Shown here one piece after another: positions 1-64,000 of a stretch of DNA of 64,000 nucleotides. The notes beneath the pieces are model-generated. The model searched no databases. It had not been told where the DNA came from and worked only from the letters and a program-made list of their open reading frames with translations. A program made the translations under genes and the position numbers. Position 1 is the stretch's first letter; every line of letters begins with the position of its first letter. Source of the stretch: an uncultured Pseudomonadota bacterium (GTDB lineage: Bacteria > Pseudomonadota > Alphaproteobacteria > JACZXZ01); assembly GCA_963749075.1 (NCBI GenBank), contig CAVVLJ010000016.1:1152001-1216000 (forward strand). Reading direction: 5' to 3'.

Positions 1-5
1 CCATC

Positions 6-2678
6 ATGCCCTCCTTTCTCTCGCGCGCGCGCAAGGGAAGGGGCTTCGGCGAGCTCGTCGCCAAATCGGAAGCCTTCCTCGCCGAGGTCGCAGCGCCCTT
101 CGAGACGATCCACCGCGCCTGGCACGACATCGTCGTGCAGTTGCGCCAGGCCAACGAAGTGCTCGAGCTGCAGCTGGCACAGCGCAGCGCAGCCTTGCAC
201 GAGAGCGAGCAGCGCTTCCGCGACATCGCCGAGGTCTCCGAGGACTGGATCTGGGAAACCGACACCCGGCACCGCTTCAAGAGCGTCATTGGCGAAAGCA
301 TGAGGCCGACCGGCTACGCGGCGAAAGAGATCGTCGCCCGTACGCGCTGGGCGCTCGCCGGCGGCGATTCCGAACGTGATGAGCATTGGCGGCGGCACAA
401 GGCCGATCTGGACGCCCATCGTCCCTTTCACGCCTTCCACTACTCGATGACCGACAAGGAGGACCGGCCGCTCCACCTCTCGATCAGCGGCAAACCGGTG
501 TTCGACGCCGAAGGCGGCTTCCGCGGCTACCGCGGCACCGCGACCAACGAGACCCACATCGTCGAGGCGCTGCGCCGGGCGGAGGCGGCGGAGGCTCTCT
601 TGCGCGACGCCGTCGAGACCATCTCGGAAGGCTTCGTCATCTTCGACCGCGACGATCGCTTCGTCATGTGCAACGAGGCCTATCGCCGGATGTTCAGCCC
701 GGTCGCGCATCTCCTCAAGGCGGGCACCCCCTATGAAGCCATCGCTCGCCACTCCATTGAAACTCGCCTCTACGCCGACGCCGCCGATCGCGAGGAGGAA
801 TGGCTTGCCGAGCGCCTGTCCCAGCATCGCGACGCCACGGCTGCCGTCGAGCGGAGCTTGGCCGACGGGCGGACCATTCTCCTCACGGACCGCCGCATGG
901 CCAACGGCGGCAACGCCGGGCTGCGCATCGACATCACGGCGCTCAAGCGCGCCGAGGCGGCGCGGCGCGAGAGCGAGGAGCAGCTCCGCGGCATCGCCGA
1001 GAATCTGCCGGGCGCCATCTTCCGGCGCCTGCTCAAGCCGGACGGGACCGCCAGTTATGCCTACGTGAGCGACGGCTTGCGCGACCTCTACGGCGTCGAG
1101 CCGAGCCGCCTGGTGAGCGGCGAAATCCACTTGCGCGATCTCATGCCGCCCGCCGACCGCCTTGTCTATGAGGAGGCCACGCGCCGCTCGATTGCCGGAT
1201 TGACCCCGTTGGAGCTCGAGTTTCGCATCGAGACGAAGAAGGCCGGGATGCGCTGGATAAGGTCGGTGTCGAAGCCTCGGCGCCGCGATGACGGCACGAT
1301 CATCTGGGACGGCGTGGCGCTCGACATCACGGAACTCAAGAAACTGGAGGCCGATCGCGACTACCTCGCCTATTACGACCAGCTCACCAGGCTGCCCAAT
1401 CGCGCGCTTTTCGTCGACCGCCTCGCCCGCACGCTTGAGGGTGCCGAGGGCTCGGGCACCTCCGCGGTCGTCATCGCCGCGGCCCTTGTCTCGCTCAGGG
1501 ACATCCGCGACGGCGCCAGCTTCGCCGCCGGCGACGCGGCCATCGGCGAGACCGCCAGGCGTCTCGCCGCGGTCGTGCAAGGCCGCGGCACGGTCGCGCA
1601 CGTGGGCGAGGGCGACTTCTTCGTCCTCCTCACGGACGTGGCCGAAAACGCGGACCATGCAGCCATCCTCGGCGAGATCGCGCGGCGCTGCGAGTCCTCG
1701 CTCAGGCTGGAAGGACGGGAGTTCAGGCTCAAGCTTTCCATGGGTGTGAGCGTCGCTCCCGCGGACGGCGAGCGGGCGGATACGCTCATCCGCAATGCGA
1801 CCACCGCACTGCACGAGGCGAGGGCGCTTCCCGGCCGCCCCGTCCGGTTCTACAGCGCGCAGATGACGGAGCACGCGGCGGCGCGCCTCGTTGTCGAGGC
1901 CGAATTGCGCCGCGCCATCGAGCGGCAGGAGCTTGTCCTTTTCTATCAGCCGCTGGTCGATGCGCGGACGCTCCGGATCACCGGCTGCGAAGCCCTCATG
2001 CGCTGGCGCCATCCGGAACGCGGCCTCATTCCGCCCGGCAAGTTCATCCCGGTCGCCGAGGAGAGCGGCCTGATCGTACCGCTCGGCGAATTCGCGCTGC
2101 GCTCGGCCTGCGCCCAGGCGCGCGACTGGGAGCGCATGGGCCTCGCGGCCATTCCGGTCTCGGTCAACCTCTCGGGTTGGCAGCTTCTTGCCGACGGTCT
2201 CGCCGAGCGCATCTTGGCGGTGCTCGAAGAGGTCGGCCTTGCGCCCGCACTGCTCAAGCTCGAGCTCACCGAAAGCACCATCCTCCACAACGTGGACGCC
2301 GCCAGGCGCACGATGGAGCGGCTGGCCGAGGCGGGCGTGCGCTTCGCAATCGACGACTTCGGCATCGAGCATTCGGCGCTCAGCCATCTCAGCCGCTTGC
2401 CCATCGAGACGCTCAAGATCGACTACTCCTTCGTCTCGCAGATGACCCACGACACCGCCCATGCCGCCCTCGTCCAGGCCATCATCTCGATGACCCATGC
2501 GATGGGCAAGCTCGCGGTCGCCGAAGGTGTGGAAACCAAGGTGCAGCTCACCTACCTGCAGGCTTATCAGTGCGATACGCTGCAGGGCTTCCTCTTCAGC
2601 CGCGCGGTGCCGCCCGAGCGCTTCCTGCCGCTCCTCCAGCGCCACATCCTCGATCCGGTCGAGGAAGCCGAGACCTGA
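6..2678 (+). CDS. PAS-PAS-PAS / degenerate GGDEF / EAL c-di-GMP phosphodiesterase
   Basis: PAS motifs (WIWETD, FVIFD, WIRS), YYDQLTRLPNR, GGDEF site degenerate (VGEGDF), EALMRW, DDFG, AEGVET. Start may lie upstream of the window. Confidence 0.88.
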   Translation: MPSFLSRARKGRGFGELVAKSEAFLAEVAAPFETIHRAWHDIVVQLRQANEVLELQLAQRSAALHESEQRFRDIAEVSEDWIWETDTRHRFKSVIGESMRPTGYAAKEIVARTRWALAGGDSERDEHWRRHKADLDAHRPFHAFHYSMTDKEDRPLHLSISGKPVFDAEGGFRGYRGTATNETHIVEALRRAEAAEALLRDAVETISEGFVIFDRDDRFVMCNEAYRRMFSPVAHLLKAGTPYEAIARHSIETRLYADAADREEEWLAERLSQHRDATAAVERSLADGRTILLTDRRMANGGNAGLRIDITALKRAEAARRESEEQLRGIAENLPGAIFRRLLKPDGTASYAYVSDGLRDLYGVEPSRLVSGEIHLRDLMPPADRLVYEEATRRSIAGLTPLELEFRIETKKAGMRWIRSVSKPRRRDDGTIIWDGVALDITELKKLEADRDYLAYYDQLTRLPNRALFVDRLARTLEGAEGSGTSAVVIAAALVSLRDIRDGASFAAGDAAIGETARRLAAVVQGRGTVAHVGEGDFFVLLTDVAENADHAAILGEIARRCESSLRLEGREFRLKLSMGVSVAPADGERADTLIRNATTALHEARALPGRPVRFYSAQMTEHAAARLVVEAELRRAIERQELVLFYQPLVDARTLRITGCEALMRWRHPERGLIPPGKFIPVAEESGLIVPLGEFALRSACAQARDWERMGLAAIPVSVNLSGWQLLADGLAERILAVLEEVGLAPALLKLELTESTILHNVDAARRTMERLAEAGVRFAIDDFGIEHSALSHLSRLPIETLKIDYSFVSQMTHDTAHAALVQAIISMTHAMGKLAVAEGVETKVQLTYLQAYQCDTLQGFLFSRAVPPERFLPLLQRHILDPVEEAET

Positions 2679-2794
2679 AGCGGCGCGCGCTCCGCTCCCG
2701 CGCCGGGCGAGGTCCGCCAACATATTGACGAATCTATGGATTTTCGGCCGCCATTGTGGCACTCTGGCGCCGGTCGAAGCATGATTGGCGGGAC

Positions 2795-5362
2795 ATGTTC
2801 ATCCACTTGCGCCCGAAAGGTGCGGCACTCGAACGGCAGTTGAGCGAAAGGACCTCCGCCCTCGAAGAGAGCGAGCGGCGGTTCCGCGATTTTGCCGAGA
2901 TGGCGGCGGACTGGCTGTGGGAGACCGATGCGGCGCATCGCTTTACCTTCATCGCAGGGGCGGGCAGCGATGCCGCTGGCATCCGGTCGGAAGACATCAT
3001 TGGCCGCAGGCGCTGGGAACTTGCCGGCGCCGACCCGGAGAGCGACGAGACGTGGCGCCGCCATAAGGGCGATCTCGACGCGCGCCGACCCTTTCGCGGC
3101 TTCCGCTATTCCTTCGTCACGGCGCTCGGCCGCCGCATGCATTTCTCGGTCAGCGGCAAGCCGACCTTCGATGCCGAGGGAACCTTCCTCGGCTACCGCG
3201 GCGCCGTAAGGAACGAGACCGAGGCCGTCGAAGCGCTCGCGCGCGTGGCGGAAGCCGATGCCTTTCTCAGCGACGCCATCGAGAACATGACGGACGGCTT
3301 CGTGATCTACGACCGCGAGGATCGTTTCGTCATGTGCAATGCGGCCCATCGGCGCTTTTATCCCGAGCTTGCCGAGGTGATGGTCCCCGGCGCGTCGTTC
3401 GAGGAAGTCCACCGCCGCGGGCTGCAATTGGGCATTTATGCGGCGGCGGGCGGCCGCGAGGACGAATGGCTGGCCGAGCGGCTCGAGCAGCATCGCAATC
3501 CGAAGGGGCCGATCGAGCAGCGCTTGAAGAGCGGCGCCGTCATCGTCATATCCGAGCGGCGCATGAGCGACGGCGGCATCCTCGGCGTGCGCATGGACGT
3601 GAGCGCCCTCAAGAAGGCGGAGGAGGCGCGGCGCGAGGAGGAGGAGCGGCTCCTCAGCATCGCGGACAATCTGCCGGGCGCCATATTCCGGCGCCTTCTC
3701 AAGACGGACGGCACGTTCTCTTACCTCTATATCAGCCCGCGCATGCACGAGCTTTACGGCATCGATCAGGACGCCCTCGTTCGGGGGGACGGGGACCCGC
3801 TTCGACACCTCCACCCCGACGACCGCGAGATGTACCGGGCGGCACTTGCACGTTCGGCGAGCGAGCTCACGCCGATGGTGGTCGAGTTGCGCCTCCTGAC
3901 GCCGGACGGGCAGACGCGCTGGCTGCGCAGCTCGTCGCGGCCGCGCAAGCTCGAGAACGGGGACATCCAGTGGGACGGCATCACGCTGGACATCACCGAT
4001 CTGAAGGCCGCGGAGGCGCACCGCGACCGCCTCGCCTATTACGATCAGTTGACCGGCCTGCCCAATCAGGACCTCTTCGCGGACCGCCTCGCCCAAGCCC
4101 TGACCCAGGCGGCCCGCTCGCGGGACAGCGTTGCCGTGCTGTGCATCGAGCTGGCCTCGCTCAAGGACGTGCGGGCAAGCCAGGGGATGGCGGCGGGCGA
4201 CCAGGCGGTGCGCGAAGCGGGACGGCGGATCCAGACGGCGCTGCGCTCCGGCGATTCGGTCGCCTATGCCGGCGGCGGCCAGTTCCTGACGCTCCTCATG
4301 GGTCTGCGCAAGCGCGAGGATGGACGCATCCCCGTTGCCAAGATCATCGGCGCATTCGAGGAGAAATACGAGATTGGCGGCGTCGAGGTCCCGCTCAAGG
4401 TCTCGCTCGGGATCAGCCTCGGTCCGGGCGACGGCGACGCGGCCGAGGCGCTCATCCGCAACGCCACGACCGCCCTCAACATGGCGCGGACCAATCCGAG
4501 CCAGCCGTATCAGTTCTACGACGTGCGCATGACGAAGACCGCCGTGGCGCGGCTCAGCGTCGAGGCCGAGCTGCGCCATGCCGTCGAGCGGCAGGAGTTC
4601 GTCATCTTCTACCAGCCGGTCGTCGAGGCGCGAAGCTTCCGCATCGTCGGCGCCGAGGCGCTCGTCCGCTGGCGCCAGGCGGACGGCACGTTGGCGCCGG
4701 TCGGCGAGTTCATGTCGATCGCCGAAGAGAGCGGCCTTGCCGTGCCGATCGGCGAGTTGGTGCTGGCCGCGGCCTGCGGCCAGGCGCGGGCCTGGCGCGA
4801 CGCGGATGCGGCAAATATCGGCCTCAGCGTCTCGCTCAACGTGTCGGGCGCGCAGCTCGTGGACCCGGGCTTCGCCGCGAGCGTGCTTGGCATCCTCGAG
4901 CGTACGGGCTTGCCGCCGAGCGGCCTCAAGCTCGAGCTCGCCGAGAGCACCTTCGCGCGCAAGGCCGCGTCCGCCGCGCGCGCCATGGAGCAGCTCGCCG
5001 AGGCGGGCGTTCAATTCGCGGTCGACGACTTCGGCGTCGAGTACTCGGTGCTCAGCCATTTGGCGCATCTGCCCATCGATACGCTCAAGATCGCGCAGCC
5101 CTTCATCGCGCGCATGACGACCGACCGGGCGCACGGCGCCTTGGTCCAGGCCGTCATCTCCATGGCGCACGCGATCGGCAAGAATACCGTGGCCGAGGGT
5201 GTCGAGACCCAGGAGCAGCTCACCTATCTGCAGGCGTTCCAGTGCAATGCGCTGCAGGGCTCCCTCTTCAGCGAGCCCGTGCCGGCGGAGAACCTCTTGC
5301 CGCTGCTGCGGCAGGGCGCGTTGCGGCCGCCGCCGACGAAGCATCAATCGGCGGGATCGTAG
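2795..5362 (+). CDS. PAS-PAS-PAS / degenerate GGDEF / EAL phosphodiesterase, tandem paralog
   Basis: Collinear with the upstream gene; GGDEF site reads AGGGQF; EALVRW, DDFGVEYS, AEGVET. ATG at 2795 (ORF open from 2756). Confidence 0.88.
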   Translation: MFIHLRPKGAALERQLSERTSALEESERRFRDFAEMAADWLWETDAAHRFTFIAGAGSDAAGIRSEDIIGRRRWELAGADPESDETWRRHKGDLDARRPFRGFRYSFVTALGRRMHFSVSGKPTFDAEGTFLGYRGAVRNETEAVEALARVAEADAFLSDAIENMTDGFVIYDREDRFVMCNAAHRRFYPELAEVMVPGASFEEVHRRGLQLGIYAAAGGREDEWLAERLEQHRNPKGPIEQRLKSGAVIVISERRMSDGGILGVRMDVSALKKAEEARREEEERLLSIADNLPGAIFRRLLKTDGTFSYLYISPRMHELYGIDQDALVRGDGDPLRHLHPDDREMYRAALARSASELTPMVVELRLLTPDGQTRWLRSSSRPRKLENGDIQWDGITLDITDLKAAEAHRDRLAYYDQLTGLPNQDLFADRLAQALTQAARSRDSVAVLCIELASLKDVRASQGMAAGDQAVREAGRRIQTALRSGDSVAYAGGGQFLTLLMGLRKREDGRIPVAKIIGAFEEKYEIGGVEVPLKVSLGISLGPGDGDAAEALIRNATTALNMARTNPSQPYQFYDVRMTKTAVARLSVEAELRHAVERQEFVIFYQPVVEARSFRIVGAEALVRWRQADGTLAPVGEFMSIAEESGLAVPIGELVLAAACGQARAWRDADAANIGLSVSLNVSGAQLVDPGFAASVLGILERTGLPPSGLKLELAESTFARKAASAARAMEQLAEAGVQFAVDDFGVEYSVLSHLAHLPIDTLKIAQPFIARMTTDRAHGALVQAVISMAHAIGKNTVAEGVETQEQLTYLQAFQCNALQGSLFSEPVPAENLLPLLRQGALRPPPTKHQSAGS

Positions 5363-5429
5363 ACCGGCGGGAGAGCCGCCCGCCCGCACAAGATGCCGTT
5401 CCGCGATCGGAGGCGCCTGAGGAGCGGGA

Positions 5430-5927
5430 TCAGCCGCCGCAGGCCTGCGCCAGGAGCAGCTCGAGCGCCAGGAGGACGGAGGCCGCGCGCACGGCGCCGC
5501 GGTCGCCGGGAAAGACGCGGCGCTCGCAGAGGGTTGTGCCGCCGCGCCGCGCCGCCGCGATGTAGACGAGGCCAACCGGCTTCAGAGCCGTGCCGCCGCC
5601 CGGCCCGGCGACGCCGGTGACCGAGACGCCGAGATCGGCAGCCGGCGCGCGCGACAGGGCGCCCTCGGCCATGGCACGCGCCACGGGCTCGCTCACGGCG
5701 CCCTGCGCCGCGATGAGCGAGGGCGGCACGCCGAGGAGCGCCACCTTGGCCTCGTTCGAGTAGGCGACGAGCCCGCACTCGACGACGTCCGAGCTGCCGG
5801 CGATCTCCGTCAAGGCCGCGGCGACCAAGCCGCCCGTGCACAATTCGGCCGTCGCCACGCGCAGCCCCCGCGCGCGGCAGGCATCGAGCACCGCTCGAGC
5901 GCGTTCGCGCGTTTGCTCAGGAACCAC
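5430..5927 (-). CDS. cinA: CinA C-terminal / nicotinamide-mononucleotide deamidase (PncC) family protein
   Basis: ATAELCTGGLV (cf. AESCTGG), YSNEAK, GAVS, TGVAGPGG, KPVGLVY. Confidence 0.9.
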   Translation of the reverse strand: MVPEQTRERARAVLDACRARGLRVATAELCTGGLVAAALTEIAGSSDVVECGLVAYSNEAKVALLGVPPSLIAAQGAVSEPVARAMAEGALSRAPAADLGVSVTGVAGPGGGTALKPVGLVYIAAARRGGTTLCERRVFPGDRGAVRAASVLLALELLLAQACGG

Positions 5928-6444
5928 CGGCGAGCCGTCCTACGAAGGCGATCGCCTGGGAGACGAACACCACGGCGATGAAGACCACGAGCGCATAGAG
6001 CGCTGCCACGGTGTCGTCCGCCATCACGGCGAAGGCGCCGTCGCGCCGATCGAGGAGATTGACGGGCCACGGCTTGAAGATGTCGAAGATGCGAAAGAGG
6101 ACGAAGCCGAGCGGCCAATGCCACCACACGTGGGGATCGGCGAAGACGAGGGCTAGCCACTGCCCCGAGACCTCGTCGATGACCGTCTCCTGCGGGTCCT
6201 TGGCGCGCGCGTAGCGCATGTAATGGGCGGTCGCCCACCAGCCGATGAGGAAGGCGAGGAGGGCCGCGGCGCCGAGGAGGCGGGGGCTGCCCAGCGCCAG
6301 CATCGCCCAGGCGAAGGGAAGGGCGGCGAGCGAGCCCCAGGTGCCGGGTGCCAGCGGCAGAAGGCCGGTGCCGAACCAGGTCGAGACGAGCGTCGCGGGA
6401 TGGCGCAAGGGGAGGGCGGGGCGCAGGAGGGAGAAGCTGCGCAC
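5917..6444 (-). CDS. pgpA: phosphatidylglycerophosphatase A
   Basis: WFGTGLLPLAPGTWGS, KDPQETVIDEVSGQW, FRIFDIFKPWP, VMADD; GTG start next to the ispDF stop. Confidence 0.93.
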   Translation of the reverse strand: MRSFSLLRPALPLRHPATLVSTWFGTGLLPLAPGTWGSLAALPFAWAMLALGSPRLLGAAALLAFLIGWWATAHYMRYARAKDPQETVIDEVSGQWLALVFADPHVWWHWPLGFVLFRIFDIFKPWPVNLLDRRDGAFAVMADDTVAALYALVVFIAVVFVSQAIAFVGRLAGGS

Positions 6445-6446
6445 GC

Positions 6447-7604
6447 TCAGGCCTCGAGCGGCAGGCGCACGGTCGCGACGGCCTGCGCCGAGATGCCCTC
6501 GCCGCGGCCGGCGAAGCCGAGCGTATCGGTGGTCGTCGCCTTGACGCTCACGCGCTCCGCGGCGATGCCGAGGATGCCGGCCACGCGGGCCGCCATCGCC
6601 GCACGGTGCGGCCCGACCTTCGGGCGCTCGCAGATGATCGTCACGTCGACGTTGACGATCGAGCCCCCGCGCGCGGCGACCAGTGCGGCCGCGTGACGGA
6701 GGAAGCGCTCCGACGCGACGCCCTTCCAGCGCGGGTCCGACGGCGGGAAATGGCTGCCGATGTCGCCGGCGCCGATGGTGCCGAGAAGGGCGTCGGTGAG
6801 GGCATGGAGGCCCACGTCGGCATCGGAGTGTCCGACGGCGCCGCGGTCGTGGGGGACCGCGAGGCCGCACAGCATGACGCTTTGGCCGGGCCCGAAGCGG
6901 TGCACATCGAAGCCGGTGCCGACGCGCTGCTCCGAGGCGCCCGCAAGGATGCGCTCGGCGCGGCGGAAGTCGGCTTCCGTCGTCACCTTGAAATTCTCCT
7001 CCCCGGCGGCAACGAGGGCGACCGGCAGCCCGGCGCGCTCCGCCACTGCCGCATCGTCGGTGAGGGCCTCGCCCGCCGCCGCGCGGTGGGCGGCGAGGAT
7101 GGCCGCGAAGCGGAAGCCTTGCGGAGTCTGGGCGCACCACAGGCCGGCGCGCTCGAGCGTGCCGGCGCTCAGCCCCTCGTTCGCGCGCTTGAGCGTGTCG
7201 GTCACGGGGATCGCGGCGATCGCCGCCGGCACCTCGTCGAGCGCTGCGATGACGCGGCCGATGGTGGCCTGATCGATGAAGGGGCGCGCCGCGTCGTGGA
7301 TGAGCACGCGCTCCGGCGCCAGCTCGACCAGGCTCTCGAGGCCAAGGCGCGCCGAGTCCTGCCGCTGGGGTCCGCCCGCGCACGGTGCCAGCAGCGAGAG
7401 CCCGCCGACCGCCGCGTCATAGAGCGCGCGGTCGCCGGGATGAATGACCACGCGCACCGCGGCAACGCCCGGATGGCGAAGAAAGGCTTCGAGCGAATGG
7501 CGGATGAGGGCGCTGCCGCCAAGCGCACGGTACTGCTTCGGCACCTCGCCGCCCATTCGCGAGCCGCGTCCTCCGGCCACCACGAGTGCAATGCAGTCCG
7601 CCAT
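6447..7604 (-). CDS. ispDF: bifunctional IspD/IspF (MEP cytidylyltransferase / MEcDP synthase)
   Basis: AGGRGSRMG..PKQY, LIHDAARPF, QTPQGF, then GTGFDVH, GHSDADV.LHA, VKATTT. Confidence 0.96.
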   Translation of the reverse strand: MADCIALVVAGGRGSRMGGEVPKQYRALGGSALIRHSLEAFLRHPGVAAVRVVIHPGDRALYDAAVGGLSLLAPCAGGPQRQDSARLGLESLVELAPERVLIHDAARPFIDQATIGRVIAALDEVPAAIAAIPVTDTLKRANEGLSAGTLERAGLWCAQTPQGFRFAAILAAHRAAAGEALTDDAAVAERAGLPVALVAAGEENFKVTTEADFRRAERILAGASEQRVGTGFDVHRFGPGQSVMLCGLAVPHDRGAVGHSDADVGLHALTDALLGTIGAGDIGSHFPPSDPRWKGVASERFLRHAAALVAARGGSIVNVDVTIICERPKVGPHRAAMAARVAGILGIAAERVSVKATTTDTLGFAGRGEGISAQAVATVRLPLEA

Positions 7605-7759
7605 TCGTCCCGCCCATCCGCCCGCTCGCCGCGGCGCCGGCCACCCTATCGCGGGCCATTGCCGCTTGCCAAGTCCGGGCACGCCATTCCGCGGCCCGTG
7701 CCGGGCGTCCCTCTGCGGTGGCTCTGCCTGCGGGCGCGAAGGATGCTATATAAGGGCCC

Positions 7760-8557
7760 ATGGCGAACCACCTCCTGCTCAGCCTCGCAGCGCTTGCGGC
7801 ACTGGTGCCGGCCGCGGTGGTCACGGCGCGCGGCACCGCACGGCGCGACGGCCGCTTCTGGCTCCTGCTCGCGGTCGCCTTTGCCGGAGCGCTCGCGCGC
7901 GCGACGACGGCATTGGCGCCGGCCTGGAACACCAGCCTCTCGGGCGCCCTGTGGATCACCATTGCCGCCAGCGTGGCACTCTTCATCCTGCTCTGCGCCT
8001 TGACGGCGGATGCCTGGCGGCTGACGCCGCTCCTCTTTCCCTACCTCATCCTGCTCGGCGCCTTGGCGGCGGTGTATCAGCAGGCGCCGGAGCGCCCGCT
8101 CATCCCGGCGCCCGCCGTGTGGCTCGACCTGCACATCCTGGTCTCGGTCGCGACTTACGGCTTGCTCACCATCGCGGCGGTTGCCGGCTTCGCCGTCCTC
8201 ATCCAGGAGCGCGCGCTCAAGAGCAAGCGGCGGGGCGGGCTCAATCAACGGCTCCCTGCCGTGGCCGCCTGCGAGAGGCTGCAGGTCCTGCTGCTCGCGG
8301 CCTCCGAGGTCGTGCTCGGCTGCGGTCTCCTGACCGGCATGGCGACGCAATATTTCGTCTCGGGCACTCTGCTTGCCCTGGACCACAAGACGCTCTTCTC
8401 CCTCCTCGCTTTCGCGGTGATCGGCGTGCTGCTTGCCGTCCAGTGGCGGAGCGGCGTCGGCGGGCGGCGCGCGGCCCGCTTCGTGCTGCTTGCCTATCTC
8501 CTCGTGACCCTCGCCTATCCCGGCGTCAAATTCGTTACCGATGTGCTGCTCGCCTGA
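7760..8557 (+). CDS. cytochrome c assembly (CcsA/YpjD-like) inner membrane protein
   Basis: About 8 TM helices; LHILVS..YGLLT, QERALK, LDHKT.FS, LAYPGVKFV. Confidence 0.8.
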   Translation: MANHLLLSLAALAALVPAAVVTARGTARRDGRFWLLLAVAFAGALARATTALAPAWNTSLSGALWITIAASVALFILLCALTADAWRLTPLLFPYLILLGALAAVYQQAPERPLIPAPAVWLDLHILVSVATYGLLTIAAVAGFAVLIQERALKSKRRGGLNQRLPAVAACERLQVLLLAASEVVLGCGLLTGMATQYFVSGTLLALDHKTLFSLLAFAVIGVLLAVQWRSGVGGRRAARFVLLAYLLVTLAYPGVKFVTDVLLA

Positions 8558-8748
8558 AGCCCTTGCGCGGCTCTGCACAAGGTTCCACTATGACTTTATA
8601 TATGACATGTAACATATTGATATAAAATTTATTTGTTCGGCGGCGCGTTTTGGAATATGGACTGGGGGATTGCCTCGTCGAAATCACCGCGCGGCATGTT
8701 CCTTCCCACTTATTTCGCACTTGCGTAACAATACAAACGCCGCCATGA

Positions 8749-8793
8749 TGCCTAATAAATCGCCAGCCCGCGTTCGCGTCTAATTATTGAGCA
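8749..8793. promoter_or_regulatory. possible tandem NtrC-binding sites in the AT-rich ntrB promoter
   Basis: TGCCTAATAAATCGCCA and CGTCTAATTATTGAGCA resemble TGCAC-N7-GTGCA; AT-rich island upstream of ntrB. Confidence 0.35.
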
Positions 8794-8809
8794 GAAATAG
8801 AGGCGAGAG

Positions 8810-9994
8810 TTGCCCGGAAATTCGAAGCCTTCGCGGCCCTGGCACCCTGGTCCGTTGACGCGCGCCGCCCAGAAGGATGCGCGCGGCGCCGCGGAGGTAG
8901 ACGCGGCTACCGTACTCGGCGGCCTGCCCGACGTGGTTCTCGTCATCGGCCCGAAGGACGACATCCGTTTCGTCAACATGGCGGGCGAGGACTTCTTCGA
9001 CGCCAGCGCCTTCTGGCTCGCCGGCCGTCCGCTTGCCGATCTGCTGCCCGCCGACAGCCCGCTCTTCGCCCTCATAGCGCAGGTGCGGGCCGGGCTCTCC
9101 AGCGTCTCGGAATACGGCGTCATCCTTCACACCCCGCGCATCGGCGAGCATTTCGTGACGGCTCAGGTGGCGCCGCTGCCGGAGCAGCCGCTATCCGTCA
9201 TCGTCTCGCTGCACGAGCAATCGATCGCGCGCAAGATCGACCACCAGCTCACCCACCGCAACGCGGCGCGCTCGGTGACCGCGATGGCCTCGCTCCTGGC
9301 GCACGAGGTGAAGAACCCGCTCTCCGGCATCCGCGGCGCGGCACAGCTCCTCGAGCAGTCGGCCACCGCCGAGGACCGCGAGCTCACGCGCCTCATCTGC
9401 GACGAGACCGACCGCATCTGCGCCCTCATCGACCGCATGGAGGAATTCTCGGACGGGCGGCCGATCGAGAAGGGGCCGGTCAACATCCACGCGGTGCTCG
9501 AGCATGTGCGCAAGGTGGCGCAGAACGGCTTCGCCCGCCACGTGCGCTTCGTCGAGTCCTACGATCCCTCGCTGCCGGCGGTCGAGGGCAACCGCGATCT
9601 CCTCGTGCAGCTCTTCCTCAACCTGGTCAAGAACGCCGCCGAGGCGACACCCGACCAGGGTGGCGAGATCGTCCTCGCGAGCGCCTATCAGCACGGCGTG
9701 CGCCTCGCGGTCGCGGGCAGCGAGAGCCGCCTTGAGCTCCCGCTCGTGGTCAGCGTGCAGGACAACGGCGACGGCATTCCCGAGGACCTGCGCTCGCATC
9801 TCTTCGATCCCTTCGTCACGACCAAGAACAACGGCAGCGGCCTGGGCCTGGCGCTGGTCGCCAAAATCGTCGGCGACCACGGCGGCATCATCGAGTTCGA
9901 CAGCGAGCCGCGGCGCACCGTCTTCAAGGTCATGCTGCCCATCCATCGCCCGGCCGGCGCCGCAAGCGAGGCCGGCCAAGGAGACGAGCCGTGA
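8810..9994 (+). CDS. ntrB: nitrogen regulation sensor kinase NtrB (GlnL)
   Basis: PAS; [19 protein letters not shown]; DNGDGIP; [15 protein letters not shown]. Exact start uncertain. Confidence 0.95.
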
Positions 9995-11433
9995 GCGATG
10001 CCACCATCCTCGTGGCGGACGACGATCGCGCCATCCGCACGGTGCTGAACCAGGCCCTGGGGCGTGCCGGCTACAGCGTGCGCACCACCGGGAACGCGGC
10101 CACGCTGTGGCGCTGGGTGTCGGACGGGGAGGGGGATCTCGTCATCACCGACGTGCTGATGCCGGACGAGAACGGCCTCGACCTCATCCCGCGCATCAAG
10201 AAGGTCCGCCCCGACCTGCGCATCATCGTGATGAGCGCGCAGAACAACCTTCTCACCGCCGTGAAGGCGACCGAGCGCGGCGCCTTCGAGTATCTGCCCA
10301 AGCCTTTCGACCTGCGCGAGCTCGTCGGCATGGTCGAGCGCGCCCTCACCAGCCGGCCCGCCAACGAGGACACCGCCTCGCCGCTCGACACCGAGGAGCA
10401 GCTTCCCCTCATCGGCCGCTCGGCGGCGATGCAGGAAATCTACCGCGTGCTCGCGCGCCTCATGGGCACGGACCTGACCGTGACGATCACCGGCGAGTCG
10501 GGCACCGGCAAGGAGCTCGTCGCGCGCGCGCTCCACGACTACGGCAAGCGCCGCGCCGGCCCCTTCGTCGCCATCAACATGGCGGCGATCCCGCGCGAGC
10601 TCATCGAGAGCGAGCTCTTCGGCCATGAGAAAGGCGCCTTCACCGGCGCCAACGCCCGCTACGCCGGCCGCTTCGAGCAGGCCGACCGCGGCACGCTCTT
10701 CCTCGACGAGATCGGCGACATGCCGCTCGAGGCCCAGACCCGGCTCCTGCGCGTGCTGCAGGCGGGCGAGTACACCACGGTCGGCGGCCGCACGCCCATC
10801 CGCGCCGACGTGCGCATCATCGCCGCCACCCACCGCGACCTGCGGCAATACATCCGCCAGGGCCTCTTCCGCGAGGACCTGTTCTACCGCCTGAACGTCG
10901 TGCCGATGAGGCTGCCCCCCTTGCGCGAGCGCAGCGAGGACATCCCGGCGCTCGCCCGCCACTTCCTCAACCGCGCCGCCCAGCAGGGCCTGCCCGCCAA
11001 GACCATCGACCAGGTCGCCATGGAGCGCTTGAAGCAGCACCGCTGGCCGGGCAACGTGCGCGAGCTCGAGAACCTCATCCAGCGGCTCGCAGCGCTCTAT
11101 GCCCAGGAGGTCATCGGGGTCGACGTGATCGAGGCCGAGCTCGCCGACGTGAGTCCGCACGCCGCGGGCGCCAAGGCGCCCGTCGACGACAGCTTAGGCA
11201 CCTCCGTAGAGCGCCACCTCAAGGATTATTTCGCGGCGCACAAGGACGGTCTCCCGGCGGCCGGGCTCTACGACCGCATCCTGAGGGAGGTCGAGCGGCC
11301 GCTGCTCTCCTTGAGCCTCGCGGCCACGCGCGGCAACCAGATCAAGGCGGCCCGGCTCTTGGGCCTCAACCGCAACACCCTGCGCAAGAAAATCCGCGAG
11401 TTGGACATCCAGGTTTTGCGCGGCGTAAAATAG
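9991..11433 (+). CDS. ntrC: sigma54 response regulator NtrC (GlnG)
   Basis: REC domain, [21 protein letters not shown], Fis-type [14 protein letters not shown]. Confidence 0.97.
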
Positions 11434-11474
11434 CGCCTTTCCACGGATGAGGCGGACTCCCCCGCCTGGCCGGG

Positions 11475-13811
11475 ATGCGGACCATGACGGGCAGCAAGAG
11501 CGAGCGCAACGCCGCCAAGCCGATCGGCAAGTGGACGAGCTGGTTCGCCCGCAGCGGACTGCGGCGCACGCTTGCCATTGCGCTCGCCGCCTGTGCGGCA
11601 CTCTCCGGGCTCGCCACCTACGCGGCGTTGACCAAGGCGCTGCCGGTCGAGGTTTCGCCCAACCTCATTCTCGTCCTCCTCTACATCGACCTCATCTTTC
11701 TCCTCCTCCTCGTCGCGGTGGTGGCGCGGCGCATCACGATGATCTGGATGGAGCGGCGCCGCGGCTCGGCCGGCTCGCGGCTTCACGTCCGGCTCGTGGT
11801 GCTCTTCAGCCTGATCACGGTGGCGCCCACCATCATCGTCGCCGTCTTTTCCAGCTTCTTCTTCAACTTCGGCCTGCAATCGTGGTTCAGCGAGAAGGTG
11901 CGCACGGCGATCCAGGAGTCCGTGGCGGTGGCCAACGCCTATCTCGACGAGAACGTGCGCAACATCAAGGCCGACGCGACCTCGCTCGGCGCCCATCTGC
12001 AGGGCAGCCTCGCGCTGCTGGAGAGCGGCGATCCCCAGAAGATCGCCCAGTTCGAGCGCATCCTCAACGACGACGTCGACCAGCTCTCGCTCACCGAGGC
12101 GGTGATCTTCGACGATTCGTTCCGCGTGCTCGCGCGCGCGCGCCTGAGCTTCGACATGGAGCAGGAAGGCATTCCCGACCAGGCCCTGGACAAGGCGAAA
12201 AGCGGCGAAGTGGCGCTGCTCAGGAGCGAGGCGGACGACCGGGTGAGGGCGCTCCTGCGCATCGAGCCGCCGAGCGGCACCATCATGCCGAACCTCTATC
12301 TCTTCGTCGGCCGCTTCGTGGAGCCGGGCGTCCTCCAGCACGTCGAGCGCGCCCAGGCCGCGCTCAGCGATTACCGCGCGCTCGAGGTCGCGCGCGCCGA
12401 CATCGAGATCACCTTTGCCCTCATCTTCGGCGTCGTGGCGCTCCTGCTGCTGCTCGCCGCCGTGTGGGTCGGGCTCTATTTCGCGACCCAGCTCGTGCGC
12501 CCCATCTCGGTGCTGATCGCCGCTGCCGAGCGCGTGCGTGCGGGCGATCTCTCGGCGCGCGTGCCCGAGGCGGACGCCAAGGCGGACGAGATCGGCTCCT
12601 TGAGCCGCGCCTTCAACCGCATGACCGGCCAGCTCGAGGAGCAGCGCCGCGAGCTCGTCGAGGCCAACCGCCAGCTCGACGCGCGCCGCCGCTTCACCGA
12701 GGCGGTGCTCTCCGGCGTCTCCGCGGGCGTCATCGGCCTCGATCCGCGCGGCCGGGTCAACCTGCCGAACCGCTCGGCCTGCGAGCTGCTCTCGACGAAC
12801 GCCGAGCATCTCATCGGCCATCTCCTCGAGGAGGTGGTGCCCGAGGTGCAGGAGCTTCTGCGCGAGGCGCGCCGCCGCCCGCGGCAGCTCGTCGAGTCCG
12901 AGCTCAAGATCGCGCGCAAGGGCCGTACCCGCACGCTTCTGGTACGCATCGCGGCGGAGCGCGTCAATCGCGAGACCAAGGGCTTCGTCGTCACCTTCGA
13001 CGACATCTCCGAGCTCCTCGCCGCCCAGCGCACGGCCGCCTGGGGCGACGTGGCGCGGCGCATCGCGCACGAGATCAAGAACCCGTTGACGCCGATCCAG
13101 CTCTCGGCCGAGCGGCTCAAGCGCAAGTACCTCAAGGAGATCGTGAGCGACCCGGAGACCTTCCTCAACTGCACCGAGACGATCGTGCGCCAGGTCGGCG
13201 ACATCGGCCGCATGGTCGACGAATTCTCCGCCTTCGCGCGCATGCCGGCGCCCGTCATGCGCGAGGAGGATCTGGTCGAGCTCTGCCGGCAGGCGCTGTT
13301 CCTCCAACGCCAGGGCAATCCCGACATCGCCTACGAGAGCGTGCTGCCGGAAGGCCCGCTCCGCTTTCGCTGCGACGCGCGGCAGCTCGGCCAGGCGCTG
13401 ACCAACCTTCTCAAGAACGCCGCGGAGTCGATTCACGCCGAGCCCGCGCGGCCGGAGGACGGCCCGGCGCAGCGCGGCACGATCGCGCTGCGCCTCGCCA
13501 CGGGCGAGGGCTACGCCGAGGTCGCCGTCGAGGACAACGGCAAGGGCCTGCCGGCGGCCGACCGGGAGCGGCTGACGGAGCCCTACGTGACGACGCGCGA
13601 GAAGGGCACGGGCCTGGGGCTCGCCATCGTGCGCAAGATCATGGAAGATCATCACGGCGACCTGGTGCTCGGCGATCGCGAAGGCGGCGGGGCGCGCGTG
13701 GTGCTGCGCTTCGCACTTGCCGAGCCGCCGCCCGCCGAGGACGAGGAAGAGAAGGGGACGGAGAGCAGCGCGCCGTCCAGCGTCGAACCGGCAACCGCCC
13801 ATGGCTCATGA
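11475..13811 (+). CDS. ntrY: sensor histidine kinase NtrY
   Basis: TM-HAMP-PAS, AWGDVARRIAHEIKNPLTPIQLSAERL, PYVTTREKGTGLGL. Confidence 0.95.
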   Translation: MRTMTGSKSERNAAKPIGKWTSWFARSGLRRTLAIALAACAALSGLATYAALTKALPVEVSPNLILVLLYIDLIFLLLLVAVVARRITMIWMERRRGSAGSRLHVRLVVLFSLITVAPTIIVAVFSSFFFNFGLQSWFSEKVRTAIQESVAVANAYLDENVRNIKADATSLGAHLQGSLALLESGDPQKIAQFERILNDDVDQLSLTEAVIFDDSFRVLARARLSFDMEQEGIPDQALDKAKSGEVALLRSEADDRVRALLRIEPPSGTIMPNLYLFVGRFVEPGVLQHVERAQAALSDYRALEVARADIEITFALIFGVVALLLLLAAVWVGLYFATQLVRPISVLIAAAERVRAGDLSARVPEADAKADEIGSLSRAFNRMTGQLEEQRRELVEANRQLDARRRFTEAVLSGVSAGVIGLDPRGRVNLPNRSACELLSTNAEHLIGHLLEEVVPEVQELLREARRRPRQLVESELKIARKGRTRTLLVRIAAERVNRETKGFVVTFDDISELLAAQRTAAWGDVARRIAHEIKNPLTPIQLSAERLKRKYLKEIVSDPETFLNCTETIVRQVGDIGRMVDEFSAFARMPAPVMREEDLVELCRQALFLQRQGNPDIAYESVLPEGPLRFRCDARQLGQALTNLLKNAAESIHAEPARPEDGPAQRGTIALRLATGEGYAEVAVEDNGKGLPAADRERLTEPYVTTREKGTGLGLAIVRKIMEDHHGDLVLGDREGGGARVVLRFALAEPPPAEDEEEKGTESSAPSSVEPATAHGS

Positions 13812-15204
13812 CATCCTGATCGTCGACGACGAGGCGGACATCCGCCTGCTCATCGCGGAAATCCTGCGCGACGAAGGCTACGACACGCGCGAGGCGGTCA
13901 ACAGCACCGAGGCCTTCGCGGCCATGAAGGCGCGCCGCCCGAGCCTCGTCGTGCTCGACATCTGGCTGCAGGGCAGCGAGCTCGACGGCCTCGGCATTCT
14001 CGAGGTGGTGCGCGAGAGCCATCCCAGCGTTCCGGTGCTGATGATCTCGGGGCACGGCACGATCGAGACCGCGGTCAATGCCATCAAGCGCGGCGCCTAC
14101 GACTTCATCGAGAAGCCCTTCAAGACCGACCGGCTCCTGCTCATGGTCGAGCGCGCCATCGAGGCGGCGCGGCTTAAGCGCGAGAACGAGGAGCTGCGCG
14201 TGCGCGCGGGCGGCGAGGTCGAGCTGATCGGCCGCTCGCCGGTGGTGAGCCAGCTCCGCCAGTCGATCGACAAGGTGGCGCCGACGGGGAGCCGCGTGCT
14301 CATCACCGGCCCGGCGGGCTCGGGCAAGGAGGTGGTGGCGCGCCTCATCCACGCGAGCTCGCGGCGCTCGGAGGGGCCGTTCATCGTGCTCAACTGTGCC
14401 ACCATGCGGCCCGAGAACCTCGAGAGCGAGCTCTTCGGCGTCGACGGCGGCGGCAAGGAGGGCGGCGTCGGCAAGGTCGGCACGCTCGAGCAGGCGCACA
14501 ACGGCACGCTCCTCCTCGACGAGGTCGCCGACATGCCGCTCGAGACCCAGGGCAAGATCGTGCGCGCGCTGCAGGAGCAGACCTTCGAGCGCGTCGGCGG
14601 CAAGACCCGCGTCAAGGTCGACGTGCGCGTCATCGCCTCGACCAACCGCGATCTGCGCGAGGAGATCGTCGCCGCGCGCTTCCGCGAGGATCTCTATTAC
14701 CGGCTCAACGTGGTGCCGCTCCGCGTGCCGGCGCTGCGCGAGCGGCGCGAGGACATTCCGTTGCTCGCGCGCGCCTTCATGACGCGCTACGCGAGCGCCT
14801 CCGGCCTCTCGGAGCGGCAGATCGGCGAGGACGCCATGGCGGCGCTGCAGTCCTACGACTGGCCCGGCAGCGTGCGCCAGCTGCGCAACGTCATCGAGTG
14901 GCTGCTCATCATGGCGCCGGGCGAGGCGCGCGATCCCATCCACGCCGACATGCTGCCGCCCGAGATCGGCGCCATCGCACCTCCCGTGCTCAAGTGGGAC
15001 CGCGCCGGCGAGATCATGGCGCTGCCCTTGCGCGACGCGCGCGAGCTCTTCGAGCGGCAGTATCTCCTCGCCCAGGTGACGCGCTTCGGCGGCAACATCT
15101 CGCGCACGGCGGCCTTCATCGGCATGGAGCGCTCCGCCCTCCATCGCAAGCTCAAGACGCTCGGCGTGCATACGAGCGACAAGGGACCGGCCTATGACGC
15201 TTAA
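13801..15204 (+). CDS. ntrX: response regulator NtrX
   Basis: [19 protein letters not shown]+ domain lacking GAFTGA, C-terminal [11 protein letters not shown]. Confidence 0.95.
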
Positions 15205-15207
15205 GCC

Positions 15208-15300
15208 GGACGACGGACGGCGGACGACGGAGGACAGACGCTTCCGGTTCGCCAATCGAATTCCGTCTTCTGTCGTCCGTCGTCCGTCGTCCGCCGTCTG
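15208..15300. repeat. intergenic palindromic repeat built from heptamer units (GGACGAC / GTCGTCC)
   Basis: Left arm ggacgacggacggcggacgacggaggacaga pairs with right arm tctgtcgtccgtcgtccgtcgtccgccgtct. Confidence 0.75.
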
Positions 15301-16164
15301 ATGTCCCGCCTCGCCTACGTCAACGGGCGCTACCTGCCGCACCGGGCGGCGGCGGTCCACATCGAGGACCGCGGCTACCAGTTCGCCGACGGCGTCTACG
15401 AGGTGATCGCGGTCGAGGGCGGACGGCTCGTCGACGAGGAGCCGCATCTCGAGCGCCTGGCGCGCTCGCTGGGCGAGCTCAGTATCCGTCCGCCGATGCC
15501 GCCCGCGGCCCTCAAGTCGGTGATGCGCGAGGTGCTGCGCCGCAACCGCGTGCGGAACGGCAGCATCTACATCCAGATGACGCGCGGGGTGGCGCCGCGC
15601 GACCATCCCTTCCCGGCGGCGAGCGAGACCTCGGTCGTGATGACGGCCAAGCGCCTCCGCCGGCAGCCGCGGCACGCGGTCGAGGACGGCATCCGAGTCA
15701 TCACGCTGCCGGACAACCGCTGGGCGCGCTGCGACATCAAGTCGGTGAGCCTGTTGCCGAACGTGCTCGCCAAGCAGCGCGCGCGCGAGGCGGGGGCCTA
15801 CGAGGCGTGGTTCGTCGATGCCGCAGGCCTCGTCACCGAGGGCAGCTCGACCAACGCCTGGATCGTCACCAAGGACGGCAAGCTCGTCACGCGCTCGGCC
15901 AACCATGCCATCCTCAACGGCATCACGCGGCAATCGACCATCAGGCTCGCCCACGAGAACGGCCTTCTCCTGGAACAGCGCGCCTTCAGCGTGGCCGAGG
16001 CCCAGGCCGCGCGCGAAGCCTTCCTCACCAGCACCACCTCCCTCGTGCTGCCGGTGACCGAGATCGACGGCAAGGCGATCGGCAACGGCAAGGCCGGCTC
16101 CTTCGCCCTCAAGTTGCGCGCCATCTATCTCGACTACGCGGGCGGTGCGGGGGCGCGCGCGTGA
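15301..16164 (+). CDS. dat: D-amino-acid aminotransferase (class IV PLP)
   Basis: IEDRGYQFADGVYEV, RCDIKSVSLLPNVLAK, TEGSSTN, ILNGITR. Confidence 0.93.
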   Translation: MSRLAYVNGRYLPHRAAAVHIEDRGYQFADGVYEVIAVEGGRLVDEEPHLERLARSLGELSIRPPMPPAALKSVMREVLRRNRVRNGSIYIQMTRGVAPRDHPFPAASETSVVMTAKRLRRQPRHAVEDGIRVITLPDNRWARCDIKSVSLLPNVLAKQRAREAGAYEAWFVDAAGLVTEGSSTNAWIVTKDGKLVTRSANHAILNGITRQSTIRLAHENGLLLEQRAFSVAEAQAAREAFLTSTTSLVLPVTEIDGKAIGNGKAGSFALKLRAIYLDYAGGAGARA

Positions 16165-16856
16165 GCGGCACGGGCGGGCTCGAGGGGCGCGCGGCGATTC
16201 CCTTGCCGCGCGCGCTGCTCTTCGATTGGGACAGCACCCTCGTCGACAACTGGCGCAGCATCGAGGAGGCGCTCAACGTCACCCTCGTGGCCATGGGACA
16301 GCGGCCCTGGACGGCGGAGGAGACGCGCGCGCGGGTGCGCGCCTCGCTCCGCGAGAGCTTTCCCGAGCTCTTCGGCGAGCGCTGGGTCGAGGCGCGGCAA
16401 ATTTTCTACGAGGCCATCACCGAGCGGCATTTGACGCACCTCGCCCCGCTGCCCGGTGCCGAGGAGATGCTCGCCGAGCTCCACGGGCGCGGCCACTATC
16501 TCGGCATCGTGAGCAACAAGACCGGAGCGCTCCTGCGCAAGGAGGCGGCGCATCTCGGCTGGGAGCGCTACTTCGGCCGCCTGATCGGGGGAGGGGACGC
16601 CGAGCGCGACAAGCCCGATGCGGCGCCGGTGGCGCTGGCACTCGCGGGCAGCGGCATCGCCCCGGGCGCCGAGGTGTGGCTCGTCGGCGATACGGCGCTC
16701 GACATGCTCTGCGCGCGCAATGCCGGCTGCGTCGCCGTGCTCATCGCAGGCGCCGGCCAGGGGCGCGACGACTTCTCGGCGGCCCCCCCGGCGCGCCAGG
16801 TCCCCGACTGCTTTTCGCTGGGCGCCCTTGTCCGCGAACTCGCCGAGCCCATATAA
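16161..16856 (+). CDS. HAD-family hydrolase (phosphoglycolate phosphatase-like)
   Basis: LFDWDSTLVD, SNK, DKPD, VGDTALD; GTG start overlaps the dat stop. Confidence 0.88.
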   Translation: MSGTGGLEGRAAIPLPRALLFDWDSTLVDNWRSIEEALNVTLVAMGQRPWTAEETRARVRASLRESFPELFGERWVEARQIFYEAITERHLTHLAPLPGAEEMLAELHGRGHYLGIVSNKTGALLRKEAAHLGWERYFGRLIGGGDAERDKPDAAPVALALAGSGIAPGAEVWLVGDTALDMLCARNAGCVAVLIAGAGQGRDDFSAAPPARQVPDCFSLGALVRELAEPI

Positions 16857-16937
16857 GGCTGGTCGCACTCCGGGACGGCCGTTCGCCGGTCGTTCCGAGG
16901 GATAGCCGCATGGTCAAATATAAGAGGGGATCGATCC

Positions 16938-17189
16938 ATGTCCTCCGAGAAGACGCAAAACTTGCAGGATGTATTCCTGAATCACATACGGAAAAATAAG
17001 ACGCCGGTTACGATATTTCTTGTCAATGGCGTGAAATTGCAAGGAATCGTGACTTGGTTCGACAACTTCTCTGTTCTCCTCCGGCGTGATCACCATTCGC
17101 AGCTCGTTTACAAGCATGCGATCTCCACTGTGATGCCGACGGGCCCGATTCAGCTCTTCGAGCAGGACAAGGAGGTCGCCGAGGCGTGA
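16938..17189 (+). CDS. hfq: RNA chaperone Hfq
   Basis: [31 protein letters not shown]. Confidence 0.99.
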
Positions 17190-17190
17190 T

Positions 17191-18516
17191 TTGCCGCCGC
17201 TAGAGCGCATGGAGGCCGCGCGCGGCGAGGGCGGGGCGACAGTTCACGCTCTTGTGATCCATCCGGCTCCCAAGTCCCACGCGAGCAACGGCAGGACTCC
17301 CGAGGCGCGGCTCGAGGAGGCGGTGGCGCTTGCCCGCGCCATCGGCCTTGCCGTCGTTCATGCCGAGGTGGTGCGCATCGCCGAGCGCCGCCCGGCGAGC
17401 CTTTTCGGCAAGGGGACCGTAGCCCGCCTCGGCGAGCGCGTGGCCGCGGAGGAGGCCGCCGTCGTGGTGGTCAACGGCGCGCTCAGCCCGGTGCAGCAGC
17501 GCAATCTCGAGCGGGCGTGGAAGTGCAAGGTCATCGACCGCACGGCGCTCATCCTCGAGATTTTCGGCGAGCGGGCGCGCACGCGCGAGGGCCGCCTCCA
17601 GGTCGAGCTCGCCCATCTCTCCTACCAGAGGAGCCGCCTGGTGCGCAGCTGGACGCATCTCGAGCGCCAGCGCGGCGGCTTCGGCTTCCTCGGCGGGCCG
17701 GGCGAGAGCCAGATCGAGCTCGACCGCCGTCTCATCGGCGAGCGCATCATCAAGATCAAGCGCGAGCTCGAAAGCGTCGTCAGGCGGCGCGAGCTGCAGC
17801 GCGCCGCGCGCCGGCGCGTGCCCTATCCGGTGGTGGCGCTCGTCGGCTACACCAATGCCGGCAAGTCGACGCTCTTCAACCGCCTGACCAACGCCGCGGT
17901 GCTGGCGGAAGACCTCCTCTTCGCGACCCTCGATCCGACCATGCGCTCGCTCGAGCTGCCCTCGGGCCGCAGCGTCATCCTCTCCGACACGGTCGGCTTC
18001 ATCTCGGAGCTGCCGGTCGAGCTCGTCGCCGCCTTCCGCGCCACCCTCGAGGAGGTGCGCGAGGCCGATACGATCGTGCACGTGCGCGATGCGGCACACC
18101 CCGAGAGCGAGGCGCAGAAGGAGGACGTCCACACCGTGCTGAAGGCACTCGGCCTCGGCAGCGCGGTCGACGAAGGGCTCATCGAGGTGCTCAACAAGAT
18201 CGATTGCCTCTCGCGCGAGGAGCTGCAGCGCCTGCGCGAGGTTGCCCTGCGCAGCAACCGCAGCGTGATCCCGCTCTCCGCACTCAGCGGCGAGGGCTGC
18301 GACGCGCTCCTTCGCGTCCTCGACGAGCGGCTCGCAGAGGGGCGCGGCATCGTGGCCCTCGAGGTGCCGCTTGCCGACGGCGCCACGCTCGCCTGGCTCT
18401 ACCGGCGCGGCGAGGTGCTGAGCCGCACCGACGACGAGGCGCACGCCCATCTCACCGTGCGGCTCGAGCCCGCCGACCAGGCCCGGCTCGCGCACCGGGG
18501 CGTGCGCGCGATCTGA
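17191..18516 (+). CDS. hflX: GTPase HflX
   Basis: WTHLERQRGG, GYTNAGKST, LFATLDPT, DTVGFI, NKID; follows hfq. Confidence 0.97.
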   Translation: MPPLERMEAARGEGGATVHALVIHPAPKSHASNGRTPEARLEEAVALARAIGLAVVHAEVVRIAERRPASLFGKGTVARLGERVAAEEAAVVVVNGALSPVQQRNLERAWKCKVIDRTALILEIFGERARTREGRLQVELAHLSYQRSRLVRSWTHLERQRGGFGFLGGPGESQIELDRRLIGERIIKIKRELESVVRRRELQRAARRRVPYPVVALVGYTNAGKSTLFNRLTNAAVLAEDLLFATLDPTMRSLELPSGRSVILSDTVGFISELPVELVAAFRATLEEVREADTIVHVRDAAHPESEAQKEDVHTVLKALGLGSAVDEGLIEVLNKIDCLSREELQRLREVALRSNRSVIPLSALSGEGCDALLRVLDERLAEGRGIVALEVPLADGATLAWLYRRGEVLSRTDDEAHAHLTVRLEPADQARLAHRGVRAI

Positions 18517-18540
18517 GCGGCCGCCCGGCCGCCCGCCGGC

Positions 18541-19281
18541 TCAGCCGCCGTCCTCCTTCGCGCATTGCACGAGCGCCGCGATGCGGCGGAGCTCCGCGTC
18601 CGCCCCGCCCGCGGCTGCCGCGGCCGAGCGGAATGCTATGCCGTGGGCGGCGAGGAAACGCTTGATGTCGCCGGCGGGCACCGCGACGCTCTCGTCGGGC
18701 CGGGCGACGAATTGGCCGATGATCATGCCTCGGAGGATGCCCGCCTCGTCGAGGACGGGTCCGCCGCTGTTGCCCTCGCGGAGGCTCGCCTCGATCACCA
18801 GCACGCGGCGGCCCGACGGCACGGCCGCCATGCCGACCACGGTGCCCTCCGTCAGCACCGCCGCCTCGGGATTGTCGGGGACCAGGCCGTAACCGATGAC
18901 CGTCACGGAGCTGCCGGTGGGCAACGCCGGGCGGCGGGGGAGTAGGGCCGCCGCCGCGCGCGCGCCGGACGTGCTGAGAAGCGCCAGGTCGCGCGCCGCG
19001 TCGAGTGCTACGAGCTTGGCGTCCTGCGGCGGCCGCTGCGGCTGCCAGAGCGAGATGCGGCGGCACGCGGCCACCACATGCGCGCTCGTCAGGAGATAGC
19101 CGGCACTCGACACGAAGAAGGCGGTGCCGCTGCGCACGAGGGGCGCCGACGGCGTGGTCCCGGCGGCAAGCGCGCTTGCGAGGGTGCTCGACAGAAGCCA
19201 AAGAGCAAGCACGGCCCGGGCGTGCGCGGCCCGCCGGCGCCAGGCTGCCGCACGCCCCGCGGCCGCCGCGGCGCTCCTCAC
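18541..19281 (-). CDS. exported trypsin-like (S1) serine protease
   Basis: Signal-like VLALWLLSSTLASALA, SGTAFFV..YLLTSAHVV (His), RDLALL (Asp), GNSGGP (Ser); GTGA overlap with the kinase stop. Confidence 0.85.
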   Translation of the reverse strand: MRSAAAAAGRAAAWRRRAAHARAVLALWLLSSTLASALAAGTTPSAPLVRSGTAFFVSSAGYLLTSAHVVAACRRISLWQPQRPPQDAKLVALDAARDLALLSTSGARAAAALLPRRPALPTGSSVTVIGYGLVPDNPEAAVLTEGTVVGMAAVPSGRRVLVIEASLREGNSGGPVLDEAGILRGMIIGQFVARPDESVAVPAGDIKRFLAAHGIAFRSAAAAAGGADAELRRIAALVQCAKEDGG

Positions 19282-21425
19282 ATTGCCCAGATGCCGCGCC
19301 GCGCCGCCTTCGCCTGCTGCTCGGCAACGCGGTACTTCGAGGGTGCGCCGGGCCGCACGCGGGCGGCCCCATTGAGCACGGCGGCCTCGGCGAGGTCGAC
19401 TTTGCCCACGTGGCACTCGAAGGAGCGCCCCGGCCGCGCGAAGCAGCTCACGCGATTGCCCATCTGCTCGATGTAGTGCTGCATGGCGGTCGCGAGCTGT
19501 CCGGTCTCGCCGCGAATGCCGTAGAGGTTGACGACCTTTCCGGCCACCACCAGCGCCGCCGAGTTGAGCACGGCGCTGACCTCGCCCTCGATGTCCGGGG
19601 TCGCGCCCGAGACGGCAGGCGGTTGCGCGGTGTTGGGCGGCAGCGAGGCGACTTGCGGCGGATGCGTTTGCTCGCTCGACGGCAGTCCCGTCGCCGCGGG
19701 CGCTTGCGAGCCCGATGCCGCGGGCGATGGCGTGCCTGTGGCGGCGGGCTGGGAGCCGGCGGCCGGAGCGGCCGGTTGCGGCGCCAAGGACGTGTTCGTC
19801 GCGATCACCAACGAGTTGTCCGGCTTCGCAGGCGCCTGGATGGCGGCGGGCGGCTGCGCCGGCGGATTCGTGCTCGCGACGGGCGTCGTGGGCGCGGCTG
19901 GCGTCGCCGTCGGCGCAGCTGCGGATGCCGGCGACGGCGCCGCGGCCGGCGGCGATGCCGAGGCTACGGGAGTTGACGGGGGGGCGGCGGGCGGTGCTGT
20001 CGTGGCCGGCTGCGTCGGCGCCGTTGCCGGCGGCGAGGCCGAAGCCGCGGGGGCAGCTGGCGGCGCGGTTGCACTCGGCGATGATGTGGCGGCCGCAGGC
20101 GCCGGTGCCGCGGGCGGCGAAGCGGGCGGCGCCACGGCGCTTGCCGGCGGCGAGGCCGGGGCGCTCGGCAGCGGGGAGGCGGGCGCCTCCTTGGCGGCCG
20201 GCGCCGGCTCCGCCGCCGCGCTCCGAAGCGGATGAGCCGGCGCCGGCGGCTCTTGCGTTTCCTTGGCCGCGGAGGCGGTGGCCGCCGGCGGCGCCTGCTC
20301 GGCGACGACGGGCTTGGCCGTCGGTCCCGATGCCAGGACCACGTAGCCGAGCCCGGCGAGCAGCACCGCCGCGACGCCGCCGAGGACCATGGCCGGCATT
20401 CGCATGGCCGGCGGCAGCGCGCTCAGGAGGGGGAGGGTCGCTTTCTTCGCCCCTTGTCCCGGGCGGTCGGCGACCGCGCTCTGGGCGGCGGTGGCCTGCG
20501 CGGGCGCCTCGAGCGACAGCGAGCCGCCGGTGCTCATCAGCCGGGTGGCCGGCGGCGGCAAGGCACCCCAGCGCGCCACCACCGTCTCCTTGACGATGTC
20601 GGCGGCCTCGCCCTGGATCGCCGCGGCGCCGAGCGCGCGGCCGAACTCGTCGACGGAGGCGTAGCGCTCCTCGGGTTTCTTGGCCAGCGCCCGCATCATC
20701 ACGCTCTCGACGTTGGGATCGAGGTCGGGCACCTGGCCGGCGAGGGGCGGCGGTCGCTGCTCGACCTGGGCGCGGATGAGCTCGTATTCGCTGGTGGCAT
20801 TGAAGGCGCAATTGCCGGAGAGGAGCTCGTAGAGCACCATCGAGAGGCTGTAGAGGTCGCTGCGCGCGTCGCCCTCGGCACCCTGGAGCTGCTCCGGCGA
20901 CATGTAGGCGAGCGTGCCGATGAGGTCGCCCTGCCGCGTCATGCGCTGCGAGCCCTGGATGCGGGCGATGCCGAAATCCATGATCTTGAGCAGCCCGCTG
21001 TCGGTGACCATGAGATTGGCGGGCTTGATGTCGCGGTGGATGACGCCCATGCGGTGAGCGTAGGAGAGGCCGGCCACCGTCTGCGCCATGATGGCGAGGC
21101 ACTCGCGCACGCCGAGGCGGCCGGCCTTGCCGAGGATCGCCTCGAGCGTGTTGCCGCGCACCAGCTCCATCACCATGAAGAGCTCGTCGCCTTCCTTGTG
21201 CAGCGAAAAGAGCGTGGTGATGTTGGGGTGGTTGAGGCGGGCGAGGTTGGTGGCCTCGCCGCGGAAGCGCTCGAGGAAGCCGCGGTCGCGGCTGAACTCC
21301 GGGCGCAGCGCCTTGATCGCCACGGGCCGGCCGAGCAGCTGATCCACCCCGGCATAGACCTCGCCGATGCCGCCCTTGCCGAGCTGCTCGTGGATCTCGT
21401 AGGGGCCGATGACGCGAAAGCTCAT
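19278..21425 (-). CDS. membrane Hanks-type Ser/Thr kinase with Pro/Ala linker and C-terminal SNase-like domain
   Basis: LGKGGIGEVY, VAIK, HRDIKPAN, DFG, YMSPE; TM; long P/A stretch; C-terminus DLAEAAVLNGAA...YRVAEQQAKAARRGIW. Confidence 0.92.
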   Translation of the reverse strand: MSFRVIGPYEIHEQLGKGGIGEVYAGVDQLLGRPVAIKALRPEFSRDRGFLERFRGEATNLARLNHPNITTLFSLHKEGDELFMVMELVRGNTLEAILGKAGRLGVRECLAIMAQTVAGLSYAHRMGVIHRDIKPANLMVTDSGLLKIMDFGIARIQGSQRMTRQGDLIGTLAYMSPEQLQGAEGDARSDLYSLSMVLYELLSGNCAFNATSEYELIRAQVEQRPPPLAGQVPDLDPNVESVMMRALAKKPEERYASVDEFGRALGAAAIQGEAADIVKETVVARWGALPPPATRLMSTGGSLSLEAPAQATAAQSAVADRPGQGAKKATLPLLSALPPAMRMPAMVLGGVAAVLLAGLGYVVLASGPTAKPVVAEQAPPAATASAAKETQEPPAPAHPLRSAAAEPAPAAKEAPASPLPSAPASPPASAVAPPASPPAAPAPAAATSSPSATAPPAAPAASASPPATAPTQPATTAPPAAPPSTPVASASPPAAAPSPASAAAPTATPAAPTTPVASTNPPAQPPAAIQAPAKPDNSLVIATNTSLAPQPAAPAAGSQPAATGTPSPAASGSQAPAATGLPSSEQTHPPQVASLPPNTAQPPAVSGATPDIEGEVSAVLNSAALVVAGKVVNLYGIRGETGQLATAMQHYIEQMGNRVSCFARPGRSFECHVGKVDLAEAAVLNGAARVRPGAPSKYRVAEQQAKAARRGIWAM

Positions 21426-22330
21426 GAGGGACCTCCGGCCGGAGGTGCAGCGCTCAGGGAGCGCGTGATGCCGGCCGGCGACGCCGGCGGCGGCAAGTCG
21501 CTCAAGGCGAAGACGCCGACCGAGACGTTGTCGTGGCCGCCGGCCGCGAGTGCCGCGGCGATCAGCGCTTCGCAGGCGCCTGCGGGCGGCAGGTGCGCTA
21601 TGGTCTCGCCGATCGCGGCGCTCTCCACCAAGTCGCTGAGGCCGTCCGAGCATAGCACGAAGATGTCGCCCGGAGAGAGCGGCATGCCGTCGCGCCAGAT
21701 CGCCGGATCGGCATGCGGCGCCGTGCCGAGCGCCTTGAGGATGACGTTGCGGTCGGCGCGGCTGCGGGCCTCCTCGGCGCTGATGGCTCCCATGCGCACG
21801 AGCTCGCCGACGAGGGAATCGTCGTGGCTGATCTGGCGGAGCTCGCTGCCGCGCAGCAGATAGGCGCGGCTGTCCCCGATGTGTCCGAGGAATGCCCGAT
21901 CGCCGAGCAGGGCGAGCGCCGTGCAGGTCGTCCCCATGCCGGCGCACACCGGATCGCTGCGGCTCTTCTCGAAGATCGCGCGGTTCGCGGCGGTGAAGCC
22001 CGCTGCGAGCGCCTTCTGCGGACTGCCGGCGTCGGCGAAATAGACGCGCATCAGCGTCTCGGCGGCAAGCAGGCTCGCCACCTCGCCCGCGGCGTGTCCG
22101 CCCATGCCGTCGGCGACCACCGCGAGGAGCCCGCGGCCGGTGGCGATGTCGCCCTCGCGCGGGATGACGTAGGCCACGCTGTCCTCGTTGTTGCTGCGCA
22201 CGCGGCCGGGATCGCTGCGCATGGCACCGCTGACGAAGAGCCCAGTGCCCGCAGGCCTTTCCGCCGTCACCATCGCCATGGGTCGTGCGCTCGCTCCGCC
22301 ATCCGCCGCAGCCTCGCTCGCCCGGCTCAC
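21422..22330 (-). CDS. PP2C-family (Stp1/PrpC-like) Ser/Thr phosphatase
   Basis: GRVRSNNEDS, VADGMGGH, MGTT, HIGDSRAY, CSDGL, GGHDNVS. Confidence 0.95.
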   Translation of the reverse strand: MSRASEAAADGGASARPMAMVTAERPAGTGLFVSGAMRSDPGRVRSNNEDSVAYVIPREGDIATGRGLLAVVADGMGGHAAGEVASLLAAETLMRVYFADAGSPQKALAAGFTAANRAIFEKSRSDPVCAGMGTTCTALALLGDRAFLGHIGDSRAYLLRGSELRQISHDDSLVGELVRMGAISAEEARSRADRNVILKALGTAPHADPAIWRDGMPLSPGDIFVLCSDGLSDLVESAAIGETIAHLPPAGACEALIAAALAAGGHDNVSVGVFALSDLPPPASPAGITRSLSAAPPAGGPS

Positions 22331-24072
22331 TGCACCTTTTGCAATTGCATGATGTCGCGGCCGTACTTGATCGGCACGGCGAAGGTCACGCGCTCGCTGC
22401 CGCGCGTGCGCGAATAGGTGAAGAGTCCGATGACCTTGCCGGCCGAATCGAAGACGGGTCCGCCGCTGTTGCCGGCGCCGGTTGCCAGCACGGTGAGCTG
22501 GTACACGTCGCCCGTCTGGCTGAGCGTCGTGACGTTGCCTTGCCGCTGCACCCCGGAGCCGAATTTGGCGATGATGCCGTCCGTCACGGTGGGCTCGGGC
22601 AGGAGCTCCTGGCGCTCCTGCGTCTGGGTGTTCTCCCGCGATTGGACCACCGCGAACTTCTTCTCGGAGATGCCTGGATAGCCGAGCACGGTGATCGGCT
22701 CGCCCAGCGTCACCTTGTCGTTGGGGTCGATCAGCTCCGTCGATGTCAGTTTCTGCGGCACGTCGATGCGGATCAAGGCCACGTCCGCGTCGGTCGAGGC
22801 GCGGATGAGCCGTGCCGCAAAGCTCAGGCGGTTGTCGGGGAAGCGGACCTCGAGCGTGTCGTTGCGGCCCTCGAAGATTTCGTCTCCCGTGAGGATCGGT
22901 CGCGGCTCGGCGCCGTCGAACATCGTGCCGCCCTCATCCGGGATCCAGTCGACGAGGCTCGCAATGGCGCTCGGGTCGATGGCCCCTCTGCCGGAGAGCG
23001 TCAGCTTGCCCTGGGGATCGCGCGTCAGCAGGTAGAGCATGCCGGCCTTGCCTTCCTCGTAGGGCGCGTCATAGCTCACCATCCAGCCCGCGGCGACATG
23101 CTTGTTGGTCAGGATGAAGCCGTCGGGGCCGACCACGAAGCCGCTGCCCGAGCCCTCGCCGCCGATGAGGTAGTTGGCATGGTTGTTGTCGTCGGTGGTG
23201 AGCCAGCGCACGACTTTGCCATTGGGCAATTTCACATAGCCGAGGTAGCCCTTGCCGCCTTCCGTCACGACCTTGTGGTAGACCGGCTTCCCGGTATCCT
23301 TGTCGAAGAGCCGCCAGCCCAGGCGGACATAGACCGTGGCGTCGCCGTACTTGGCGGCAATCTCCTTGGGGCTCATGCCCAGGCGCTTGTTGAGCTCCGC
23401 CGCTTGCCCCTTGGCCTCCTCGGCCTGCTGGCGCTTGAGCTCCGCCTCCGACTGGACGCTGTGATAGTAGAGGGCGCCGCCGACGATGCCGACGAGGACG
23501 AGGATGCCGGCAAGGGTGTAAATCCATATGCGGCTGGTCGCCTGGCGCTCGGCCGAGAGCATGCGCTGCACGGTCTCGCGTCCCACGGCCTGGCGCGGCG
23601 GCGAGGCGGGCGGCTGGGCGGCGGCCGGCTCGCCCGCCGAGATCACCCGCGTGGCCTCGGGTGCCGCCGAGACGACGCGCGTCGCCTCCGCGGCGCCCGT
23701 GCGGATGACGCGCGTGCGCGCCATCAGATGGGAGGGCCGCGGCTCCACGTCGAACGTCATCTTGGGACCGCCGGCGCCGAGCTCGATGGTATCGCCGGGC
23801 AACAGCTCGCTTTCGCCGCTGATCTTGCTGCCGTTGACCAGCGTGCCGTTGCTGCTCTGCAAATCGGCGATCTTGAAGCTGAGCTCCGGCGTCTTGACGA
23901 TGCGGATGGCGGCATGGCGGCGGCTCACCAGATCGTCCCGCTGCGAGTCGAAGGTGACCGCCACGTTGGGATCTCGGCCTAACGTGAGCTCCTCGAAGCT
24001 GTCGAGCGGGAACTGCTCGATCTGGTTGGCCTTGGAACCGCTGAGATGATGGATGACGATGCGACCGGGCAT
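22327..24072 (-). CDS. FHA domain - TM - trypsin-like serine protease
   Basis: FHA motifs LGRD, VSRRH, SSNGT; TM IWIYTLAGILVLVGIVGGALYY; GSGFVV..ILTNKHV, DVALI, GNSGGP. Confidence 0.92.
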   Translation of the reverse strand: MPGRIVIHHLSGSKANQIEQFPLDSFEELTLGRDPNVAVTFDSQRDDLVSRRHAAIRIVKTPELSFKIADLQSSNGTLVNGSKISGESELLPGDTIELGAGGPKMTFDVEPRPSHLMARTRVIRTGAAEATRVVSAAPEATRVISAGEPAAAQPPASPPRQAVGRETVQRMLSAERQATSRIWIYTLAGILVLVGIVGGALYYHSVQSEAELKRQQAEEAKGQAAELNKRLGMSPKEIAAKYGDATVYVRLGWRLFDKDTGKPVYHKVVTEGGKGYLGYVKLPNGKVVRWLTTDDNNHANYLIGGEGSGSGFVVGPDGFILTNKHVAAGWMVSYDAPYEEGKAGMLYLLTRDPQGKLTLSGRGAIDPSAIASLVDWIPDEGGTMFDGAEPRPILTGDEIFEGRNDTLEVRFPDNRLSFAARLIRASTDADVALIRIDVPQKLTSTELIDPNDKVTLGEPITVLGYPGISEKKFAVVQSRENTQTQERQELLPEPTVTDGIIAKFGSGVQRQGNVTTLSQTGDVYQLTVLATGAGNSGGPVFDSAGKVIGLFTYSRTRGSERVTFAVPIKYGRDIMQLQKVQ

Positions 24073-24327
24073 TAAGCCCCCCTCCCGCGATTAGACGCCG
24101 ACGCGCAAAGAACGTGCGGCGTAATATGCCATAGAATGAGGCGCGTGTGCACCGCTTGCTGGCAGGTCCACGGCCCGGGCGCGGCCCGTGCGATTACTAG
24201 CCGCCCCGGGTGCCGGCGCCCTGTGACGCCCGTCACAGGGGGCGGCCGATGGCCTGGGCAGCCGGCTTGACTTGAGCGGGCGATCGCGGGGCTAATCGCC
24301 GGCGACGAACGCGGGGTTGGGTGCCGC

Positions 24328-24939
24328 ATGGAGATTTCCCTCGATCACGCCGCCATCCTCGAGCTCGCTGCCGTCGTCGTGATCGACGTCGTCCTCTCGG
24401 GCGACAACGCCGTGATCCTCGGCCTGGCAACCATGGGCTTGCCCGAAGCCAGGCGCGGACGCGCGCTTACGGCCGGCGTGGCGCTCGCAGCACTCCTCCG
24501 CGTGGCATTGGCGCTCGTCGCCGTGCCGCTTCTCGCCGTCATCGGCCTCACGCTCGCCGGCGGCATCCTTCTGCTTGGCGTGGCCTGGAAGATCTGGCGC
24601 GAGGTGCGCGAGGCATCCCGCCGGGCGGGCGGCGGGCAGCACCAGGCGGCGCGCGGTGCCGCCAAGAGCGACACCGCCGCTATCCTGCAGATAGCACTCG
24701 CCGACCTCGCCATGTCGCTCGACAACGTGCTCGCCGTGGCCGGGGCCGCGCACCGCCACCCCTGGGTCATGGTCAGCGGCCTGGCACTCTCGGTGGCGCT
24801 CATGGCCTTCGCGGCACGGCTCGTCGCGCGCTTCCTCGAGCGCTATCCCTGGCTCGTCTATCTCGGCCTCGCCGTCATCACGGCGGTGGCCCTCAAGATG
24901 ATCTGGGAGGGCAGTGCCGACGTGCTGCGCGCGATTTAG
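24328..24939 (+). CDS. TerC/YjbE family membrane protein
   Basis: IDVVLSGDNAVI, ADLAMSLDNVLAVAGAA. Confidence 0.92.
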   Translation: MEISLDHAAILELAAVVVIDVVLSGDNAVILGLATMGLPEARRGRALTAGVALAALLRVALALVAVPLLAVIGLTLAGGILLLGVAWKIWREVREASRRAGGGQHQAARGAAKSDTAAILQIALADLAMSLDNVLAVAGAAHRHPWVMVSGLALSVALMAFAARLVARFLERYPWLVYLGLAVITAVALKMIWEGSADVLRAI

Positions 24940-24972
24940 CGGCGGCCCCGGTTGTGTGCTAGCCTGCCAGGC

Positions 24973-25812
24973 ATGCTCATGCGACACGACGCGGCCGAGG
25001 TCGCCGCCATCATGCGCGAGGTGGCGGCCGAGGAGATACTCCCGCGCTTCGGCAAGCTCGCCAAGGCCGATATCCTGCCCAAGGGCGGACGCGGCGATTT
25101 CGCGACGACGGCCGATCTCGAGGCCGAGCGCGCGCTGGCGCGGCGGCTCGCAGCACTCCTGCCGGGCTCGCTCGTGGTGGGCGAGGAGGCCGCGGCGAAA
25201 GACCCAGCACTTCTGCAGGCGATCGCCGGCGAGGCCCCGGTGTGGATCGTCGATCCGCTCGACGGCACGCACAATTTCGCGCAAGGGATCGCGCATTTCA
25301 CCGTGATCGTGGCGCTGGCGCGCGCGGGCGCGACGGTCGCCGGATGGATTCACGATCCGCTCGCGGACCGCACGGCCGCGGCGGAGGAGGGGGCCGGCGC
25401 CTGGGAAGCGGGGCGCCGCCTCGCGGTCGCTCCTCCGGCACCGCTCGCCGAGATGCGCGGCGCCATTTACGGCAAGGCGGGGCGGCCCGGCATCTCCCCG
25501 CGGCTCGACGAGGTGCGGCAGCGCTTCGCGGGCACGACGAACAGCCGCTGCGCCGGGCACGAGCACTTGGCGCTCGCCCGCGCGGAAAGCCATTTCGCGC
25601 TCTTCAGCCGGCTTCTCCCATGGGATCACGCGGCGGGCGCCCTCATCCATGCCGAGGCGGGCGGCTACAACGCCTGCTGGGACGGCACGCCCTACCGGCC
25701 GACGCGCCACACGGGCGGCTTGCTCCTTGCCCCGGATGCCGCGAGCTGGACGGCACTTGCCGAGCTTCTCCTGGTGCGCGAGCCGGCGGCCGCGGCGCCG
25801 GGGGCTCAATAG
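24973..25812 (+). CDS. inositol monophosphatase family protein
   Basis: VGEE, WIVDPLDGTHNF, PWDHAAG. Confidence 0.92.
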   Translation: MLMRHDAAEVAAIMREVAAEEILPRFGKLAKADILPKGGRGDFATTADLEAERALARRLAALLPGSLVVGEEAAAKDPALLQAIAGEAPVWIVDPLDGTHNFAQGIAHFTVIVALARAGATVAGWIHDPLADRTAAAEEGAGAWEAGRRLAVAPPAPLAEMRGAIYGKAGRPGISPRLDEVRQRFAGTTNSRCAGHEHLALARAESHFALFSRLLPWDHAAGALIHAEAGGYNACWDGTPYRPTRHTGGLLLAPDAASWTALAELLLVREPAAAAPGAQ

Positions 25813-25881
25813 CCCATCTCGCTCAGCAACGCCTCCGGGCTCTGAAGGGGCACACAGATCGAGAGGGCTTGCAGTGCCGTC

Positions 25882-25997
25882 GTGGGTCCTTCGAGACGGG
25901 CCTTCGGCCCTCCTCAGGATGAGGTGAATTCGCGTGTGGCAGAAAGACTTCACCTCGTCCTGAGGAGCGAGCGCAGCGAGCGTCTCGAAGGACCCAC
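25882..25997. repeat. alphaproteobacterial REP/MITE-like palindromic element
   Basis: GTGGGTCCTTCGAGACG...CTCCTCAGGATGAGG pairs with CCTCGTCCTGAGGAG...CGTCTCGAAGGACCCAC, between convergent genes. Confidence 0.8.
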
Positions 25998-26068
25998 CGC
26001 GGCCGGTCCGGGACAGCTGCGCGCAGGGCGACATTACGATCGGCAAGTATATTCATAAGATCAACCGC

Positions 26069-26935
26069 TTATTGACCTGTCTTGCTGCGCTCCTCGAGCT
26101 TCGCCAGGTCCCACAGCGCGTCCATCTCGGCGAGCGAGGCGTCGGCGGTCGCCTTGCCGCGCTCGGCCAAGAGGGATTCCACCCGGCGGAAGCGGCGCTC
26201 GAACTTGGCGTTGGCCCGGCGCAGCGCCGCCTCGGGGTCGAGGGCGAGCCGGCGCGCCAGATTGACGAGGCTGAAGAGCACGTCGCCGAGCTCGTCCTCG
26301 AGCCGCGCGGGCGGGGCCGCGGCGGCAAGCTCGGCGTTGAGCTCGCGCATCTCTTCCGCGACCTTGTCGAGGATGGGTGCGAGCTCGCCCCAATCGAAGC
26401 CGACGCGCGCCGCGCGGCGCTGCAGCTTGAGCGCGCGCGTAAGCGCGGGGAGGGCGAGGGCGACGCCGTCGAGGGCGCTCGCCGCCCGCTCGCCGGCCGC
26501 TCTCGCCTTGGCCGCCCGCTCGGCCGCCTTGTGGCCCTCCCAGGCCAGGCGCTGGCTCTCGCCGTCCTTGATGTCCTCCTCGCCGAAGACGTGAGGATGT
26601 CGCCGTATCATCTTGTCGGCGATGGCTCCGGCAATGGCGTCGAAATCGAAGGTGCCGGCCTCCTCGGCAATGCGTGCGTGGAAGACGACCTGGAGGAGGA
26701 GGTCGCCGAGCTCGTCGCGCAAGCCCTCGAGGTCCTGGCGCTCGATGGCGTCCGCGACCTCGTAGGCCTCCTCGATCGTGTAGGGGGCGATGGTCGCGAA
26801 GCTCTGCGCCGCGTCCCACGGACAGCCGCGCTCCGGATGGCGGAGACGCGCCATGATCTCGATGAGGCGGTCGATGTTGCGCCGGTCGATGTTGCGCCGG
26901 TCGATGTTGCGCCGGTCGATGTTGCTCTGGGACAT
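26069..26935 (-). CDS. mazG: nucleoside triphosphate pyrophosphohydrolase MazG
   Basis: LR.PERGCPWD, IEEAYEV, ELGDLLLQVVFHA, RRHPHVF, KFERRF. Confidence 0.96.
   Translation of the reverse strand: MSQSNIDRRNIDRRNIDRRNIDRLIEIMARLRHPERGCPWDAAQSFATIAPYTIEEAYEVADAIERQDLEGLRDELGDLLLQVVFHARIAEEAGTFDFDAIAGAIADKMIRRHPHVFGEEDIKDGESQRLAWEGHKAAERAAKARAAGERAASALDGVALALPALTRALKLQRRAARVGFDWGELAPILDKVAEEMRELNAELAAAAPPARLEDELGDVLFSLVNLARRLALDPEAALRRANAKFERRFRRVESLLAERGKATADASLAEMDALWDLAKLEERSKTGQ
26868..26925. repeat. 15-bp in-frame tandem repeat (about 3.9 copies) at the mazG 5' end
   Basis: CGGTCGATGTTGCGC x3 plus a 13-bp partial copy, encoding NIDRR repeats. Confidence 0.95.
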
Positions 26936-27032
26936 GGTCAAGGGCTGCTGCCGGAGGGGGAGGGGCATGGTTGCGCCGCGCGACACTCATAGCGCAGGAT
27001 CGGCCGCCGGGAAAGCAAGGAGGGTGGCCAAG

Positions 27033-27836
27033 ATGAGCGAGCCCGTCGTCCTTTGCGCGCGCGACGCGCGCGGTGTCGCTACCGTGACGCTCAACCGTCC
27101 GGCCGTGAACAACGCCTATGACCGCGCCATGATCGCAAGCCTCGCGGAGGCGCTCGCCGGCCTCGCCGCCGATCCCGCGGTGAGGCTCGTGGTGCTGCGC
27201 GGCGCCGGCCGTCACTTCCAGGCGGGCGCCGACCTCGGCTTCCTCCAGGAGGCGGCCGCCATGCCGCCCGAGGAGAACCTCGAGGTGTCGCGTCTCACGG
27301 TCGCCGCCGTGGGCGCCCTCTACCGCCATGCCAAGCCGACCCTGGCGCTCGTCCACGGCGGCTGCTTCGGGGGCGGCGCCGGCATGGTGGCCGCCTGCGA
27401 CATGGCGATCGCCACCGAGGATGCCACCTTCTCGATCACCGAGGTGCGCTGGGGTGTGACGCCGGCGCCGATCCTGCCGATGCTGGTGGCGAAGATCGGG
27501 CTCGGCGGTGTGGCGCGCTACGCGCTCACGGCGGAGCGCTTCTCCGCCGCGGAGGCGCTGCGGCTCGGCCTCGTGCAGCAGCTTTGCCCGCCGGGCAGCC
27601 TCGACGTGGCGGCGGCACCGCTCATCGACAGTCTTCTCATGGCGGCACCCGGGGCGGTCGCCGTCACCAAGCGCATCGCCCACGAGATCGCGGCAGGGGC
27701 GCTCGCGGGCGCGGACGCTGCCGAGAGGCTCGCGGCAGAGGCCGCGGCGCGGCGCCGCTCGCCCGAGGCCGCCGAGGGCCTCGCCAGCTTCTTCGCCAAG
27801 CGCAAGCCGAGCTGGTATCCGGGCGGCAAGCCTTAG
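27033..27836 (+). CDS. enoyl-CoA hydratase / methylglutaconyl-CoA hydratase-like
   Basis: LNRP..NNA, FQAGADL, VHGGCFGGG, TEVRWG, EAAEGLASF..KRKP. Confidence 0.9.
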   Translation: MSEPVVLCARDARGVATVTLNRPAVNNAYDRAMIASLAEALAGLAADPAVRLVVLRGAGRHFQAGADLGFLQEAAAMPPEENLEVSRLTVAAVGALYRHAKPTLALVHGGCFGGGAGMVAACDMAIATEDATFSITEVRWGVTPAPILPMLVAKIGLGGVARYALTAERFSAAEALRLGLVQQLCPPGSLDVAAAPLIDSLLMAAPGAVAVTKRIAHEIAAGALAGADAAERLAAEAAARRRSPEAAEGLASFFAKRKPSWYPGGKP

Positions 27837-27863
27837 CCCCTGCGCGGCGCGCGGCGGAGGCGT

Positions 27864-28658
27864 TCAGACGATCGAGCGGACCACGCCGCCGTCGACGCGG
27901 AGGGCAGCGCCGTTGGTCGCCGAGGCCTGCTCGGAGGCGACATAGACCACCATGTTGGCGACCTCCTCGACCGAGGCGAAGCGCTTCAAGAGCGAGCTCG
28001 GCCGCATCTCCGCGAAGAAGCCGCGCTCGACCTCCGCCTCGGAGAGGCCGCGCTCCTTGGCGAGGCCGCGCACGAACTCGGCGACGCCCTCCGAGCGGGT
28101 GGGCCCGGGCAGGACGGCATTGACCGTGACGACGGTGCCGGCCGTGAGCTCGGCCAGGCCGCGCGAGACGGCGAGCTCGGCCGTCTTGGTCATGCCGTAA
28201 TGGATCATCTCGGCCGGGATATTGAGCGCCGATTCGCTCGAGATGAAGACGATGCGGCCCCAGTTCGCGGCGAGCATGCGCGGGAAGTAATGGCGCGCGA
28301 GGCGGACGCCGCTCATGACGTTGACCTCGAAGAAGCGCAGCCAGTCCTCGTCGGTGATGTCGGCGAATTTCTTGGGCTCGAAGATGCCGAGATTGTTGAC
28401 GAGGATGTCGGCCTCGCCGGCGGCCGCAACGAAACGCTCGACCCCGGGAGCGCTCCCGAGATCCCCGGCCGCGCCGAGGAGCTTGGCACCGGGGACGAGG
28501 GCCCCAAGACGCGCCACGGCCTTGCCCGTCGAGCCTTCGCTGCGCCCGTTCAGCACAACCGCGGCGCCCGCGCGCGCGAGGCCCGCGGCAATGGCGAAGC
28601 CGATGCCGGCCGACGAGCCGCTGACCACGGCCCGGTGCTTGCTCAGGTCGATCCTCAT
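27864..28658 (-). CDS. short-chain dehydrogenase/reductase
   Basis: SGSSAGIG, ILVNNLG, YGMTK, VDGG. Confidence 0.93.
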   Translation of the reverse strand: MRIDLSKHRAVVSGSSAGIGFAIAAGLARAGAAVVLNGRSEGSTGKAVARLGALVPGAKLLGAAGDLGSAPGVERFVAAAGEADILVNNLGIFEPKKFADITDEDWLRFFEVNVMSGVRLARHYFPRMLAANWGRIVFISSESALNIPAEMIHYGMTKTAELAVSRGLAELTAGTVVTVNAVLPGPTRSEGVAEFVRGLAKERGLSEAEVERGFFAEMRPSSLLKRFASVEEVANMVVYVASEQASATNGAALRVDGGVVRSIV

Positions 28659-28748
28659 GAGTGCCTCGCGGATGCCCGGTCGTAGATGAGCGGGGGAAGG
28701 TGCCGGCGCTTAGCTAATGCCGCGGCGGCCCATGTCCAGCTGGCCCTT

Positions 28749-28776
28749 AGATCGCATAATGCATATTATGGAAAAT
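28749..28776. other. dif chromosome dimer resolution site (XerC/XerD)
   Basis: AGATCGCATAA-TGCATA-TTATGGAAAAT fits the 11-6-11 dif layout (E. coli GGTGCGCATAA-TGTATA-TTATGTTAAAT) in an AT-rich intergenic spot. Confidence 0.85.
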
Positions 28777-28984
28777 ACGCGGGCGATGTTTCACTTCACA
28801 TACCCACCCACAAAATCTATGGCTCGCCACCGCAAGAGCTCGCACCCTCATGCTGGGCGCACTTTTGGCGCGGACATGAAAACCGCGCGGTTCCTCGAGC
28901 CGCGGCCTCGGGCGCGCGCCGCTGGCTGACCCCGCGCGCTTCATCTAAGCTCGTGCGCATGCCCGATGCGAGACGCGTGAGATC

Positions 28985-29776
28985 ATGAAGCTCCTTCACT
29001 TGCTCGTCCTGATGATGGCGATGCTGCCCCTTCCGGCGCGCGCCACCTACTATGCCGTCGCCTTTTCGAAGGATTTCCTGGTCGTCGCGATCGACAGCCG
29101 CACGGTCGATCTGTTGGACCCCTCTCAACCCCCCAACGACCGCTATTGCAAGATCCATCCGCTCTCCGACCAGACCGTGTTCTTCAGCACGGGCATCGTC
29201 GCGATGAAGGACCGCCTCGCCTCCTTCGATGCCAACGCGCTCGCCGAGAAGGTCTACGCCGATGTGGTGCATGCGCCGGATTTCGCCGCGCTGGCCGAGA
29301 ACTGGAGCGCCCTCATGGAGGCCGCCTACGGGAAATTTCTCGCGGCCCACCCGGCTTTGGCACAGAGCCTCGACGACAAGGTGATGATCAAGGGATATTT
29401 CGCCGGCATCGACGACTATGCAAAGGTCGTCCTCGAGTCGGCCGAGATCAGCCGGCGCAGCGGGGAATTCAGCACGTCGTTCTCGCACCGGCAGCAGTCC
29501 GGAGACGCCATCCCGATCGTCCACGGCGGGCATAGCGAGATCATCGACGAGTTTGCCGATGGCGGCACGACCGCGCGGGCAAAGAAGGTCCTGGCCCAAA
29601 TCGACGCCGAGGGTGCTCGCGAATCGAGCGCCGACAAGATGGCGCTCCTCGTCGAGGCGTTCGTCAGGGCGGTCAGGGACTGGAGCGGCGACGACACCGT
29701 CGGCGGCGACGTTGCCGTGTTGATCCTGGAGCGCGGCAAATACCCGCGCTGGTTCCGCCGCCCGAGCTTCTGCTGA
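28985..29776 (+). CDS. secreted proteasome-beta/HslV-like Ntn-hydrolase-fold protein
   Basis: Signal peptide ending ARA, then TYYAVAFSKDFLVVAIDSR (Thr1, Asp17), CKI, STG, and C-terminal DDTVGGDVAVLIL. Confidence 0.65.
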   Translation: MKLLHLLVLMMAMLPLPARATYYAVAFSKDFLVVAIDSRTVDLLDPSQPPNDRYCKIHPLSDQTVFFSTGIVAMKDRLASFDANALAEKVYADVVHAPDFAALAENWSALMEAAYGKFLAAHPALAQSLDDKVMIKGYFAGIDDYAKVVLESAEISRRSGEFSTSFSHRQQSGDAIPIVHGGHSEIIDEFADGGTTARAKKVLAQIDAEGARESSADKMALLVEAFVRAVRDWSGDDTVGGDVAVLILERGKYPRWFRRPSFC

Positions 29777-29897
29777 CCAAGGCGCTGCCGACCCTGGGCG
29801 CCGCCATGGCCGCTCGCGATGCCCGCCATCGCGACAAAGCATTTCCCATGCGCCCGGCTTCGTCCTAACTCATGGCTGCCTGCAGCGGAGCCGCACG

Positions 29898-31113
29898 ATG
29901 CCCATCTCGTACGATGAGGCCGACCCCTACTTGAGCCGAGCCGGGCTGTGGCGCGCCGCCTTCGCGGGCCTGAGCGCGAGCCTGGTCGGCATCGGCTTGG
30001 CACGCTTCGCCTATACGCCGCTCATCCCCGCCCTCATCTCGGACCACTGGTTCAGCCAGGGCCAGGCCGTCTATCTCGGTGCCGCCAATCTGGCCGGCTA
30101 TCTCGTGGGCGCCGTGTTCGGCGCCGGCCTGCTCAAGCCGCTCGGTGCCGCCCGCGCGTTGCGCGCCATGATGCTGCTCACGGCGGTGAGCCTCTTCGCC
30201 TGCGAGCTGCGCGAGCTCGGCTTCCTCTGGTTCTCCTTCTGGCGTCTCCTCTCGGGCTGCACCGGCGGCGCCATCATGGTGCTCGCGGCGCCGACCGTGC
30301 TGGCGCGCACGCCGGCTGCGCGCCGCGGGCTCGTGGGCGGTGCGGTCTTCACCGGGGTCGGGCTCGGCATCGCCGCCTCGGGCACCCTCGTGCCGCTGCT
30401 GCTCCAGGTGGGCGGGCTCCAGGCGGCGTGGGCCGGGCTCGGCGGGGCCTCGCTCCTGCTCACGCTCGCCGCCTGGTCCGGCTGGCCCCGGGAGAGCGCC
30501 GCCGCCGCGGCCGAGGCGGCGCCGGCACCGCGGCCCGCCGCCATCCGCTTTCCCCTGCCGGCCGTGGCCGTGCTCGCGGAGTACGGCCTCAATGCGGTCG
30601 GGCTCGTGCCGCACATGCTCTTCCTTGTCGTCTTCGTGGCCCACGGGCTCGGCCGCGGCCTCGCCGCCGCCGCCGTCTACTGGACGATCTTCGGGCTCGC
30701 CGCGGTGGCAGGCCCCCTCCTCGCCGGCAACCTCGCGGACCGCGTCGGCTTCCGCGCGGCGCTGCGCCTCGTCTTTCTCGTCCAGACCGTGGCGATAGCA
30801 CTCCCCGCCGTCACCGCGGCGCCCTCTCTGGCTCGCTCTCTCGAGCGCCATCGCCGGCGCCTTCACCCCGGGCGTCGTGCCGCTGGCGCTCGGCCGGCTG
30901 CACGAGCTGATCGCGAGCGACGCCGGCCGGCGCCGCGCCTGGAGCCATGCCACCACCGCCTGGGCGCTCGGCCAGGCGCTCGCCGCCTACGGCTATTCCT
31001 ATCTCCTCGAGCGCACGGAAAGTTACGCGCTGCTCTTCGGCTCGGGCGCCGCCGTGCTCCTCGCAGCACTGCTCCTCGACCTCGTTGCAGGCGCCGGCCG
31101 CGCGCGCGCGTGA
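29898..31113 (+). pseudogene. YbfB/YjiJ family MFS transporter, frameshifted near 30825
   Basis: IGLARFAYTPLIP, GAANLAGYL; the C-terminal helices continue in another frame (30877-31113). Possibly a sequencing error. Confidence 0.8.
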
Positions 31114-31884
31114 TCAGAGCTCCACGGTCAGGCCGTCGTAGGCCGGCTCGACGCCGGGCGGGCAGCAGGCCGAGAGCGCGTCGTAGTCGAGGCTGTGGTT
31201 CATGTGGGTGAGGATGGCGCGCTCGGGCCGGACGCGCGCGATCCAGCCGAGCGTGCGGTCGAGCCAGGCATGGGTCGGGTGCGGGGCTAAGCGCAGGCAG
31301 TCGACGATCCACACCCGGACGCCGGCGAGGACCGCGAAGGCGCGCTCGTCGAGGCCGACCACATCCGTCGAATAGGCGAGCGGGCCGAAGCGGAAGCCGA
31401 GCGTCGCGCCGAAGCCGTGATCCTGCTCGAAGGGCTCGACCGCGACCGTCTTCGCCCGGAAGGGGCCCGCTATCGGCCGCATGACGAGGCAAGGGCGGTA
31501 GAGATAGCTCTCGTCTCCCGGCTCGCCCGAGGCGAGCGCATAAGCGAAGCGCGCGCGGATCTGCGCGATCGTCGCGGGCGTGGCGTAGGCGTCGATGGCG
31601 CTCCGGCGTAGCGTGTTGACGGCACGCAAATCGTCGATGCCGTGGAGATGATCGGCGTGGGCGTGAGTATAGAGGACCGCGTCGAGCCAGCCGTTGCCGG
31701 TGGCGAGGAGCTGCTGGCGGAGATCCGGCGAGGTATCGACGAGGAGGCGCGTCTCGCCGTCCTCGACGAGGATCGAGGCGCGGAGGCGCCGGTTGCGCGG
31801 ATTGCGCGGATCGCAGAGGCCCCAATTGCCGCCGATGAGCGGCACGCCCGTCGAGCCGCCGCAGCCGAGGATGGTGACCTTCAT
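31114..31884 (-). CDS. MBL-fold metallo-hydrolase (PhnP/YycJ-like)
   Basis: LGCGGSTGVP, THAHADHLHG, YSTD, THMNH, AYDG. Confidence 0.92.
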   Translation of the reverse strand: MKVTILGCGGSTGVPLIGGNWGLCDPRNPRNRRLRASILVEDGETRLLVDTSPDLRQQLLATGNGWLDAVLYTHAHADHLHGIDDLRAVNTLRRSAIDAYATPATIAQIRARFAYALASGEPGDESYLYRPCLVMRPIAGPFRAKTVAVEPFEQDHGFGATLGFRFGPLAYSTDVVGLDERAFAVLAGVRVWIVDCLRLAPHPTHAWLDRTLGWIARVRPERAILTHMNHSLDYDALSACCPPGVEPAYDGLTVEL

Positions 31885-32684
31885 TGCGTGGCGGTTGCGG
31901 GTTTCGCCTTGGCGAAGAGGCGGAAGAAGTTGGCCGTGGTGGCGGCGGCCAGCTCCTCGAGGCCGACCTCCTTGAGCGCCGCCAGCGCCGCTGCGGTGTG
32001 GCGCACGAAGGCGGGCTCGTTGCGCTTCCCGCGCATGGGCACGGGTGCGAGATAGGGCGCGTCCGTCTCGACGAGGAGGCGCTCGAGGGGCATGGCCTTG
32101 ACGGTCTCGCGCAAAGACCCGGCGCCCTTGAAGGTGATGATGCCCGAGATCGAGACGTAGAAGCCGCGCTCGACGGCGAAGGCGGCAAGCGCCGGACCCG
32201 CGGTAAAGCAGTGGATGACGCCCCTCAGGCCGCCCTCCCGCCCCTCCTCCGCAAGGATGCGCATGGTGTCCTCGTCGGCATCGCGGGTGTGCACGATGAG
32301 CGGCAGGCCGCTCGCGCGCGCCGCACGGGCGTGGGCGCGGAAGGCGCGGGCTTGCGCCTCGCGCGGGCTGTGCTCGTAATAATAATCGAGGCCGCTCTCG
32401 CCGATGCCGACGACGCGCGGGTGGCGCGCGAGCTCAGCCAGGCGCTCGGCGTCGTCCGCCCCCTCCTCCGCCGCCGCCTCGTGCGGATGGACGCCGACCG
32501 AGCACCACACCTCGGCGTGCCGCTCGGCGAGCTTGAGCACGCGGCCGAACTCGCTGAGCTTGGTCGAGATCGTCACCATGGCGGCGACGCCGGCCTGGCC
32601 TGCGCGCGCGAGCACGCCGTCGAGCTCCTGGGAGAGCTCGGGGAAGTCGAGATGGCAATGGCTGTCGACGAGCTTCGTCTGCAC
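31881..32684 (-). CDS. tatD: TatD family DNase
   Basis: VDSHCHLD, GVHPH, IGESGLDY, VHTRDA, IHCF, VETDAPYL. Confidence 0.95.
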   Translation of the reverse strand: MQTKLVDSHCHLDFPELSQELDGVLARAGQAGVAAMVTISTKLSEFGRVLKLAERHAEVWCSVGVHPHEAAAEEGADDAERLAELARHPRVVGIGESGLDYYYEHSPREAQARAFRAHARAARASGLPLIVHTRDADEDTMRILAEEGREGGLRGVIHCFTAGPALAAFAVERGFYVSISGIITFKGAGSLRETVKAMPLERLLVETDAPYLAPVPMRGKRNEPAFVRHTAAALAALKEVGLEELAAATTANFFRLFAKAKPATATQ

Positions 32685-32758
32685 GGCCGCCTCACGCCCT
32701 TCCGCCGCTCCGCTTCGACTATGCGCTCGGCGCCGCAGCGTCAAGCCCTCGGCGATAT

Positions 32759-32912
32759 CTCCCTCTCCTCCTTCAGGAGGAGAGGGCGGGCCCCATCGCG
32801 AAGCGATGGGAGGGTGAGGAGGCGGAGCCCTTGCGCGCCTCTGCGGTCGACGATGTGCCTTGCAAAGCTGCCTCCTCACCCCGACCCTCTCCTCCTAAAG
32901 GAGGAGAGGGAG
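32759..32912. repeat. CCCTCTCC...GGAGAGGG-type palindromic intergenic repeat
   Basis: Terminal hairpins CCCTCTCCTCC-TTCA-GGAGGAGAGGG and CCCTCTCCTCC-TAAA-GGAGGAGAGGG, with internal GGGTGAGGAGGC / GCCTCCTCACCC arms. Confidence 0.8.
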
Positions 32913-32984
32913 AGTGCGAATGTGAACTCCTTGAGCGAGCGCCCGCCCGAGCCGTAATATCGCGCGGCCTTTTCGGGGAGCGAC

Positions 32985-33960
32985 ATGAGCGCCAGCGACG
33001 ACCGCCGTTACGCCCCTCTCGATTCCGCCGTGGTGCCGCGCTTCGCGCAGCCCGCGACCTTCATGCGCACGCCACAGGTGGCCGATGCGGCGGAGCTCGA
33101 GATCGCCCTCGCCGGCATTCCCTTCGACCTCGGCTCGACCAACCGGGCCGGCCCCCGCCACGGCCCGGCGCAGATCCGCGAGATGTCCCGCCTCATCCGC
33201 CAGGTGAACGCCACGAGCCGCATCGCTCCCTTCGAGCTCTGCCGCGTGGGCGACATCGGCGACGCGCCGGTCAATCCCCTCGACCTCCTCGGCAGCATCG
33301 CCTCGATCGCCGGGTTCTACGCGGCACTCCACGCCAAGTCGGTGGTTCCCGTCTCGGCCGGCGGCGACCATACGGTGACGCTGCCCATCCTCCGCGGCAT
33401 CGCCAAGGAGGGCCCGCTCGGCCTCGTCCACTTCGACGCCCACGCGGACACCCTCGACGAGCTCCTCGGCAGCAGGATCAATCACGCCACACCCTTCCGC
33501 CGCGCCGTCGAGGAGAAGCTCGTCGATCCGCGCCGCACCGTGCAGATCGGCCTGCGCGGCACGCGCTACAGCGACGACGACATCCAGTACGGCTACGACA
33601 TGGGGATGCGCGTCATCACCATGGACGATTTCGACGAGATGGGGCGCAAGGCCGTCATCGCGGAGACGCGGCGCGTGGTGGGCCAAGGCCCGGCCTACGT
33701 GACCTTCGACATCGACGGGCTCGACCCCGTCTTTTGCCCGGGCACGGGTGCCCCCGAGCCGGGCGGCCTCACCATGCGCGACGCGCAGGTGCTCATCCGC
33801 GGCCTCCAGGGCCTCGAGCTCGTCGGCGGCGACGTTCTGCGAGGTGTCGCCGCCGCTCGATCCCGCAGGTCACACCGCACTCAACGCGGCAAACCTCATG
33901 TTCGAGATTCTCTGCGTCACCGCCGACGCCGTGGCGCGCAGACGGCGCGCGACGGCCTGA
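32985..33960 (+). pseudogene. speB: agmatinase/ureohydrolase, frameshifted near 33836
   Basis: GGDHTV, HFDAHAD, TFDIDGLDP, PEPGG; GDV(C)EVSPPLD..TALNAANL continues in another frame. Possibly a sequencing error. Confidence 0.82.
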
Positions 33961-34010
33961 ACGCTCGCCTCCCGTTTGCGCCCAATGCTCGCCGCCGCTC
34001 AAGCGTGAGT

Positions 34011-34050
34011 CACCCCCTCCCCACCCTCCCCCTTCAAGGGGGAGGGGGGC
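34011..34050. repeat. partial CCCTCCCC...GGGGAGGG hairpin repeat / possible terminator between convergent genes
   Basis: CCCTCCCCCTT-C-AAGGGGGAGGG stem. Confidence 0.55.
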
Positions 34051-34064
34051 GTGCTGCGCAAGTG

Positions 34065-35627
34065 CTACCCCGCTGCCTCCGCCTCGCGCTCGACGTAGCG
34101 CGGGAAGACGCCTTCTGGCTTGGGCACCGCCCTACCGGGTGTAAGCCGGCCCGCCTCCCCCAAGCTCGCGAAGCTGCGCGCCTCCGCCGGTACGGCGAGC
34201 TGGTCGAGAATGCGGCCTGCCGACTGCGGCATGAAAGGCTGCGCCAGGATGCCAAGGTGGCGGATCGTCTCGGCGAGGACGTAGAGCACGGTCGCCATGC
34301 GCGCGGGATCGCTCTTGCGCAGCGCCCAGGGGGCCCCGGCATCGACGTAGCGGTTGGCCTGGCCGATGACGCGCCACAGGGCCTCGAGTGAGCGGTGGAA
34401 GGCGCGCTCGGCCATATGGCCGCGCATCTCCGCGAGCACGGCCAGGGCCGCCTCGAGGAGGGTCTTGTCCGAGGCGGCGAGGTCGCCGGGCGCCGGCAGG
34501 GCGGCGCCGCAGTTGCGGTTGATCATGCTCAGCACGCGCTGCACCAGGTTGCCGAAATCGTTGGCCAGGTCGCCGTTGATGCGGCTCACCATGGTCTCGT
34601 GGCTGATGTAGCCGTCGGCGCCGAAGGGCACCTCGCGGAAGAGGTAATAGCGCACCGCATCGAGGCCGTATTGCGCCACAAGGTTGGCCGGCCGGATGAC
34701 GTTGCCGAGCGACTTCGACATCTTCTCGCCGCGGTTCAGGAGCCAGCCGTGGGCGAACACCTGGCGCGGCGGCGCCAGACCTGCCGCCATCAGGAAGGCC
34801 GGCCAATAGACCGCATGGAAGCGCAGGATGTCCTTGCCTACAACATGAAGAGAGACGGGCCAAAGCCTTGTAAACGCCTCGCTTTCCGTATCCGGGAAAC
34901 CGAGAGCGGTGATGTAGTTGGTGAGCGCGTCGAGCCACACGTACATGACGTGCGCCGGGTCGTCCGGCACCGGTACGCCCCATTTGAGCGTGGGGCGCGA
35001 GACCGGCAGGTCGCGCAAGCCACCGGTGACGAAGCTGATCACCTCGTTCTTCCGGTTTTCCGGCTCCATGAAGCCGGGATGCTTCGCGTAGAACTCGAGG
35101 AGCGGCTGCTGCCACTTTGAAAGCCTGAAGAAATAATTGGGCTCCTCGACCCACTCGACCTCGGCGCCGGAGGGTGCCAGCCGCTTGCCGTCGCTGCCGA
35201 GCGTGAGCTCCCCCTCGCCGTAGAAGGCCTCGTCGCGTACGGCGTACCAGCCGGCATAGGTGCCGAGATAGATCTCGCCCGCCGCCTTGAGCCGGCGCCA
35301 CAGCTCCTGGCTGGCGCGCGCGTGGCGCGGCTCGGTCGTGCGGATGAACTCGTCGTTCGAGAGGTTGAGGAGGCGGTCCATGTCGCGGAAGTTCTGCGCG
35401 ACCTTGTCGCAGAAGGCCTGGGGCTCCATGCCGGCGGCGCGCGCCGATTTCTCGACCTTCTGGCCGTGCTCGTCGGTGCCGGTGAGGAACTTCACGCGAT
35501 AGCCGTCGAGGCGCATGAAGCGCGCCAGCACGTCGCAGGCCATGGAGGTATAGGCATGGCCGATGTGCGGCACGTCGTTCACGTAGAAGATCGGCGTCGT
35601 GATGTAAAACGACCGCTCGACGGTCAT
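34065..35627 (-). CDS. metG: methionine--tRNA ligase
   Basis: YITTPIFYVN..PHIGH, GTDEHG, YVWLDAL, GKDI, KMSKS. Confidence 0.98.
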   Translation of the reverse strand: MTVERSFYITTPIFYVNDVPHIGHAYTSMACDVLARFMRLDGYRVKFLTGTDEHGQKVEKSARAAGMEPQAFCDKVAQNFRDMDRLLNLSNDEFIRTTEPRHARASQELWRRLKAAGEIYLGTYAGWYAVRDEAFYGEGELTLGSDGKRLAPSGAEVEWVEEPNYFFRLSKWQQPLLEFYAKHPGFMEPENRKNEVISFVTGGLRDLPVSRPTLKWGVPVPDDPAHVMYVWLDALTNYITALGFPDTESEAFTRLWPVSLHVVGKDILRFHAVYWPAFLMAAGLAPPRQVFAHGWLLNRGEKMSKSLGNVIRPANLVAQYGLDAVRYYLFREVPFGADGYISHETMVSRINGDLANDFGNLVQRVLSMINRNCGAALPAPGDLAASDKTLLEAALAVLAEMRGHMAERAFHRSLEALWRVIGQANRYVDAGAPWALRKSDPARMATVLYVLAETIRHLGILAQPFMPQSAGRILDQLAVPAEARSFASLGEAGRLTPGRAVPKPEGVFPRYVEREAEAAG

Positions 35628-35656
35628 TCTCGCCTCCTGGTGGCCGCCCCGGACGC

Positions 35657-36760
35657 CTAGGGGCGCAGGGCGGCCTCAAGCGCCAGGAAGGCGTTGAGCA
35701 CCACTTGCTTGCGCTCGAGATTGACGCTGTCCGCCCGGGAGAGCAGGTATGCGGTCTTTTCCCATACCTCCAGCCAGCGATCAAGCCCGGCAGCGGCGGC
35801 GAGCCTGGCCGAGAGCGCCCCCTCGCCCGCCATCGCCTCATGTTGCTGCTCGCGCGTGCCGGCAGCGCGGACGAGCCGCGCCAGCCACCAGACGAGAAGC
35901 TCGCCGAGCGTGCGAAAGGCCGCCTCCCCTTGGACGCCCGCCATGCGATCGGCAAGCCGGTGGAGTGCCGCGGCATCGAGCCGCGGCAGCGTAGCGAGGA
36001 GCGCCATCATCTCGCGGAAGAGCGCCAGGCCGCCGCCCTCGGCAAGCTCGAGCGCGCGGCCGGGGCTGCCCTCGGCCAAGCGCTCGAGGAGCCGGGCCTC
36101 CTCGCCCGCGAGCGCCGGCAGCCGCTCGGCCAGGAAGCGCTGCATGGCCGCCTCGCCGAGCGGCTTGAGCTCGAGCCGGCGGCAGCGCGAACGGATGGTG
36201 GCAAGCAAGCGGCCCGATGCATGGCTCACCAAGAGGATGAGGGCGCGCGGCGGCGGCTCCTCCACGATCTTGAGCACCGCATTGGCGGCGTTGCGGTTCA
36301 TCTCCTCGGCGCCGTCGATGACCACCACGCGCCAGCCGCCCTCGGCCGGCGTGAGATGGAGAAACTCCGCGACCGTGCGTGCGTCGTCGACGCCGATTTC
36401 CGTCTTGAAGCGGCGGCGCTCCTCATCGAAGCGCCGTTCGAGGATGAGGAGATCGGCGTGGCCGCCCGAGGCCACGCGGCGAAAGACGGGATGCGCGGGC
36501 GCCAGCGCGAGGCTCCTCGCGGGCGCTGCATCGCCCAGGAGGTCGCCGCTTTCCGCCGCCCCGCCCCCGGCCAGCACGAAACGGGCAAAGCGGTAGGCGA
36601 GCGTCGCCTTGCCGATGCCGCGCGGCCCCGAGACGAGCCAGGCGTGGGCGAGCCGGCCGCTCGCCGCCGCACCGAGCAGTGCCGCCTCCGCGGCCTCGTG
36701 GCCGTAAAGCCTCTCGTTGGCACGCGGGCTCGGCCCGCCGCTCGCCGCATCCTCGCTCAT
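35657..36760 (-). CDS. holB: DNA polymerase III delta' subunit
   Basis: HAWL..GPRGIGKAT, NAANAVLKIVEEPP, TIRSRC; between tmk and metG. Confidence 0.94.
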   Translation of the reverse strand: MSEDAASGGPSPRANERLYGHEAAEAALLGAAASGRLAHAWLVSGPRGIGKATLAYRFARFVLAGGGAAESGDLLGDAAPARSLALAPAHPVFRRVASGGHADLLILERRFDEERRRFKTEIGVDDARTVAEFLHLTPAEGGWRVVVIDGAEEMNRNAANAVLKIVEEPPPRALILLVSHASGRLLATIRSRCRRLELKPLGEAAMQRFLAERLPALAGEEARLLERLAEGSPGRALELAEGGGLALFREMMALLATLPRLDAAALHRLADRMAGVQGEAAFRTLGELLVWWLARLVRAAGTREQQHEAMAGEGALSARLAAAAGLDRWLEVWEKTAYLLSRADSVNLERKQVVLNAFLALEAALRP

Positions 36761-36767
36761 GGGCCGA

Positions 36768-37403
36768 TCATAGCGCCAAGGCGAAGCGTTGGGCCACGAT
36801 GCGCCGGAGTGCCGCCTGCACCGCCTCGCGCGAGGGGCTCGCGTCGATGACGCGGCAGCGCTCGGGCTCGCGGCGCGCGATCTCGAGAAAACCCTCGCGC
36901 AGACGCTGGTGAAAGCCGAGGTCCATGCGCTCGTAGCGGTTCTCGACCTGCTTCCGCCGCCCGGCGCGCTCGAGGCCGAGCGCGACCGGGAGATCGAGGA
37001 TGAGGGTGAGGTCGGGTGCAAAATCGCCGAGTGCCAGCCGATGCACCGTCTCGCACGGCGCGCGGCCGAGGCCGTGGCCGTAGCCCTGGTAGGCCAGCGT
37101 CGAGTCGGCGAAGCGGTCGCACACGACCCAGGCGCCGCGCGCCAGCGCCGGCTCGATCGTGCGCGTCACATGCTCGCGGCGGCCCGCCACATAGAGCAGA
37201 AGCTCGCTCACCGGATCCCAGCGGCCGGCCTCGCCATCGACCAGGAGCTTGCGGATCTCCTCGGCCGCCGGCGCGCCGCCGGGCTCGCGCGTGGCGACGA
37301 CCTCGAGTCCGGCGGCACGCAGCCCCTCGGCAAGCAGCCGGCTCTGGCTCGTCTTTCCCGCCCCTTCCCCGCCCTCGAGAGTGATGAAGGAGCCCCGGCT
37401 CAT
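36768..37403 (-). CDS. tmk: thymidylate kinase
   Basis: FITLEGGEGAGKT, REPGG, CDRFADST.AYQG. Confidence 0.97.
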   Translation of the reverse strand: MSRGSFITLEGGEGAGKTSQSRLLAEGLRAAGLEVVATREPGGAPAAEEIRKLLVDGEAGRWDPVSELLLYVAGRREHVTRTIEPALARGAWVVCDRFADSTLAYQGYGHGLGRAPCETVHRLALGDFAPDLTLILDLPVALGLERAGRRKQVENRYERMDLGFHQRLREGFLEIARREPERCRVIDASPSREAVQAALRRIVAQRFALAL

Positions 37404-37443
37404 CGGCCGCGCGGAATGGCGCTGGGGCCGGGCCGCAGCCCTC

Positions 37444-38643
37444 TCATTTGCTCTGGCCCCAGACGAGATAATGCATGGCCGCGGCGATGCGGCCGAGGGA
37501 GCCGAGCCGCTCGACCGCCTCCCCGGCGCTGAGCGGCTGCTCCATGTCCGGCACGTCGGGCGCTTCGACGGTGACCTTGGCGATCACCGCACCCTTGGCG
37601 ATCGGCGCCGCCACCGGCCCGTCATAGCTCACCGTGACCTTCATCTTCTCGCGCGACAGGCGCGGCAGCGTCACGATGACGTCGCGGTCGGCGACCAGCG
37701 GCACGGTCGGCTGGGTGCCGAGCCAGACCTCGGCCTCGCTCGCCTTCTCTCCCGCCTTGAAGAGCGTGTAGTTGCCCCACTCGCGATAGCCCCAGTCGAG
37801 CAGCTTCTCCGACTCGCGCGAGCGCTCGTTGACCGACGACATGCCGTTGAGCACGAGAATGAGGCGCCGCCCGTCGCGGATCGCCGATGCGGTGAGGCCG
37901 TAGCCGCCGGCGTCCGTGTGGCCGGTCTTGATACCGTCGACACTGTCCTTCTTATAGAGGAGCGGATTGCGGTTGCCCTGCTTGATGCCCCCGTAAGTGA
38001 ACTCGATCTCCTTGAAATAATGATAGAAATCCGGGAAGTCGGTGATCAGGTGGCGGGCCAGGGTGGCGAGATCGCGCGCCGTCATGTACTGCTCCGGGTC
38101 GGGCAGGCCAGAGGCATCGACGAAGTGGCTGCCGGTGAGCCCCAGCGTCTTCGCCGTCTTGTTCATCTCCTCGGCGAAGGCCTGCTCGCTGCCCGAGAGC
38201 CCCTCGGCCACCACCACGCAGGCGTCGTTGCCCGACTGCACGGCGATGCCTTGGATGAGGTCCTCGACGCGCACGCGGCTGTTCAACTGGACGAACATCT
38301 TCGAGCCGCCCGTGCGCCAGGCCTTCTCGCTCACCGCGAGCGTATCGTCGAGCTTGATGCGCCCTTCCTTGACGCGCTGGAAGAGGATGTAGAGCGTCAT
38401 CATCTTGCTCATCGACGACGGCGCCATGCGCTCGTCGGCATTCTTCGCGAAGAGCACGGCGCCGGTGTAGTAGTCGACCATGATGGCCTGCTTGGCCGAG
38501 GTGTCGATGCTCGGCAGCGCGGCCAGGGCGCGCCCGGGGGAGAGCGCTGCGAGCAAGGCGAGGAGGCTTGCGAGGAAGAGCCCGCGGCGGCGCCGAGCGG
38601 CCGCCGTTGCGAGCGAGGCAAGAGTGCCGGCGAATGCGATCAT
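37444..38643 (-). CDS. dacA: D-alanyl-D-alanine carboxypeptidase (PBP5/6)
   Basis: SMSK, SGN, KTG motifs and PBP5 C-terminal domain. Confidence 0.94.
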   Translation of the reverse strand: MIAFAGTLASLATAAARRRRGLFLASLLALLAALSPGRALAALPSIDTSAKQAIMVDYYTGAVLFAKNADERMAPSSMSKMMTLYILFQRVKEGRIKLDDTLAVSEKAWRTGGSKMFVQLNSRVRVEDLIQGIAVQSGNDACVVVAEGLSGSEQAFAEEMNKTAKTLGLTGSHFVDASGLPDPEQYMTARDLATLARHLITDFPDFYHYFKEIEFTYGGIKQGNRNPLLYKKDSVDGIKTGHTDAGGYGLTASAIRDGRRLILVLNGMSSVNERSRESEKLLDWGYREWGNYTLFKAGEKASEAEVWLGTQPTVPLVADRDVIVTLPRLSREKMKVTVSYDGPVAAPIAKGAVIAKVTVEAPDVPDMEQPLSAGEAVERLGSLGRIAAAMHYLVWGQSK

Positions 38644-38786
38644 GACGCGTAGGATATCCTTATGCTTGCCGCGATGCGGCAGCGGGCGGCGCTCCCACTT
38701 GCGGCCATCGCCCGGCGCCTCCCCATCGTCCATCTAGTATAGACCGATTGCGCCGAAACTTTGGCGCGGCACCTTCGCCGGCCATG

Positions 38787-39854
38787 CTATTCGACGACGA
38801 TCCGCGCGTCGTGGTAACCCGCGCGCACCGCGAGGTCGAGCAGTCTGTCGGCGTCGTCGACGCTGGACGCGGGGCCAACGCGCACGCGGTAAAAGGCTTG
38901 CCCGTCGATGCTCGCCTCTGTGATCTTGCTGGCGCCCATGACAGCGACCTTGGCGCGCAGGCGGCTCGCGTTGTCGTATTGGCTGAAGGCACCGACCTGG
39001 ACATAGATCGAGGTCGGCTTCACCGGCTCGACGGCGACCGCCTGCGCGAGCACGGCCTGGACCGGGTCGGGGGGAGCGCTCGAAGTCACCGGTGCGAGGA
39101 ACGGCGCGTCCTGGGCCACCACCGGTGCGGGAGCCGGTGCCGCGGCGGGGGCCGCTGCCGAGGACGGTGGAGGGGGCGGCGGCACTGCCGCAGATGCGGC
39201 CGGCGCCTGCTGCGGCGGCGGCTGAGCGGGCGGCGGCATTGCCGCGGCGGGCGGCGGCGCCAGCCCCTCGGCGCTCACCTTCTCGGTCGGCACCGCCGCG
39301 GCGATGCGCTCGGCGGTGGGAATCTCGCCCTGCTGGGCCAAGAGGACCGCCTGACGGCTCTCGTCGGGAAGGATCTGCACCCGCACCTTGGCCGTGCCGG
39401 TGCCGACCATGCCGATGAGCTGCGCGGCACGGCGCGACAAATCGATGACCCGCCCGCGCACATAAGGCCCGCGGTCGTTGATCCGCACCACGATCGAGCG
39501 GCCGTTATCGAGGTTGGTGACCCGCACGATGCTCGGCAGCGGCAGCGTCGGATGGGCGGCGGTGAGGTCGTTCATGTTGTAGACCTCGCCGCTCGCGGTG
39601 TACTTGCCGTGGAAATCCGGCCCGTACCAGGAGGCGATGCCGGTCTCGTCGTAGTTGTAGTCGACTCGCGGATAGTACCAGACGCCATCGACCTGGTAGG
39701 GCGCGCCGACCTTGTAATAGCCGCGGCCCGACGGTCCCGCGGAGGGGGCCACCCCCTCCTTCGCCGGCGGCGGCGCGCTCCGCTCGCCGCAGCCGGCAAG
39801 GAGAGCGGCCGAGGCAATGGCCGTGGCGCAGAAGATGACCTTCCGCGGGCGCAT
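38787..39854 (-). CDS. rlpA: septal ring lytic transglycosylase RlpA (lipoprotein, SPOR domain)
   Basis: Lipobox LLAGC, GIASWYG, TAAHPTLP, RINDRGP, C-terminal SPOR VQVGAFS. Confidence 0.95.
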   Translation of the reverse strand: MRPRKVIFCATAIASAALLAGCGERSAPPPAKEGVAPSAGPSGRGYYKVGAPYQVDGVWYYPRVDYNYDETGIASWYGPDFHGKYTASGEVYNMNDLTAAHPTLPLPSIVRVTNLDNGRSIVVRINDRGPYVRGRVIDLSRRAAQLIGMVGTGTAKVRVQILPDESRQAVLLAQQGEIPTAERIAAAVPTEKVSAEGLAPPPAAAMPPPAQPPPQQAPAASAAVPPPPPPSSAAAPAAAPAPAPVVAQDAPFLAPVTSSAPPDPVQAVLAQAVAVEPVKPTSIYVQVGAFSQYDNASRLRAKVAVMGASKITEASIDGQAFYRVRVGPASSVDDADRLLDLAVRAGYHDARIVVE

Positions 39855-39901
39855 ATCTGGTGGACTCCCCCGATCTAGCCGCATCATCTAGTGGGCCTAG
39901 A

Positions 39902-40921
39902 TTACTGGCCCGCGATGCGATCGGCAAGCAGTCCGACGGCGGTGGCGAAGAAAACCGAGTGATTCCACCGCATGATGACGCGGAAATTGTCATAGACCAG
40001 GTAGGCGGGGCCGTCGTCGCCGGCCGGGAGCACGATGGAGGCGGCGAGCGTCGGGCCGGGGAGCGGCGTGCCGTCCGCCCGGCGCACGCCCAAGGCCGTC
40101 CATTCCGCGACCTCTTTCTCGGTCGCGAGCTCGGCGAGGGAGGCATCGAAGCCCTGGGGAAGCTTGACCTCCTCGCCCCAGCTCTCATCCGACTGCCAGC
40201 CGAGCTGGGCGAGATAATTGGCGGTCGAGGCGAAGACGTCGGCCGGATTGTGCCAGATGTCGCGCTGGCCCTTGCCCTCGTAGTCGACGGCATAGCGCAG
40301 GTAGCTCGACGGCATGAACTGGGCCTGGCCCATGGCGCCCGCCCAGGAGCCGCGCAGGCTCGCGAGATCGATGTAGCCGAGGTCGAGGATCTTGAGCGCG
40401 GCGACGAGCTCGCCCCGGAAATAGCCGGCGCGCCGGCCGTCATAGGCGAGCGTGGCCAGGGCCTCGATCACGGGATAGTCCCCCGTGGTGCGCCCGAAGT
40501 CGCTCTCGATTCCCCACAGCGCCACGATGAAGCGCGGCGCCACGCCGTAGCTCGCGGCGACCCGCTTGAGAAGAGCCTCGTTCTGCACCAGGAGGTCGCG
40601 GCCCCGTGCTACGCGAGTCGGCGAGACGACGCGCGAGACATATTCGTCGAAAGTGAGGGTGAATTCGGCCTGCTTGCGGTCGAGCTCGATGATGTGGGGG
40701 ATCGGCTCCACGTGAGCGAGCGCCGCATCGAGCGTGCGCTGGGATATGCCGTCCGTGCGCGCTTCGCTCTTGAAGTCGCGCAGCCAGGTCGCGAAGTCCA
40801 CGTCGTTGGCCGCGGCGGAAAGGCCGCCCGCCAGGAACAGCATCGCCGTTCCGGCAAGGGCGGCCGCGGCGTGCGTCCATGGGCGGCCGCGCGCCGCACG
40901 CCAGGCTCGCTTGAGCATCAT
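39902..40921 (-). CDS. mltB: lytic murein transglycosylase (MltB/SLT_2 family)
   Basis: WGIESDFG, GSWAGAMGQAQFMPSSY, NFRVIMRWN. Confidence 0.92.
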   Translation of the reverse strand: MMLKRAWRAARGRPWTHAAAALAGTAMLFLAGGLSAAANDVDFATWLRDFKSEARTDGISQRTLDAALAHVEPIPHIIELDRKQAEFTLTFDEYVSRVVSPTRVARGRDLLVQNEALLKRVAASYGVAPRFIVALWGIESDFGRTTGDYPVIEALATLAYDGRRAGYFRGELVAALKILDLGYIDLASLRGSWAGAMGQAQFMPSSYLRYAVDYEGKGQRDIWHNPADVFASTANYLAQLGWQSDESWGEEVKLPQGFDASLAELATEKEVAEWTALGVRRADGTPLPGPTLAASIVLPAGDDGPAYLVYDNFRVIMRWNHSVFFATAVGLLADRIAGQ

Positions 40922-40981
40922 GGCGCCACTTCTGCCATAGGCTCGGGCGCGCGTAAAGCACTGCTCGCGGCGCCCGCGTTT

Positions 40982-41779
40982 CTAGGGTGCCGGGAACAGC
41001 GCATCGCTGCGCCCCATGAGCCGGTAAGCGACGAGGCCGAGCCACTCCTTGGCCGCGTCATCGAGGGTCGTGAGCGAAGCGGCGAATGCGAAGCGATTGA
41101 CGGCACGGCCGTCGCCGGTGGTGCGGAAATCGACCGGATCCGGGATGACGGCCCAGTGCGCCTGGCGAAAGACGCCCATCGCGCGCGGCATGTGCGCGGC
41201 CGAGGTGACGAGGAGCCATGTCTCGCCCGGCTTGGGCGCCGCGAGCTCCTTGCTGAAGAGGGCGTTTTCGTACGTGTTGCGCGAGCGGCTCTCGAGGATG
41301 AGCCGGGGCGGCGCCAAGCCCATCTCCGCGAAGAAGCGCCGGGCGATCTCGGCCTCGCTGAGCGGGCCGGGAAAGAGCCGGCCCGAGCCGCCCGTGAAGA
41401 GGACGCGCGCATCGGGAAAGAGGCGGGCGAGCCGGAGCGCCTCGGTAAGCCGCCCGGCACCTTCCGCCAGCGTCACCTGCCCGCGCGCAGCACTGATCTC
41501 CTCGTCGAGCGCCCCTCCCAGCACGATGATGCCGTCGGCGTGCGAAGGCAGGCTCGCGAGCTGCGGGAAGCGGTTCTCGAGCGGGCTCAGCAGAAGATCG
41601 GGGAGCGGCGTCAGCACGGCAACGGCGCCGGCCGCGGCTGCCAGGGCCACGAGCGCGCGCCCGAGGCGCCGCGCGCGCGTGCCCGGGCAATAGAGCAGAA
41701 TGGCGCCCGCGGCGAGGAGGAGGAGCAGGAAATTGCCCGGCCTCGCCACGAGAAAGAGGATCTTCGAGAGCACGAACAT
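40982..41779 (-). CDS. YdcF/ElyC (DUF218) family membrane protein
   Basis: IIVLGG, FTGGSG, ESRSRNTYENA, VTSAAHMPRA, KEWLG. Confidence 0.92.
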   Translation of the reverse strand: MFVLSKILFLVARPGNFLLLLLAAGAILLYCPGTRARRLGRALVALAAAAGAVAVLTPLPDLLLSPLENRFPQLASLPSHADGIIVLGGALDEEISAARGQVTLAEGAGRLTEALRLARLFPDARVLFTGGSGRLFPGPLSEAEIARRFFAEMGLAPPRLILESRSRNTYENALFSKELAAPKPGETWLLVTSAAHMPRAMGVFRQAHWAVIPDPVDFRTTGDGRAVNRFAFAASLTTLDDAAKEWLGLVAYRLMGRSDALFPAP

Positions 41780-41854
41780 GGCGGCGCTTCATAGACCGTG
41801 CGGCCGGCAATGACAATTTCCGGCGCCGCCGACGCCGCACCCCGGCATCGCCCC

Positions 41855-44290
41855 CTATCCGAGCGCCAGCGCGAAACGGCCCCGGCGAACCATGGCGCTG
41901 GCGTCCGCGAGTGCGACCGGCTTGCTGAAGTAGCCGCCCTGCCCCTCGGCGCAGCCGCGCGTCCGGAGGAACTCGAGTTGCGCCCCGGTCTCGACGCCCT
42001 CGGCAACGAGCGGTATGCGCAGCGCCGTGGCGAGATTGATGATCGCCTCGACGATCGCCGAATTGCTCGGGTCCGCGGGCACGCTCGCGACGAAGACCTG
42101 GGCGATCTTGATGCGGTCGACGGGGAAGGCGCGCAGGTACTCGAGCGACGAATAGCCGGTGCCGAAGTCGTCGATGGCGATGCGGACGCCGATCTCTCCC
42201 AGCCGGCTCAGGATGTCGCGGTGCGCCTGGGTGGTCTCCATGAAAACGGTCTCGGTGATCTCGAGCTCGAGGCGCTGCGCCGGAAAACCCGTCCTGGCGA
42301 GGGCCGCCTCCAGGATGTCGACATAGAGCGCGCCGCGCTTGAGCACGGAGCTCGAGACGTTGACCGAGAGCACGCGCGGTGCGATGCCCTCGTCCACCCA
42401 GTGCCGCCCGAAGCGGCACGCCTCCTCGAGCATCCAGGCGTCGAGGTCGAGGATCAGGCCGCTGCGCTCGGCCTCGGCGATGAAGAGGCTCGGCGGCAGC
42501 AGTCCGCGCGTCGGATGCTGCCAGCGCAGCAGGCACTCGATGCCGACGATGGCGCCGCTTGCGAGATCGACCTGCGGCTGGCAGCGCACCGCGAGCTCGC
42601 CGCGCTTCAAGCCGCCGCGCAGGTCCTCGACGAGTGCCGCGCGGGCGCGCACCTCGTCGTCCATCTCGGGCAGATGGAAGCAGAAGCGGCCGCCGCCCTC
42701 GCCCTTCGCCTTGTACATGGCAAGGTCCGCGTGCGCCAGCGTCTCCTGCTCGCCGCCGGTCCCGCCGGCATAGATGGCAATCCCGACGCTGGCGTCGATG
42801 TGGGTCTCATGCGCGCCCAGCTGGAAAGTCCCGGCGAGCGAGCCGAGGAGCTTCGCCGCCAGCAATGCCGCGTCGGCAGGATCGCGGAGGGCGGTCTGGA
42901 TGACGGCGAACTCGTCGCCGCCGAGGCGCGCCACCGTGTCGGTATCGCGCACCCCTTGCGTGAATCGCTCGGCGACGGCCTTGAGCAGCTCGTCGCCGAT
43001 CTGGTGGCCGAGGGTGTCGTTGACCTCCTTGAAGTGGTCGAGATCGAGGTAGAGCACGGCGAATTTGCTCTCGCCGCGCTTCACTCTGGCGATCTCCTGC
43101 CTCAGGCGCTCGAGGAACATCATGCGGTTGGGCAGGCCGGTGAGGAAGTCGTGGCGCGCGGAATGGATGGTCTCCTGCTCCGCGCGCTTGCGCTCGCCTA
43201 TCTCCCGCTGCAGGCTCGAGGCGAGTGCCTTCAGGCGGTCGGCGCCGTAGCGGCCGCGGGCGAGATAGAAGGTCAAGAGGGCGGTGAGCGCCAGGCCGAG
43301 GGCGAGCTCGGGCCAGCCGGCCGTGGCGTAGGCTCGGGCGGCCAGCTCCGGCGTCGGTCGAACGATCACGGTCCAGTCGCGCCCCGCGAAATTGAACGAG
43401 GAACCGGCGTAAGGCGCTTTCAATATGGACGACTCGTCGATTTCTTCGGCCGAAGCACGGCTCTTGTCCGCCGCGCGGTAATAGAAGACCCTGTCGCGGG
43501 GTGCGGCGCCGTCGTCGAGCACATACATCTCAAGCCCGCGGGACGTGGCCTGCACGGCCTCCGTGATGGCATCGAGGGCGGGACTCGTGAGTAGCCTGAA
43601 CGCCAGCATGCCGACGGGTTCGGCCTCGCCCAGACGCGTCGCCGCGGCGCCGAGCGGCGAGGCGAAGACCGGCACGAAGATGAGGCAGCCTCGGCCGCCC
43701 ATGTAATAGCGGATCGGCGGCGTGGCGGACGGCATGTCCCTGGCGGTCGCGCGGCGCACCGTATCGGCGCGATCGCTCTCCGAAAGGAGGTCGAAGCCAA
43801 AGGGGGCTTTGACGTTCGCCGGCGCGAAATAGCGGATGGGAAAATACTCGTCCCGCGCGCCGGCAGGGATGAAGCCGCCTTTGGGCGCCGGCTCGATGAT
43901 GCGATAGTCGGCGAAACCTTCGGCACGGGCCGCCGCCTCGAAGCTCGCGCGCCCGGCGGCCGTGACGCGCGGCTCCCAGCTCACGTTCTGGAAGCCGCTC
44001 CCGAGGAGATGGCTCGCGAGGAAGACGTCGCGCGCGTAAGCCTGGAAACGCTCGCGATTAATCTCGGCGTAAGGAAACGAGGCGGCGAAGCCCTCGATCG
44101 TGCCCTCGTAGCGGCCGAGGACCCCCTGAATGTCGCGTGCACGCAGCTCCGCCTGCGCCGCGAGGCTGTCCTTGAAACGATCCTCGGCGCTGCGGCGCAG
44201 GCTCTCGAACGCGGTCAGCGAGACAGCGACGCCGATGCAGGCTGCCAGTGCCGCGGGCCAGTATTTGCGGGCTAGAGCAACGTCGACCAA
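41855..44290 (-). CDS. CHASE-domain diguanylate cyclase/phosphodiesterase (GGDEF-EAL)
   Basis: TM-CHASE (YFPIRY..P, GFDLLSE..R)-TM, intact RLGGDEF, ECLLRW, DDFGTGYSS. Confidence 0.92.
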   Translation of the reverse strand: MVDVALARKYWPAALAACIGVAVSLTAFESLRRSAEDRFKDSLAAQAELRARDIQGVLGRYEGTIEGFAASFPYAEINRERFQAYARDVFLASHLLGSGFQNVSWEPRVTAAGRASFEAAARAEGFADYRIIEPAPKGGFIPAGARDEYFPIRYFAPANVKAPFGFDLLSESDRADTVRRATARDMPSATPPIRYYMGGRGCLIFVPVFASPLGAAATRLGEAEPVGMLAFRLLTSPALDAITEAVQATSRGLEMYVLDDGAAPRDRVFYYRAADKSRASAEEIDESSILKAPYAGSSFNFAGRDWTVIVRPTPELAARAYATAGWPELALGLALTALLTFYLARGRYGADRLKALASSLQREIGERKRAEQETIHSARHDFLTGLPNRMMFLERLRQEIARVKRGESKFAVLYLDLDHFKEVNDTLGHQIGDELLKAVAERFTQGVRDTDTVARLGGDEFAVIQTALRDPADAALLAAKLLGSLAGTFQLGAHETHIDASVGIAIYAGGTGGEQETLAHADLAMYKAKGEGGGRFCFHLPEMDDEVRARAALVEDLRGGLKRGELAVRCQPQVDLASGAIVGIECLLRWQHPTRGLLPPSLFIAEAERSGLILDLDAWMLEEACRFGRHWVDEGIAPRVLSVNVSSSVLKRGALYVDILEAALARTGFPAQRLELEITETVFMETTQAHRDILSRLGEIGVRIAIDDFGTGYSSLEYLRAFPVDRIKIAQVFVASVPADPSNSAIVEAIINLATALRIPLVAEGVETGAQLEFLRTRGCAEGQGGYFSKPVALADASAMVRRGRFALALG

Positions 44291-44565
44291 AGGCGCGCCT
44301 CGTGTGCGCCGGCACGATCTTGAGCGGCAGTGCTAAACCTGATAAACTTGAACAAATCCAAAGGCAACAAGAAATAAGTTAAAGAGTAATGCGGCGGAGC
44401 CGGCAATAGAGCTCGACCTTGGGCGGAGCAAGAGCGCAAAACTATTTCCCATGCCTTTGCCGGCGCCGGAGGGGTGGCGCGCGCGTACTTCGCGATAGCG
44501 AGGAATCCTCTCGAGGCGGCGCACCCAGGCGCAAGCGGTGGACCGCCGGCCCATGGCAGCGCGCG

Positions 44566-45366
44566 ATGGCGCTTCTCCTCGCCGCGGCGGCGCTCGCGGC
44601 ATCGCCCGAAGCGTTGGCCAGGGCCGACGCGCTCGACGCCATTCGGGCACGCGGCACGCTCATCGTCGGCACCAAGGCCGATTACCGGCCGTTCGGCTTT
44701 CGCGACGGCTCCGGCGCCATCGTCGGCTTCGAGCCCGACCTCGCGGCGGAGATCGCGAAGCGGCTCGCGGTCAAGCTCGCGCTCGTGCCGGTCGTGGCCG
44801 CCAACCGCCTGGAGCTCCTTGCAGAGGGCAAGGTCGACCTCGTGATCGCGACCATGAACGACACGCCGGAGCGGCACAAGCTCGCCGACTTCGTCGAGCC
44901 CAGCTATTATGCCTCCGGCGTCAATGTCCTGGCGCCGCGCGCACTGCATCTGCACATCTGGCAGGAACTGGAGGGCAAGCGGGTCTGCACGATCCAGGAC
45001 GCCTTCTACGTCGGGGAGATCAAGCAACGCTATGCGCCCGAAATCCGCACCTACAAATATACGAACGAGATCTACGCTGCGCTGCGGCAGGGCACGTGCG
45101 ATGCGGTGCTCTATGACGACACGGCGCTCATCGGCCAGCTCCAGGCCCTCGGGTGGAGCGATTTCGAGATGCCGCTCCGCTCGATCCTCGTCGAGCCGTG
45201 GGGCATGGCGGTGCGGCTCGGCGAGCAGCACTTCGCGGCGATGCTGTCCGAGATGGTCAGGGGCTGGCACAAGAGCGGGCGCATCATCGCGCTCGAGAAG
45301 AAATGGTCCATCCCTCCCTCGGTCTTCGCCGAGGAAATGCACGAGCGCTATCAAGACAGCCAATAG
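44566..45366 (+). CDS. amino-acid ABC-type substrate-binding protein (family 3)
   Basis: Signal peptide, RGTLIVGTKADYRPFGF, GFEPDLA, KVDLVIA. Start uncertain (ORF open from 44419). Confidence 0.88.
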   Translation: MALLLAAAALAASPEALARADALDAIRARGTLIVGTKADYRPFGFRDGSGAIVGFEPDLAAEIAKRLAVKLALVPVVAANRLELLAEGKVDLVIATMNDTPERHKLADFVEPSYYASGVNVLAPRALHLHIWQELEGKRVCTIQDAFYVGEIKQRYAPEIRTYKYTNEIYAALRQGTCDAVLYDDTALIGQLQALGWSDFEMPLRSILVEPWGMAVRLGEQHFAAMLSEMVRGWHKSGRIIALEKKWSIPPSVFAEEMHERYQDSQ

Positions 45367-45420
45367 CGCGGCGGCCTCCGCGGCCACGGGCTGAGCGGCG
45401 AGGCGGGGCGCATTCCCGGC

Positions 45421-47019
45421 ATGGCTGCAAACGGCTTCCTTTCGCGCCGCGGCCTTGCGCCGGACATCGCCGGCCTCCTGGCGGTTGCCCTCGCGATCGC
45501 CGCCGTCTATGGGCGGAGCTTCGACTATCCCACCTTCAACCCCGAGCATGCGCTGCTCTTCGCCGCCAATGACGGGCTCAGCTGGCGCGGCCTCCTCGAC
45601 AAGTACCTAGACGTGGCGCCGGGCTTCTACAAGCCGACCACCTTCTACGGCTATTACCAGCTGATGAGCGGCATCTTCGGCTGGCACGACATCGCGGCAT
45701 TCAGGGCCGCCTCCATCCTCCTCCTCTTCGCCTTCGGCGCGGCCGTTTATCGTTTCTCCATCACGCTCATGGCGGGCGACCGCCTGGCGGCCTCGAGTGC
45801 CGCCGTGCTCACCGTGGTTCACCCGCTGCTCTTCACCATCGTCTACGAGGCGATCGGCTTCGATCTCGTCAACCACCTCTGCGTCCTTGGCGCCGCGGCG
45901 CTGTTCTGCGGCCGCAGCTTCGTCGGCAGATGGGGAGCGGCGGCCCTAGCGCTCGCCGTCCTCCTCTACCTCGTGGCGCTCACCGCGAAGGAGCAGGCGG
46001 TGATCCTGCCGGCGTTCCTTTTCCTCGTGCTGCTCATCGAGCGCTTCATGGGGCCGCTCTCGGCCGAGGCGGGGCTCGCCGTGGCGGAGCGGAGGCGGCT
46101 CCGGCGCCGGCGCTGGGCCTGCTTCCTCCTCGTCGCCATACTTACGGCCGCTTATCTCTGGCGCATCATCTTCGCGCGCTACGGCTTCGCCATGTTCACG
46201 CTCTCGCACCAGGACGCTACCTACCGCGCGGCGTTCGATCCGAAGATCGTGCTCAGCAATCTCGTGAGCGGTCCCTTCGGGGTCGCCCACATCTTCAGGT
46301 GGCCGATGGTCACCTGGGGCATGAGCTGGATTCAGGACAAATGGTGGAACACGCTCTTCGGGGCAGCGCTGCTCGCGGCAATCGCCTCGCACGTCGGCCG
46401 TGCGGTGCTGAAGCGCGACAGGGCCGAGCTCGCGCGCTTCGCCGTCCTCCTGGCCCTGCTCCTCACCGCCGCGGCGCCGCCAATCTTCAGCGGCGGGCGG
46501 CCGTGGCACTACACGCTTTGCGTCGCGGCCTATGCCGTGATGGCCGGGCGCGCCTTCGCGGCACTGGCGCGGCGTGCAGCAGGGGGGCGGCGGCCGGCCG
46601 TGCTCGGCACAGCGCTCGCCGCGGCCTTCGTCGCCCTCTCTGTCATGGAGCACGGCAATTTCGCGCGCGAGGTGCGCTTCCGCATGCCCCTCTTCCGGCT
46701 CAACGCCGAGGCGCTCGCGCGGCCCCCCGTGGCCCCGGCGGCCATGCCGCGCGGCGCCACCATCCTCTATTCCATCAAGGGGCACGAGGGCTGGGACTTC
46801 GGCGCCGGCAATCTCTTCCGCCTCGCCTACCTCGACCCGACCATCGACGAGGTCCAGGCCCCCGACGCGGCGCACCTGACGCCTGAGATGGCCAGCACCT
46901 GGCGCGCGGCACCGCACGCCTACTACTTCACCTACGACCCGGCACGCACCCCACCCTGGCAGGACGACACCGCCCGCTTCAAGGCAAAGCTCGGGGCGGC
47001 AGCACGGCCGCCCGGCTAG
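45421..47019 (+). CDS. polytopic membrane protein, GT-C/ArnT-like glycosyltransferase fold suspected
   Basis: About 11 TM segments, FYKP after TM1, VHPL, ALTAKEQAV motifs typical of GT-C proteins. Confidence 0.6.
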   Translation: MAANGFLSRRGLAPDIAGLLAVALAIAAVYGRSFDYPTFNPEHALLFAANDGLSWRGLLDKYLDVAPGFYKPTTFYGYYQLMSGIFGWHDIAAFRAASILLLFAFGAAVYRFSITLMAGDRLAASSAAVLTVVHPLLFTIVYEAIGFDLVNHLCVLGAAALFCGRSFVGRWGAAALALAVLLYLVALTAKEQAVILPAFLFLVLLIERFMGPLSAEAGLAVAERRRLRRRRWACFLLVAILTAAYLWRIIFARYGFAMFTLSHQDATYRAAFDPKIVLSNLVSGPFGVAHIFRWPMVTWGMSWIQDKWWNTLFGAALLAAIASHVGRAVLKRDRAELARFAVLLALLLTAAAPPIFSGGRPWHYTLCVAAYAVMAGRAFAALARRAAGGRRPAVLGTALAAAFVALSVMEHGNFAREVRFRMPLFRLNAEALARPPVAPAAMPRGATILYSIKGHEGWDFGAGNLFRLAYLDPTIDEVQAPDAAHLTPEMASTWRAAPHAYYFTYDPARTPPWQDDTARFKAKLGAAARPPG

Positions 47020-47055
47020 GGCGGGTTCCGGCTCGATGGAATCGCCAATTATTCT

Positions 47056-47110
47056 CGTCACCCCCGGGCTTGACCCCCCGGGTCGAAGAGCCCGGGGGCG
47101 GCAATGACGA
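47056..47110. repeat. palindromic repeat / terminator-like hairpin
   Basis: CCCCCGGGCT...AGCCCGGGGG stem downstream of the membrane protein gene. Confidence 0.5.
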
Positions 47111-47229
47111 CAAGAGGCGGTGCCAACTAAATGGGAACCGCCCAAGGGCAGCGACAACCGGGCCCGCGCGGCCGCGAGATGGCAATTTCATCGCGCGGCG
47201 CGATCTGCTAAGCCCGCAGCGTCGGCAGC

Positions 47230-47319
47230 GGATGGGTGGCCGAGCGGTTTAAGGCACCGGTCTTGAAAACCGGAGGACCCGCAAGGGTCCCGTGGGTTCG
47301 AATCCCACCCCATCCGCCA
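47230..47319 (+). tRNA. tRNA-Ser (anticodon TGA)
   Basis: Acceptor GGATGGG/CCCATCC, anticodon arm CCGGT-CTTGAAA-ACCGG, long variable arm, GGTTCGAATC T-loop, GCCA end. Confidence 0.98.
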
Positions 47320-47425
47320 AACCCGCCGTTCGCGTTTGGTCGCCGACGCCGGAGAACATATTGAAAAATAGCCTATTTTACTGTATAATGCGCTCGTTGT
47401 CGTCCGTCCGCGTTCGCCCGAGGTT

Positions 47426-48727
47426 GTGGGTAAACGCATCGGCGGCGTGGGTAGACATGCGGGTAAAACGAGTTGGGCGGACGTGGCGCAATTTGTGGGT
47501 AGGCTCACCGCGCTCAAGGTTCTCAAGACGAAGAGGCCGGGAATGCATGCCGACGGCGCCGGCCTCTATCTGCAAGTGACCGGCGACGGCGGCGCGCATG
47601 TCGCGAAGTCGTGGATTTACCGCTTCACGCTTCGCGGCAGAGCTCGCGAGATGGGGCTGGGCTCGCTCTCAACATTCAGCCTGGCCGAGGCTCGGATCAA
47701 GGCAGCCGAGTGGCGGCGACTGGCCTACGAGGGCATAGACCCGATCGAGGCCCGCAGGTCCGAGCGCGCCAGGGCCGCGCTCGATGCCGCCAAGGCGCTG
47801 ACCTTCAAGGAATGCACGAAGCAGTACATCGCGGCGCACAGCACTGGCTGGCGCAACGCCAAGCACGCGGCGCAATGGAGCACCACCGTTAAGACCTACG
47901 CCGAACCTGTTATTGGCGCCCTGCCTGTCCAAAACATCGACACGGCATTGGTGATGAAAATCCTCGAGCCGCTTTGGCCGAAGAAGCCAGAGACTGCGGC
48001 CCGACTTCGCGGCCGCATCGAGGCCGTGCTCGATTGGGCGACCGTGCGCGGCTATCGCCAGGGCGAGAACCCGGCGCGGTGGCGCGGCCATCTCGACAAG
48101 CTGCTGCCGGCGCCCGCCATGGTGCGCAAGGTGAAGCACCATGCCGCGCTGCCTTATGACGAGCTGCCTGAGTTCATGGCTGCGTTGCGCGCCCAGGAGG
48201 GTGTTGCGGCGCGCGCGCTCGAGTTCCTGATCCTCACGGCGGCGCGCACGGGCGAGGTGATCGGCGCGCGCCCAGACGAGATCAAGGACAAGGTTTGGAC
48301 GGTGCCGGCCGGGCGCATGAAGGGCGGCACAGAGCATCGCGTGCCGCTGTCGGCCGCTGCGTTGGCGATCGTCGAGATGATGGCGAAGGAGCATGGCGGC
48401 GAGTTCCTGTTCCCCGGCGGCAAGCGCGGCAAGCCGCTGAGCAACATGGCGATGCTGGCGCTACTTGCGCGCATGGGCCGCGCGGATCTGACCGCGCATG
48501 GCTTCCGTTCCACGTTCCGCGATTGGGCCGCCGAGCGCACGAACTACCCGCGCGAAGTGGTCGAGATGGCGCTGGCGCATGCGATCGAGAACAAGGTCGA
48601 GGCCGCCTATCGGCGCGGCGACCTCTTCGACAAACGCCGCTCGCTGATGGCCGAATGGGCGAAGTTCTGTGCCCGGATCAAGCGCCCAGGCGATGGTCAG
48701 GTCGTGCCGATCGGGCGTCACGGATAG
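47426..48727 (+). CDS. P4-like tyrosine integrase with Arm-DNA-binding domain
   Basis: HADGAGLYLQV, TAARTGE, RMK, HGFRSTFRDW, LAH, AAYRR. Confidence 0.96.
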   Translation: MGKRIGGVGRHAGKTSWADVAQFVGRLTALKVLKTKRPGMHADGAGLYLQVTGDGGAHVAKSWIYRFTLRGRAREMGLGSLSTFSLAEARIKAAEWRRLAYEGIDPIEARRSERARAALDAAKALTFKECTKQYIAAHSTGWRNAKHAAQWSTTVKTYAEPVIGALPVQNIDTALVMKILEPLWPKKPETAARLRGRIEAVLDWATVRGYRQGENPARWRGHLDKLLPAPAMVRKVKHHAALPYDELPEFMAALRAQEGVAARALEFLILTAARTGEVIGARPDEIKDKVWTVPAGRMKGGTEHRVPLSAAALAIVEMMAKEHGGEFLFPGGKRGKPLSNMAMLALLARMGRADLTAHGFRSTFRDWAAERTNYPREVVEMALAHAIENKVEAAYRRGDLFDKRRSLMAEWAKFCARIKRPGDGQVVPIGRHG

Positions 48728-48986
48728 AACGGACTTGCGACAACCGGTTGGATTGCTGACAGTTACGAGGACACGCAACCACCGAGACCGACACTCACTC
48801 GCGGTCACAATTTGAATCCGTCAATTGACTGGTGAAGGTCTCGGCGTCGAATTTCCGGGTGATTTCCCAGAAAGCCAGTTACGGGAGAGCGGACTTATTG
48901 CAAATATCAAGACTTACGCAAAAAAAACCTAGCCCGCTGATCCGACGGCCCTTTTCTTTTGCATAAGCCGGATTCATAATCGCGGC

Positions 48987-49532
48987 ATGATTTACGGCTA
49001 CGCGCGGGTATCGACGGACGGCCAGAGCGTTGACGCTCAGGTGCGCCAGCTCAAAGCCGCCCGATGCGAGCAGGTCTTCCGGGAGACGGCCAGCGGAGCG
49101 AAGACCGACCGCGCGCAGCTACGCCGCGCCATGGCCACGCTCGACGCCGGGGACGTACTGATGGTGACGCGACTCGACCGGCTGGCCCGCTCGACCCGCG
49201 ATCTCTTGAACACCCTGGCCGCCATTGCCGACAGGAAGGTATGCTTCCGCTCCCTAGGCGACGCATGGGCCGACACCACCACAGCGCACGGGCGGTTGAT
49301 GCTGACCGTCCTCGGCGGGCTGGCGGAGTTCGAGTGTGAGCTGATCCGGGTCCGCACTGGCGAGGGCCGCGCCCGCGCCAAGGCGCACGGGCAGAGCCTT
49401 GGCCGACCCTTCAAGCTCACCGCGCACCAGCGGCGGGAGGCCACCGAGCGCCGCGAGCGCGGCGAGACGCTGGCCGATATCGCCCGCAGCTACAACGTCA
49501 GCGCGGCCACGATTTCGAGGCTCACGGCATGA
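48987..49532 (+). CDS. small serine recombinase (resolvase/invertase) with C-terminal HTH
   Basis: YGYARVST..Q, LDRLARS, GRP, IARSYNVSAATISRL. Confidence 0.95.
   Translation: MIYGYARVSTDGQSVDAQVRQLKAARCEQVFRETASGAKTDRAQLRRAMATLDAGDVLMVTRLDRLARSTRDLLNTLAAIADRKVCFRSLGDAWADTTTAHGRLMLTVLGGLAEFECELIRVRTGEGRARAKAHGQSLGRPFKLTAHQRREATERRERGETLADIARSYNVSAATISRLTA
49449..49522 (+). repeat. 74-bp direct repeat copy 1 (3' end of the resolvase gene)
   Basis: Matches 50695-50768 at 69/74 positions. Confidence 0.92.
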
Positions 49533-49753
49533 CGCCTACCCCATGCGCCGATTGCAAGGAGCAGGTGACGAAGGGCCGGCAAACTGACCCTCACCAGCAC
49601 CTACGCTTGCTGAGCACCCGCCCGTTTCGAGGCTCAATGTTTGGTGGCTGGGAAGAGATGACGTATCAGTGCGGCGTCTGCGGTGCGGTAGTCGAGCACA
49701 CAAACGACAAGAACGAATTCCCGCCGTTCTGGTGGTTCAAAAAGACGACCTGA
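49529..49753 (+). CDS. small putative zinc-binding protein
   Basis: CADC and CGVC pairs; ATGA overlap with the resolvase stop. Confidence 0.6.
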   Translation: MTPTPCADCKEQVTKGRQTDPHQHLRLLSTRPFRGSMFGGWEEMTYQCGVCGAVVEHTNDKNEFPPFWWFKKTT

Positions 49754-49840
49754 AACAGATAAAGGACACCATCATATATAGAAAGGGTATAGAAAGGGGC
49801 GATGCTTATCCGCTTCACATCCCAATAGAGGAGTACGCGG

Positions 49841-50656
49841 ATGAACCCGACGATGACACTTGGCGCTATCCACAAGTGCCGACCTCGTAAATCAGCATGG
49901 GAGAGGCTTCTCGTTGGCTTGGGTTACGCCAACGGGAACTACGATCCTGACCATCTCGTCAGCCTCGGCGACATCGGCATGACAAATAACGCGGCCGACG
50001 CGCTGTGGTGCATTCGCGCGCTCGATTGGCGTGGCTTGGCGGTGCGCCGCGCCGTCATCGCTGGCGCAATATTGCCTACAGTGAGGCGCGCTTCGGTCCA
50101 TACGGCGGACGAGCGCGTCCACGATTGCATCGAGCGTGTCGAACACTGGTGCGCTGGCAACGATGGCATCTCTGACTTAGCGGTGACGGTACTATGGAAG
50201 GTGGTCAGGGCGTCAGCGAGGGCGGAGACGTGGGCGAACGTGAAGGCGGCATGGACGGAGATAAAGGCGAAGTTATCGGGGCGACCGGCTGTGGCGGAGC
50301 CGGCGGCGGCGGAGGCCGCAATGGCGGCGAAGGCGCGCGCCTGGGCGGCGGAGACGGCATTGGCGGCGGCCAAGCTGATGAAGCTGGCGAAGCTGACAAA
50401 GGCAGGTAAAGCATCAGGGGAGGCGACGTGGGAGGTGGCATGGGCGGCGCGGGTCGAGGCGCGGAGGGCGGCGATAGTGGCGGAGCTGGTACTACAAGCG
50501 GCGGTGACGGCAGCGAGGGCGGTAGACGGCCCCTCGCCGTTCGCGGAGGTGAGGTCAGCAGGGGAGATCGCGCTCCAGCGTCAGGACATCATTAAGGCGT
50601 TTCCGCCGATAGTTGGTGATCGCGAGTGCAAGCCGGATACGCATGGAAGCGCTTAG
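49841..50656 (+). CDS. hypothetical protein, Ala/Trp-rich, phage-like
   Basis: N-terminal W.RLL..LG ... N...DALWCIRAL followed by AWAA-rich helices. Confidence 0.6.
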   Translation: MNPTMTLGAIHKCRPRKSAWERLLVGLGYANGNYDPDHLVSLGDIGMTNNAADALWCIRALDWRGLAVRRAVIAGAILPTVRRASVHTADERVHDCIERVEHWCAGNDGISDLAVTVLWKVVRASARAETWANVKAAWTEIKAKLSGRPAVAEPAAAEAAMAAKARAWAAETALAAAKLMKLAKLTKAGKASGEATWEVAWAARVEARRAAIVAELVLQAAVTAARAVDGPSPFAEVRSAGEIALQRQDIIKAFPPIVGDRECKPDTHGSA

Positions 50657-50694
50657 GAATCCCTTGAGGAGAAGCCGCGCTCTAAGACGACAAT

Positions 50695-50768
50695 CGCCGC
50701 GAGCGTGGCGAGACGCTGGCCGACATCGGCCGCAGCTACAGCGTCAGCGCGGCCACGATTTCAAGGCT
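50695..50768 (+). repeat. 74-bp direct repeat copy 2 (orphan resolvase 3' end)
   Basis: cgccgcgagcgtggcgagacgctggccgacatcggccgcagctacagcgtcagcgcggccacgatttcaaggct. Confidence 0.92.
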
Positions 50769-50780
50769 AACTGTGAGAGG

Positions 50781-51315
50781 TTAGGTTGGCTTTTCGAAGA
50801 AAATTGATGCCGCCAAGCCGCTGTAAATTTGGTCGACTTCACCAAAGAGACCCGCTTCTCGAAAGAGGCTGTCCGCAGGGGTTGCTATCTGCGTTTGGGT
50901 TTGCCAGGCCCGCGCCAGTCCTAAAAATACCCGTAAGACCACACCATTTAGCTGGATCAGACGACCCGTAAAACTGCGTGCCGCTCGAATTCCTACATCA
51001 TGGTCAAGAGACCAATCTGGGATATCCTCAATCCGATGAATGAGCGCGTTCCTTTTTTCCAAGAATTCTTCAAGCATCGCGTCAAATCCATCGTCCAAAT
51101 CAACCCGCTTTCTCAACTCACCGAGGAATTGTCCGAGAGTTTTTTTCCTAGCACTGCTTTGCTGCGACTTCAAGCATCGCCAACGTGGTAACGCCGCCCT
51201 CAGCCAATGCGTATGTCATGCAAAATTGTATCATGTGCTCCGTTGTTTGAATGAGGAGCAACGCTAGCCCGATGCGGGTCAGGATGTCTCTTTGTTCTTC
51301 TGAAAAAGTTGTCAT
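50781..51315 (-). pseudogene. HEPN-like protein (RNALIH), frameshifted near 51175
   Basis: 5' part MTTFSEEQRDILTRIGLALLLIQTTEH..., 3' part KKTLGQFL...EKRNALIH; ATGA overlap with the upstream gene. Confidence 0.55.
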
Positions 51316-51635
51316 GGCGATGCGGGCTTGTATTTGTCATGGTCGCCAGACGAAAGTGCGGCGCGCTTGGAGGGTGGGAATAATCCGCGGGGATCGTCGA
51401 TCCACACGAACGGGATGCCGTGCCGATTGGCGAAATCGAGGACCTTCAGATACTCCGCCTCTACGGGAGCGCCCAAGTTGCTGGTTGTAATTCCGATTGC
51501 CGTGCCTACGCTCTCCGCAAAGCTCATTTCTCCTAAAATGACGGTGTCGTCGACCGGATCCCGATAGACTCTAAATTCGATGCACGCGGCTTGACCAGCG
51601 TCCTCCCTCCTTTCGACGACCTGAACTATGGGCAT
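51312..51635 (-). CDS. hypothetical protein
   Basis: 107-aa ORF coupled to the HEPN-like gene. Confidence 0.55.
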   Translation of the reverse strand: MPIVQVVERREDAGQAACIEFRVYRDPVDDTVILGEMSFAESVGTAIGITTSNLGAPVEAEYLKVLDFANRHGIPFVWIDDPRGLFPPSKRAALSSGDHDKYKPASP

Positions 51636-51697
51636 GGGGCCTCGGCTTTCGGATAAAGGACATTATCATACATAGGGTTAGATGGCGACGGCCAATT

Positions 51698-51718
51698 CGT
51701 AATGACAATGGCGTTACG
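51698..51718. promoter_or_regulatory. inverted repeat, putative antitoxin operator
   Basis: CGTAATG-ACAATGG-CGTTACG directly upstream of the RHH antitoxin gene. Confidence 0.5.
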
Positions 51719-51749
51719 TTGCGCTATGGTGTCTTTCGTGGAGGTTCGC

Positions 51750-52031
51750 ATGCCAAATTCAACGCCGACCGCACGCCGCGACACTCTTAATCTCCGCATC
51801 AAGCCGGATGATCGAGGGCTGATCGACCGCGCCGCGCAGCTCACCGGCAAGACCAAGACCGACTTCGTGCTCGAAGCCGCGCGCCGCGCGGCCGAGGACG
51901 CGCTCTTGGACCGCACGCTGTTTGTCGTCGGTCCCGAAGCCTTCGACGCCTTCCGCGCGCGCCTCGACGAGCCGCCGCATCCAAATGACAAGCTGCGGCG
52001 TGCGCTCGAGACCGCCCCGCCCTGGCAGTAG
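51750..52031 (+). CDS. DUF1778 RHH antitoxin (TacA/AtaR family)
   Basis: LNLRI...RGLIDRAA..TGKTKTDFVLEAA...FDAF...LDEPP.PN.KL. Confidence 0.93.
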   Translation: MPNSTPTARRDTLNLRIKPDDRGLIDRAAQLTGKTKTDFVLEAARRAAEDALLDRTLFVVGPEAFDAFRARLDEPPHPNDKLRRALETAPPWQ

Positions 52032-52033
52032 GC

Positions 52034-52540
52034 GTGCCGCTCTCCGCACCCGAGCCCCTTGCCGACGCGCACGAGCTGGCCGAATTCTCCTCCGGGGTTC
52101 CTTCGCTCGACGACTGGCTGAAGCGCCGGGCGCGCGGCAACCAGGCGAGCGGCGCGACCCGCACTTTCGTTGTCGCGGAGGCCCGCCGCGTCATCGCCTA
52201 TTACGGTATCGCGTCGGGCGCGATCAGCCTCGGAGGCGCGCACGGCCGATTCCGGCGCAATATGCCTGACCCTATCCCGGTTGCCGTGCTCGGCCGTCTC
52301 GCGGTAGATTGCGCCTGGCAGGGCCGTGGATTGGGACGAGCCCTGTTTCGCGACTGCGCCGGGCGAATCACCCACGCTGCCGACAGCATCGGCATTCGGG
52401 GCATCGTCCTTCATGCCATCTCGGAGCAAGCCAAAGCCTACTATCTCGCCCTCGGCTTCGAGCCGTCGCCGCTCGATCCCATGACGCTGATGGTCACGCT
52501 CAGCGACGTGCAGGCGATACTTGGAGCGCCGGCAGCATGA
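52034..52540 (+). CDS. GNAT acetyltransferase toxin (TacT/AtaT family)
   Basis: FSSG..SLDDWL, RRNMPDPIP..LGRLAVD..QGRGLG, HAISE.AK.YY..GF. Confidence 0.93.
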   Translation: MPLSAPEPLADAHELAEFSSGVPSLDDWLKRRARGNQASGATRTFVVAEARRVIAYYGIASGAISLGGAHGRFRRNMPDPIPVAVLGRLAVDCAWQGRGLGRALFRDCAGRITHAADSIGIRGIVLHAISEQAKAYYLALGFEPSPLDPMTLMVTLSDVQAILGAPAA

Positions 52541-53319
52541 GCAGGCAGAAGAAAAGGCAATCGAGACCGGCGTTACGATCCGCGTCCGACTTCGATCGGC
52601 AGGATCGCCGCCAAATGGAATGCGAATATTTTAATTCGTTCCGGTATTTCGAACCTGAGATTCAGTCAAGCACCATCACACATGCTGACAGTCCCGACTT
52701 TCGGGTGAATGTCAGCGACCGGGTTGTCGGCGTGGAGGTGACGCGGCTCTTCAAGCCAGAGGGGCGACAGGACATTGAGAGCACGCAGGAACGGATATTT
52801 GAAGAGGCGTGCCGGAACGCCCAGGAACAGAAACTGCCGCCGGCTCACGTCACTCTGTACTTCAATCTTCGAGGAGCACTCGGCAGTGCGGCCCGAAGCC
52901 GGATCGCCCGCGCCGTCGTCCGTGTGGTGACTGAGCAGATGCCAGGCGACGGAGAATCGGTCCAACTTGAAGGGGCACCAGCTCAGCCTCGTGAGGTGGA
53001 CCTGATCACGGTCAATCGGATGCACTGCCGCGCGCCCGGACGTTGGACGTGGATCGAAACCACCACGATCAAGGGGGACGCCGTCCGCGTGATCCAGGAA
53101 GCAATTGTTAGGAAGGCTGAGAATCTATCAACTTACCTTGAGCGCTGCAGCGAGTGCTGGCTGCTCCTCGTCGCGGACTTTTTCAGGACATCGGGCAACC
53201 TAGCATTCGACGACGGTTGTCAATCGCACGTTTTCGTGTCGCCGTTCGCCCGCACATACGTCCTGGACTTCGGGAGAGGCCGACTCTACCCGCTTCGGAC
53301 ATCGGGGACACACGAATGA
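52537..53319 (+). CDS. hypothetical protein with PD-(D/E)xK-like motif
   Basis: DSPDF-x8-VGVEVT, later AIVRK...Y...CWLLL; ATGA overlap with the toxin gene. Confidence 0.6.
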   Translation: MSRQKKRQSRPALRSASDFDRQDRRQMECEYFNSFRYFEPEIQSSTITHADSPDFRVNVSDRVVGVEVTRLFKPEGRQDIESTQERIFEEACRNAQEQKLPPAHVTLYFNLRGALGSAARSRIARAVVRVVTEQMPGDGESVQLEGAPAQPREVDLITVNRMHCRAPGRWTWIETTTIKGDAVRVIQEAIVRKAENLSTYLERCSECWLLLVADFFRTSGNLAFDDGCQSHVFVSPFARTYVLDFGRGRLYPLRTSGTHE

Positions 53320-53410
53320 CAACGCAGTCACGGCGGGTGATCGCGGCGGTAACCCCCAATGGTTAGTGATGAGAATTCGGACTTGCCACACTCGTAATCT
53401 GGACACCGTC

Positions 53411-53722
53411 ATGAGCGAGCGATCCTTCCGCGCCGGCCACCTCATCCGTAGAGCCATCAGGTGGCTTGTCGGCTTTGTCCTCTTCTCGGCGCTCATCATG
53501 GGTGCGTTCTACGGTCTCATCGCCGCTGAGGCCCCATGGTGGTCTTGGGTGTGCATCGCCTTCCTCGCCTTCTCCGTCGTGCGCTTGATCCCCGGGCGCA
53601 TCCGCAATGGCTACTGGGGAGCTTCGCCGAGTACCTCAGCCTGGGAGCAGATCAAGGCGGAAGAGGAGGCCACCCGCCGAAGTGATCGGCGCCGCCGTCG
53701 AGGCGGACAGGAGAGGGGTTAA
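53411..53722 (+). CDS. small membrane protein (2 TM)
   Basis: Hydrophobic segments WLVGFVLFSALIMG and WVCIAFLAFSVV. Confidence 0.5.
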   Translation: MSERSFRAGHLIRRAIRWLVGFVLFSALIMGAFYGLIAAEAPWWSWVCIAFLAFSVVRLIPGRIRNGYWGASPSTSAWEQIKAEEEATRRSDRRRRRGGQERG

Positions 53723-53725
53723 CCG

Positions 53726-54031
53726 GTGAAATTTCTTCTGAGATGGGCGTGGCCGTTCTTAGCTTTTTGCGTGCTATTCGATGCTTATTCATTTCAGCTT
53801 TTTTTCAACAGCTTGAGCAAGGTTGGGTTCGTTGGAAATATCCTCTTTTCTCTCGGCATCCTAATTGGCGACCTCCCGGCAATAATCATCATCGGGATCG
53901 TCGTGGCTGGCGTCTTTCGGATTGCTGATGGAAAGCCGATCACCGCGCGATCCGTCGCCGTCTCTTTTGGCGTTGGGTGTATTGCGACCGCGACCATTGT
54001 TCGGCCGCTGCTGCTCTATCTTTGGACCTAA
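53726..54031 (+). CDS. small membrane protein (3 TM)
   Basis: RBS-like GAGAGGGG, three hydrophobic segments, low GC. Confidence 0.5.
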   Translation: MKFLLRWAWPFLAFCVLFDAYSFQLFFNSLSKVGFVGNILFSLGILIGDLPAIIIIGIVVAGVFRIADGKPITARSVAVSFGVGCIATATIVRPLLLYLWT

Positions 54032-54914
54032 ATTCAAACCGAGACTAGTGCGCCAGGAAGCTGGCGTGATCCAGCCGCTGAAAGTCCGGCCCAGGTAAGG
54101 GGTATCCAAGCTGGAAGACCGTTTGTGATCATTTCCGTCCGCCATTCCGGGCAACGCTGTACACCTACCAAAATTCGAAAAGGAGCTCCATGTCAATGCG
54201 CATCTTTGCGGTCGGCGGTATAGGAGCGAATGCTCGGACAGCCTCGGGAAAAGCCAGATTAGTTGATTGACGCAGTTCCCGAGAGATACTTCCATAGAGG
54301 GCTACCGGAACCTGTCACATTTGCGCTCGACACTATCTCGCCCTGAAGGATCAGCGATCACGCAGGGCCATTTTCGACGCCGGCGTCTTGCGCAAGCGCC
54401 CATCGAAAACCACGTTGTCCACCCAACAAGCACGCCCTTTTCGGTCACATTCGAACAAGAGATGTGATCGGTATCGACGCGGTTCGCGAGGCCGAACGCC
54501 CGATGTATTGTCCTTCGAATGGCACTGAATGTGTGCCGATCCGGCAATCGGATTACACCGCTTTTGAAGTTCCATCCGCCAGCATTTGGCAAATGAATCA
54601 CCGGTTCCGGCAGACGGGACATGGCAGACGTCGTGCGCCATCAGCCCTTCTGTTTGTTCTTGCTTATCGTAGTAGAGGATAGTACAGCGTACGAACGTCG
54701 AAGAAGAAAATGAGAGCAAGATAAAGCGAACTGCGTTCGCGGCACTCTTCGAGTGTTAAGTACTTGTCTGCACACTGGTTTTTGACCCTCCTGCTGGAGC
54801 CATCAGGCCGCGGCATGGAGGCAGCGTTTCGGTAAGTTGCTGATATAGCGCCATCTTCAAGGTGTTATGCGGGAGGCTCTTGCAGGGCCGCTGTCGCGAA
54901 TGAATACTTACCAC

Positions 54915-56987
54915 ATGTCCCGCGACGACCACATGAGTTTCGAGCCTCGCCTGGGCCGTATCCGCGCCCGAGGAGAGCGTGGAGTGCGCCTGCGATCGAC
55001 CTACCTTCACCAAGTCATGCGCGCCGTCGCCCGCAACGGTGGCGATCCGCGCCGCATCGGGAGGCCGGCAGCCGGGCCCGGCGGGCAACCGAGAACCGGG
55101 CGCTTCAACGCGCGCGGCCGGGGGGCCAAGGTGGTCGCGTCGTTCCCGCGCGAGAGCGGATGGCGCTTCAACCCCGACACCCGAATGCGCTTCCGCGCGC
55201 GCCGCGTCATCGTCAAGGCGCGGGTGGTCAAGATGCGGGGCAGCGGGAGCAAGGCCGCCTATGCCCATCTCCGCTATCTGCAACGCGACGGCGCGACCTT
55301 GGACGGCGAGCGCGGGCGGCTCTATGCCGCGCGCGAGAACGAGGTGGACGGATCTCGGTTCCTCGACCGGGGCCAGGACGACCGCCACCAGTTCCGGCTC
55401 ATCGTGGCGCCCGAGGACGGTCCCGAGCTCGGCGATCTGCGCGACTTCACCCGCCGGCTCATGGCGCAGATGGAGCGCGACCTGGAAACGCAGCTCGATT
55501 GGGTCGCTGTCGATCACCACAACACCGGCCATCCGCACAGCCACGTCGTCATCCGGGGCATCACCGACGACGGGAAGATTCTCAACATCGCCGGCGACTA
55601 CATCGCCCATGGCATCCGCCACCGGGCCAGCGAGATCGTCACTCTCGAGCTCGGGCCGCAGACCGAATGGGAGGTGCAGCAGAAGCTCGGCCGAGAGATG
55701 GAGCAGGACCGCTTCACCCGGCTCGACCGCGCCATCCTCGAGGAAGTCAACGAGCAGGGCCTCGTGGACCTCCGCATGGGCGAGGAGCAATCCTATCTCG
55801 GCCGCGTCAACCGCTACCTCCTGATCGAGCGCCTCAAGAAGCTCGAACGGATGGGCCTCGCCCGCGAGGAAGAATCGGCCCGCTGGTCGCTGTCATCCGG
55901 CGTCGAAAAGACGCTGCGCGAATTGGGCGAGCGCGGCGACATCATCAAGACCATGCACCGCGCCCTCACCGAGCAGGGCATCGCCCATGCGGCCAACGAC
56001 TACACGATCCACCGCGGCCGGCTGGCGCATGGACCGATCATCGGCCGCCTGGTCGAGAAGGGGCTGCCGGGCGACCAGCTCGGGGACCGGATGCATCTCG
56101 TCATCGACGGCATCGACGGGCGGGCGCATTACGTCGAGATCTCCGATGCCGCCCAGACCGACGAGGCGCGGGTCGGCAGCATCGTCGAGGTTGGCCGGGC
56201 CAAGACCGAGCTTCGCCCCGCCGACCGGAACATCCTCGCCCACACCAGGCAGGAGGACCGCCTGTACCGGCCGAGCCAGCATCTCGCCAGCCTCCGAGAC
56301 AATCGCCTTCTCCCGGAAGGCAACGAGGCAGGGTATGTCGAGGCCCATGTACGCCGCTTGGAGGCGCTGCGCCGGGCGGGGATCGTCGAGCGCGTCGATG
56401 CGGACCATTGGCGCATTCCCGAGGACTATGCCCAGCGGGCGCAGGACTACGACGCCAAGCGCAGCCGACAGCTCGCCGTTCGCGTGCTGTCCATCATCGA
56501 CCTCGAGGCGCAGGTGACGGCGAACGCCGCGACCTGGCTCGACCGCGACCTGATCGCCGAGACGCCCGCGCCGACGCGCGATGGCGGCTTCGGTCGCGAA
56601 GTTCGCGATGCGCTGGCGCGCCGCCGGCAATGGCTTGTCGAGCAGGGCCTCGCAAGGACGGACGCAGACACGATCATCTATCAGCGCGGCATGCTCGCGA
56701 CGTTGACGCGGCGTGAGTTGCAGCAGGAGGGTGAAAAGCTGGGACGGGAACGCGGCCTGTCGTTCTACATGCCGATGAGCGGAGAACGCATCAGTGGGAC
56801 CTATCGTGGCACCGTGCAGCTCGTCAGCGGGAAGTACGCTTTCGTGGAGAACTCGCGCCAGTTTACGCTGGTCCCATGGCGGCCGGTGATCGAGAAGGAG
56901 CTGGGCCGCACCGTCTCCGGTCTCATACAAGGCGGTGGCATCTCGTGGGAGTTCGGCCGCAAGCGCGGGCTCGGCATCGGTATGTAG
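54915..56987 (+). CDS. VirD2-like (MOB-P) relaxase with DUF3363
   Basis: RRVIVKAR, HLRYLQRDG, DRHQFRLIVAPEDG, WVAVDHHNTGHPHSH, ATWLDR, FTLVPW. Confidence 0.94.
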   Translation: MSRDDHMSFEPRLGRIRARGERGVRLRSTYLHQVMRAVARNGGDPRRIGRPAAGPGGQPRTGRFNARGRGAKVVASFPRESGWRFNPDTRMRFRARRVIVKARVVKMRGSGSKAAYAHLRYLQRDGATLDGERGRLYAARENEVDGSRFLDRGQDDRHQFRLIVAPEDGPELGDLRDFTRRLMAQMERDLETQLDWVAVDHHNTGHPHSHVVIRGITDDGKILNIAGDYIAHGIRHRASEIVTLELGPQTEWEVQQKLGREMEQDRFTRLDRAILEEVNEQGLVDLRMGEEQSYLGRVNRYLLIERLKKLERMGLAREEESARWSLSSGVEKTLRELGERGDIIKTMHRALTEQGIAHAANDYTIHRGRLAHGPIIGRLVEKGLPGDQLGDRMHLVIDGIDGRAHYVEISDAAQTDEARVGSIVEVGRAKTELRPADRNILAHTRQEDRLYRPSQHLASLRDNRLLPEGNEAGYVEAHVRRLEALRRAGIVERVDADHWRIPEDYAQRAQDYDAKRSRQLAVRVLSIIDLEAQVTANAATWLDRDLIAETPAPTRDGGFGREVRDALARRRQWLVEQGLARTDADTIIYQRGMLATLTRRELQQEGEKLGRERGLSFYMPMSGERISGTYRGTVQLVSGKYAFVENSRQFTLVPWRPVIEKELGRTVSGLIQGGGISWEFGRKRGLGIGM

Positions 56988-57039
56988 GTTGAGCACCGCA
57001 AGGCGGCGCCGGATTGTCATTGGTGCTTGGCGGCAAGCG

Positions 57040-57133
57040 TGCCGGGCCGCGTCGGGCTGTCAAGGCTGGTGCGCAGCACCACCGCGCTCCGCGCGGCTGC
57101 CGGCCTTGACAGCCCGCCTCATGCGGCCCGGCA
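57040..57133. other. long inverted-repeat hairpin, candidate oriT / ssDNA element
   Basis: TGCCGGGCCGC..GGGCTGTCAAGG ... CCTTGACAGCCC..GCGGCCCGGCA immediately downstream of the relaxase. Confidence 0.5.
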
Positions 57134-57693
57134 GAAGCTCGCCAAGCACCAAGGGCAAGATGGGAGCCGGGCTCCCATCTCTACAAGACGGCGACGTCTC
57201 TTTCGGATGCAGAGTTCCGCCGAAGGAGGTAAACGCCTGCCCATGGCTACGAAGCGCAATGTGCTCGTCTACGAGATTCACGGGGCCGAGATTGTTGTGC
57301 TGTGCGTCTGACATGGACGGCACCAGCGCCCGGGCATCCGATCGAGGCTTGCGCGGCGTTTACGACGGCGCACAGCCCACCGAGAGCGGGACGATTCTAC
57401 CGCGCCTAAAGCCCTCCGGGATACGCGGGCCTGCGCTTCAACGGCCTTTGTTTACGCTCCACCATCCTTAACCTGACGTACGCGGGTGCTCGCCATTGAC
57501 GGTGCGCGATGCGAGGGCCAATTCTGATACTGGACGGGGATTTTCTTGGAGGAGTACGGCCGTGACTGCCGACGACGATATCCTGGCTGGCGATCCGCGA
57601 CGAGATCGGCAATTCGGCGCCGCCGATGCGTCAAGGCAAAACGATGCCCGTGGCAGCCCGCAGAGGCCTCGGGAACGACATCCAACAGACGCG

Positions 57694-57900
57694 ATGAGCA
57701 CCGCCATCCCTTTCGCTCAACGGCTCTCCTGCACCGTCGCGGAGGCGTGCGAGGCCACAGGCTTGGGACGAACCAAGCTTTACGAGCTGATCGGTGGCGG
57801 CTACCTCGACACGACGACGATCGGACGGCGACGGCTCGTGCTGGTTAGCTCGCTTTTGTCGCTCATTGTGTCGCCGAGCCAATCCGCCGCAAGCAGATAG
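57694..57900 (+). CDS. excisionase-like (HTH_17/AlpA) DNA-binding protein
   Basis: TVAEACEATGLGRTKLYELI...IGRRRLV. Confidence 0.88.
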   Translation: MSTAIPFAQRLSCTVAEACEATGLGRTKLYELIGGGYLDTTTIGRRRLVLVSSLLSLIVSPSQSAASR

Positions 57901-57907
57901 AAACCGT

Positions 57908-58273
57908 CTATCCCACGATAGAAAGGTCCATTTGAACTTCGCGCACCAGCACCTCGGGAGCGACAGAGCCGCGCTTGCCGGGAACGAGCTTCACCAAGCC
58001 GTACTGGCTCATGGTCTTAAGGGTGCGCGATAAATTACTGACCTTCCGGCCGGTCAATAGCTCCAACTCGGCAAGGGAAGACGGGTGCCGCTCGTCAATG
58101 ATCCGGAGCAGCTGCCGGTTAGACTCCGACAATACCTTTGCCAGCGATTCCAGCGACGTGAACCAGATCTTCGGCTCGTTCGGCCTGCGGCGGCGCTCCC
58201 CGCGCGCGATCTCAAGGGCGCGCTCACGGAGCTCATGATGGGTGGCGATGCCGACCTTGGTTTTCTCAGCCAT
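57908..58273 (-). CDS. HVO_A0114-like HTH antitoxin (TumA-type), copy 1
   Basis: KIWFTSLESLAKVLS..N..LL, GRK.SNLSRTLKTM..YGLV. Confidence 0.85.
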   Translation of the reverse strand: MAEKTKVGIATHHELRERALEIARGERRRRPNEPKIWFTSLESLAKVLSESNRQLLRIIDERHPSSLAELELLTGRKVSNLSRTLKTMSQYGLVKLVPGKRGSVAPEVLVREVQMDLSIVG

Positions 58274-58631
58274 CGTTCCGCTCCTTCAGGACGCGCAGGA
58301 TTTCATCGAAGAAATCGGCAATCAACTTCTCGGCGCTGACGAACCGATAGGGCCGGCCCTCGTCGGTTTCGTCACGGTGCCAATGATCGAAGGCCGCCTG
58401 CCGCCTGACGAACCCGCCCCCGCGGCGAGCGACCCCGTGCGCATTGTCGTAGCCCATCAGCCGCCGACCATCCGCGGCATGGAAGGTCAGCGAATACGAC
58501 ACGCCGTGAGGCTTCTCCGACGTCGGCGCGACCCTTTTGACCTTGAACCGTGCGACGTATCCCCCCTCGTAAATGATCTCTTCGCCGTCAAGGTCGAGCA
58601 GGTAGGCAAGGGTCGGATCGCCGCTGGCCAT
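58266..58631 (-). CDS. DUF6516 (TumE-type) putative toxin, copy 1
   Basis: LLDLDG, KPHG.SYSLT.H..DG.RL.GYDNAH, DHWH, PY.F..A..L..DF. Confidence 0.85.
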   Translation of the reverse strand: MASGDPTLAYLLDLDGEEIIYEGGYVARFKVKRVAPTSEKPHGVSYSLTFHAADGRRLMGYDNAHGVARRGGGFVRRQAAFDHWHRDETDEGRPYRFVSAEKLIADFFDEILRVLKERNDG

Positions 58632-58640
58632 TCCTACCCA

Positions 58641-58655
58641 TATCAGTTAGTGATA
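58641..58655. promoter_or_regulatory. palindromic operator upstream of the TA operon
   Basis: TATCA-GTTAG-TGATA; a TTATCAG half-site also precedes copy 2. Confidence 0.5.
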
Positions 58656-58833
58656 GGACTTGGCAATTGCAATCCGGGCCAACGGCAGGCGATCAGTCGG
58701 CTCTTGCGTTCGCCGTCATGGGCGTTCAGTCGCCACAATCCGGCTCACCGACGCGGGTATCGCTGCGGGCAAGGCAACGGATGAATCTCGTAACTATTTG
58801 ATCTAATGCGCCTATTCGTCCTGAAATCGCAGA

Positions 58834-58847
58834 CACCCCATCCGCCA
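58834..58847 (+). repeat. attR core (copy of tRNA-Ser 3' end)
   Basis: CACCCCATCCGCCA identical to 47306-47319. Confidence 0.85.
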
Positions 58848-58868
58848 CTTCAGAATAGAACTGCGAAC

Positions 58869-59246
58869 TCAGCCCGCCTTCCGCGACCACGTGAGCGGCA
58901 GGTCGAGTTCCACCCGGTCATGCGTCACCTTCGGCGTGATCCGCCCGCGCTCGCCGCGTTCCAGGCGGACCAAGCCGTAACCCGCCATCGTCTTCAACGT
59001 GCGCGACAGGTTGGACTTCGCCTTGCCGGTGATCCGCGCCAGTTCGTCGAGCGATCCGGGCGCCTCTTCCACGATCACCCGCAATAGGTCGCGGTTGCCG
59101 GCCGACAGGACCTTGGCGAAGGACTCGGTCGAGGTGAACCACACCTTCGGCTCGTCGGGCACGATGCGGTGCTCGCCGCGCGCCACCGCCATGGTGCGGG
59201 CCTTCATGTCCTCATAGCTGGCGATGCCCACCTTCAGGGTCGTCAT
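58869..59246 (-). CDS. HVO_A0114-like HTH antitoxin (TumA-type), copy 2
   Basis: TLKVGIASYEDMKART, KVWFTSTESFAKVLS, SNLSRTLKTM..YGLV. Confidence 0.88.
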   Translation of the reverse strand: MTTLKVGIASYEDMKARTMAVARGEHRIVPDEPKVWFTSTESFAKVLSAGNRDLLRVIVEEAPGSLDELARITGKAKSNLSRTLKTMAGYGLVRLERGERGRITPKVTHDRVELDLPLTWSRKAG

Positions 59247-59601
59247 GGGATCACTCCTCTCTCGCGCAGCACCGTGTCCACGGTGGTCCAGAAATCGCCG
59301 AGCAGCGTCGCCGCGTCCCGGTAGTCGTACGCCTTGATCGTCCGCAGCCGGTGGCGATGGTCCTGTGGCTCGCCGCGCTTCTGCTTCGCCACCGGATGCG
59401 CGTTGTCGAAACCGACCAGCCGCTCTCCGTCCGGGCCCCGTGCAGCGTCAGCGAGTAATCCAGCCCGTGCGGCTTCTCCGGCGACGTGGGCACCCGCGTG
59501 ACCACGAACCGAACCCAGTGCCCACCCTCCGGGTCCACCACGAGAACCTGCCCGTCGAGGTCGAGCAGCACATCGAGGGTCGGGTCGCGAGGCTCGGTCA
59601 C
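59243..59601 (-). pseudogene. DUF6516 (TumE-type) toxin, copy 2, frameshifted near 59435
   Basis: LLDLDG, KPHGLDYSLTLHG, then DGERLVGFDNAH in another frame. Confidence 0.8.
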
Positions 59602-59645
59602 GACAAAAAGTTATCAGACTAAAGCAACCAAGTCCAGGGAATTGG

Positions 59646-60138
59646 CCCGAGCGAGTTGACGAGCAGCCCCAGATAGCTCGGGTGGCGGATCACGCCATAG
59701 ACGCCGCTCGTGACCAGTCTGTGCCCGGATTGAATGGCGACCAGCCCGCTGAAGCGACGGCCGAGCACAAAGACCGGCCAGAGCCGCGCCGCACCGCCGG
59801 CAGCGAAGAGCACGACGCCGAGCCAGCGAATGGTATCGCCGTCGATGGTCAAGAACTCCTTGCGGTCCGCGTAGGCCGGCAGATAGGCGTCCAAGAGCCC
59901 GATCAGCCCAAGGGCTGCGATGACCCAGCGGTTGCCGCGATCCTCGCGCACGCCAGGACTTCAGATTTCCGCCGGCGAACAGCGCTACGCCGGCCATGAC
60001 GGCCAGCGCCAGCGCGAGTGCGATGAGCGCCGGGTGGGAGAAGAAGGCGGCAAACCCGTTCCAGCCGACGACGGCCAGCCCGCCATAGGCAGCGGTGCCC
60101 GCAACGACGAGTGCCGGTCTGACGGTTGGGATCGCCAT
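59646..60138 (-). pseudogene. isoprenylcysteine carboxyl methyltransferase family remnant (frameshifted, 3' truncated)
   Basis: LGRRFSGLVAIQ.GH.LVT.GVYG.IRHPSYLG; frameshift near 59961; C-terminal helices missing. Confidence 0.8.
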
Positions 60139-60344
60139 CGCGCCCGCCTGCCCCGCTCTCGATCATGCCGCTCGCGGATGTTGCCTGCCCTATGGGGCAC
60201 TCGCGAGCTGTCGGCGCAGCCAGGGGAGGATCGGGGCCGGATTGCAGATTAAATCCTGTTCGTTTGAAATGTTCGCACTTTTCATCCTCATCCGGCGCTG
60301 ACCCCATCGATCGCAATCTCGAGCTCTTCGCGCTCGCGGCAATC

Positions 60345-61619
60345 TCACCCGCGCGCAAGGCTCGCTGCGAGCGGCGGCCCGCCCGGGCGCATGGCGCGCC
60401 TGAGCGGCTTGACGGCGAGGAGTGCTAAGAGGCCCGTCGCCACGTCCATGGCGATGACCAGGCCGAAGACCGGGACCCAGCTCCCGGTCGCGTCGTGCAG
60501 AAGTGCCGCCACGGGCCCGCCGAGCACCGAGCCCACGCCCTGCGCCATATAGAGAAAGCCGTAGTTCGTAGTGGCGTGCGCGGTGCCGAAGCAGTCGGTC
60601 AGGGTCGAGGGGAAGAGCGAGAAAATCTCGCCCCAGGCGAAGAACACCAGGCCCGAGAGCACGACCATGGCGAGCGGGCTGGTGCGGAAGCTGAGCATGA
60701 GGAGGATCGCCGCACCCTCGAGGATGAAGGCGATGCCCATGGTGTTCTCGCGCCCGATGCGGTCCGAGACCCAGCCGAAGAAGGGGCGCGTCAGCCCGTT
60801 GGTGATGCGGTCGACCGTGAGGGCCAGCGGCAGCGCCGCGAAGCCGAGCACGGTCATGTCGGCGACGCCGAAGTCGTGCGCGAAGGCGGCGAACTGCGAG
60901 ATGACCATGAGCCCGCCCGTCGACATCATCGTCATCATGGCGAAGAGGAGCCAGAAGAGCGGCGTGCGCAGCATCTCTGCGGGTGCCGTGCCGCTCTGCG
61001 GTGCCGGCGCGGCGGCGGCAGGTCGTGTCTTGCCGCCGGGCGACTTCATGCCGAGCGCCGCCAGCACGCCCACGGCGCCGAGCACGATGCCGAAGACGAC
61101 GAGCGTGTGGCGGTAGCCCGCCGTTTTCAGCATGTCGGCGATGGGAAAGGTGGTGAGGATGGCGCCGAAGCCGTAGCCCGCCGCAACCATGCCGGTGGCG
61201 AAGCCGCGGCGGTCGGGGAACCACTTCACCATGAGCCCGATGATGCCGACGTAGACGATGCCGGTGCCGATGCCGCAGAGGCCGCCATAGGCGAGATAGA
61301 GCCCGACGATGCCGTCGATCTGGGCGGAGAGCACCCAGCCCGCACCGCTCATGGCGCAGCCGATGGCGATGAGCAGGCGCGGCCCGAAGCGCTCGATCAG
61401 CCAGCCCTGCAGCGGCGAGAGCCAGGTCTGCAGCACGATGAGGATCGAGAAGGTGACCTGGATGGCGGCGAGCCCGGCGCCGAGCGAGGTCTGGAACGGC
61501 TTGACGAAGAGCGTCCAGACATACTGCGGGCTCGAGATCGCCATCATGGCGATGAGCCCCAGCACGAGCTGGAGCCAGCGTCCCTTGGCAGCGGCGGCGA
61601 CGCCCGTGGCTGACGACAT
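60345..61619 (-). CDS. oxlT: oxalate:formate antiporter (OFA family MFS)
   Basis: SSPQYVWTLF, KWFPDRRG, NGLTRPFFGWVSDRIGRENTM, WGEIFSLFP, TNYGFLY. Confidence 0.9.
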   Translation of the reverse strand: MSSATGVAAAAKGRWLQLVLGLIAMMAISSPQYVWTLFVKPFQTSLGAGLAAIQVTFSILIVLQTWLSPLQGWLIERFGPRLLIAIGCAMSGAGWVLSAQIDGIVGLYLAYGGLCGIGTGIVYVGIIGLMVKWFPDRRGFATGMVAAGYGFGAILTTFPIADMLKTAGYRHTLVVFGIVLGAVGVLAALGMKSPGGKTRPAAAAPAPQSGTAPAEMLRTPLFWLLFAMMTMMSTGGLMVISQFAAFAHDFGVADMTVLGFAALPLALTVDRITNGLTRPFFGWVSDRIGRENTMGIAFILEGAAILLMLSFRTSPLAMVVLSGLVFFAWGEIFSLFPSTLTDCFGTAHATTNYGFLYMAQGVGSVLGGPVAALLHDATGSWVPVFGLVIAMDVATGLLALLAVKPLRRAMRPGGPPLAASLARG

Positions 61620-61868
61620 GGCCTCCTCCTTCCGCAAGGGACCGTCCGCGTCCCGAGCGGGTTACGACGCAAAGCCGATGCCAATCCACCAAAGGCCGCG
61701 GTCCGGAAGTCAAGGCGCGGAAATCACGGCGATTTTGGGATCGCGCTGCTGGTGCTGCGACGGCCGTCGCAGCCGCTTGCCTAGAAAATGACCGTCACTT
61801 GACGCAATGGCAGCCGTAGAAAGGGCAGAGCCAAGCGCGCCGGGAGACGGCTCGCCAAGTGCCGCCGG

Positions 61869-64000
61869 TCAATGGGCCACCGGCTTGGGCAGCGCCCGCA
61901 GGTCGAAGAAGTCGTTGCCGGCGAAGTAATAGGCGGGCTCCTGCACGTCGCGCCGCTCCGCCGCCTCGCGCGGCACCGTATCCTTCACATAGAGTGCCAG
62001 GTCGGTCACCCTCACCTTGCCGCGCTTCTGATAGTCGGCGGCACCGTCGAGCCCTTTCAGCACCACGTAGGTGAAGAGGCCGTGGCGCTGGTCAGCCGCC
62101 ACGGCGGCATCGGCGCTGTCGAGCGCCTCGCCGTTGGCCCCGGCCAGCACGATGCGCCCGGCCGAGTGCCCGAGGGTGTTGGTGAAGGTGTCGTTGCGCG
62201 CGGCGCGCTCGGTGGCATCGTTGACCGCGAGACCGCCGGCATAGCAGGTATCCAGCATGACGACCACGCGCGCCGCCGCGATGCCGCGGATCCACTCGAC
62301 CAGGCGGTCCTGGCCGACGCCCTCGTCGCGGAAGATGTCGCCGACCAGCTTGTTCCATTCGACGGCACTCAGCAGCCGGGTCAGGCGCTCGCGGTGCTGG
62401 ATGCCGAGCTCATAGGGGGCGAAATAGTAGCGGCCGTCGAGCGCCTCGCCGTGCCCGGCAAGGAAGATCAGCACCATGTCCTGCGGACGCGCCTTGGCGG
62501 CGATGGCGTGGAAGGCTTGCTCGATCCCGGCGGTGGTCGCCTGGCTGTCCACGAGCACGGTCGCCTCGGCCTTCTGGTAGATTTGCCCGGCGCTCTCCTT
62601 CATGGTCTCGGCGATGGCGCGCGCGTCGTTCGCCGCGGCCTCGAGCCTGAAGTCGGGAATCTCGTATTTGCTCACGCCGACGGCGAGAACGTAAAGCACG
62701 ATGTCGGAGGCGGCGGGCTGGACTGCCCCGCTGCCCGCAGCGGCGGTCGCCGCGGCGGCGGGAGATGCGGCAGCCGGCGGCGTGTAGCGGACGGTGACGG
62801 CTGGCCGTTCGCCGGCGCCCGTCTCCACCTCGCCGCTCGCGCTGAGCGCCGAGAGCTCGATGCGATTGGCCCCCGGCGCCACCGGCAGGCGGCGCTCCTC
62901 GAGCGCGCTGGCGCCGGCGACGGTGCGCTTCTTCTCGCCCTCGATCACGGCGCCGTCCCGCCGCATGAGCACGTCGCCGATGCCGCCCCCGCGGTCATCG
63001 AGGCGGAGCTTGAGGAGCACCTCCGGCGTGGCGACCGCGATGGTCGCGTCGCCGGGCTCGTGGCAGGGCCCGTCGGGCGCCTCGCACACCTCGTTGAGCA
63101 CGAGGCGCGGCGGCAGCCCTTGGCCGAGCGCCTTCTCGGCCGGCGCCTCGCCGGCAGTCGCCGGCGGCCCTGCCGCTGCGGCGAAGCGCGACAGCACCAG
63201 ATCGCGGCGATAGAAGCGGTCGTACATCTGGTCGACGGTGACGAAATCGGCCAGCCGCTCCTTGCCGTGGTCGATATGGTAGCCGATCAGGCTCTCGCCG
63301 CCGGGACCGTCGTCATCGGCCGGGCTGTGATCGAAATAGCCGTCGGGCGTCCAGGCGATCCAGCGCCGCCCGTCGGCGTGGACGAAGACCGCCATCACCT
63401 CGCCGCCGCCGTCCGCGGCGTACCAGCGCAGGGTGCCGTCGCCGAGCGCTGCGACGACATAGCGGCCGTCGCCGGAGAGCCCGACCGTCCAGGCCGGCGC
63501 CGGCAGGACTTGGCGCCAGTCCTGGCGGCCGCCGCGGTAGAAGCGCAGGTAGAAGTCGGTGCCGAGCGCCACCGCGCTGCCGTCGCGGGCAACCGCGACG
63601 CTGCGCGCGATCTCGTTGGGCTCGAGCACGAGCGGCTGGCCGTTGGCGCTGGGATTCGTGCCGTTCCGCCAGCCGCTCACCGACATGTCCGCGGCCTCGG
63701 CACGGGGCGCCGTCAGGCCGTCGGCGCCGGCTGCAAGGGGAGCAAGCTTGCGGGCGCGCAGATCGAAGACCAGCGCCTTGCCGCCCCGCGGGCCGAGCGC
63801 GAAGGCCACCCGGTTGCCGTCGGCGGAGACCGCGAAGCCGTGCTCGTAGCCGTCGCGGAAATCGCCTTGCTGGCGCCCGCGGGAGAAGAGCGCCCTGCCG
63901 CCCGCGTCGAGGCGGCCGAAGCTCGGTCCCGCCGTGGCCCAGAGGAGGCCGCCGTCGGGCAGGGCGGCAAGGTCGCTCACCGTGTCGCTGCCGGCGAGCG
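61869..64000 (-). CDS. WD40 beta-propeller / caspase-family (peptidase C14) protein, 5' end outside the window
   Basis: WD-like repeats (SADG, DGTLRW, WIAWTPDGYF), LAVGVSKY, FLAGHG, LDTCYAG, HGLFT. Confidence 0.9.
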   Translation of the reverse strand, partial: LAGSDTVSDLAALPDGGLLWATAGPSFGRLDAGGRALFSRGRQQGDFRDGYEHGFAVSADGNRVAFALGPRGGKALVFDLRARKLAPLAAGADGLTAPRAEAADMSVSGWRNGTNPSANGQPLVLEPNEIARSVAVARDGSAVALGTDFYLRFYRGGRQDWRQVLPAPAWTVGLSGDGRYVVAALGDGTLRWYAADGGGEVMAVFVHADGRRWIAWTPDGYFDHSPADDDGPGGESLIGYHIDHGKERLADFVTVDQMYDRFYRRDLVLSRFAAAAGPPATAGEAPAEKALGQGLPPRLVLNEVCEAPDGPCHEPGDATIAVATPEVLLKLRLDDRGGGIGDVLMRRDGAVIEGEKKRTVAGASALEERRLPVAPGANRIELSALSASGEVETGAGERPAVTVRYTPPAAASPAAAATAAAGSGAVQPAASDIVLYVLAVGVSKYEIPDFRLEAAANDARAIAETMKESAGQIYQKAEATVLVDSQATTAGIEQAFHAIAAKARPQDMVLIFLAGHGEALDGRYYFAPYELGIQHRERLTRLLSAVEWNKLVGDIFRDEGVGQDRLVEWIRGIAAARVVVMLDTCYAGGLAVNDATERAARNDTFTNTLGHSAGRIVLAGANGEALDSADAAVAADQRHGLFTYVVLKGLDGAADYQKRGKVRVTDLALYVKDTVPREAAERRDVQEPAYYFAGNDFFDLRALPKPVAH

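What the first reader, a model, noticed from the sequence alone, without database searches (positions are those of the whole stretch)
18541..24072. Four-gene phospho-signalling plus protease operon: FHA-TM-trypsin, PP2C, Ser/Thr kinase with SNase-like ectodomain, secreted trypsin
Seen: four minus-strand genes joined by 4-bp stop/start overlaps, inserted convergent to hflX in a housekeeping region. They provide a complete write/erase/read phospho-Thr set (Hanks kinase, PP2C, FHA) and two S1 proteases with intact His/Asp/Ser triads. No T6SS or cell-division genes, the usual partners of kinase-PP2C-FHA triads, are nearby. Inference: a self-contained trans-envelope circuit in which an extracytoplasmic ligand activates the kinase, the FHA reads pThr, and the membrane-tethered periplasmic protease is switched on (envelope stress, defence or cell-cell conflict). 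I do not recognise this architecture as a described system.
Basis: partly seen in the sequence, partly recalled or inferred. Interest (0 to 1): 0.85.

Follow-up and report, generated by a model that had tools for sequence, protein, structure and literature searches.

The report
Phospho-switched membrane protease signalling module
A membrane-anchored HtrA-like protease with a phosphothreonine-reading domain on its cytoplasmic end sits next to its own kinase and phosphatase, a three-gene set that recurs in many soil bacteria and seems undescribed, while the fourth gene is only a local neighbour.

Summary
Four minus-strand genes (24072..18541) with 4-bp overlaps encode an FHA-TM-protease (581 aa), a PP2C phosphatase (302), a Hanks kinase with a TM and a C-terminal ectodomain (715), and a secreted S1 protease (246). 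They lie convergent to hflX.

Fold prediction confirms an SNase fold for the kinase ectodomain, probably non-catalytic, and a PDZ-less DegS/HtrA-like fold for the periplasmic part of gene 1.

The conserved unit has three genes, not four. PP2C and/or a kinase follow the FHA-protease in 60 of 69 assessable metagenome loci and in 7 of 9 genome loci. The second protease accompanies it in none of these. In two congeners that protease sits beside hflX without the triad.

The cytoplasmic linker of gene 1 carries an invariant Thr (T120, motif RTRxΦ) and repeated TRxΦ motifs that fit FHA ligands.

Best reading (0.5): the kinase writes, PP2C erases and the FHA reads pThr marks that gate a periplasmic HtrA-like protease. 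The cue and the substrates are unknown.

Five literature searches found no description. I rate it a new variant of the kinase-PP2C-FHA triad, interest 0.62.

The parts
22327..24072 (-). g1: FHA-TM-HtrA-like protease, 581 aa
   Evidence: ORF and start codon. GGGAGG Shine-Dalgarno. Pfam FHA plus Trypsin_2. 505 homologues with E<=0.001 among the 8000 candidates scored; the best 120 listed have E<=6e-152, nearly all full length.
23776..23985 (-). FHA domain of g1 (residues 30-99)
   Evidence: Pfam PF00498, 52.9 bits. G32, R33, R51 and N75 are invariant; S50 and H53 are conserved in >=90% of 61 homologues.
23638..23754 (-). Cytoplasmic linker of g1 (residues 107-145): FDxxPRP, then RT120RVI, AT131RVV, AT141RVI. 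These are candidate phospho-acceptor and FHA-ligand motifs.
   Evidence: T120 is invariant; R119, R121, T131 and R132 are conserved in >=90% of 61 sequences. Of 117 homologues, 113 have at least one T[RK]x[IVLM] motif and 83 have at least two. The motif was also seen in 17 of 18 type A and 7 of 9 type B loci examined.
23464..23529 (-). Single TM helix of g1 (residues ~182-203), preceded by an Arg-rich segment (N-in topology inferred)
   Evidence: Read from the sequence. No topology predictor was run.
22330..23400 (-). Periplasmic part of g1 (residues 225-581): PDZ-less DegS/HtrA-like protease with about 150 extra residues; triad H325/D430/S536
   Evidence: AF2 pLDDT 92.2. Foldseek top hits are DegS-deltaPDZ, HtrA1 and DegP/DegQ: E 6e-12, TMt 0.75, TMq 0.45. 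The triad is invariant.
21422..22330 (-). g2: PP2C Ser/Thr phosphatase, 302 aa (alternative start ATG 22279)
   Evidence: Pfam PP2C_2. NCBIfam Stp1/IreP model, 218.3 bits against a cut-off of 230. Start codons.
20661..21401 (-). g3 kinase domain (residues 9-255) of the 715-aa Hanks kinase (gene 19278..21425)
   Evidence: Pfam Pkinase, 175.7 bits. Catalytic K38, HRD130-132, DFG150-152 and T171 are invariant in 43 sequences.
20331..20390 (-). g3 TM helix (residues ~346-365)
   Evidence: Read from the sequence.
19596..20330 (-). g3 Pro/Ala-rich extracytoplasmic linker (~245 aa); local GC 0.75-0.78
   Evidence: Translation and composition profile.
19281..19595 (-). g3 C-terminal SNase-fold domain (105 aa) with two invariant Cys; probably non-catalytic
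   Evidence: 610 representatives with E<=1e-3. Alignment A1. AF2 pLDDT 97.9. Foldseek top hit is staphylococcal nuclease.
18541..19281 (-). g4: secreted S1 protease, 246 aa. Co-transcription is likely here, but it is not part of the conserved module.
   Evidence: Pfam Trypsin_2, 82 bits. MarP-like, 74.5 bits, below the cut-off of 250. Orthologues sit beside hflX without the triad in G003 and G005. Not found beside the module elsewhere.

Best explanation
The conserved unit is a three-gene trans-envelope signalling module: an inner-membrane receptor Ser/Thr kinase, a cytoplasmic PP2C phosphatase, and an inner-membrane HtrA/DegS-like protease. The protease has no periplasmic PDZ domain. In its place, at the cytoplasmic end, it has an FHA domain followed by a linker with conserved Thr-Arg-x-hydrophobic motifs.

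Proposed mechanism:
1. The variable ectodomain of the kinase senses an envelope or extracellular cue. Here that ectodomain is a disulfide-bonded, probably non-catalytic SNase-fold domain on a ~245-residue Pro/Ala linker. (Inferred.)
2. The kinase autophosphorylates and phosphorylates T120, T131 and T141 of the protease linker. (Inferred.)
3. The FHA domain binds these pThr motifs in cis or in trans, or binds a similar motif in the kinase juxtamembrane region. (Inferred from motif fit.)
4. This changes the oligomeric or allosteric state of the periplasmic protease and so gates proteolysis of envelope substrates. (Inferred.)
5. PP2C resets the system. (Inferred from family function.)

The secreted protease g4 is a resident neighbour that has become co-transcribed in this genome. 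It may be a local accessory but is not part of the module.

What is shown, computationally: the domain composition, the folds, the conservation of catalytic and pThr-binding residues, the motif conservation and the gene linkage. Every biochemical step is inferred.
For: Composition and catalytic competence.

Folds. The periplasmic part of g1 is DegS/HtrA-like, and Pfam found no PDZ. The kinase ectodomain has an SNase fold.

Gene linkage:
- PP2C then kinase directly follow g1 in 7 of 9 genome-contig loci, including one Saprospiraceae MAG, and in G079.
- Of 80 metagenome loci, 69 are assessable, and 60 of those have PP2C and/or a kinase next on the same strand. The orders are K-P-K 21, P-K 17, K 9, P 6, K-P 3, P-K-K 2 and K-P-K-K 2.

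Linker motifs. T120 is invariant in 61 of 61 sequences although most of the linker between the motifs and the TM helix is poorly conserved. R119, R121, T131 and R132 are conserved in >=90%. Of 117 homologues, 113 have at least one and 83 at least two T[RK]x[IVLM] motifs. A hydrophobic residue at pT+3 is the FHA preference; this is recalled knowledge, not from a call. A similar TRxΦ motif lies in the kinase juxtamembrane region in 4 of 10 kinases, with a THLI variant in a fifth.

FHA pThr-binding residues are invariant or nearly so.

The kinase ectodomains vary (SNase-like, Sel1, other) while the protease stays constant. This fits a design with variable sensors and a common output.
Against: - There are no experimental data of any kind.
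- The direction of signal flow is not established. The protease could act on the kinase, or the FHA could only tether the protease to the kinase.
- The substrates are unknown, and the effect of pThr binding on an HtrA fold across a membrane has no worked precedent that I know of.
- TxxΦ motifs are short. Their conservation could instead reflect a kinase-docking or membrane-proximal function.
- One genome locus (L015) has the FHA-protease with no kinase or PP2C within the 17.8 kb held. In L019 the partners lie 3.8 kb upstream, and in L044 they lie on the opposite strand.
- Type B loci carry a second kinase between g1 and PP2C. Its role is not explained.
Confidence: 0.5

Rival explanations
1. 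The protease serves the kinase rather than the reverse. The FHA docks the protease onto the autophosphorylated kinase so that its periplasmic domain trims the kinase's own ectodomain or linker, or a co-sensor protein. This would give feedback shut-off or irreversible activation (regulated proteolysis of the receptor).
For: The FHA-protease and the kinase are both single-pass inner-membrane proteins with the same topology. Here the kinase has a ~245-residue unstructured Pro/Ala linker, a plausible protease target. A TRxΦ motif is present in the kinase juxtamembrane region in 4 of 10 kinases, with a THLI variant in a fifth. Small envelope proteins often follow the kinase gene.
Against: The kinase ectodomains and linkers vary widely while the protease is conserved. 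The best-conserved Thr motifs are in the protease's own linker, not in the kinase.
Confidence: 0.2
2. The module is a conflict or defence system (anti-phage, or a response to attack by other bacteria). The kinase detects an invader-derived cue and the protease is the effector.
For: - Distribution is sporadic. A g1 orthologue at E<=1e-30 was found in 3 of 401 genomes of the class.
- There is a presence/absence polymorphism at one site within the genus.
- TIR-domain genes lie near the module in a few loci: L045, and TIR-WD40 in L062 and L020.
- The SNase-like sensor domain also occurs fused to TIR in 2 of 118 proteins.
- The kinase scores 313 bits on PADLOC PD-T4-6 models.
Against: - The PD-T4-6 and mad6 models match the generic Hanks kinase domain, and the PP2C has no PADLOC hit.
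- In the flanks clustered, no family recurred in more than 13 loci besides g1, the kinases and PP2C. The flanking families that I scanned with Pfam or read from their ORFs included no integrase or other mobile-element gene.
- A periplasmic HtrA-like protease is not a usual abortive-infection effector; this is my own knowledge.
- The TIR neighbours are a small minority.
Confidence: 0.15
3. All four genes, including the secreted protease g4, form one functional system in this genus: a two-protease cascade under kinase control.
For: With the starts chosen, g3 and g4 overlap by 4 bp in the window. In G001 they are 52 nt apart and in G002 they are adjacent.
Against: A g4-like gene lies beside the module in 0 of 9 genome loci and 0 of 80 metagenome loci. 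g4 orthologues stand alone next to hflX in G003 and G005, where the triad is missing. The 4-bp overlap is not conserved in G001.
Confidence: 0.15

Closest known systems
T6SS threonine phosphorylation pathway (PpkA kinase, PppA PP2C, Fha1)
   Same: A membrane Hanks kinase with a periplasmic domain, a PP2C eraser and an FHA reader encoded together. A periplasmic cue is routed through cytoplasmic pThr to an envelope-spanning output. The pathway is named in the abstract of PMC5995506, seen in the search listing; further details are recalled.
   Different: Here the FHA is fused through a TM helix to a periplasmic HtrA-like protease and is not a soluble scaffold. The module is not in a T6SS cluster: the genome's VipB genes are on contig C20. 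The families that recurred in the clustered flanks were a second kinase, a 283-aa secreted protein and an ECF sigma factor; none that I scanned or read was a T6SS gene.
DegS (membrane-anchored HtrA protease of the sigma-E envelope stress pathway)
   Same: An N-terminal TM anchor and a periplasmic HtrA-fold protease. DegS-deltaPDZ is the top structural match (E 5.7e-12, TMt 0.75).
   Different: There is no PDZ domain. There are about 150 extra residues in the protease part, since TMq is only 0.45. There is a 180-residue cytoplasmic FHA-plus-linker region, and the gene is linked to a kinase and PP2C rather than to rseA/rpoE. That DegS is activated by OMP peptides through its PDZ is recalled knowledge.
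Actinobacterial FhaA/FhaB-PstP-PknA/PknB cluster
   Same: Hanks kinases, a PP2C and FHA proteins in one operon. FhaB is a membrane-anchored FHA protein, and the NCBIfam FhaB_Rv0019c model matches g1 residues 20-100 at E 5.7e-10.
   Different: g1 scores 39.5 bits against a cut-off of 125. The ORFs read around the operon include no rodA/pbpA neighbours. The kinase has no PASTA repeats: only the kinase domain matches the PknB_PASTA_kin model, 312.8 bits against a cut-off of 450. The output is a protease.
KKP kinase-kinase-phosphatase module of Pf prophages (PMC11341870; passages read)
   Same: A PP2C plus two Hanks kinases with an FHA domain, independent of T6SS. The type B relatives found here also carry two kinases.
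   Different: In KKP the FHA is fused to a kinase and the other kinase carries a cold-shock domain. The passages read mention no membrane segment and no protease. KKP sits in prophages and works as a phospho-based toxin-antitoxin.
NucA-trypsin conflict system (Kaur et al. 2020, PMC7159879; passages read)
   Same: Multiple trypsin-like peptidases, some fused to TM segments, together with a nuclease-type domain. Found mostly in Alphaproteobacteria.
   Different: NucA is an HNH/Endonuclease-NS domain, not an SNase/OB fold. The passages describing that system mention no kinase, PP2C or FHA. The paper's supplementary neighbourhood tables could not be opened.
Chk2/Rad53-type activation: FHA binding to a phosphorylated Thr cluster of a neighbouring molecule (recalled; no call)
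   Same: A Thr-rich motif cluster lies next to an FHA domain in the same polypeptide, which suggests phospho-dependent head-to-tail oligomerisation.
   Different: This is a eukaryotic kinase, the motifs are [ST]Q, and the output is kinase activation, not a protease across a membrane. It is an analogy only.

Membership tests
T6SS threonine phosphorylation pathway (PpkA/PppA/Fha) | Hanks kinase, PP2C and FHA protein encoded together | tested here: met
   Pfam and NCBIfam hits.
T6SS threonine phosphorylation pathway (PpkA/PppA/Fha) | Encoded within, and acting on, a T6SS gene cluster | tested here: not met
   The VipB (PF05943) matches in G000 are only on contig C20, while the window is on C16. 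The families that recurred in the clustered flanks of about 86 loci were g1, kinases, PP2C, a 283-aa secreted protein and an ECF sigma factor; none that I scanned or read was a T6SS gene.
HtrA/DegS/DegP family | Chymotrypsin-fold protease domain with a His-Asp-Ser triad | tested here: met
   Foldseek top hits are DegS, HtrA1 and DegP. H325, D430 and S536 are invariant.
HtrA/DegS/DegP family | One or two C-terminal PDZ domains | tested here: not met
   No PDZ family appears at E<=0.01, and the protein ends about 10 residues after the protease match. NCBIfam degP_htrA_DO scores 69.9 bits against a cut-off of 416.
HtrA/DegS/DegP family | Trimer as the basic unit | not tested
   Three copies of the 357-residue periplasmic part would exceed the 1000-residue limit of complex prediction, so no job was sent.
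Staphylococcal nuclease (SNase, PF00565) | SNase OB-fold | tested here: met
   AF2 pLDDT 97.9. Foldseek prob 1.0, TMq 0.70-0.75 to SNase and SND1.
Staphylococcal nuclease (SNase, PF00565) | Sequence membership: Pfam gathering score | tested here: not met
   14.8 bits against a cut-off of 21, and only profile positions 63-106 are matched. A profile search against PDB sequences gives SNase at E 0.34.
Staphylococcal nuclease (SNase, PF00565) | Conserved Ca2+-binding and catalytic Asp/Glu/Arg residues | tested here: inconclusive
   In the 40-sequence alignment the invariant or near-invariant columns are C51, C61, G76, A95, G4, L24, G26, D67, N75, A84, G101 and W103. I saw no conserved acidic/Arg cluster. 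No residue-level structural superposition on SNase was available.
Stp1/IreP PP2C phosphatases (NF033484) | Equivalog score cut-off | tested here: not met
   218.3 bits against a cut-off of 230, with full-length coverage 2-230 of 232. It is a PP2C by Pfam.
PD-T4-6 single-gene defence kinase (PADLOC) | Match to a PD-T4-6 model | tested here: inconclusive
   313 bits. However, many PD-T4-6 models and mad6 all match the generic kinase domain, so the hit does not discriminate. No defence phenotype can be tested with these tools.
MarP family serine protease (NF033740), considered for g4 | Equivalog score cut-off and N-terminal multi-TM domain | tested here: not met
   74.5 bits against a cut-off of 250, and only the protease part is matched. 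g4 has a single N-terminal hydrophobic segment.

The most novel reading that the evidence does not exclude
An undescribed class of inside-out trans-envelope signalling. Cytoplasmic phosphothreonine marks are written by a receptor kinase on a conserved TRxΦ cluster and read by the adjacent FHA domain. They drive oligomerisation of a single-pass HtrA-like protease and thereby switch on proteolysis in the periplasm. The module is widespread in soil Alphaproteobacteria and beyond, with interchangeable sensor ectodomains. One of these is a new disulfide-bonded, non-catalytic SNase-fold domain that is also wired to TIR and cell-wall-binding proteins.
Probability: 0.35. Interest if true: 0.78.

Novelty: new variant of a known kind. 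Interest (0 to 1): 0.62.

Why it matters
Outside Actinobacteria, Firmicutes and T6SS regulation, few bacterial Hanks kinases have a known output. Here the output is written into the gene. The pThr reader is fused to a periplasmic HtrA-like protease, and the linkage is conserved in most loci examined: 60 of 69 assessable metagenome loci and 7 of 9 genome loci.

If the mechanism holds, it would be a phosphorylation-gated extracytoplasmic protease. The regulatory input would arrive from the cytoplasm rather than through a PDZ domain, which is a new regulatory logic for the HtrA family.

The predictions are direct and can be tested with ordinary biochemistry: the phospho-sites T120, T131 and T141, the FHA residues R33, S50 and N75, and the catalytic S536. 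Named cultured carriers exist (Methylosinus spp., Xanthobacter versatilis; names as given by sources).

The SNase-fold ectodomain family has 610 representatives and no Pfam model that reaches threshold. It is a separate small find.

Tried and rejected
Leads that gave nothing or were set aside:

- Complex prediction of the kinase cytoplasmic part (alignment A5, 340 aa) with g1 residues 1-180 (alignment A3) returned 'no answer' (score 0.00 against a mark of 0.32). This is not evidence either way. Phospho-dependent binding is not modelled.
- The promoter/terminator scan of 18300-24500 found 0 promoter-like sites and 3 terminator-like sites, where 2.0 +/- 1.4 are expected by chance. It is uninformative.
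- Expression. One soil metatranscriptome run (X4) holds short contigs that match parts of all four genes: 187 nt in g2 with 0 differences, and 240, 196 and 223 nt in g4, g3 and g1 with 4-10 differences. Contigs in an RNA library do not prove transcription, and DNA carry-over is possible. The DNA runs X1 and X2 may be the source sample. I draw no conclusion from stretches without cover.
- Defence annotation. The PADLOC hits are generic kinase and protease matches, so I rejected them as a basis for naming.
- A link between the FHA-cyclase paralogue (G000 contig C17) and the module. No FHA-cyclase fusion was found in G001-G005, only cyclase-domain matches, so co-occurrence could not be used.
- The glycine-zipper gene upstream of g1 in G002. 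Its G000 orthologue (62% identity) lies on another contig, so it is not a fixed part of the module in this genus.
- A profile search of the SNase-like alignment against PDB sequences gave only E 0.34. The fold search was needed.
- Supplementary files of papers were not opened. The neighbourhood tables of Kaur et al. 2020 (PMC7159879) and Kaur et al. 2021 (PMC8195603) might list FHA-trypsin contexts that I could not see.
- Literature searches cover only the held library, so the 'not described' statement is limited to it.


Full report
1. WHAT IS THERE

Four ORFs lie head to tail on the minus strand:
- g1, 24072..22327 (ATG, 581 aa)
- g2, 22330..21422 (GTG, 302 aa)
- g3, 21425..19278 (ATG, 715 aa)
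- g4, 19281..18541 (GTG, 246 aa)

With these starts every junction is a 4-bp GTGA or ATGA overlap. g1 has a GGGAGG Shine-Dalgarno sequence 7 nt before its ATG. The g2 and g4 starts are choices: an in-frame ATG at 22279 for g2 and a GTG at 19212 for g4 are also possible.

The g4 stop lies 24 nt from the stop of the convergent hflX gene. One flank holds an NtrX-type activator, a class IV aminotransferase, Hfq and HflX. The other holds TerC, an inositol monophosphatase, MazG and an enoyl-CoA hydratase. GC is about 0.70 in the flanks and 0.75-0.78 over the Pro/Ala-rich part of g3.

2. THE PROTEINS

g1. It has an FHA domain (residues 30-99, 52.9 bits), one hydrophobic helix (about 182-203) preceded by an Arg-rich segment, and a Trypsin_2 match (residues 394-550, 73.6 bits). 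Pfam finds no PDZ. An AF2 model of residues 225-581, built on 61 sequences, has pLDDT 92.2. Its best Foldseek matches are DegS-deltaPDZ, HtrA1, DegP and DegQ (E about 6e-12, TMt 0.75). TMq is only 0.45, so about 150 residues lie outside the HtrA core. In 61 full-length homologues H325, D430 and S536 are invariant. So are FHA residues G32, R33, R51 and N75; S50 and H53 are conserved in at least 90%.

g2. It is a PP2C (Pfam PP2C_2). It scores 218.3 bits over the full length of the Stp1/IreP model, just under the cut-off of 230.

g3. It is a Hanks kinase (Pkinase, 175.7 bits). The catalytic Lys, HRD, DFG and the activation-loop Thr171 are invariant in 43 module kinases. After the kinase domain come a TM helix (about 346-365), a Pro/Ala-rich stretch of about 245 residues, and a 105-residue C-terminal domain.

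The g3 C-terminal domain:
- Pfam SNase is sub-threshold (E 0.041, 14.8 bits against a cut-off of 21).
- A search of 1.84 billion representatives gave 610 hits at E<=1e-3 and 139 at E<=1e-10.
- A 40-sequence alignment shows two invariant Cys and the motifs NGAAR and RGIW. I saw no conserved acidic/Arg cluster.
- The AF2 model has pLDDT 97.9.
- Foldseek ranks staphylococcal nuclease and SND1 first (E 4e-6, prob 1.0, TMq 0.70-0.75).

The domain is probably a binding module, not a nuclease.

Among 118 proteins that carry this domain, Pfam finds SH3_3 in 9, Pkinase in 6, PG_binding_1 in 3 and TIR_2 in 2. Most have no other Pfam family.

g4. It is a small S1 protease (Trypsin_2, 82 bits) with an N-terminal hydrophobic segment ending in ALA-AG. 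Its best NCBIfam hit is MarP-like, 74.5 bits against a cut-off of 250.

3. IS THE GENE SET CONSERVED?

g1 belongs to a large family. There are 505 proteins with E<=0.001 among the 8000 candidates scored. The best 120 listed all have E<=6e-152, are 45-70% identical and nearly all are full length. Their sources name them as coming from Acetobacteraceae, Xanthobacteraceae, Stellaceae, Reyranella, Aliidongia, Methylosinus and Xanthobacter.

Species genomes (genome contigs), 9 loci in all:
- PP2C then kinase follow directly on the same strand in 7 (L013, L014, L016, L017, L018, L020, L021). L016 is a Saprospiraceae MAG.
- L019 has PP2C and kinase 3.8 kb upstream.
- L015 has neither within the 17.8 kb held.
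- G079 also has the colinear triad.

Metagenome contigs, 80 loci in all:
- 11 cannot be judged: 9 have less than 400 nt downstream, and in 2 the C-terminus of g1 is not reached.
- Of the other 69, 60 have PP2C and/or a kinase next on the same strand: K-P-K 21, P-K 17, K only 9, P only 6, K-P 3, P-K-K 2, K-P-K-K 2. All 'K only' and 'P only' cases have less than 1.9 kb of downstream sequence.
- Of the 9 without a partner, L044 has both genes on the opposite strand.
- L045, L086, L093 and L094 hold only 0.8-1.5 kb downstream.
- L104 and L106-L108 are 28-32% matches to the protease part only.

So there are two forms:
- Type A, as in the window: g1 - PP2C - kinase.
- Type B, with g1 31-39% identical: g1 - kinase - PP2C - kinase.

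The module is rare among species representatives. A g1 orthologue at E<=1e-30 was found in 3 of 401 genomes of the class, counting the window's own genome.

4. THE FOURTH GENE

A g4-like gene was found beside the module in 0 of 9 genome loci and 0 of 80 metagenome loci.

Within the genus:
- G001 has hflX, then the g4 orthologue, the kinase and PP2C on the opposite strand, up to a contig end.
- G002 has the same set split over two contigs.
- G003 and G005 have hflX followed by the g4 orthologue (56-57% identical), then directly groES-groEL, with no triad between. The g1 search gave only weak matches (E 5e-6 and 8e-6) to the last ~55 residues of its protease domain anywhere in those two genomes.

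In G002 the triad, together with a 265-aa glycine-zipper / 17-kDa-antigen-like gene, lies between groES and g4. In G001 the kinase and g4 genes are 52 nt apart, not overlapping.

So g4 is a resident gene of this chromosomal site, and the triad is present or absent just upstream of it. Elsewhere the gene after the kinase varies: glycine-zipper lipoproteins (L017, L021, L032, L083), an OMP beta-barrel (L016), or unknown secreted proteins (L013, L014; a 283-aa family in 13 loci).

5. A NEW FEATURE: CONSERVED THR MOTIFS

Right after the FHA domain comes a conserved FDxxPRP. It is followed by R-T120-R-V-I, A-T131-R-V-V and A-T141-R-V-I.
- T120 is invariant in 61 of 61 homologues. R119, R121, T131 and R132 are conserved in at least 90%. 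Most of the linker between these motifs and the TM helix is poorly conserved.
- Of 117 homologues with the PRP anchor, 113 have at least one T[RK]x[IVLM] motif and 83 have at least two.
- The motif recurs in 17 of 18 type A and 7 of 9 type B loci examined, as ATRL.. and PTRE[VI] in type B.
- A hydrophobic residue three positions after pThr is the classic FHA preference. This is recalled knowledge, not from a call.
- A similar TRxΦ motif sits in the kinase juxtamembrane region in 4 of 10 kinases, with a THLI variant in a fifth.

6. HOW IT MOST LIKELY WORKS

I commit, at 0.5, to a phosphothreonine-gated membrane protease. The receptor kinase senses a cue through its exchangeable ectodomain: SNase-fold here, Sel1 repeats in L020, others elsewhere. 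It phosphorylates itself and the TRxΦ cluster of g1. The FHA domain binds these marks in cis or trans, or binds the kinase. This changes the assembly or allosteric state of the periplasmic HtrA-like domain. PP2C resets it.

The logic resembles the T6SS PpkA/PppA/Fha pathway and, for the protease, DegS. The difference is that regulatory input would come from the cytoplasm rather than through a PDZ domain. All biochemical steps are inferred. The cue and the substrates are unknown.

Rivals:
- The protease acts on the kinase or a co-sensor (0.2).
- It is a conflict or defence module (0.15). This is suggested by the sporadic distribution, by TIR neighbours in a few loci, and by TIR fusions of the sensor domain.
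- It is a true four-gene system in this genus (0.15).

7. COMPARISON WITH KNOWN SYSTEMS AND NOVELTY

- It is not a T6SS pathway. The VipB genes are on contig C20, and the families that recurred in the clustered flanks were a second kinase, a 283-aa secreted protein and an ECF sigma factor; none that I scanned or read was a T6SS gene.
- It is not a canonical HtrA/DegS, because there is no PDZ.
- It is not the actinobacterial Fha-PstP-Pkn cluster. There are no PASTA repeats, and the ORFs read around the operon include no rodA/pbpA neighbours.
- It is not KKP. In the passages of PMC11341870 that I read, the FHA is on a kinase and the module is prophage-borne.
- It is not the NucA-trypsin system. 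In the passages of PMC7159879 that I read, the nuclease is of the HNH type and no kinase, PP2C or FHA is described in that system.

Five full-text searches with combinations of FHA, trypsin-like, HtrA, serine protease, PP2C, Hanks and related terms returned no paper describing an FHA-protease with a kinase and PP2C. The library is partial and supplements were closed.

I rate it a new variant of a known kind: the kinase-PP2C-FHA triad with a new, fused output.

8. VERDICT

Interest is 0.62.

Noticed in passing
G000 contig C17:797-1927 (locus L028, minus strand): A 376-aa FHA plus class III nucleotide cyclase fusion (Pfam FHA 59 bits, Guanylate_cyc 42 bits). Its FHA is 48% identical to the g1 FHA over 110 residues, so it may be a second reader of the same kinase. 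No such fusion was found in congeners G001-G005; only the cyclase domains matched.
   Followed up: partly
window 24219-24240: A perfect 10-bp inverted repeat (CCCTGTGACG, 2-nt spacer, CGTCACAGGG). It lies in the 255-nt divergent intergenic region between g1 and the TerC gene and may be an operator or a hairpin.
   Followed up: no
window 19281-19595 and proteins P0122-P0271: The SNase-fold, two-Cys domain forms a large family (610 representatives at E<=1e-3) with no Pfam model that reaches threshold. It is often C-terminal and sometimes duplicated. Among the proteins scanned it is combined with SH3_3, PG_binding_1, TIR_2, VWA and DUF4145 domains. Three members (P0215, P0220, P0223) carry an N-terminal stretch that looked to me like a PBP fragment, but no tool confirmed this.
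   Followed up: partly
metagenome loci such as L076:7820-12140, L060, L083: Type B modules carry a second, ~400-435-aa kinase between the FHA-protease and PP2C (order K-P-K in 21 loci). In 13 loci they also have a 283-aa secreted protein with no Pfam match after the last kinase. An ECF sigma factor (PF07638) lies nearby in 5 loci (in L095 beside a further kinase match).
   Followed up: partly
L045:691-1683 (-), L062:11557-13257 (+), L020:13430-15148 (+): TIR-domain proteins lie within a few kb of the module in a few loci: TIR_2 alone in L045, and TIR-like N-terminus plus WD40 in L062 and L020.
   Followed up: no
L027:1158-1952 (G002) and G000 contig C17:1036952-1037680: In G002 a 265-aa glycine-zipper / 17-kDa-antigen-like secreted protein is encoded directly upstream of the FHA-protease, between it and groES. 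Its 62%-identical orthologue in the window's genome lies on another contig.
   Followed up: partly
window about 26860-26930 (minus strand, start of the MazG ORF 26986..26069): With the GTG start at 26986, the N-terminus of the MazG ORF holds four tandem pentapeptide repeats (NIDRR x3, then NIDRL), which is a 15-nt tandem repeat in the DNA.
   Followed up: no
window 18820-23708 (run X4): Short contigs of one soil metatranscriptome library match parts of all four genes at 95-100% identity. This is a weak hint that this operon, or that of a close strain, is transcribed in soil.
   Followed up: partly
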